A stretch of DNA of 24,000 bases, taken from Paenibacillus sp. GYB003. Its GTDB lineage: Bacteria; Bacillota; Bacilli; Paenibacillales; NBRC-103111. The translations under genes and the position numbers were made by a program. Positions 1-24,000 of this stretch are shown one piece after another (position 1 is the stretch's first letter; every line of letters starts with the position of its first letter). The notes beneath the pieces are model-generated. The model made no database searches. It had not been told where the DNA came from and saw nothing but the letters and a program-made list of their open reading frames with translations. The DNA lies in contig NZ_JARBDC010000005.1 of the NCBI RefSeq assembly GCF_036577625.1, positions 234,782-258,781 of the forward strand, given 5' to 3'.

Positions 1-131
1 TTGCCGGCGCCGCTGTAGCCGACGATGCCGAAAATTTCCCCTTGGCGGATATGCAGGTTCACGCGGTCGACGGCGACGACGCTTCCTTTTTTCGTATCGT
101 AACGTTTATATAAATCAACGAGTCGGATCAA
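1..131 (-). CDS. metN: Methionine-type ABC transporter ATP-binding protein, N-terminal fragment (gene continues beyond the left edge)
   Basis: Reverse-strand translation from TTG at 131 gives MIRLVDLYKRYDTKKGSVVAVDRVNLHIRQGEIFGIVGYSGAG. This runs into a Walker A loop in the GIxGYSGAGKS form typical of Firmicute MetN. GGAGGG Shine-Dalgarno (reverse of 138-143) lies 6 nt upstream. Too short to appear in the ORF track. Confidence 0.7.
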   Translation of the reverse strand, partial: MIRLVDLYKRYDTKKGSVVAVDRVNLHIRQGEIFGIVGYSGAG

Positions 132-204
132 CGGTGTCCCTCCAAACGAAATGCCGTAACGTCGTTTGTTGTTCGAATTCGTCGAAAATAGTCGAATAAA
201 ATAA

Positions 205-233
205 ATCATAGCGGTTTGGTCGGAATATGTCAA
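205..233 (-). promoter_or_regulatory. Sigma-A type promoter upstream of metN
   Basis: Reverse strand reads TTGACA (233-228), a 17 nt spacer, then TATGAT (210-205). This sits about 70 nt upstream of the TTG start at 131. Confidence 0.55.
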
Positions 234-273
234 AGGCAGTATTTTCCTTCGCGCGTTTCGGCCGCGACAATGC

Positions 274-304
274 GCAGCCCCCGGAACCGGATTCCGAGGG
301 CTGC
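274..304 (-). terminator. GC-rich hairpin just downstream of the ABC ATPase gene (possible terminator, no U-tract)
   Basis: GCAGCCCCCGGAA (274-286) pairs with TTCCGAGGGCTGC (292-304): 13 bp with one mismatch and a 5 nt loop. It starts 10 nt after the stop at 314. No T-run follows on either strand, so terminator function is uncertain. Confidence 0.35.
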
Positions 305-313
305 GTCGACGCT

Positions 314-1036
314 CTATAAAACCTGATCCAGAAAGCGGGCGGCGCGCTCGCTTTCCGGCCGGGCGAAAAACCGTTCCGGAGTCGCCCGCTCGACGAGCGT
401 CCCTTGATCGAGGAAATAAATCGTATTCGCCGCTTCTCTCGCGAATTTCATCTCATGGGTGACGATCAGCATCGTCATGCCGCTGTCCGCGAGTCCGCGA
501 ATCACGCTTAGCACTTCTTTGACCATTTCCGGATCGAGCGCCGACGTCGGCTCGTCGAACAGCATAACGTCCGGCTCCATCGCCAGGCTGCGCGCTATGG
601 CGACGCGCTGCTTCTGCCCGCCCGACAGCCGGGACGGGTAGCTGTCCGCTTTATCCGCGAGCCCGACCTGCGCGAGCAGCTCGCGCGCCTTGACCCGGGC
701 GGCTTCCACGGACATCTTCTTCACCTCGACGGGCGCGAACGTAATGTTGTCGAGCACGGTCATGTGCGGAAACAGGTGAAAATGCTGAAACACCATGCCG
801 ATCCGCCCGCGAATGCGAGCGACTTCGGTTTTCGGATTCGTCAGCTCGATCCCGTCGATGGCGATCGTTCCCGACGTCGGCGTTTCCAGCAGGTTGAGGC
901 AGCGCAGAAACGTCGACTTGCCGGAGCCGGAAGGGCCGATCAAGGCGACGACCTCCCCTTTTTCGACCCGGGTCGTAATGCCGCGAAGCACCTGCTGTTT
1001 GCCGTACGATTTCGTCAAGTCCGTTACGTCAATCAC
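314..1036 (-). CDS. Polar amino-acid ABC transporter ATP-binding protein (GlnQ/ArtP-like)
   Basis: 240 aa. Walker A GPSGSGKST, Q-loop, ABC signature LSGGQKQRVAIARSL, Walker B MLFDEPTSALD, H-loop VTHEM. The GTG start overlaps the upstream permease stop by 8 nt, suggesting translational coupling. Confidence 0.95.
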   Translation of the reverse strand: MIDVTDLTKSYGKQQVLRGITTRVEKGEVVALIGPSGSGKSTFLRCLNLLETPTSGTIAIDGIELTNPKTEVARIRGRIGMVFQHFHLFPHMTVLDNITFAPVEVKKMSVEAARVKARELLAQVGLADKADSYPSRLSGGQKQRVAIARSLAMEPDVMLFDEPTSALDPEMVKEVLSVIRGLADSGMTMLIVTHEMKFAREAANTIYFLDQGTLVERATPERFFARPESERAARFLDQVL

Positions 1037-2519
1037 TGCGGCGCAGCCTCCTTTCCAGCATGCGGGCCAACGATGTCAGCACGAGCACGAGCACGTAATA
1101 GATCGCGGCGACGAGCAGCAGCGCTTCGAAGGCGCGGAAGGTGCTCGCCCGCACGACGTCGGCGCGGCGCATCAATTCGGTTACGCCGATGACGGAGACG
1201 AGCGAAGACTCCTTGAGCAGCGCCACGAACTCGTTCACCAGCGCCGGCAAAATATGGCGAAGCGCCTGCGGAAATATGATGCGCGTCATCATTTTCCGGT
1301 ACGGGACGCCGAGGGCGATGGCGGCTTCGCGCTGCCCTTTGTCGACCGCCATAATGCCGCCGCGAATCGTCTCCGACAAATAAGCCGCCGAATTGAGGCC
1401 GAACGCCAGCCCGGCCGCCAGCAGGGCGGGAATATCGTAGCCGAGCAGCTGCGGCGTCGCATAGTAGATCAAGGTCAGCTGCACGAGCAGCGGCGTTCCG
1501 CGAAATACGGACGTATAGGCGGTGGCGAACCACTGCAGCGGCTTGACGCCGGATATTTTGAACAGGGAAAGGATCGCTCCCCAGCATAGTCCGAGCAGGG
1601 CGGAGACGAGCGTGAACAGCAGCGTTACATAGACGCCCTTGAGGATATAAGGCACGTATCCGTTCAATACGCGGAAATCGATATTCAAACCGGCCGGACG
1701 TTCGGTCGGGGCCGCATCTTTCTGATCGAACCATTTCGCGACGATTTGCTGCAGCCGGCCGTCTTCTTTCATCTGGCCGAGCACTCGGTTGAATTCGTCG
1801 ACCAGTTCGCTCTGCTTCGGAAACGCGATCGCGTAGCCGTTATCCTTCTCCGCGGCGGGCAGGTAGCTTAAAGCCAGGCCGGGGTTCGCGCGAACCATTT
1901 CGATCGCGACCGCATCCTCGACGATCGCGGCGTCCATCCGCCCGGAGTTCAGCTCTTGAACGAGGTCCGATATTTTATTGAGCTTCTTCAGCTTCGCGCC
2001 CTCGAGCGTCTCCGCGAACTGCTCCTGAACCGAGCCGAGCTGCGCCCCGACCAGCTTGCCGGACAGCTGCCCCGCCGTTTCATAAGCCGCCTCCTTGCGG
2101 GAGACGATCGTATTGCGGGCGGTATAGTAGCCGTCGGAAAACGTTACGCTCTGCCTGCGTTCTTCGGTTGCCGACATGCCGGACATGACAAAATCGACCC
2201 GTCCCGATTGGAGGGCGGCGATCAGTCCGTTAAAGTCCATGCTTGCGATCTCCAGCTCGTAACCGAGCTCGGCCGTTATCGTCTTGGCGATATCGATATC
2301 CATCCCGACGATGTCGCCGCTTCCTTTCGCATCCACGCTTTCGTACGGAGGATAGTCCGGCGAAGTGCCCATCACGAGCTTCTTGGCCGCCTTGGCCGGC
2401 TCGTTCGCCGCCTGGACGGCTTCGGTTCGCATAAACGGCGCGGCCGGTCCGAACAGCAGCAGGAGAAGCGCGAAGACCAGGAGCGGGACGAACGCCATGT
2501 TCATGTTCCTGTTCATCAT
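1029..2519 (-). CDS. Fused amino-acid ABC transporter substrate-binding domain + permease
   Basis: Start moved to ATG at 2519 (MMNRNMNMAFVPLLVFALLLLLF, a signal/anchor-like N-terminus) with AAGAGGA upstream. The N-terminal half resembles a type-3 solute-binding protein (LVMGTSPDYPPYES...GMDIDIAK...DFVMSGMSATEERR). The C-terminal half is a His/Glu/Gln/Arg-type permease (FRGTPLLVQL, EAAxALG). Confidence 0.9.
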   Translation of the reverse strand: MMNRNMNMAFVPLLVFALLLLLFGPAAPFMRTEAVQAANEPAKAAKKLVMGTSPDYPPYESVDAKGSGDIVGMDIDIAKTITAELGYELEIASMDFNGLIAALQSGRVDFVMSGMSATEERRQSVTFSDGYYTARNTIVSRKEAAYETAGQLSGKLVGAQLGSVQEQFAETLEGAKLKKLNKISDLVQELNSGRMDAAIVEDAVAIEMVRANPGLALSYLPAAEKDNGYAIAFPKQSELVDEFNRVLGQMKEDGRLQQIVAKWFDQKDAAPTERPAGLNIDFRVLNGYVPYILKGVYVTLLFTLVSALLGLCWGAILSLFKISGVKPLQWFATAYTSVFRGTPLLVQLTLIYYATPQLLGYDIPALLAAGLAFGLNSAAYLSETIRGGIMAVDKGQREAAIALGVPYRKMMTRIIFPQALRHILPALVNEFVALLKESSLVSVIGVTELMRRADVVRASTFRAFEALLLVAAIYYVLVLVLTSLARMLERRLRRSD

Positions 2520-2566
2520 GATGTCCTCTTTCTCTGAGCTGTGAAGTTCAAATGAACATAAGTCCC

Positions 2567-2595
2567 AGTATAAGCGAATCGCGGCGGGATGTGAA
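2567..2595 (-). promoter_or_regulatory. Candidate sigma-A promoter of the amino-acid ABC operon
   Basis: Reverse strand reads TTCACA (2595-2590), a 17 nt spacer, then TATACT (2572-2567), about 48 nt upstream of the ATG at 2519. Confidence 0.4.
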
Positions 2596-2622
2596 CAAAA
2601 GGAGCGCCGTACGGGCGCTCCA
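2596..2622 (-). terminator. Rho-independent terminator after the APH-like gene
   Basis: GGAGCGCC (2601-2608) pairs with GGCGCTCC (2614-2621). On the reverse strand the stem is followed by TTTTGTTC. Confidence 0.6.
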
Positions 2623-2662
2623 AATGTTTCCACGGTCTGCTGTTCGACCTGCCTTACTATCG

Positions 2663-3586
2663 CTACCCGGCGTTCAAAATGGCTTCCGCGAATGCGACAT
2701 CCCGCACGAGCTTCGGGTATTCCCCCGGGGCCGGTCCGTCTTCGGCGCTCCAACATACGCCCATCGCCGTTTCCACGAACACGCACTGCCTCAATATCGA
2801 ATCCGGGATTTGCAGATGATTCTCCAATATGGCGATAACTTTGTTGATTTTTTCGTATAACTCCGGAGTGATTTCATCTTCGAACTCATTCAATATGAAC
2901 CGCGGAACGTCGAACACGGGATCGCCGATGACGCCTTTGGGATCGATAATGACATACTCCCCGCCGGCGCCCAGCAAAATGTTGTCATGGTGAAAATCGC
3001 CGTGAAGCAGCATCCGCCGCGAATATTCGGCCGAAACCGACAAGCAGATGTCGTGCGCTTTCTTCATATACGCATACAGTTCCCGGCAATCGGTCCGCTT
3101 GCTCATGTGATCCGTAATGCTGCCGACCCAACCGGCGTAGGTCGGGTAAAGCTCGGCATCGGCGGGCGGCTCGTGCAGGCCGTTGTAGAGGGAGCTGAAT
3201 ACGGCCATTCGTTTTTCCAGAGAAGTCTCGTCCCTTAGCGGCCGGCCCGGCTGCACCCGCTCTTCGAGGATTACGCCGTTTGCAAGGTCCGCGTCGAACA
3301 GTTTGCAAAATCGTCTGCCGTTATATTGACGCAGCGTATAGAATTCCGTGGAAGCGCCTCCGGAGGAAGAACCGCCGATTTTAAGCACCGCGTCTCCGAA
3401 CCGGTCGGAACGGCACGTTAAGACCAGGTTGGCGGAATAAGAAGGAATAAGCTGAAACGAAGTCAATGCCCATTTGTCGGCATACGTTTCGATGTCCCTC
3501 GACGCTTTTTCGTAAAAAGCTTGGCCGAAGCGGCCCGTAATGCCGTCGATTTCATCTTGCTTGAAGCGGTATCGCTTGTCCGTCAC
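2663..3586 (-). CDS. Aminoglycoside phosphotransferase family protein, APH(6)/streptomycin-6-kinase-like
   Basis: Kinase catalytic loop LLHGDFHHDNILL and metal-binding VIIDPKGVIGDP; overall resemblance to the APH(6)/hydroxyurea kinase family. I prefer the GTG at 3586, which has GGAGG 8 nt upstream. The ORF-track ATG at 3601 lies inside that Shine-Dalgarno and remains an alternative. Confidence 0.85.
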   Translation of the reverse strand: MTDKRYRFKQDEIDGITGRFGQAFYEKASRDIETYADKWALTSFQLIPSYSANLVLTCRSDRFGDAVLKIGGSSSGGASTEFYTLRQYNGRRFCKLFDADLANGVILEERVQPGRPLRDETSLEKRMAVFSSLYNGLHEPPADAELYPTYAGWVGSITDHMSKRTDCRELYAYMKKAHDICLSVSAEYSRRMLLHGDFHHDNILLGAGGEYVIIDPKGVIGDPVFDVPRFILNEFEDEITPELYEKINKVIAILENHLQIPDSILRQCVFVETAMGVCWSAEDGPAPGEYPKLVRDVAFAEAILNAG

Positions 3587-3677
3587 GGTTACGACCTCCA
3601 TTCCCCGAACGCGTCGGGAACGGCTTTTTACTGCTATTGTACTCGATACCCGGTATGTAACAACGGATTGTTTTACT

Positions 3678-3710
3678 TTAAAAGAAAAGGACGCCCGCGA
3701 GAGCGCCCTT
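3678..3710 (-). terminator. Rho-independent terminator after aguB
   Basis: On the reverse strand AAGGGCGC and GCGTCCTT (3710-3703 and 3694-3687) form 8 bp with one G-U pair, followed by TTCTTTTAA. Confidence 0.5.
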
Positions 3711-3726
3711 GCCGATCGTTTCGCTG

Positions 3727-4602
3727 TTACAGCTTCAAATCGCCGTCGTACGTAGCGATCGCTTTATACAGCTCCGGCCGGCGGTCGCGGAAAATGCCCC
3801 ATTCGATCCGCTGCGTCTCCAGCTGATCGAGATCGAATTCGGCGACGAGCACCGCCTGCTCCGTCCGGCCCGCCTCCGCGACCATGTTCCCTTGCGGCCC
3901 GGCGATGAACGACGAGCCGTAAAAGTGGATCGTCGAGTCTTCGTCCCGCTCTTCCCCGATCCGGTTCGAAGCGACGACCGGCATCAAGTTTTGCGCGGCA
4001 TGTCCCCGCATGCACATTTGCCAATGATCCTTCGAGTCGATCGAGCTGTCCTGCGGCTCCGAGCCGATCGCCGTCGGGTAAAACAGCAGCTCCGCGCCCA
4101 TCAGCGCCATGCAGCGGGCCGCTTCCGGGTACCATTGATCCCAGCAAACGCCTACCCCGATTTTTGCATAGCGGGTTTTCCAAACCTTGAAGCCCGTATC
4201 GCCGGGATTGAAGTAAAACTTCTCCTCGTAGCCCGGACCGTCGGGAATGTGGCTTTTGCGGTATTTGCCCAGCACTTCTCCGTCCGCGTCGATGACGGCG
4301 AGCGAGTTGTAGCGGGCGTAATTTTTTTTCTCGTAGAAGCTGATCGGCAGAACGACGTTCAGCTCTTTCGCGACCGCGCGGAAATGGTTGACCGCCTTGT
4401 TATGCTCCATCTCCGTCGCGTACACGTAGTAGTCCGACTTTTCTTTCTGGCAAAAGTACGGCGTTTCGAACAGCTCCTGCAGCAAAATGATTTGCGCGCC
4501 TTCCGCGGCGGCTTGTCTGACGAGCGCGTCCGCCTTGCTTATATTTTCGTCGATATTGTCCGAGCAGCTCATCTGCGTTGCGGCCACTTTGACGTTTCTC
4601 AT
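3727..4602 (-). CDS. aguB: N-carbamoylputrescine amidase (CN-hydrolase/nitrilase superfamily)
   Basis: 291 aa. Nitrilase-fold E-K-C triad context (LLQELF..., YRKSHIP, GVGVCWDQWYPE). It lies immediately downstream of agmatine deiminase with a 24 nt gap and its own AGAGGAG ribosome-binding site. Confidence 0.92.
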   Translation of the reverse strand: MRNVKVAATQMSCSDNIDENISKADALVRQAAAEGAQIILLQELFETPYFCQKEKSDYYVYATEMEHNKAVNHFRAVAKELNVVLPISFYEKKNYARYNSLAVIDADGEVLGKYRKSHIPDGPGYEEKFYFNPGDTGFKVWKTRYAKIGVGVCWDQWYPEAARCMALMGAELLFYPTAIGSEPQDSSIDSKDHWQMCMRGHAAQNLMPVVASNRIGEERDEDSTIHFYGSSFIAGPQGNMVAEAGRTEQAVLVAEFDLDQLETQRIEWGIFRDRRPELYKAIATYDGDLKL

Positions 4603-4626
4603 CGCTATCGCTCCTCTCTTGTTTGC

Positions 4627-5655
4627 TTATCCGCGCGCCGGCATTTGCTGGGTCGTGCAGTGGACGTTGCCGCCCTCGCGAATGATCGCCATCCCGTCGA
4701 CGGTGCGGATGCGCCGCTCCGGATACAGCGCCTGCAGCGTTTGCTCCGCGAGCCGGTCCGTACGGGCCGCCGCTCCGCCGAATACCGGCAGGATGATGCC
4801 CCCGTTGACGAAATAAAAGTTCAAATAGCTGAGCGTAAGCCGGCTGTCTTCGTATGTCGCCATGGGCGGCTGCTCGATCGGAACGACTTCCAGCTTGCGG
4901 CCTTTGGCGTCGGTCGCCTCCGCGAGAACCCGCAAGTTTTCCTGCGTGATCGCGTAGTTGTCGTCCTCCGGATCGCTGCATACCTGCATAAGCACTTTGC
5001 CGGGAGCGGCGAAGCAGGCGATGTTGTCGACGTGGCCGTCCGTTTCGTCCCCGCTGAGCCCCCGCTTTAGCCAAATGACTTTGCTTACGTTCAAGTACCG
5101 TTTCAGCGCGTCTTCGATCTGCTCCCGCGTCATGTCCGGGTTGCGGTTCGGGTTGAGCAGGCATTCCTCCGTCGTCAGCAGCGTCCCTTCCCCGTCGACG
5201 TGGAGCGAGCCGCCTTCCATGACGAGCGGCGCGTCGAACCGCTCGACGCCGTAATGCTCGAGCACTTTGGGGGCGACCGCGTCGTCCAAATCCCACGGCG
5301 CGTATTTGCCGCCCCACGCGTTAAACCGCCAGTTGATGCCGGCCACGCCGCCGCCTTCGCGCACGACGAACGTCGGCCCGTTATCGCGGAACCACGCGTC
5401 GTTATGCGGAATCGTCAGCACGTCGACGCTCGTCCCGGCGAAACGGCCGCGAATGCGCTCCGCATCGTCCGGATTGGCGATGACGGTAACCGGCTCGAAC
5501 TCGGCGATCGCTTCGGCGATTTGCGCATAGCCTTCGGCTACCCGCTCGTAGTGGTCCGGATAAACCATCGACTGCCGGACCGGCCAGGACAGAAACGTGC
5601 GCTCGTGCTTGGCCCATTCGGCCGGCATCGAGTATTGCATATCGGTAGGGTACAT
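4627..5655 (-). CDS. aguA: Agmatine deiminase
   Basis: Start moved to ATG at 5655 (MYPTDMQYSMPAEWAKHERTFLSWP) with AAGGGAG 10 nt upstream. Characteristic MPAEW, DAWxRDxGP and C-terminal GGNVHCxTQQ (catalytic Cys) motifs of the agmatine deiminase/PAD family. Confidence 0.92.
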   Translation of the reverse strand: MYPTDMQYSMPAEWAKHERTFLSWPVRQSMVYPDHYERVAEGYAQIAEAIAEFEPVTVIANPDDAERIRGRFAGTSVDVLTIPHNDAWFRDNGPTFVVREGGGVAGINWRFNAWGGKYAPWDLDDAVAPKVLEHYGVERFDAPLVMEGGSLHVDGEGTLLTTEECLLNPNRNPDMTREQIEDALKRYLNVSKVIWLKRGLSGDETDGHVDNIACFAAPGKVLMQVCSDPEDDNYAITQENLRVLAEATDAKGRKLEVVPIEQPPMATYEDSRLTLSYLNFYFVNGGIILPVFGGAAARTDRLAEQTLQALYPERRIRTVDGMAIIREGGNVHCTTQQMPARG

Positions 5656-5701
5656 GAAGCTATATCTCCCTTTATCGTATGTTGAAGGACAATCTTTAAA
5701 C

Positions 5702-5730
5702 ATCATATACGAAATCGGTCTCGACCTCAA
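5702..5730 (-). promoter_or_regulatory. Candidate sigma-A promoter of aguA-aguB
   Basis: Reverse strand reads TTGAGG (5730-5725), a 17 nt spacer, then TATGAT (5707-5702), about 47 nt upstream of the aguA start. Confidence 0.35.
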
Positions 5731-5763
5731 CGCAAGAAACCTGCCAATCCGTCGGGCGGGACG

Positions 5764-5786
5764 GCAAAAAGCCGCCCTGCGCGGCG
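5764..5786 (-). terminator. Short intrinsic terminator after the M16 peptidase gene
   Basis: On the reverse strand GCCGC-GCAGG-GCGGC (5785-5771) is followed by TTTTTGCC. The stem is only 5 bp. Confidence 0.4.
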
Positions 5787-5847
5787 CATGGCGGAAGGAC
5801 CCCGCCGGCTGCCGGCATGAGCGGCTTCCCGTTGCGGCCGATCAGCC

Positions 5848-7128
5848 TCAACCGGCCGCTTGACTCTCGCTTCCGCTTTCGCCGCCGGTTCCTCCCGCCC
5901 CCGCGTCGGCCTCGCGGCTCACCTGCACATACAGCATCCGGCTCGGGTCCAAATAGGCGTTGGCGAAATCGAGCACCGCTTCGCTCGTCACGGCGCGAAT
6001 GCGCTCCGCGAAATAGCGCGGATCGGTATTCAGGTCGTATAAATAGCGGGCGGCCATGTTGGCGTTGATCGCCTCCGGTTTGTCCTGCGCGATCAAATGC
6101 CGGCCGGTAATCGCCTGCTGCGCGCGCGTCAGCTCCTCGTCCGGCAGCCGCTCCTTCCGCAGCCGCTCCAGCTCGCCGGTAATGATCGACTTCGCTTCCG
6201 CGAGCCGGAGCGGATCGGTCGCCACGTAGCCGGTGATAAATCCTTCGCTGACCATCGGGCTCATCGTGGCCCACACTTCGTACGCAAGCCCTTTGTCGCC
6301 GCGCACGCTTCGCCAAAGCCGGGACGCCTGCCCGCCTCCGAGCGCATGCATCGCCACATAGCCGGCGTATTTCGCGTCGTCGTACGCATCCGGGCCGTAC
6401 ATGCCCCAATACAGCTGCGCCTGGCGAATGTCTCTCGCCTCGTGGATCAGCTGCCCGCCCAGCTCGTAGGGCCGCAGCTTCCCTAACCGGTATGCGGGTC
6501 CGGAGCCGGCCGGGATGTCCAGCTCGTTCAAGGCGGCTACGAGCTCGTCATGGCGAACGTGCCCCGTCGCCGCCAGCACGATGTTGCCCGCGCCGTAAAA
6601 CTCCCGGTGAAACCGGAGCAGATCGTCGCGCGTAATGCCGGACACGCTCTCCTCCGTGCCGAGGTTGCTCGCCCTCTCCGGATGCATCGCCCGGAGCGTC
6701 CGGGTCAGCGTCCGTCCGCCGAATTCCCGCGGATTGTCGCGGGCGCGATGAATTTCCTCGATAACGACCTTTTTCTCGAGCTCCAGCTCCCGTTCCGGAA
6801 ACGTCGAATGAAACACCATATCGGTCAACAGCGAAATGCCGTCCTTCATCCGGTCGTAAGGCATATACGCGTAATAGCGGGTCCGGTCCGTGCTCGTCCC
6901 GGCGCCGAGATGTCCGCCGTAATGTTCGATATCGTACGAAATTTGCTCCTTCGTTCTCGTCCCCGTCCCTTTGAACATCATATGCTCCAACAGGTGAGCG
7001 ATGCCGTAAGGATAATGCTCCTCGTAATGCCCGCCGGCTCGCACCCAATAACAGAGCAGCGTCGACGACGCCTGCTCGCGATGCTCGCTAACGACCGTTA
7101 GCCCGTTCGCCAAAACCGTTTTGTGCAT
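5848..7128 (-). CDS. M16 family zinc metallopeptidase (pitrilysin/insulinase-like)
   Basis: Start moved to ATG at 7128 (MHKTVLANGLTVV) with AAGGAGG upstream. Inverted zinc motif HLLEHMMFKGT (HxxEH) and the downstream E of the M16 family. The C-terminus is a low-complexity Gly/Ser/Ala tail. Confidence 0.9.
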   Translation of the reverse strand: MHKTVLANGLTVVSEHREQASSTLLCYWVRAGGHYEEHYPYGIAHLLEHMMFKGTGTRTKEQISYDIEHYGGHLGAGTSTDRTRYYAYMPYDRMKDGISLLTDMVFHSTFPERELELEKKVVIEEIHRARDNPREFGGRTLTRTLRAMHPERASNLGTEESVSGITRDDLLRFHREFYGAGNIVLAATGHVRHDELVAALNELDIPAGSGPAYRLGKLRPYELGGQLIHEARDIRQAQLYWGMYGPDAYDDAKYAGYVAMHALGGGQASRLWRSVRGDKGLAYEVWATMSPMVSEGFITGYVATDPLRLAEAKSIITGELERLRKERLPDEELTRAQQAITGRHLIAQDKPEAINANMAARYLYDLNTDPRYFAERIRAVTSEAVLDFANAYLDPSRMLYVQVSREADAGAGGTGGESGSESQAAG

Positions 7129-7261
7129 GCCGCTTCCTCCTTGGCTTCTCCGCAAATCGCCCGCTGCCCGCACGGACCGTAGCTCAGGCTCTATACAGGA
7201 AATTCGCCCAAGGCCGGAAACATTCCTTTATTTTTTCGAAACGCTTGCCGAAAGGGCCGAA

Positions 7262-7308
7262 CGCCAAAAAGGCGAAAAACGGACGATCCCTTTCGGAAAT
7301 CGCCCGTC
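7262..7308 (-). terminator. Rho-independent terminator after the FMN reductase gene
   Basis: On the reverse strand ACGGGCGAT (7307-7299) pairs with ATCGTCCGT (7287-7279): 9 bp with one G-U pair. It is followed by TTTTCGCCTTTTTGG. Confidence 0.6.
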
Positions 7309-7334
7309 TCCGCCTTCGAATCTCGCCCGATCGA

Positions 7335-7880
7335 TTAGCGAGCTTGCTTGCTCATCCAAGCGAGGAAGTTGTCGACGACGCCGTCCAAAAATTTGACGGT
7401 AGGCTCGTGGATGAGATTGCCGGCCGCGTCGATTTTTTCGTGAACGGCGCCCACGTACACTTCGTTGCTCGGCAAAAGCGGGGAGTTGATCCCCGGCGAG
7501 AACAAGATTTCGCGCAAATGCAGCTGCGCCTTTACGGTGCCGAGGTTGCCCATCGAAGCGCCCATAATCCAGGACGGCTTGCCGTTCATCACCTTGTCGA
7601 CGCGGGACAGCCAATCGATGGCGTTGCCGAGAACGCCCGGAATCGTGCCGTTGTATTCGGGAGTCACCCACAGAACGGCGTCGGCTTCGGCCACCTTGCG
7701 TTTGAACGCCTTCACTTCGTCCGACGGTTCGTTTTCGATATCTTGATCGTACATCGGCAAGCCGCGCAAGCTCAAAATGTCCAGCTCGAACTTGTCCTTG
7801 TACCGGTTTTGTACGTATTTCGCCAGCTTGTAGTTGTAAGATTCTTTACGGATGCTGCCTACGATTGCAACGACTTTCAT
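7335..7880 (-). CDS. NADPH-dependent FMN reductase family oxidoreductase (ChrR/YieF-like)
   Basis: 181 aa. MKVVAIVGSIRKESYN (flavodoxin-like phosphate loop) and VTPEYNGTIPGVLGNAIDW are typical of the FMN_red family. GGAGGG ribosome-binding site upstream. Confidence 0.9.
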   Translation of the reverse strand: MKVVAIVGSIRKESYNYKLAKYVQNRYKDKFELDILSLRGLPMYDQDIENEPSDEVKAFKRKVAEADAVLWVTPEYNGTIPGVLGNAIDWLSRVDKVMNGKPSWIMGASMGNLGTVKAQLHLREILFSPGINSPLLPSNEVYVGAVHEKIDAAGNLIHEPTVKFLDGVVDNFLAWMSKQAR

Positions 7881-8051
7881 GATCAGTTTCCCTCCGATTG
7901 GTTTGATTTATATAGAATTCCGGCCGGTTGAAAAAAGGCGGCCGGACGTTGCCCGCTTCGCTCCCGCGCCCGGCATCCTTCGCCTTCGCCTTCCGTAAAC
8001 TGGAACGGCATAAAACGAATCCCAATTTTATAGAGACTGTATTTAAAATAT

Positions 8052-8068
8052 TAACTATATTTTAGTTA
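8052..8068. promoter_or_regulatory. Operator-like palindrome in the AT-rich divergent intergenic region
   Basis: TAACTA (8052-8057), TATTT, TAGTTA (8063-8068): perfect 6 bp inverted arms. It lies in the AT-rich stretch between the FMN reductase gene (start 7880, reverse) and the methyltransferase gene (start 8187, forward). Confidence 0.3.
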
Positions 8069-8186
8069 GCAGCATCCGAAAAGTCAACTTTTTGCCGCTT
8101 CCGTTTTTTTCATGCCGGCAGGCAGGCTTTCCTTGTCCGATATCGAATCGTTATAGTATTCGCATCAAGATCGGAGGTTTGCGCCC

Positions 8187-9008
8187 ATGATTCCGGAAGG
8201 AAATTTGCAAAGCAATATCGACCGTTTTACCGGCTTCGAGCACGTGTACGACCGTTTCCGTCCGACCGCCCCGCGCCCGGTCATCGACATCCTGACGACC
8301 TATTTGGGCCGCTCCCCTTCGCTTGTCGTCGATGTCGGCTGCGGAACCGGACTGTCGACGTTCGTCTGGCGCGGCAGCGCCGCCCGCGTCGTCGGCGTGG
8401 AGCCGAATGCGGATATGATCGGCCAAGCGAGGGCGAAGCTGGCCGCGCTTGACGGCGCCGGCTCTATATCGTTCGTTCAGGGCTATTCGAACAAGCTGGA
8501 GCTGGAATCCGAATCCGCCGATATCGTCACCTGCTCGCAATCGTTTCATTGGATGGAGCCGGTCAGCACGCTGCGGGAAGTATCCCGCATTCTGCGTCCG
8601 GGGGGCATTTTCGCCGCTTACGATTGCGACTGGCCGCCGACGATTCATTGGACCGTCGAGCAGGGCTACAACAAGCTGATCGAGAAAGCCGACGCGATCG
8701 TCGATCGGCTCGCCGACAAACGCGACAAAGCCGTCAAGCGCGATAAAGAGCGGCATTTGCAGCAGCTGCGCGACAGCGGCGCGTTCCGGTACACGAAAGA
8801 AATCGTGTTTCATAACGCGGAGCAGGGCGACGCCGAACGTTATGTCGGACTGGCGCTCAGCCAGGGCGGCGTTCAAACGGCGCTGAAGCTCGGAACGAAC
8901 GAATTGGACGCCGAGATCGCCGCGTTCCGCGAAGCGGCGGAACGATTTTTCGCCGGCCGGACGCTTGAGCTCCTGTTCGGCTACCGGATGCGTCTTGGCG
9001 TGAAATGA
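8187..9008 (+). CDS. Class I SAM-dependent methyltransferase
   Basis: 273 aa. SAM-binding motif I VVDVGCGTGLST, an acidic residue after beta-2 (VVGVEPNADM), and IVTCSQSFHWM. GGAGG lies 9 nt upstream of the ATG. Confidence 0.88.
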   Translation: MIPEGNLQSNIDRFTGFEHVYDRFRPTAPRPVIDILTTYLGRSPSLVVDVGCGTGLSTFVWRGSAARVVGVEPNADMIGQARAKLAALDGAGSISFVQGYSNKLELESESADIVTCSQSFHWMEPVSTLREVSRILRPGGIFAAYDCDWPPTIHWTVEQGYNKLIEKADAIVDRLADKRDKAVKRDKERHLQQLRDSGAFRYTKEIVFHNAEQGDAERYVGLALSQGGVQTALKLGTNELDAEIAAFREAAERFFAGRTLELLFGYRMRLGVK

Positions 9009-9033
9009 TCGGCCGCCGAACTTAGCGCATAGC

Positions 9034-9089
9034 GAAAAAACAAGACTATCCGACGGCGCCCAAACGCCTGCGGATAGTCTTTCGTTTTT
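9034..9089. terminator. Bidirectional rho-independent terminator between convergent genes
   Basis: AAGACTATCCG (9042-9052) pairs with CGGATAGTCTT (9071-9081), with an inner GGCG/CGCC pairing. It is flanked by GAAAAAAC on the left and TCGTTTTTC on the right. Confidence 0.7.
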
Positions 9090-9113
9090 CGGCCTCCGTT
9101 AGTCGGCCGGCAT

Positions 9114-9755
9114 TTATTCCGCTTCGGACACGACCGTGAACCGTTCGTTCGCATGCCGCGGATTTTCGATCTCGTCGACGATCGCGATTGCGAAATCGGC
9201 GTAGCTGACGTAGCTTTTGCCTTGCGAATTGACGAGCAATCGATCGCCGCCGGTGCGGTAGGCGCCGGTCCTTTTGCCTGCCGGGTCGAAAAAGGCCGAA
9301 GGGCTGACGAACGTCCAGCGAATGCCGGTCGACCGGCGCAAATCTTCCAGGTTTTGGCCCTGGTTCGACGCGGTCGCGTAGTACTCCTTCGGAAACTCCG
9401 GCGTCTCGAGGAGCCGCGTCGTCAGCGCCTCGTCCACGAACAAGCTGCCCGCGCCGCCGACAACGATCAGCCGGGTGTCCGGGGCTCCTTTCAGCGCTTC
9501 GATGAGCGCTCTCCCCCCTTCCACATGCTGATGCTCGCGGCCTGGCGCCGCGCCGAACGCGTTGACGACCGCGTCGAAGCTTTTCAAATCGTCCGCGTTC
9601 AAGTCGAATACCGATTTCCCGATGACGGCGACGTTCAAATCGCCCGCTTTCGACGCGTCGCGAACGATCGCGGTCACGTCGTGGCCTCTTGCGGCCGCTT
9701 CTTTTACGATAAGGCTCCCCGCTTTGCCGGTTGCGCCGATGACTGCGATTTTCAT
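9114..9755 (-). CDS. NAD(P)H-binding protein (atypical SDR, NmrA/YwnB-like)
   Basis: Start moved to ATG at 9755 (MKIAVIGATGKAGSLIVKEAAARGHDVTAIVRD, a Rossmann GxxGxxG) with GGGAGGA upstream. About 213 aa, typical of this family. Confidence 0.88.
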   Translation of the reverse strand: MKIAVIGATGKAGSLIVKEAAARGHDVTAIVRDASKAGDLNVAVIGKSVFDLNADDLKSFDAVVNAFGAAPGREHQHVEGGRALIEALKGAPDTRLIVVGGAGSLFVDEALTTRLLETPEFPKEYYATASNQGQNLEDLRRSTGIRWTFVSPSAFFDPAGKRTGAYRTGGDRLLVNSQGKSYVSYADFAIAIVDEIENPRHANERFTVVSEAE

Positions 9756-10189
9756 AAGGGCATATCCTCCCGTATTCGGAATCGGTTGGTCGGTAAGGGA
9801 AAGGCAGAGCGGTTTCTTCGCTCCGTTACGCAAGTCCTTTGTCGACGTTGCCGTACTAGACGCGGCGCGCTGGACGGTTCGGCCGGACGTAACCGGAATA
9901 TCTCCCGCTATTTCGCCTTCTGTCAGGGTGACTAAGCGATTTATCGGGAAATGCTACCTTAAATTCCGTCCCGCATCGTTGAAAAACACGGCTTCGCCCA
10001 AATTAGCGGGAGCTTTTCCTTTATAGCGGCCGACTTAAGGAAATCGGAAAAGGTTATCGGGAGGTTTTCACGTTATCGTCCGCCCCGGATCGGAATCGTC
10101 GATTGCCGTTTTGAATTAAGGTCGACTGCCGTATCGAGCTTAGTATGAATCTCCGCCGAACAAAGTATGACCTGCGGCCCAATCCAACC

Positions 10190-10226
10190 TGTAACAATTA
10201 TAGTTACACGATATCCGTTTTGTCAA
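10190..10226 (-). promoter_or_regulatory. Near-consensus sigma-A promoter with an overlapping palindrome
   Basis: Reverse strand reads TTGACA (10226-10221), an 18 nt spacer, then TATAAT (10202-10197). The -10 box sits inside the inverted repeat TGTAAC (10190-10195) / GTTACA (10203-10208). The nearest same-strand CDS starts about 435 nt downstream at 9755. Confidence 0.55.
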
Positions 10227-10692
10227 CTTGGGGAGGTCCGTTGCAAACGATTTGAAGAGTGATCCTCCGCCAATATTTTTCCGTTTCTGCGCTGGCGTAT
10301 TCTCCGGTTGCCACGGGGCTCGAACAGTACAGGAATACCTCCCGTTCATTCTTCTCCAGTCAAGCATCGGCTTGAAAGAACGGGAGAAGCTCCCGTTAAT
10401 CGCACTTGCATTGGCAAGAATGCGCGTTTCGAGCGGCATTATCGGGATGTCTTCCCTTTAAAATGTTCCTAAATCGGGGAACCCGACAAATTACATGGAC
10501 GTTTTCCATCAACATGTCTCCTTGTTGCAGGTTTTGCCGGCAATAAGAGTCAGCCCATCTGTCCCGTGCATCCATGAAGAGTTTCCGAAGCGGCACCGCC
10601 GGATTAATCGTTCGTTTCGCCGACCGAGCGGGAGGATACGACGCCGGGCTTCCCTACGACATAGCAGGGTAATACCAAGTGTGACCCGAACA

Positions 10693-10741
10693 ACAAAAAG
10701 AAGCGCCGCAAGCAATACCGAGTATTACTTGCAGCGCTTCT
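10693..10741 (-). terminator. Rho-independent terminator after the parM/RHH pair
   Basis: GAAGCGCCGCAAG (10700-10712) pairs with CTTGCAGCGCTTC (10728-10740): 13 bp with one mismatch. On the reverse strand it is followed by TTTTTGTTG, and it begins about 20 nt after the stop at 10762. Confidence 0.7.
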
Positions 10742-10761
10742 TTCGCCATTCGCTTAACGCG

Positions 10762-11082
10762 TTACAGCCAAGATTCGATATCCTCGTCGTCGATATCGTC
10801 CGGTTCGGGCTTGCGCTTCTCCGCGGAAGGGCCCGGCGCCAGATCCAGGGCGGCCGCGGCTTCCGCGCGAGTCCTCGCCGCGTCGGCCGGAATCATCGGA
10901 CGATCGGACGGAATGAAATGCTGCAAATTTCGCAGCCCGTTTTCGCGAATTTCGTTTTCGATCAAATACCGGATCGAATCCATCAGATTGGACTGGCTGT
11001 TGATCCACTCCATAATCGCGTCGGATTCGTTCTTTTTCGTTTTCAGGCTTATGTTTTCGCCGGGCAGTTTCCGTTTTTTCAC
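10762..11082 (-). CDS. Small DNA-binding adaptor candidate (ribbon-helix-helix-like, ParR/Alp7R-type position) with an acidic C-terminal tail
   Basis: 106 aa. GTG start with GAGGTG 8 nt upstream, 32 nt after the ParM-like stop. The N-terminus ISLKTKKNESDAIMEWINSQSNLMDSIRYLIENEIRENG fits a strand-helix-helix pattern. A Pro/Ala linker leads to the tail EPDDIDDEDIESWL. The functional call rests on position and pattern only. Confidence 0.55.
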   Translation of the reverse strand: MKKRKLPGENISLKTKKNESDAIMEWINSQSNLMDSIRYLIENEIRENGLRNLQHFIPSDRPMIPADAARTRAEAAAALDLAPGPSAEKRKPEPDDIDDEDIESWL

Positions 11083-11114
11083 GCTTCGTTCACCTCGGGC
11101 CGGGTCGTCCCCGC

Positions 11115-12311
11115 TTACCCGGCTTTAATCGCCTTGCCTTTCAACGTTTCGTATATTTTCCCGTGCACGAACGCGTTCAGCCCTTCGGCGTTGAGCGTGA
11201 TCGCGTGCTGCGGCGGAATGTAGAGCAGCCGGATTTCGCGCTCGTCGCACAGCTCCTTCAGCAGCGGATACAAGAAGGAACGCATCAAAATGCTGCCGCC
11301 CCCGTAAACGCAGATGACGTCGATTTCGTTGCGCGCCTTCGTCAGCTGCTTGCGGATGTTTTGAATAATATGCCGGGCTTGTCCTTCGAGCGGACGCTTC
11401 AGCGTGTTGATCGCCCTCGCGTAATATTTGTGCTTCGGATTTTTGATGACGTCGCTGAAAAATTGCCGCGGACTGTCCGGCAAATGGACGAGACGGTTGA
11501 ATTCGCCGAGCGCCTCCTCGATTGCGTAGCCCGCTCCGTGATGGCTCCCGTGCACGAATTGGCGCAAAAACTTGTTGCCTTCCGTGATCGGATATTCCGT
11601 CGAGCCGTCCCCGATATCCGTATGTAAGATCCGTTTGTCCTTGAAATACCCGCCGTTGAACGACTTGCCGAGCTGGTACGTGTTCACGAACTCCTCGAAA
11701 ATGTCGCCTTCCCGCGGACGCCCTTCCACGTCTTTTTGCAGCGCGAAAATGACCGGCGTCGCCTCCGGGATTACTTTCGTGTAATCGAACACGACTTTGA
11801 CGGCGACCCGCTGCTTGTTCAGATGCACGGTCACGTGATGCGCACCGTCGGTAAACCGTCTCTCGAACCGGGCGGCCGTCTCGTCGGAATGCTGCGTAAC
11901 CGGCAGCGCGGTCGCCATGTCGACATGGACCTCGACTTGCTCCGGTATCGTCTGGGTCTCTTCGTACGCCTTCTGCACGGCAACCGCCGCGATTTGGCCG
12001 AGCGTATTGATGATCGGCAAGTCCATGTCGCACTTTTGGTCGATGCCGATTTGCAGCGTATCGAGCAGCTCGCCGCTTTCCAGCGCGAACTTCCCGATAT
12101 AATACATGCCGGGCTTTACGGCCGGCGAATCGATCGTTACGATCAGCTGCTCGGACAAATTTTTGATGAAGCTCTCCGGCGGCAGCTCCTCGCTCCAAGG
12201 CAGCTTGTCCACTCCGCAATACACATTCGGCTGCTTGATCAGCCTGCCGTCGATAAACAAATCGTGCTCGCTGTTCCCGTTATCGTTTCCGACGAAAAAA
12301 TGATACTGCAT
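11115..12311 (-). CDS. ParM/StbA (Alp-type) actin-fold ATPase
   Basis: Start moved to ATG at 12311 (MQYHFFVGNDNGNSEHDLFIDG) with AAAGGAGG 10 nt upstream. Actin-fold signatures: phosphate-1 GNDNGNSE, phosphate-2 DIGDGSTEY, adenosine motif VYGGGS. About 398 aa. Confidence 0.85.
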   Translation of the reverse strand: MQYHFFVGNDNGNSEHDLFIDGRLIKQPNVYCGVDKLPWSEELPPESFIKNLSEQLIVTIDSPAVKPGMYYIGKFALESGELLDTLQIGIDQKCDMDLPIINTLGQIAAVAVQKAYEETQTIPEQVEVHVDMATALPVTQHSDETAARFERRFTDGAHHVTVHLNKQRVAVKVVFDYTKVIPEATPVIFALQKDVEGRPREGDIFEEFVNTYQLGKSFNGGYFKDKRILHTDIGDGSTEYPITEGNKFLRQFVHGSHHGAGYAIEEALGEFNRLVHLPDSPRQFFSDVIKNPKHKYYARAINTLKRPLEGQARHIIQNIRKQLTKARNEIDVICVYGGGSILMRSFLYPLLKELCDEREIRLLYIPPQHAITLNAEGLNAFVHGKIYETLKGKAIKAG

Positions 12312-12480
12312 AAAAGCCAAGCCTCCTTTATGATTCATTTTTTCGGTATTACCGGGCAATGCCGAATCGGCCGGCGCGGTAATGCTTTGCAACGCCAAAC
12401 GATGCGGTCCGCTATCTCGACTTGTCGGTTCGCGGCTTTCTCGAATAAGACGCTCCATTACAATACTTCGTAACACCGGC

Positions 12481-12500
12481 CGGAATTCGGTCGGAATTCG
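12481..12500. repeat. Tandem CGGAATTCG repeat (11 bp register) upstream of the parM-like gene; centromere/operator candidate
   Basis: CGGAATTCG at 12481-12489 and again at 12492-12500. Related CGAAT/TTCG-containing words recur at 12361-12370, 12441-12450, 12428-12436 and 12518-12527. Only two exact copies exist. Confidence 0.35.
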
Positions 12501-12546
12501 CGCGTTTTTTTGCGACCGTTCGCCGGTCGGCAGATAGCCGGGGACA

Positions 12547-12577
12547 TAAAAAAGCCACGGGAGACTCTCCGTGGCTT
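12547..12577 (-). terminator. Rho-independent terminator separating the PBECR-like gene from the parM-like gene
   Basis: On the reverse strand AAGCCACGG-agagtctc-CCGTGGCTT (12577-12553) is followed by TTTTTT (12553-12548). Confidence 0.75.
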
Positions 12578-12753
12578 CGTGCCGAACAGATCATAGGCAG
12601 GTGACAATCTGCATCTCCAAACGATGGGCGACGGCTGCCTGTTCCGTCCTCAAATGATCCATTCCATGCTATTTTATGTAACAGCAGTCTTTATTATAAT
12701 GTTGATTCCAGATCGATACAAGTCCGGGCCCCTTCATTTCGCCCGCGCGAATT

Positions 12754-13128
12754 TTACACCCGCTTGAGGGACCCTTCCTCGCGATACTTGGCGACCTTAT
12801 CCTCCGACATGACGAACAGCGTCCGGGCGAACAATTTCTTTTTGCTCGTCAGCCTTACGGCGACCAACACATAGACGTCGCGTTCTTCACGAAACACCTT
12901 GATATACTCGAGCGAGCCTCTTTTCGGATGAAGGGCTACGTAATCCGGATTTTGCAGAATGTCGCGAAGATACGGAAAATAAGTTTGAAAATCCGCGGGA
13001 TGTTCCTTGCTCATGTGAGCGATGTTTTGGTCGCCTATATAAATCGGCATATCCGCCTTGAGCGAAAGCTGCAGCGCGTCGATTACGTTTTGGGTTATTT
13101 TCCCGACTACCGTATTGTTTCCCACCAA
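12754..13128 (-). CDS. PBECR-like putative nuclease (phage Barnase-EndoU-ColicinE5/D-RelE fold family), stand-alone
   Basis: 124 aa. The pattern PIYIGDQNIAHMSKEHPADFQTYFPYLRDILQNPDYVALHPKRGSLEYIKVF...VYVLVAVRLTSKKKLFARTLFVM matches my memory of small PBECR-domain proteins on Firmicute plasmids and phages (xIxHxxxxHP...Y...I...PDYV...P...SIEYIK...VAVR). GAGGTG ribosome-binding site. The start is TTG at 13128 or GTG at 13125. Confidence 0.6.
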   Translation of the reverse strand: MVGNNTVVGKITQNVIDALQLSLKADMPIYIGDQNIAHMSKEHPADFQTYFPYLRDILQNPDYVALHPKRGSLEYIKVFREERDVYVLVAVRLTSKKKLFARTLFVMSEDKVAKYREEGSLKRV

Positions 13129-13248
13129 TGATCACCTCGCGGTTCCGGCCGTGCAGACGAAAGGGGCTTCCCGTTTTTCGTACAGCTTAAGATGATAGGT
13201 TCCCCTGTTTCGGGCAATCTTATATACGTACCGGACGGCCGAACATGC

Positions 13249-13304
13249 AAAAGAAAACGGACCCCGAGCGAACGTTCGAGCCGGTCGTCTTCCGCTCGTT
13301 CGGG
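13249..13304 (-). terminator. Candidate intrinsic terminator after the VOC/GyrI-like gene
   Basis: CCCGAGCGAACG (13263-13274) pairs imperfectly with CGCTCGTTCGGG (13293-13304). On the reverse strand it is followed by TCCGTTTTCTTTTG. Confidence 0.4.
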
Positions 13305-13369
13305 CTTCCGTCCCCTCCCGCTCCGCGAATCGCCTTACCGCGCATGCTCTCGCTCACGGAATGCCGAAG

Positions 13370-14272
13370 TCAGCAGTAGTCGTGCGTTTCGTCCGGCCCC
13401 ACCGTATACGGGACGTATACTTCATGGCTATCTTCGTGCATCCGTTCCAAATGGTACGCGTTAGGCGCTCCCGGTTCCGCCTTCAGAAAGCCGAACTGTT
13501 TGCCCAGCCAGCGGTATAGGCTCGAATACTCCGCCCTAAAATCGTCCCTGGCGCGTTCGAACGAAAAAACGGCGTAATACTGCCCCGGTATGACCAGCTC
13601 GACCAATTGTTCCGGAACGGAGACATTCGGCGCAAACTCCCGGCAGACGAACAAACGGTGCTCCGTTACCCCCGCATAACGCTCGATAATCGGGTTGACG
13701 CAGAAACGGCCGGGCAGCACTCCCTCGATTCCCTCGGTGTGACGGTCCAGCGTCGAAACGGCGTCGGACCATGCGGATCCGGGATCGCTTATATCCACGG
13801 TCGCCTGCACGCCGGCGCATCGGATCTCGGGAAGCTTCACGAACGTGTACGAAACGAGCCTCGGAAAATTCGGTCCGTTCACGTTCTCCGTTTCGTTCAA
13901 GCCGAACAGCCCGCTCCATACCCCGAACGTGTTGCCGTCCGGATCGCGGAATTGAAACCAATGCGTATTCGCCACCCCGATTTCGAGCGGGTCGACATCC
14001 GCCCCCTCCCTGACGAGTCGGTCATGGAACGCCCCCGCATCCCTCACATGGAAATTGAGCGTCCCTTGTCCTTTTTTCTCGACGTTTTTTCGAATCCAGC
14101 AAATGCGCCCGGGCGACATTTCCATCGTCGCGAAATGCGGATTGAAGGCCAGCACCTTAAACCGCAAACAACGGCAATACCAGGCCAACGCGCTTTCGAG
14201 CTCGCCGACGAACAAGGTCGGAATGACGGACGCGACAACGGGCGACGGCGTCGCTTTGTGAATGGGGATCAT
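13370..14272 (-). CDS. Two-domain protein: N-terminal VOC (glyoxalase/bleomycin-resistance fold) + C-terminal GyrI-like small-molecule-binding domain
   Basis: This is the last 300 codons of the 1232-aa track ORF. ATG at 14272 (MIPIHKATPSPVV) has AAAGAGGAG upstream. VOC pattern: LESALAWYCRCLRFKV...NFHVRDAGAFHDRLVREGADV...FQFRDPDGNTFGVW. GyrI-like pattern: FVKLPEIRCAGV...VIPGQYYAVFSF...YSSLYRWL...YHLERMHEDSHEVYVPY. Confidence 0.85.
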   Translation of the reverse strand: MIPIHKATPSPVVASVIPTLFVGELESALAWYCRCLRFKVLAFNPHFATMEMSPGRICWIRKNVEKKGQGTLNFHVRDAGAFHDRLVREGADVDPLEIGVANTHWFQFRDPDGNTFGVWSGLFGLNETENVNGPNFPRLVSYTFVKLPEIRCAGVQATVDISDPGSAWSDAVSTLDRHTEGIEGVLPGRFCVNPIIERYAGVTEHRLFVCREFAPNVSVPEQLVELVIPGQYYAVFSFERARDDFRAEYSSLYRWLGKQFGFLKAEPGAPNAYHLERMHEDSHEVYVPYTVGPDETHDYC

Positions 14273-14455
14273 GAACTTCTCCTCTTTCTGCCTTTGGCTG
14301 TTATTTGATTTGGAAAATTCACTGGTGACGATGCCGCGCAACCTTCGAAACGTGACATCCTTTTGCCAAAAAAGTCGAAAACAATTTCGAAGAGGAGTAC
14401 GCCCGCCCCGGCGCGAATAAAAAGCGGTGAGGCTTTGCCGGAACAAGGAGGACCT

Positions 14456-17002
14456 ATGACGACGGACATCGAGCTGGAATTGGATTCGGACGAGGCCCTT
14501 ATCGAGCGCGCCCGCCAAGGGAACCGCGAGGCGTACAACGAGCTGCTGGCCCGTCATCGCGGTCGGGCGTTCGCATGGGCCAAGCAGATTACCTCCGACC
14601 ATCATTTGGCGGAAGATATCGTACAGGAAGCGCTCGTCCGCGCGTTCTTGAAGCTCGGGACGATGACGGATTTGACGAAGTTTCTGCCCTGGCTGCGGAC
14701 GATCGTGCGCAACCAGGCGATGATGAAGCTGAGGCGGGGCGGTCCGCACGGACGGGAGAAGCCGTTCCCGCCGCTTCGCGATTCGGCAACGTCCGCTTCC
14801 GAAGGCGCCGAGCCCGACTGGCGCGATCTGGACACGGTGCTGCGCCATTATGCGAAACGTGCGGGAACGGACAACGGGACCGACAGCGCCGCCTCCGGCG
14901 CGGAATCGCCTCTCGCGGAATGGCTGCCCGCCGTCGTCAAAGCGCTCGGGCCGAGGGAGCGCGACGTATTCGAGAAACATTTTTACGGGCAGCTGTCTCC
15001 GCAAGAAATCGCCGACCATTGGAATACGAACGTGAACACGATCCATAAGGCGTTGTCCCGCATTCGGCGCAAAGCCGAAGATACCCGCATCGAACTGGAT
15101 ATCCGCAGCCGCATCCGGTCCCATATCGATGCGCGCGGCGGCGGCAAACGAGTCGTTCTGGCAAAGCCGGGACTCGCCGACGAGCCCCCGGTTCACCCCG
15201 GAGCCGCCTTTCCGAACGCCCTCTATCATATTCTCCGTTCGTTGGGCAGGCCGGTAACGATGGCCGAAGCGACGGGCTACACAGGCTACGCCTTCGTGCT
15301 GAACGTCCGGCGCTCGACGATCGGCGCCGAAAGTCCGATGATCTGGGATTGGGATACGTTCCTTTCCAACGCCCTGCTCAATTTGGGCTTCCATTCGCGT
15401 TACGTCGATTACCAGCATTATAAAAATGCCGGTTCGAGCCCGCACAAAACCCGCAATCTTTTGTTTACGCTCGATATGATCCGGGATTCGATCGACCGGG
15501 GGATGCCCGCGCTGCTGAGCAGCGCGATTTCCTACGACCTTGCCGTCGTTTACGGCTACGACGACGAGAAGCAAACGCTCTACGTCGCCGACCCGCAATC
15601 GTGCGAGCAAATTTCGTACAGCAGCCTGTATTCGGGCTCTCCGAAAATCGATAAAGCGATATCCCGCGAGCTGTATGCGTTCGTCTTCGACGGGGAGCTG
15701 GACGACGATCGGCGGCTTCCGGAGCACAGACTCGTTCGGCTGCTGGAGCGGATCGTGCGTCACTCGGACGGAGACGACCCGACCTTCATGCCGTGCGCAG
15801 GCGGCTTGCGCGCCTATGACGAATGGATCGCCGCGTTCGAGAGCGGCACGATCGAACCGCTCGGGAACGCGTCGAACTTGAACCTGTACGGATGGTTTCG
15901 GGAACAGGCGGTATCGTTCTGGAAGGAACGGATCGGGGAATACGATGGCCGACGGCCGGAGTCGGCGGATCGGCATCGTTTGGCGAAGGACGGCTTGCTT
16001 GAGGTCAAACGGTGCTACGAGAGAGTGAGCGAGACGTTCGAAAAGCTGCGCGAGCTGTTCCCGTTCCCGCAAGGAGGGACGCCGCACGACCCGGATTGCA
16101 TGCGGCAAGCCGTACAGCTGCTTCGCAAGGCGAGAGAGGACGAGGCATCCGGCATCGCTCGCATTCGCGAACTGCTGCGGACGCTTCGGGAACGTTCCGG
16201 CGGAAGTGCGATCGCTCCCGTTCAACATATCGCGCTCAGTCCGTTTTATTCGTTCGGCGGCAATCGTCCGAAGCCTTCGAACGAACCTTCGAAAGCCGGG
16301 GCGCTCGAAGCCGTCGTCTGCATGTGCGCCAGCCTGAAGGAAAGCATGACGTTCTACGGCAAGCTGCTCGGCATCGAACCGGCGCCCGAAAGGCTGAGCG
16401 GACCGGTCGGCTTCCTCCCGCTTCGGGACGCCCGATTGCTCGTGCTGATGGATCGGCGACTCGACCTCAACCATGCGGATTGGCAGCCCGCCTTCTATAT
16501 CCGGGTCCCGGACGTGGACAAGGCGTACGACGATGCGAGGCGGCAAGGATGGAAAATCGTCAACTTTTTGGACAAAGGCGGTTTGTTCACGGACTTCTTC
16601 ATCGCCGCCGACCCGGACGGACATCAGCTGATCGTCGGCAGCCATTCGCTGTCGCACGCCTTTCCGTTCGCCGGCGCCGCCCCGGCTCGGCATCCGCTCG
16701 CATTCGACGCCGGACCGGCTGTGGTCGCGGCCAAAAATCCGATCGCCTCGGCGCGGGCGTACGCCGACCTGTTCGGCCCGGACGAGGCCGGTCGATGGTT
16801 CCGTTTCGCGGACAAGTACGGCCCCGACTCGTCCTTCAAGCTGCGGTTCGAGACGGCCGATGCCGATCAAGCCTACCGGCTGATCCGGAAATGCGACATG
16901 ACCGTTGCCCAGGCTGCGGAAGACGGCGCAGCCGGCATTCGCCGGTGGATTTTGCGGGACCCGGACGGGCGTCCGCTTGCCGTCGATGTCGTGCGGTCGT
17001 GA
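14456..17002 (+). CDS. ECF-type sigma-70 family factor fused to a roughly 600-aa C-terminal extension (unassigned central region + two VOC-like modules)
   Basis: ATG at 14456 with AAGGAGG at 14445-14451 (short 4 nt spacer; the TTG at 14363 is an alternative start). Region 2: DEALIERARQGNREAYNELLARHRGRAFAWAKQITSDHHLAEDIVQEALVRAF. Region 4 HTH: LGPRERDVFEKHFYGQLSPQEIADHWNTNVNTIHKALSRIRRKA. The extension ends in two VOC-like modules: about 16300-16640 (FYGKLLGIEP...FYIRVPDVDKAYDDARRQGWKIV...DPDGHQLIV) and about 16700-16999 (ARAYADLFG...FETADADQAYRLIRK...LRDPDGRPLAV). Confidence 0.85.
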   Translation: MTTDIELELDSDEALIERARQGNREAYNELLARHRGRAFAWAKQITSDHHLAEDIVQEALVRAFLKLGTMTDLTKFLPWLRTIVRNQAMMKLRRGGPHGREKPFPPLRDSATSASEGAEPDWRDLDTVLRHYAKRAGTDNGTDSAASGAESPLAEWLPAVVKALGPRERDVFEKHFYGQLSPQEIADHWNTNVNTIHKALSRIRRKAEDTRIELDIRSRIRSHIDARGGGKRVVLAKPGLADEPPVHPGAAFPNALYHILRSLGRPVTMAEATGYTGYAFVLNVRRSTIGAESPMIWDWDTFLSNALLNLGFHSRYVDYQHYKNAGSSPHKTRNLLFTLDMIRDSIDRGMPALLSSAISYDLAVVYGYDDEKQTLYVADPQSCEQISYSSLYSGSPKIDKAISRELYAFVFDGELDDDRRLPEHRLVRLLERIVRHSDGDDPTFMPCAGGLRAYDEWIAAFESGTIEPLGNASNLNLYGWFREQAVSFWKERIGEYDGRRPESADRHRLAKDGLLEVKRCYERVSETFEKLRELFPFPQGGTPHDPDCMRQAVQLLRKAREDEASGIARIRELLRTLRERSGGSAIAPVQHIALSPFYSFGGNRPKPSNEPSKAGALEAVVCMCASLKESMTFYGKLLGIEPAPERLSGPVGFLPLRDARLLVLMDRRLDLNHADWQPAFYIRVPDVDKAYDDARRQGWKIVNFLDKGGLFTDFFIAADPDGHQLIVGSHSLSHAFPFAGAAPARHPLAFDAGPAVVAAKNPIASARAYADLFGPDEAGRWFRFADKYGPDSSFKLRFETADADQAYRLIRKCDMTVAQAAEDGAAGIRRWILRDPDGRPLAVDVVRS

Positions 17003-17056
17003 TCTTGCATACCGGCTCTGCCGCGCGATGCCGTCGCTTCGGCAACAACGACCAAA

Positions 17057-17086
17057 GCCGTCCTTCATCCGAAGGGCGGTTTTTCC
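17057..17086 (+). terminator. Rho-independent terminator after the long sigma-fusion gene
   Basis: CCGTCCTTC (17058-17066) pairs with GAAGGGCGG (17071-17079): 9 bp with one G-U pair and loop ATCC. It is followed by TTTTTCCTT. Confidence 0.7.
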
Positions 17087-17269
17087 TTGATTCCATTATC
17101 CGGCATTGTCAAGCATTACTTTGCAATGCCGGGCATTACTTGCGAAAGAACCGCCTCCGTTTTCGATCATGCGGGGAATGACGCGCTTTTGGCCGAGAAA
17201 CGAGCCGGACAAGCCGATCGACATCGCTTTCCCCCTGTTTCGGCATCTATCCTATTTTTTTGAGCCGTC

Positions 17270-17296
17270 TGTCACAGCTTCGCCTCCTTCCTCGTC
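17270..17296 (+). promoter_or_regulatory. ECF41-type promoter (TGTCACA-N16-CGTC)
   Basis: TGTCACA at 17270-17276, exactly 16 nt of spacer (17277-17292), CGTC at 17293-17296. This lies 38 nt upstream of the oxidoreductase ATG (17334) and matches the published ECF41 target-promoter consensus. Confidence 0.7.
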
Positions 17297-17333
17297 TTGT
17301 GTAACGAAAACGAAAAGACGGAGGATGATCCTT

Positions 17334-18644
17334 ATGAATCGTTACGATGCAGCCGTAATCGGCGGAGGCTTGTCGGGTCTTATTGCGGCGGTCCTGCTGG
17401 CCCGGGCGAACAAATCGGTCGTCGTGCTGGAGAAGTCCGAGCGTATCGGCGGAAGGGCGATGACGATCGACAAAAAAGGCGCCCTCTTCAACCTCGGCGG
17501 CCATGCGCTGTATCGCGGCGGAGAAGCGCATTCGATTTTGCAGGAGCTTGGCGTGCGTCTCAAAGGCGGCAAGCCGCTCGCCGACGGGTTCGCGTTATGG
17601 CAAAACCGGCTGCTGCCGCTGCCGGGGGATCCGGTTCGGCTGCTCGCTTCGCGGCTTTTGACATGGTCCGGCAAAATCGAGCTGGGGCGCGCCATGCTCC
17701 GCATCGGCAAAATCCGCACGGCCGACCTGCCCGACATCAGCTTGCGCGAATGGGCCGAGCGGGAAATCCGCGACCCGATGGTGCGTCATCTGCTGTATGC
17801 ATTGTGCCGGACGGCCACTTATAATAAAGACATCGATATTCAGCCGATCGGACCGGTCATGCGGCAAATCCAGCGATCGCTGAAGGAAGGGGTTCTCTAT
17901 TTGAACGGAGGCTGGCAGACGATCGTCGATCAGCTGCGGGAGATGGCCGTCCGCGCCGGAGCGACCGTCATGACCGGCAAAAGCGTCGCCGAGATTCGGC
18001 ACGACGGAGCGGTTCGGGGCATCCGTTGCGCGGACGGCGCCGCCATTGAAGTCGATGGCGTCATCAGCACGCTGTCCCCGGCCGACACGTACCGGCTGGT
18101 CCGCGACGCGGAGCGAACCGCTTTGCGCCGCTGGAAAGAAGCGGCCAGGCCGGTCAAGGCGGCGTGTCTCGACCTTTGTCTGCGCAAGCTTCCGGTGCCG
18201 GATCGCCATTTCGCGATCGGCATCGATCAGCCCGTTTTTTTCACCCATCATTCCCGGGTCGCCCGGTTGAGCCGGGACGCGACGCTCGTGATGCATCTGA
18301 TCAAGTATAACGACGGCGCGGAAAGCGATCCGAAAGCGGACGAGACAATGCTCGAATCGACGATGGATCTGCTGCACCCCGGCTGGCGGAACGAAGTGGC
18401 GGCGAAGCAATATTTGCCGAACATGACCGTCGTTCACGACGTCGTCCGCGTCGGCCGAAAAGACGCGCCCGGTCCCGCCGTACCGGAAATCGGCGGATTG
18501 TACGTCGCCGGCGACTGGGTCACCCGGGGGGAAATGCTCGCCGACGCCGCCGCGGCAAGCGCCGAGCGCGCCGTGCGGGAGCTGCTGCAATCCTCGCCCG
18601 CCGTCCGGACGGACGCCGTGCGGCCGTTGACCAAATGGGGCTGA
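17334..18644 (+). CDS. NAD(P)/FAD-dependent oxidoreductase (phytoene desaturase/amine oxidase-like)
   Basis: Start moved to ATG at 17334 (MNRYDAAVIGGGLSGLIAAVLLARANKSVVVLEKSERIGGRA, i.e. a GxGxxG dinucleotide fold plus the GGR motif). GGAGG (17320-17324) lies 9 nt upstream; the ATG at 17325 abuts the Shine-Dalgarno. C-terminal GLYVAGDW is typical of this flavoprotein family. Confidence 0.9.
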   Translation: MNRYDAAVIGGGLSGLIAAVLLARANKSVVVLEKSERIGGRAMTIDKKGALFNLGGHALYRGGEAHSILQELGVRLKGGKPLADGFALWQNRLLPLPGDPVRLLASRLLTWSGKIELGRAMLRIGKIRTADLPDISLREWAEREIRDPMVRHLLYALCRTATYNKDIDIQPIGPVMRQIQRSLKEGVLYLNGGWQTIVDQLREMAVRAGATVMTGKSVAEIRHDGAVRGIRCADGAAIEVDGVISTLSPADTYRLVRDAERTALRRWKEAARPVKAACLDLCLRKLPVPDRHFAIGIDQPVFFTHHSRVARLSRDATLVMHLIKYNDGAESDPKADETMLESTMDLLHPGWRNEVAAKQYLPNMTVVHDVVRVGRKDAPGPAVPEIGGLYVAGDWVTRGEMLADAAAASAERAVRELLQSSPAVRTDAVRPLTKWG

Positions 18645-18674
18645 CCTGACCGGCCCGCCGAAAGGATGATCGCT

Positions 18675-19598
18675 ATGGACCATACCGTTCCTATCGAGGA
18701 CTGGTACGCCGCCTACAAGCCGCTTTTATTTTCGCTCGCTTACCGGATGCTGGGCAGCGTCATGGACGCGGAAGATATCGTGCAGGAAGCGTTTCTGTCG
18801 CTGGGTGCCGCAGCCGACCCTGCGCCCATTCGGAACGGCAAAGCGTATTTGTGCAAAATCGTCACGAACCGCTGCATCGATCGTCTCCGTTCCGGTCAGG
18901 CGAAGCGGGAAGTGTACGTGGGGCCGTGGCTGCCGGAGCCGATCGTGACGCCGGAGACCGACGCGCAGGCGGACCCGCTTCAAGCGTATGTGCGCAGCGA
19001 GTCGGTGTCGACGGCTTACCTGCTTCTGCTGCAGCAGCTGTCGTGGGTCGAGCGGGCCGTCTTTTTGCTGAGGGAAGTGCTGCAGTACGATTACGACGAA
19101 ATCGCCGGCATCGTCGGCAAAAGCGCAACGAACTGCCGGCAAATTTTTCACCGGGCGAAGCGCGGCATCAGCCTCCGCCCGCCGCACGACGAAGAAGCCG
19201 CCCCCGTGCCGGGGGCGGCGTCGTCCCGCCCGGCCGATCCCGAACGAACGGGCGAGCTGGTCCGGCAATTCGTTCAGGCGCTCGCAAGCGGGGATATCGC
19301 CAGGCTGCTCGGCATCTTGTCCGAAGACGCCGTGCTTTACTCGGACGGCGGCGGCAAAGTGCATGCGGCGACTCGCCCGATCGTCGGAGCGGACCGCGTG
19401 ATCCGATTTCTTACGGGCTTGCTCGAAAAAGCGTCCCCCGCCTTCTCGTTCCGGTTCGCCCGAGTCGGGAGCGACGCCGGCATCGTCACGTACGAAAACG
19501 GCGTTCCGCAATCGGTGTTTTCGTTCCATGCCGAGAACGGACGAATCGCGGCGGTGTATATCGTCGTCAATCCGGATAAGCTCGCTTATGTCCGCTAG
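18675..19598 (+). CDS. ECF41-group sigma factor (SigJ-like) with fused SnoaL-like C-terminal domain
   Basis: Region 2 DAEDIVQEAFL and region 4 LSWVERAVFLLREVLQYDYDEIAGIVGKSATNCRQIFHRAKR. It also carries the three ECF41 signature motifs: WLPEP (GPWLPEPIV), DGGGK (YSDGGGKVHAA) and NPDKL (VVNPDKLAYV). Start is ATG at 18675 (AAAGGA 8 nt upstream) or ATG at 18666. It begins 22-31 nt after the oxidoreductase stop with no terminator between. Confidence 0.9.
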   Translation: MDHTVPIEDWYAAYKPLLFSLAYRMLGSVMDAEDIVQEAFLSLGAAADPAPIRNGKAYLCKIVTNRCIDRLRSGQAKREVYVGPWLPEPIVTPETDAQADPLQAYVRSESVSTAYLLLLQQLSWVERAVFLLREVLQYDYDEIAGIVGKSATNCRQIFHRAKRGISLRPPHDEEAAPVPGAASSRPADPERTGELVRQFVQALASGDIARLLGILSEDAVLYSDGGGKVHAATRPIVGADRVIRFLTGLLEKASPAFSFRFARVGSDAGIVTYENGVPQSVFSFHAENGRIAAVYIVVNPDKLAYVR

Positions 19599-19628
19599 AA
19601 GCCGGGCACGCGCCGCCGGGCATCGTTT

Positions 19629-20339
19629 CTAGCAGATGCACGTCTTCCGCTTGACGCCGACCTTCCCCCGCTCCTCAGCCTTGCGGATATATTCGGACGC
19701 CCGCGGCACCTTGCACGCCGTTTGCCCGACGTCGACCTTGACGCTGCCGATGGCGTCCGCGCAAGCTTTGGCTTTCTCGTGCAGCGGGGCCGCATAGACG
19801 CCGACCGCGATGACGAATCCGTTCATCGCATAGCGGACCCGGTTCCGTTCTTCGTGAACGGTCGCTTCGATCTGACCCAGCAGCCGCTCGATACGCCGCA
19901 GATCGAGCCGGCCGTCGGGAGTAATCGATATATAGTTCGCGTACGTGCTCCAGCCGCAGACAGCCGTCATCTCGTCGGGAGACCGGATCCAGTCTTCCGC
20001 GAGCTCGAGGGCGTGCGGGCTTTCGGCCGCCACCCAGGCGACGGCGTACTCGGCGAGCATATACCAGTTCGCCGCACGCACCCAGCGCTGCAGCATGTCT
20101 TTGTCCGCCGTCCTCGGATCGACCGTGAGTCCGGCCAAGTACATCGCGTCGCTGTTCCCGGTATCGTACAAAGCGCGTGCGACTTGCTGGTTTGCTTTCA
20201 CCTCTTTGACGAGCTTCTTCAGGTCTCCGACCTTGACTCCGAATAACGGCTCCTTGGCCCCGTGCCGCAAAAACGTGCTTTTCGTTTGCTCCGATCCCAT
20301 CGCTTCGAGCTTGTCCATCACTTCGCGCAGCGTCGTCAT
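19629..20339 (-). CDS. DNA alkylation repair protein (AlkD/YhaZ-like HEAT-repeat family)
   Basis: Start moved to ATG at 20339 (MTTLREVMDKLEAMGSEQTKSTFLRHGAKEPLFGVKVGDLKKLVKEV) with AAGGAGGA 8 nt upstream. The pattern FGVxxGDLRKLAK...ALxLxxTGxxEA is typical of the DNA_alkylation family. Confidence 0.82.
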   Translation of the reverse strand: MTTLREVMDKLEAMGSEQTKSTFLRHGAKEPLFGVKVGDLKKLVKEVKANQQVARALYDTGNSDAMYLAGLTVDPRTADKDMLQRWVRAANWYMLAEYAVAWVAAESPHALELAEDWIRSPDEMTAVCGWSTYANYISITPDGRLDLRRIERLLGQIEATVHEERNRVRYAMNGFVIAVGVYAAPLHEKAKACADAIGSVKVDVGQTACKVPRASEYIRKAEERGKVGVKRKTCIC

Positions 20340-20463
20340 CGCATATGTCCTCCTTGAACCGCCATACGTGAAAAAGGTTATAATCATCGTAAACGAAAAA
20401 ACGGGAAGAAGCGGGCGGCCGAACCTGTTCCCGGCGCTCGCTCTCCCGAATCGGGGGATTTCC

Positions 20464-21003
20464 ATGATTTTGCACAAAGGCGAGACGTTGTTCCGCCAAG
20501 GAGAAACGGGGCCGCTCTACCGGTTAAACAGCGGCCTGCTCAAAATCGTCCGGGTCCACGAGGACGGCCGGCAATTCGTAGTCAACCTCATCGTGCCGGG
20601 CGAAACGATTCCGCACCATTCGCTCATCAGCCCGAACCCGTATTTCGGAACGGCCGAAGCGCTCGTCACTTGCGAGGTCGACGTCCTGCCGGCGAACGAA
20701 TGGTACCGGGAAGCGGAGAGCAGCCCGGACAAAATGCGCGCCATCGCCCTGCAGCTGCAGGAAAAGCTGCGCATGATGCAGCAGCGGATCGATCAGCTGA
20801 CCGAGGTCGCGCCCGCCGAAAAGCTGCGCAAGCTGGACGCCTGGTTCGGCGCCTATATCGCGCCGGTCTCGATGACGGAGCTGCTCACGCAGGACGAAAT
20901 CGGCCAATTGATCGGCGTTCGCCGCGAGACGGTCAACCGGCTGCTGCGGGCCGGAATCGCCGCTCAGTCGTCCAGCCGGCCCGAGGGTCCGAAAAATTCG
21001 TAA
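20464..21003 (+). CDS. Crp/Fnr family transcriptional regulator (short, 179 aa)
   Basis: ATG at 20464 with GGGGGA 5 nt upstream. cNMP-binding-type beta-roll LFRQGETGPLYRLNSGLLKIVRVHEDGRQFVVNLIVPGETI, a dimerisation helix, and HTH LTQDEIGQLIGVRRETVNRLL. Only the last 179 codons of the 352-aa track ORF are used. Both termini are shorter than in typical family members. Confidence 0.72.
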   Translation: MILHKGETLFRQGETGPLYRLNSGLLKIVRVHEDGRQFVVNLIVPGETIPHHSLISPNPYFGTAEALVTCEVDVLPANEWYREAESSPDKMRAIALQLQEKLRMMQQRIDQLTEVAPAEKLRKLDAWFGAYIAPVSMTELLTQDEIGQLIGVRRETVNRLLRAGIAAQSSSRPEGPKNS

Positions 21004-22187
21004 TGAATGTCGGCCGGAGCGACGCCCCATTCCAGCAAAGCGCGGTTGATCGCTTTCATGAACGGGATCGGTCCGCAAAAATAAAAGCCGGCGTCCTTCG
21101 TCGGCACGATCCGCCGAAGCCAATTCAAATCGATATAGCCTTCCTGATGAAACGCGCCGGCAGCCCGGTCCCGTTCCGTCGGCTTCTCGTAGCACCAGTA
21201 GGCGCGTATGGCGGAGCGGCCCGAAGCAAGCTCCTCGACTTCTTTCCGGAGCGCGTGAACGTCCCCGTTGCGGGCCGCATGGATGAACGCAACCGGTCGG
21301 TTCGGATCGTTCCTCTCCGCCAAAGCGTGCAGCATGGCGGCCAACGGCGTTACTCCGACTCCGCCGCTGATGAGAACGACCGGACGACGGTCGCCTTCGT
21401 CCAACGTAAAGCTGCCCGCCGGGGCCGACAGCGGCAATACGTCCCCTTCCCCGACGGTTTCGTGCAAATAAACGGAAACTTTGCCGGCCGGCCGATCCGC
21501 GGCGGCGTCCTCCCGTTTGACCGAAATCCGGTAATACGGCTTGCCCGGGGCGCCCGATAAGCTGTATTGGCGAATGTGGACGTTCGGCTCGCCCGGGATT
21601 TCGGCCTTCACGCTGACGTATTGGCCCGGGGCGTAGGAGGCTATCGGCTTGCCGTCGGCCGGAACGAGATAAAACGATGCGATCTCTTCGCTCTCCCGCA
21701 CCTTCCGCTCTACGCGGAACGCGCGGAAGCCGGCCCAGCCGCCTTCCTGCTTTTCCGCTTGCTCGTACATGTCCGCCTCTACGCCAATAAACGCATCCGC
21801 AATGACGCCGTACGCTTCCCCCCACGCCCGGATGACGTCTTCCGTCGCCGCATCGCCGAGAACGTCCTGAATGGCGGCGAGCAAGTTGCGTCCGACGATC
21901 GGGTATTGCTCCGCTTTAATGCCGAGGCTGCGGTGCTTGTGGCCGATCTGCCTCACGACCGGAAGAATCGCTTCCAGGTTGTCGATATGCTGCGCGGCGG
22001 CATATACGGCTCCCGCCAGAGCGGCCTGCTGTCTGCCTTGCTTCTGGTTCGCATGGTTGAACACGTTCAGCAGCTCCGGATGATTGTCGAACAGCAGCTC
22101 GTAAAACCGTTTCGTAATCGCCGTTCCGTGCTTTTCCAGAACGGGTACCGTCGATTTAATGATTTCGATCGTCGCAGGGGCAAGCAT
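20964..22187 (-). CDS. hmp: Flavohemoglobin / nitric oxide dioxygenase
   Basis: Start moved to ATG at 22187 (MLAPATIEIIKSTVPVLEKHGTAITKRFYELLF) with GAGGAG 6 nt upstream. N-terminal globin domain (QQAALAGAVYAAA...HRSLGI), then an FNR-like FAD domain (RQYSLS) and an NAD domain (LISGGVGVTPLAAML). Confidence 0.95.
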   Translation of the reverse strand: MLAPATIEIIKSTVPVLEKHGTAITKRFYELLFDNHPELLNVFNHANQKQGRQQAALAGAVYAAAQHIDNLEAILPVVRQIGHKHRSLGIKAEQYPIVGRNLLAAIQDVLGDAATEDVIRAWGEAYGVIADAFIGVEADMYEQAEKQEGGWAGFRAFRVERKVRESEEIASFYLVPADGKPIASYAPGQYVSVKAEIPGEPNVHIRQYSLSGAPGKPYYRISVKREDAAADRPAGKVSVYLHETVGEGDVLPLSAPAGSFTLDEGDRRPVVLISGGVGVTPLAAMLHALAERNDPNRPVAFIHAARNGDVHALRKEVEELASGRSAIRAYWCYEKPTERDRAAGAFHQEGYIDLNWLRRIVPTKDAGFYFCGPIPFMKAINRALLEWGVAPADIHYEFFGPSGRLDD

Positions 22188-22212
22188 CGCAATCTCCTCG
22201 CTTTGTCTTGGT

Positions 22213-22268
22213 TTGGTATACACCAAGTATAGGCCGCGAGGAGGCGTATGCCTGTGCGTGCAATCACA
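22213..22268 (-). promoter_or_regulatory. hmp promoter region: -10 TATACT, CRP-like box at an inferred -41.5, and a palindrome over the inferred start site
   Basis: The reverse strand has TATACT at 22231-22226. A 16 bp box TGTGC-gtgcaa-TCACA (22253-22268, forward reading) is centred at 22260.5. That is -41.5 if transcription starts 7 nt after the -10 box (22219). TTGGT-ATAC-ACCAA (22213-22226) overlaps the -10 edge and the inferred start site. Confidence 0.45.
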
Positions 22269-22311
22269 CCGTTATGGAACGATTTGTGACGGAACGGTCG
22301 GCCCGCGCTGC

Positions 22312-24000
22312 TCAGTCGGCGCGATCGGCGTACGGAGCGAGCATCGCCTCTATAGCGGCATGCCCTCTCCGCCTCGCCCACGCGAGCGGGCGCGACCGCG
22401 GCTCCTCCGCCGGCAGGCGCGGATCGGCTCCTTGCTCGAGCAGCCAGCGCGCCATCTCCGTTTGTCCGTATTTGGCCGCCCATCCGAGCGGCGTCGCGCC
22501 GTACTCCCCGTCGATCGCGTCGAGGTCGGCCCCGAATTCGCGCAGCAGCGCGGCGACGCCGATTTGCCCTTTGGCGGCCGCGATGTGCAAATACGTGACG
22601 CCCTGCCAGTTGGCGAGGTTCGGGTCCGCTCCCGCCTCCAGCAGCAGCCGGACCATGTCCGTTCCGAAATCGGCCGCATAGCCCATATAGTTGTTCGCGT
22701 ACCACGGCGCGTTCAGCTCGGCTCCGCTGCGCAGAAGCAGCCGGACGATATCGGCGTGGCCGAAGCCGGCGGCCATGCACAGCGGCCCGTAATCGCCGCC
22801 GCTGTTCGCGAGCGACTTGTTCGTGCCGAGGATAGCGCTGACGACCTCGATGTTGCCCAAATAGCATACAAAATCGAGCCTCATCGTCGCGCCGTGGGCG
22901 TACAACAGCTTCGCCATTTCGTCGTGCCCTTTGGAAACGGCGATGGAGAGCGGGCTGCCGCCGGCGTCCAGCAGCGCGTTCGGATCGGCCCCGTGCGCGA
23001 GCAGCAGCCTGGCGCATTCGAGATGATTGCCGCTTGCGGCGTGCCACAGGGCGCTGCCGCGCGGCGCGTCCGCCTCGTCCGCGTTCGGATCGGCGCCGCA
23101 CTCGAGCAACAGCTTCACCGCCGCCGTATGCCCCGGCTTCGCCGCATAGCCGAGCGGCCGTTTGCCGACCGAATTTTTCGCGTTCGCCAGTTGCCGATCC
23201 CCTTCGAGCAGCTCGCCGAGCCGATCGGCGTCGCCTACGGCCGCTGCCGTCCATATGTCGTAGTCGGCCCCGCGCGCCAGCAAATAGCCGACGAGCACCG
23301 CTTCGCTGCGCAGCGCCTGCCGGGGCAAATCCCGCTTCGCCCGGTACCAGTAATCGCCGCCGGCGACGGCGAGCTGCAGCGGAGTCGCCCCGTCCGCACG
23401 CGCCGCCGCGATATTCGCGCCTCGGTCGAGCAAGGCGGCGATAAGCGGCAGCTGCCGGGTCAACACGGCCCAGTGGAGCGGCGTATTGCCCCGCTCGTCG
23501 GCCTGCGCCGCAATTCCGGGCGACTCGTCCAGCCGTCGCAGGACGTCCGCGACCCGGCGCGCCCGGATCAGCTCGCCGATCTCGCCGCCGGTCGGCGTCG
23601 TCCCGTAGCTCCGCGCCAAATGCTCCTTCAGCAGACTGGCGATTTCGCCGTGTCCGCGATCGATCGCCTTCGTCAGCGGATCGTCCTGCCAGCCGAGGCC
23701 CGACTTGTACGTCGCATCCGCCCCGCAGTCCAGCAGCAGCCGGACGAGCCCGGCATGCCCTTCGCGTACGGCGAAATGAAGCGGCGTGAAATAGCCCCAG
23801 CAGCAATTCGCAAGCTCCCGATTCCGTTCCAGCAAACGGGCGGCGGTCGCGGTATCGCCCGTTATGCAGCTTGCGAGCATGCTCCATACGTCCTCTCCCG
23901 GCCCGCCGGCCGATGCCACGACTTCCCCGGTGCGCAGCTCTTCCGGTTGAATCGCCGCGGCGCCCGTGCGGGCGCGGTTCCCATTGGCGTTAGCGTCCAT
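22312..24000 (-). CDS. Large ankyrin-repeat protein (at least 562 aa; may extend past the right edge)
   Basis: Many tandem ANK units of about 33 aa (TPLHxAxxxGHxxxVxLLLxxGADxN variants, e.g. TPLHFAVREGHAGLVRLLLDCGADAT, TPLHWAVLTRQLPLIAALLDRGANIA, TYLHIAAAKGQIGVAALLREFGADLD). An ATG sits exactly at 24000-23998, but the frame is open to the window edge. Confidence 0.88.
   Translation of the reverse strand: MDANANGNRARTGAAAIQPEELRTGEVVASAGGPGEDVWSMLASCITGDTATAARLLERNRELANCCWGYFTPLHFAVREGHAGLVRLLLDCGADATYKSGLGWQDDPLTKAIDRGHGEIASLLKEHLARSYGTTPTGGEIGELIRARRVADVLRRLDESPGIAAQADERGNTPLHWAVLTRQLPLIAALLDRGANIAAARADGATPLQLAVAGGDYWYRAKRDLPRQALRSEAVLVGYLLARGADYDIWTAAAVGDADRLGELLEGDRQLANAKNSVGKRPLGYAAKPGHTAAVKLLLECGADPNADEADAPRGSALWHAASGNHLECARLLLAHGADPNALLDAGGSPLSIAVSKGHDEMAKLLYAHGATMRLDFVCYLGNIEVVSAILGTNKSLANSGGDYGPLCMAAGFGHADIVRLLLRSGAELNAPWYANNYMGYAADFGTDMVRLLLEAGADPNLANWQGVTYLHIAAAKGQIGVAALLREFGADLDAIDGEYGATPLGWAAKYGQTEMARWLLEQGADPRLPAEEPRSRPLAWARRRGHAAIEAMLAPYADRAD

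Follow-up and report, generated by a model that had tools for sequence, protein, structure and literature searches.

ECF sigma factors of group ECF41, such as SigJ of M. tuberculosis and Ecf41Bli of B. licheniformis, have no anti-sigma factor and instead carry a fused C-terminal regulatory domain, a SnoaL-like extension of about 100 aa that contacts the sigma2-sigma4 linker. [quoted passage not shown] Sigma factors of group ECF56 (SigG of M. tuberculosis, SVEN_4562 of S. venezuelae) also bear an extension, and their best-documented targets are VOC ("glyoxalase-like") proteins; SigG controls the VOC "glyoxalase" genes Rv0887c and Rv0911, and C-terminal truncation raises its activity.

We analysed a 24,000-nucleotide stretch of the Paenibacillus sp. 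GYB003 genome (the window), in which an 848-aa ECF-type sigma factor is encoded divergently from a VOC/GyrI-like gene. Like ECF41 it lacks an anti-sigma factor and has a fused C-terminal domain; a lone target next to the sigma gene and a group-specific promoter with TGTCA at the start of its -35 element would be further points in common. Unlike ECF41, its extension is about 640 aa long and consists of a BtrH/CtaG-like pseudoenzyme domain and two VOC domains, its presumed target is the VOC/GyrI-like gene, and the -10 element reads GCATC rather than CGTC. It scored far below the ECF41 model, which matched a bona fide ECF41 sigma factor in the window (18666-19598) with 341 bits. ECF56 differs in being actinobacterial, in its SnoaL-type extension and in its promoter, CGATGA(GTT)-N14/18-G(G)TC; there the VOC fold is confined to the regulon, whereas here the sigma protein itself carries it. 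No ECF group with a VOC or BtrH-like extension is described in the accessible literature, in line with a first-pass annotation that knew of none with VOC domains. The combination of sigma factor, dead-enzyme domain and VOC tail appears to be a one-protein sensing/resistance switch of a type not described before.

The sigma factor and its linker

The features of the locus were as follows.

13370..14272, minus strand: 300-aa VOC and GyrI-like protein, presumed target and effector (Pfam)
14273..14455, no strand: divergent intergenic region of 183 bp between the sigma and VOC/GyrI-like genes
14330..14356, probably minus strand: promoter-like bipartite motif GTCACG-N16-GCATC, conserved in 8 intergenic regions
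14456..17002, plus strand: sigma gene; soluble ECF-type product of 848 aa, of which ~640 aa form a C-terminal extension (ORF, RBS, Pfam/NCBIfam)
14543..14737, plus strand: sigma region 2, aa 30-94 (PF04542 Sigma70_r2, 44.6 bits, cut-off 24)
14738..14920, plus strand: long sigma2-sigma4 linker, aa 95-155, with RRGGP..E..F and W122 motifs family-wide (conservation)
14921..15073, plus strand: sigma region 4.2, aa 156-206 (PF08281 Sigma70_r4_2, 34.1 bits, cut-off 25.7)
15137..16195, plus strand: BtrH/CtaG-like bipartite pseudoenzyme domain, aa ~228-580, ~350 aa (AF2, Foldseek)
16238..16261, plus strand: SPFYSFGG, aa 595-602, a clade-specific motif in the linker that joins the VOC tail to the pseudoenzyme domain (conservation)
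16292..16639, plus strand: VOC domain 1, aa ~613-728 (PF00903 Glyoxalase at aa 622-725, 38.1 bits, E 2.3e-9; model)
16703..16993, plus strand: VOC domain 2, aa ~750-846 (marginal by sequence, E 0.1; model, Foldseek)
17057..17086, plus strand: likely intrinsic terminator, hairpin GCCGTCCTTC-ATC-CGAAGGGCGG followed by TTTTT (read from sequence)

The sigma ORF starts at an ATG at 14456 with AAGGAGG upstream, and its stop codon ends at 17002. Its product was 100% identical to one Paenibacillus sp. GYB003 protein by similarity search, and independent Paenibacillus genomes and metagenomes contain about 20 orthologues over the full length, 819-911 aa long and 40-72% identical, so that the long ORF is not an assembly fusion. 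The hairpin behind the gene was missing from the list of a consensus terminator scan; if it does terminate transcription, the sigma gene would be monocistronic.

Sigma regions 2 and 4 and the first VOC domain, all assigned in the first-pass annotation, matched Pfam above the gathering score, and TIGR02937 (sigma70-ECF, NCBIfam) matched region 2 with 64.8 bits, above its cut-off of 42.9. The linker between the two regions is unusually long as had been claimed, but it measured about 60 aa rather than 70. R93, R94, G95 and G96 were unchanged across 20 long orthologues, and E101, F104 and W122 were kept in at least 80% of 120 relatives. The full-length AF2 model (pLDDT 89.7, pTM 0.82) predicted that the protein folds as a compact particle, with low confidence confined to aa 100-115 and 146-148, both in the linker, and from the pTM value alone we infer that the extension may contact sigma2 and sigma4. 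There was no hydrophobic segment in the protein (maximum Kyte-Doolittle 19-aa mean of 1.09), and neither an anti-sigma gene nor a membrane partner gene was present across 12754-19598, as the annotation had also noted.

The central domain and the VOC tail

For aa ~215-600 of the sigma factor, neither Pfam nor NCBIfam gave a family. The AF2 model of this central domain (pLDDT 93.4, pTM 0.92) consisted of a papain-like alpha/beta lobe (aa ~228-420) and a helical lobe (aa ~421-580), and its Foldseek matches in the PDB were AziU3/U2 (E 5e-6), CtaG and CcbD, which are BtrH-family bipartite papain-like transacylases. The Pfam families BtrH_N and DUF4872 gave nothing significant against the domain, with best single-member E-values of 0.18 and 0.0057. 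It shares with the CtaG, BtrH, AsbE, CcbD and AziU3 transacylases a papain-like alpha/beta N-lobe and a helical C-bundle that enclose a chamber; unlike them it lacks the triad Cys, is joined to transcription factors and is not part of a biosynthetic cluster. The position of the papain nucleophile was variable (F/A/V/C/I), and the Cys of the Cys-His-Asp triad was not conserved when 120 fused and 50 stand-alone relatives were compared. As the catalytic Cys is not conserved across the family, the domain is best described as a pseudoenzyme and, judged from its residues, is catalytically dead. Pocket-type residues were invariant although the triad Cys was not; invariant or nearly so were P351, Y366-G-Y-D-D370, H436, G450, W457, R482, FPFPxGG at 535-541 and E563. 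Structure prediction and fold search thus bore out a papain-like BtrH fold with no catalytic Cys, which had been offered as speculation.

The tail was modelled as two successive VOC-type beta-alpha-beta modules (aa 616-728 and 755-845), with pLDDT >90 for the modules of VOC domain 2. The domain order of sigma2, sigma4, centre and two VOC modules proposed in the first-pass annotation therefore held by Pfam together with AF2 and Foldseek; the first VOC module was found by Pfam, and the second, marginal by sequence, was recovered by the model and the fold search. Foldseek aligned the tail with the two-domain VOC proteins AbxF, Rv0577 and extradiol dioxygenases over about 250-300 columns, with a TM score (target) of 0.58-0.65 against AbxF and Rv0577. 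As in AbxF, Rv0577 and the type I extradiol dioxygenases, tandem VOC domains are built from paired beta-alpha-beta-beta-beta modules; unlike these proteins the tail is attached to a sigma factor and has no conserved His/Glu metal set. In the tail just one His was invariant and no Glu was conserved, so the canonical VOC metal ligand set (His/Glu) was absent. VOC domain 1 contains an invariant loop, D666-x-R668-L-x-L-x-H673-x-D675-W676, and P596, Y598, F600 and G601 of the SPFYSFGG linker were invariant in 20 VOC-tailed orthologues. We take the resemblance to bleomycin and mitomycin resistance proteins to be at superfamily level only.

The VOC-tailed form is known from about 20 Paenibacillus lineages, and similarity search found more than 100 shorter relatives that carry the central domain with no VOC tail. 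In P. konkukensis the central domain is a stand-alone 333-aa protein, encoded 21 nt after a 259-aa sigma factor; this sigma factor aligns with aa 15-235 of the query at 42.6% identity and retains the RRGGP..E..F linker motif. Among 80 metagenome loci with the central domain, 17 had it fused to sigma, and a further 12 had a sigma ORF of the family directly upstream on the same strand (HMM E 1e-72 to 1e-87). The stand-alone gene occupies the slot usual for an anti-sigma gene, directly after sigma. No sigma was found inside 4 kb for 31 of the 80, so the domain is not exclusively a sigma partner. It is also fused to wHTH-(WYL)-WCX regulators and to a BlaR1/M56-type protease, fusions which suggest that it acts as a portable regulatory module, and at its C-terminus it can carry further domains of detoxification type, DinB_2 among them. 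Its presence in the tail-less relatives and in split genes, together with the wHTH-WYL-WCX reuse, argues that the central domain is the conserved partner of sigma. The conserved regulator is therefore probably the BtrH-like domain, and the VOC tail, which the first-pass annotation had taken to be the sensor, is a later, clade-specific gain. Most members of the sigma family come from Paenibacillaceae and neighbouring Bacillales.

The divergent gene and the intergenic motif

Pfam confirmed the reading of the neighbour as a VOC and GyrI-like protein, with Glyoxalase at aa 19-116 (nt 13925-14218) and the GyrI-like domain at aa 142-289 (nt 13406-13849). A 1232-aa minus-strand ORF at 13370-17068 was rejected as a GC-rich read-through artefact, of which the last 300 codons alone are a gene. 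The linkage was conserved: divergent VOC/GyrI-like genes were present at all 7 orthologous sigma loci examined. Five were true orthologues of the window gene (76, 72, 66, 63 and 53% identity), with an identity that tracked that of the sigma factor, and the remaining two loci had different VOC/GyrI-like genes in the divergent position. The L086 locus carried one extra sigma factor, which had no SnoaL domain.

In the MerR regulators TipAL/TipAS, BmrR and AlbA, which have a GyrI-like sensor, the sensor and the induced drug-sequestering protein share a ligand-binding fold. These regulators have a MerR-type HTH instead of a sigma factor, and in TipA sensor and effector are the same domain; unlike TipA, the tail VOC and effector VOC here were not detectably related beyond their fold. 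The earlier idea of a VOC fold common to sensor tail and effector held for the fold and for nothing closer.

The 8 orthologous intergenic regions had no conserved block in common other than the motif, which held 12 of the 15 invariant columns; an exact match occurs once in the window. Read towards the VOC gene, the family consensus is TGTCAGG-N16-GCATC, preceded by an A/T tract. The motif is asymmetric with ECF-like spacing, its -35 half resembles the ECF41 signature, and the common ECF "AAC" and "CGT" signatures are absent. In the window, 57 nt separate it from the start codon of the VOC/GyrI-like gene downstream. Across the intergenic regions it was 36-57 nt from the VOC start and 89-110 nt from the sigma start, distances that are equally constant and do not discriminate between strands. 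On the plus strand it reads GATGCC-N16-CTGAC and, if acting there, would be an autoregulatory sigma promoter.

A proposed circuit and its alternatives

A one-component circuit at this locus is likely. We give a probability of roughly 55% to the full reading, a cytoplasmic single-polypeptide ECF system that is ligand-gated through a dead BtrH-like regulator and in which an ECF-type promoter drives the divergent resistance gene. The cognate regulator of the sigma family would be the papain-fold domain and not a classical anti-sigma factor; a separate protein in many genomes, it would here have been fused to sigma region 4, with the two-domain VOC module gained at the C-terminus in this Paenibacillus clade. 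The extension would dock on sigma2, sigma4 and the conserved linker and set sigma activity, most likely keeping sigma inactive, although the direction of control may differ. A small molecule, probably an antibiotic or genotoxic natural product, might alter this docking by binding in what was once the active-site chamber of the central domain, in the VOC cups or in both. Freed sigma would take RNA polymerase to the TGTCAGG-N16-GCATC promoter, and the VOC and GyrI-like product may bind, sequester or degrade the compound. The circuit of the first-pass annotation is partly supported, by the domain order, the lack of an anti-sigma factor nearby, the conserved linkage and the promoter-like motif between the two genes; its ligand gating is a proposal, and it gives way where it made the VOC tail the sensor.

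We consider it unlikely that the extension is instead needed for activity, as an ECF42-like positive element or a scaffold recruiting another protein, with no ligand acting directly on sigma. A review describes activity in ECF42 as dependent on the TPR extension and function in ECF41 as requiring a portion of the extension, and the strongly conserved domain surface and sigma linker would suit a permanent structural role as well as an inhibitory one. However, reuse of the central domain by unrelated regulators (wHTH-WYL-WCX, BlaR1-like) and its pairing with ligand-binding or detoxification folds (VOC, DinB_2) are typical of input domains, and truncation of ECF56 activates sigma. Only a slim chance is given to an extension that works as an enzyme (transacylase, hydrolase or VOC-type catalyst) or is proteolysed at SPFYSFGG, so that chemistry or cleavage controls sigma. 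The variable nucleophile, the incomplete metal set of the tail, and the fact that linker and tail are missing altogether from most relatives argue against this, even though the fold family is enzymatic, E/D361, H436 and C624 are conserved, the strictly conserved SPFYSFGG is otherwise unexplained, and proteolytic release has been proposed in a review for some ECF extensions.

The motif itself allows two other readings. That it is the autoregulatory promoter of sigma or the operator of another regulator, with the VOC/GyrI-like gene a mere conserved neighbour, is somewhat less probable than an extension required for activity. The plus-strand sequence is loosely like the ECF56/SigG motif CGATGA-N18-GTC, the distance to the sigma start is as constant as that to the VOC start, and autoregulation is usual for most ECFs. 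Solely in the minus-strand reading, however, does an A/T-rich, UP-element-like tract lie upstream; a conserved G falls 8-10 nt past GCATC, where a start site would be expected, the 5'-UTR of 28-49 nt would be typical, the TGTCA half fits the ECF41 type, and the effector orthologues co-vary with sigma. The slightest chance of all is given to the ECF41 sigma factor of the window reading this motif in place of the 848-aa sigma. The window motif does begin TGTCACG and a bona fide ECF41 unit is present, but a perfect TGTCACA-N16-CGTC promoter at 17270-17296 belongs to that unit itself, the intergenic motif has GCATC at N16 and CGTC no nearer than N20, and the 7 orthologous loci retain motif and long sigma with no SnoaL-extension (ECF41-type) sigma among their called genes.

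In the wider family, GyrI-like, VOC or pentapeptide-repeat proteins made up 6 of the 10 selected neighbour ORFs scanned, and other loci had an ABC transporter or a second pentapeptide gene.

The ECF core, central domain and VOC tail of the sigma protein

The sigma gene starts at an ATG preceded by AAGGAGG, and the divergent 300-aa gene, which has a good ribosome-binding site, lies 183 bp away, the distance given in the first-pass annotation.

Features of the divergent gene pair
14456-17002, + strand: 848-aa sigma gene (ATG at 14456, end at 17002)
14272 to 13370, - strand: 300-aa gene for a VOC + GyrI-like protein
14330-14356, - strand: conserved intergenic motif block, the sole exact match in 24 kb

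Pfam searches placed Sigma70_r2 at aa 30-94 (PF04542, 44.6 bits, cut-off 24) and Sigma70_r4_2 at aa 156-206 (PF08281, 34.1 bits, cut-off 25.7), with no match to Sigma70_r1 or Sigma70_r3. With regions 2 and 4 both above curated thresholds the protein is an ECF (group 4) member of the sigma-70 family. In NCBIfam it matched the generic ECF superfamily model only (TIGR02937, 64.8 bits, cut-off 42.9) and none of the named ECF subfamilies. Pfam also bore out the rest of the domain layout proposed earlier, a VOC tail and a divergent VOC + GyrI-like protein; the linker between sigma2 and sigma4 is about 60 aa rather than the 70 aa first proposed. The full-length AlphaFold2 model (pLDDT 89.7, pTM 0.82, low confidence only at aa 1-7, 100-115 and 146-148) showed just one extra helix in this linker. 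Family searches gave no significant match for aa ~215-600 or for the last 120 aa. A 1232-aa ORF (13370-17068, - strand) that runs antisense across the whole sigma gene was rejected as a GC-rich read-through artefact in which the real gene is the last 300 codons; it could mislead automatic gene callers. An assembly or annotation fusion was also ruled out as the source of the 848-aa sigma ORF, since ~20 independent genomes and metagenomes encode the same architecture.

The central domain was modelled separately with AlphaFold2 (pLDDT 93.4, pTM 0.92) and is built of an alpha/beta lobe and, C-terminal to it, long helices packed in a bundle. When this model was searched against the PDB with Foldseek the only significant family was the bipartite papain-like natural-product biosynthesis enzymes (AziU3/U2, E 5e-6; CtaG, E 2.5e-3; CcbD, E 3.4e-3), a class defined in the CtaG paper that includes BtrH and AsbE. 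The central domain is thereby predicted to share the bipartite fold of the BtrH/CtaG transacylases, with a papain-like N-lobe and a helical C-lobe, and the initial guess of a BtrH-like centre was right at the level of fold. Residue conservation was assessed in an alignment of the query centre with 119 relatives. The presumed nucleophile column, set at the N-terminus of the first core helix by papain-fold analogy rather than by residue-level structural alignment to CtaG or CcbD, was variable in these 120 sequences (F43/A22/V17/C12, with I or G also occurring) and held A, I, F, L or W in 50 stand-alone relatives. No invariant Cys was present anywhere in the domain, in agreement with the earlier remark that no catalytic Cys is evident, and H436 and D/E361 were conserved. 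In contrast to the BtrH/CtaG transacylases, the Cys-His-Asp triad is incomplete; this and the lack of a significant Pfam match place the domain as a CtaG/BtrH-like fold and not as a functional member of the family. Other positions were invariant or nearly so (P351, YGYDD 366-370, H436, G450, W457, R482, FPFPxGG 535-541 and E563), and from this pattern we take the domain to be a pseudoenzyme with a retained conserved surface or pocket.

Two VOC-type domains follow the centre in the full-length model (aa 616-728 and 755-845). The first was detected by Pfam (Glyoxalase, aa 622-725, PF00903, E 2e-9); the tandem arrangement first proposed was recovered by AlphaFold2 and Foldseek, and the second domain was not callable from sequence alone. 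Foldseek aligned the tail over 250-300 columns to the two-domain VOC proteins AbxF and Rv0577 and to extradiol dioxygenases, consistent with a predicted VOC superfamily fold of paired beta-alpha-beta-beta-beta modules, and a sequence search of the tail against the PDB gave no significant match. Among 20 orthologues H673 was the sole invariant His of the tail and no Glu was conserved, making a classical VOC metal centre doubtful. In the same orthologues the loop D666-x-R-L-x-L-x-H-x-D-W676 was strikingly invariant. The peptide SPFYSFGG (aa 595-602, 16238-16261), which joins the tail to the centre within an otherwise unstructured linker, showed no variation across all VOC-tailed orthologues; it might act as a docking peptide or be a site of processing. 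A recent duplication of the neighbour's VOC domain as the origin of the tail was ruled out by the absence of BLAST similarity; the tail gave a weak BLAST match only to an unrelated two-VOC gene in L085, the locus of a relative (23% identity, E 1e-5).

Relatives, split gene pairs and other fusions

The query was identical to a Paenibacillus sp. GYB003 protein, and its relatives fell into a long and a short group. About 20 relatives of 819-911 aa shared the whole architecture at 40-72% identity, and more than 100 of 540-620 aa, from Paenibacillus, Cohnella, Brevibacillus, Melghirimyces and Xylanibacillus, had the sigma factor and pseudoenzyme domain without the VOC tail. The extension was conserved over 640 aa in the ~20 orthologues and over its first 370 aa in the >100 relatives. 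These two groups indicate that the conserved unit is the sigma factor plus pseudoenzyme domain, and by the same comparison the VOC tail is a predicted clade-specific addition. The same genome encodes two short-form paralogues (P0031 and P0035). Among the matches listed in a contig scan with the orthologue alignment, dominated by the generic sigma pattern AED[IV]VQEA, were five short-form relatives (L001-L005) and none of the ~20 VOC-tailed orthologues.

Searching the central domain alone against 1.84 billion representative proteins returned only 349 clusters, in which the domain took four forms: fused to a sigma factor, stand-alone (305-350 aa), with a C-terminal DinB_2 domain (as in the 505-aa P0155), and in one BlaR1/Peptidase_M56 protease fusion (P0225, 1455 aa, with M56 at aa 20-325 and the pseudoenzyme domain at aa 768-1071). 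In Paenibacillus konkukensis the stand-alone domain gene begins 21 nt past the gene of a 259-aa sigma factor that is 42.6% identical to query aa 15-235, RRGGP linker motif included, and the next gene encodes a pentapeptide-repeat protein. Gene order was also assessed in 80 metagenome loci sorted by family-specific HMMs.

Arrangement of sigma and central domain in 80 metagenome loci
Fused sigma and domain: 17/80
Family sigma ORF immediately upstream on the same strand (E 1e-72 to 1e-87): 12/80
Reverse order: 1/80
Sigma ORF overlapping the domain ORF (script class 'sigma elsewhere'): 1/80
Cut off upstream: 18/80
No sigma within 4 kb: 31/80

At several of the loci with no sigma the domain formed the C-terminal part of wHTH-(WYL)-WCX transcription regulators. 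Distant relatives of the domain (22-25% identity) formed the C-terminal part of HTH_11 + WCX proteins of 630-860 aa at six metagenome loci (L134, L156, L160, L164, L166 and L168), and a literature search found no description of a fusion of this domain to wHTH-WYL-WCX regulators. As the domain is fused to sigma factors or sits in the slot usually taken by an anti-sigma factor, and also occurs on an unrelated class of transcription factors, the simplest view of it is as a module for regulatory input. At one locus (L098) a second small ECF-like ORF (5134-5787, + strand) directly follows a split sigma/pseudoenzyme pair; it matches part of Sigma70_r2, Sigma70_r4_2 and, weakly at its C-terminus, Glyoxalase (E 0.005), and possibly represents another, direct kind of sigma-VOC fusion.

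Linkage to the divergent gene and a conserved intergenic motif

The divergent protein contains a Glyoxalase domain (aa 19-116) and a GyrI-like domain (aa 142-289), the latter scoring 36 bits against PF06445 (cut-off 26) and so classed as a GyrI-like/Cass2 domain. Synteny was assessed in 7 of the ~20 orthologues, those that could be placed on contigs. The expected linkage was kept throughout, with divergently transcribed VOC-family genes at all seven loci. At five of these the first divergent gene was an orthologue of the VOC + GyrI-like protein of the window, often with 1-3 further small VOC genes after it, and the identities of this presumed effector (76, 72, 66, 63 and 53%) fell in step with those of the sigma factor. 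The remaining two loci had a divergent operon with other VOC and GyrI-like + VOC proteins. Neighbours of short-form members are of the same functional kind as those of the VOC-tailed clade and included GyrI-like, VOC and pentapeptide-repeat proteins, an ABC transporter and a metallo-beta-lactamase-fold protein. Next to the short form of Brevibacillus centrosporus (L088) a divergent two-gene operon (4934-5827) is followed by an ABC transporter; the small 119- and 154-aa proteins of this operon had no Pfam match and are candidate novel effectors. Pentapeptide-repeat genes directly follow split pairs at two unrelated loci (L090, 7021-7539 and L097, 4951-5664). Some pentapeptide-repeat proteins (Qnr, McbG, AlbG) protect DNA gyrase.

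Eight intergenic regions were about 50% identical outside a single block that held 12 of the 15 invariant alignment columns. Read toward the VOC gene, the block consists of an A/T tract, TGTCAGG, 16 nt and GCATC, with a conserved G 8-10 nt further on, and ends 36-57 nt from the VOC-gene start codon. The motif was not found upstream of short-form members and is specific to the VOC-tailed clade, and a scan of the intergenic region for sigma-70 consensus promoters gave no match.

The motif is asymmetric with ECF-like spacing, and two other readings of it were weighed. On the opposite strand it reads GATGCC-N16-CTGAC, 89-110 nt ahead of the sigma start, and could be an autoregulatory promoter of the sigma gene, a reading helped by its loose likeness to the ECF56/SigG motif. 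Against this, we favour action toward the VOC gene as the probable direction, because in that reading an A/T tract lies upstream, the UTR would have a typical length and the -35 is of the TGTCA type. The other, unlikely reading is cross-talk, in which the neighbouring ECF41 sigma would act here; the -35 half of the motif resembles the ECF41 signature, TGTCACA-N16-CGTC, but the ECF41 unit has its own exact copy of this signature, directly downstream of the 848-aa sigma gene and at the head of the following features.

ECF41 unit downstream of the sigma gene
17270-17296, + strand: exact ECF41 promoter signature
17335-18644, + strand: FAD amine-oxidase-like oxidoreductase (real ATG at 17335)
18666-19598, + strand: ECF41/SigJ-type sigma with SnoaL_2 extension (TIGR02957, 341.5 bits)

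This unit (17270-19598) matches the published >COE>>ECF> arrangement of ECF41, placing two different extension-bearing ECF systems side by side.

A proposed circuit and its relation to known ECF groups

A membrane-anchored or neighbouring anti-sigma factor was ruled out: the ORF and Pfam survey found no anti-sigma-like gene within the window, in line with the first remark that none is nearby, and the query has no hydrophobic segment. At one of the seven orthologous loci (L086) a second small ECF sigma is followed by an unannotated 278-aa ORF, and this candidate was absent from the other six. The extension itself matched no anti-sigma Pfam family, and by Foldseek its fold is papain-like as opposed to the helical anti-sigma domain. 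We propose that the protein is a soluble one-component ECF in which the BtrH/CtaG-like pseudoenzyme domain serves as the fused partner. Probable docking sites for this domain are sigma2, sigma4 and the conserved linker, as suggested by the whole-chain pTM of 0.82, the family-wide conservation of the linker and the split-gene pairs. The vestigial substrate chamber, joined in the VOC-tailed clade by the VOC cups, would be the binding site for a small molecule, and binding would alter docking so that sigma is freed or enabled. Transcription of the divergent gene by sigma, from the conserved promoter, would follow, and its VOC + GyrI-like product would in turn bind the compound or destroy it.

The split-gene arrangement and the model's pTM indirectly suggest that the extension modulates sigma activity, and the rival readings differ in how this is done. 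The extension could be activating instead of inhibitory; the proposed circuit allows sigma to be either freed or enabled. Control by catalysis or proteolysis is a further alternative. The fold is that of papain-like enzymes; an active cysteine transacylase or protease was nevertheless ruled out for the central domain because the nucleophile is not conserved. A more far-reaching reading, to which we give a probability of about 0.4, is that the pseudoenzyme is an unrecognised portable cytoplasmic sensor/anti-sigma module, separate or fused, that controls a whole ECF family amounting to a new group, serves also as the input of wHTH-WYL-WCX regulators and a BlaR1-type protease, and couples detection of antibiotics or genotoxic natural products to resistance genes of the VOC, GyrI-like, pentapeptide-repeat and ABC-transporter types, with the 848-aa protein as its most elaborate form carrying a second ligand-binding (VOC) input.

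Among sigma factors, ECFs with a fused regulatory domain correspond to one-component systems, and to our knowledge studies so far have dealt with only a few types of extension (SnoaL, TPR, Cys-rich). With a conserved extension of more than 50 aa and no anti-sigma gene in the neighbourhood, the query is an ECF sigma of the informal class with regulatory C-terminal extensions. There is precedent in ECF41, where a fused regulatory domain serves one adjacent target, and in ECF56/SigG, with VOC targets, mitomycin C induction and activation upon truncation. Unlike ECF41, the query has no SnoaL extension by Pfam and TIGR02957 (SigJ) is not among its matches, and the extensions of ECF56 (SnoaL-like), ECF42 (TPR) and ECF264 (DUF1835) were found neither in the query nor in the precomputed domains of 120 relatives. 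ECF264 (Saccharibacillus, DUF1835), ECF115, ECF262, ECF41, ECF42 and ECF56 were all ruled out as the home group by the absence of their extension domains. About 26 groups with extensions are described in the main texts of the 2021 reclassification (Casas-Pastor 2021) and the 2022 review, which include none with a papain-like, BtrH-like or VOC extension, in keeping with the original suggestion that no characterised ECF group carries VOC domains. A full-text literature search found no description of a BtrH/DUF4872/VOC-extended sigma architecture. What is new here is the type of extension and partner for a one-component ECF, set apart by its extension domains from the groups covered by those main texts. 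The pseudoenzyme domain could realistically represent a new class of sensor or anti-sigma module.

The locus adds a dead natural-product transacylase fold to the extension types, and the split and fused gene pairs offer a genetically tractable way to test this domain as a new class of soluble anti-sigma/sensor protein. The circuit is small, with one sigma gene, one 183-bp control region, one effector gene and a predictable target promoter, and is suited to mechanistic work and orthogonal synthetic-biology switches. The recurring VOC, GyrI-like, pentapeptide-repeat and ABC-transporter effectors suggest an inducible resistance route, in soil Bacillales an unexplored one, to DNA- or gyrase-targeting compounds. 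With the ligand in hand, both the mechanism of resistance and the class of compounds selecting for it could come to light. The recurrence of GyrI-like and pentapeptide-repeat proteins, VOC binders, WYL-type regulators and, near several loci, AlkD-type or other DNA glycosylase genes provides circumstantial hints that the signal is a DNA- or gyrase-targeting natural product.

Downstream of the sigma gene, at a distance of ~2.6 kb, is an AlkD-type DNA_alkylation repair gene (PF08713; 19629-20477, - strand). Another member of this family is found ~4 kb from the orthologue of Paenibacillus sp. OV219 (L084, 12672-13388), and a Pur_DNA_glyco glycosylase gene near the PR3 orthologue (L086, 9601-10188). 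Taken with the GyrI-like effector, these DNA-repair neighbours hint at DNA-alkylating compounds as the stress. Orthologue neighbourhoods appear rich in resistance-type genes. Genes for aminoglycoside/hydroxyurea-type phosphotransferases occur at three loci (L082, 9157-10185; L086, 11594-12397; L087, 9875-10753) and in the window ~11 kb from sigma (2663-3601, - strand), and beta-lactamase-family genes recur near orthologues (L081, L084 and L087). The window also contains a PBECR3/PBECR2 phage-Barnase-EndoU-ColicinE5/D-RelE-like nuclease gene (12754-13128, - strand) adjoining a 453-aa ORF (11115-12476, - strand) whose C-terminal part gave a weak actin/MreB-like match. GC content is lower (0.52) over 11115-13128, and this segment, at the border of the locus, may be what is left of a mobile element.
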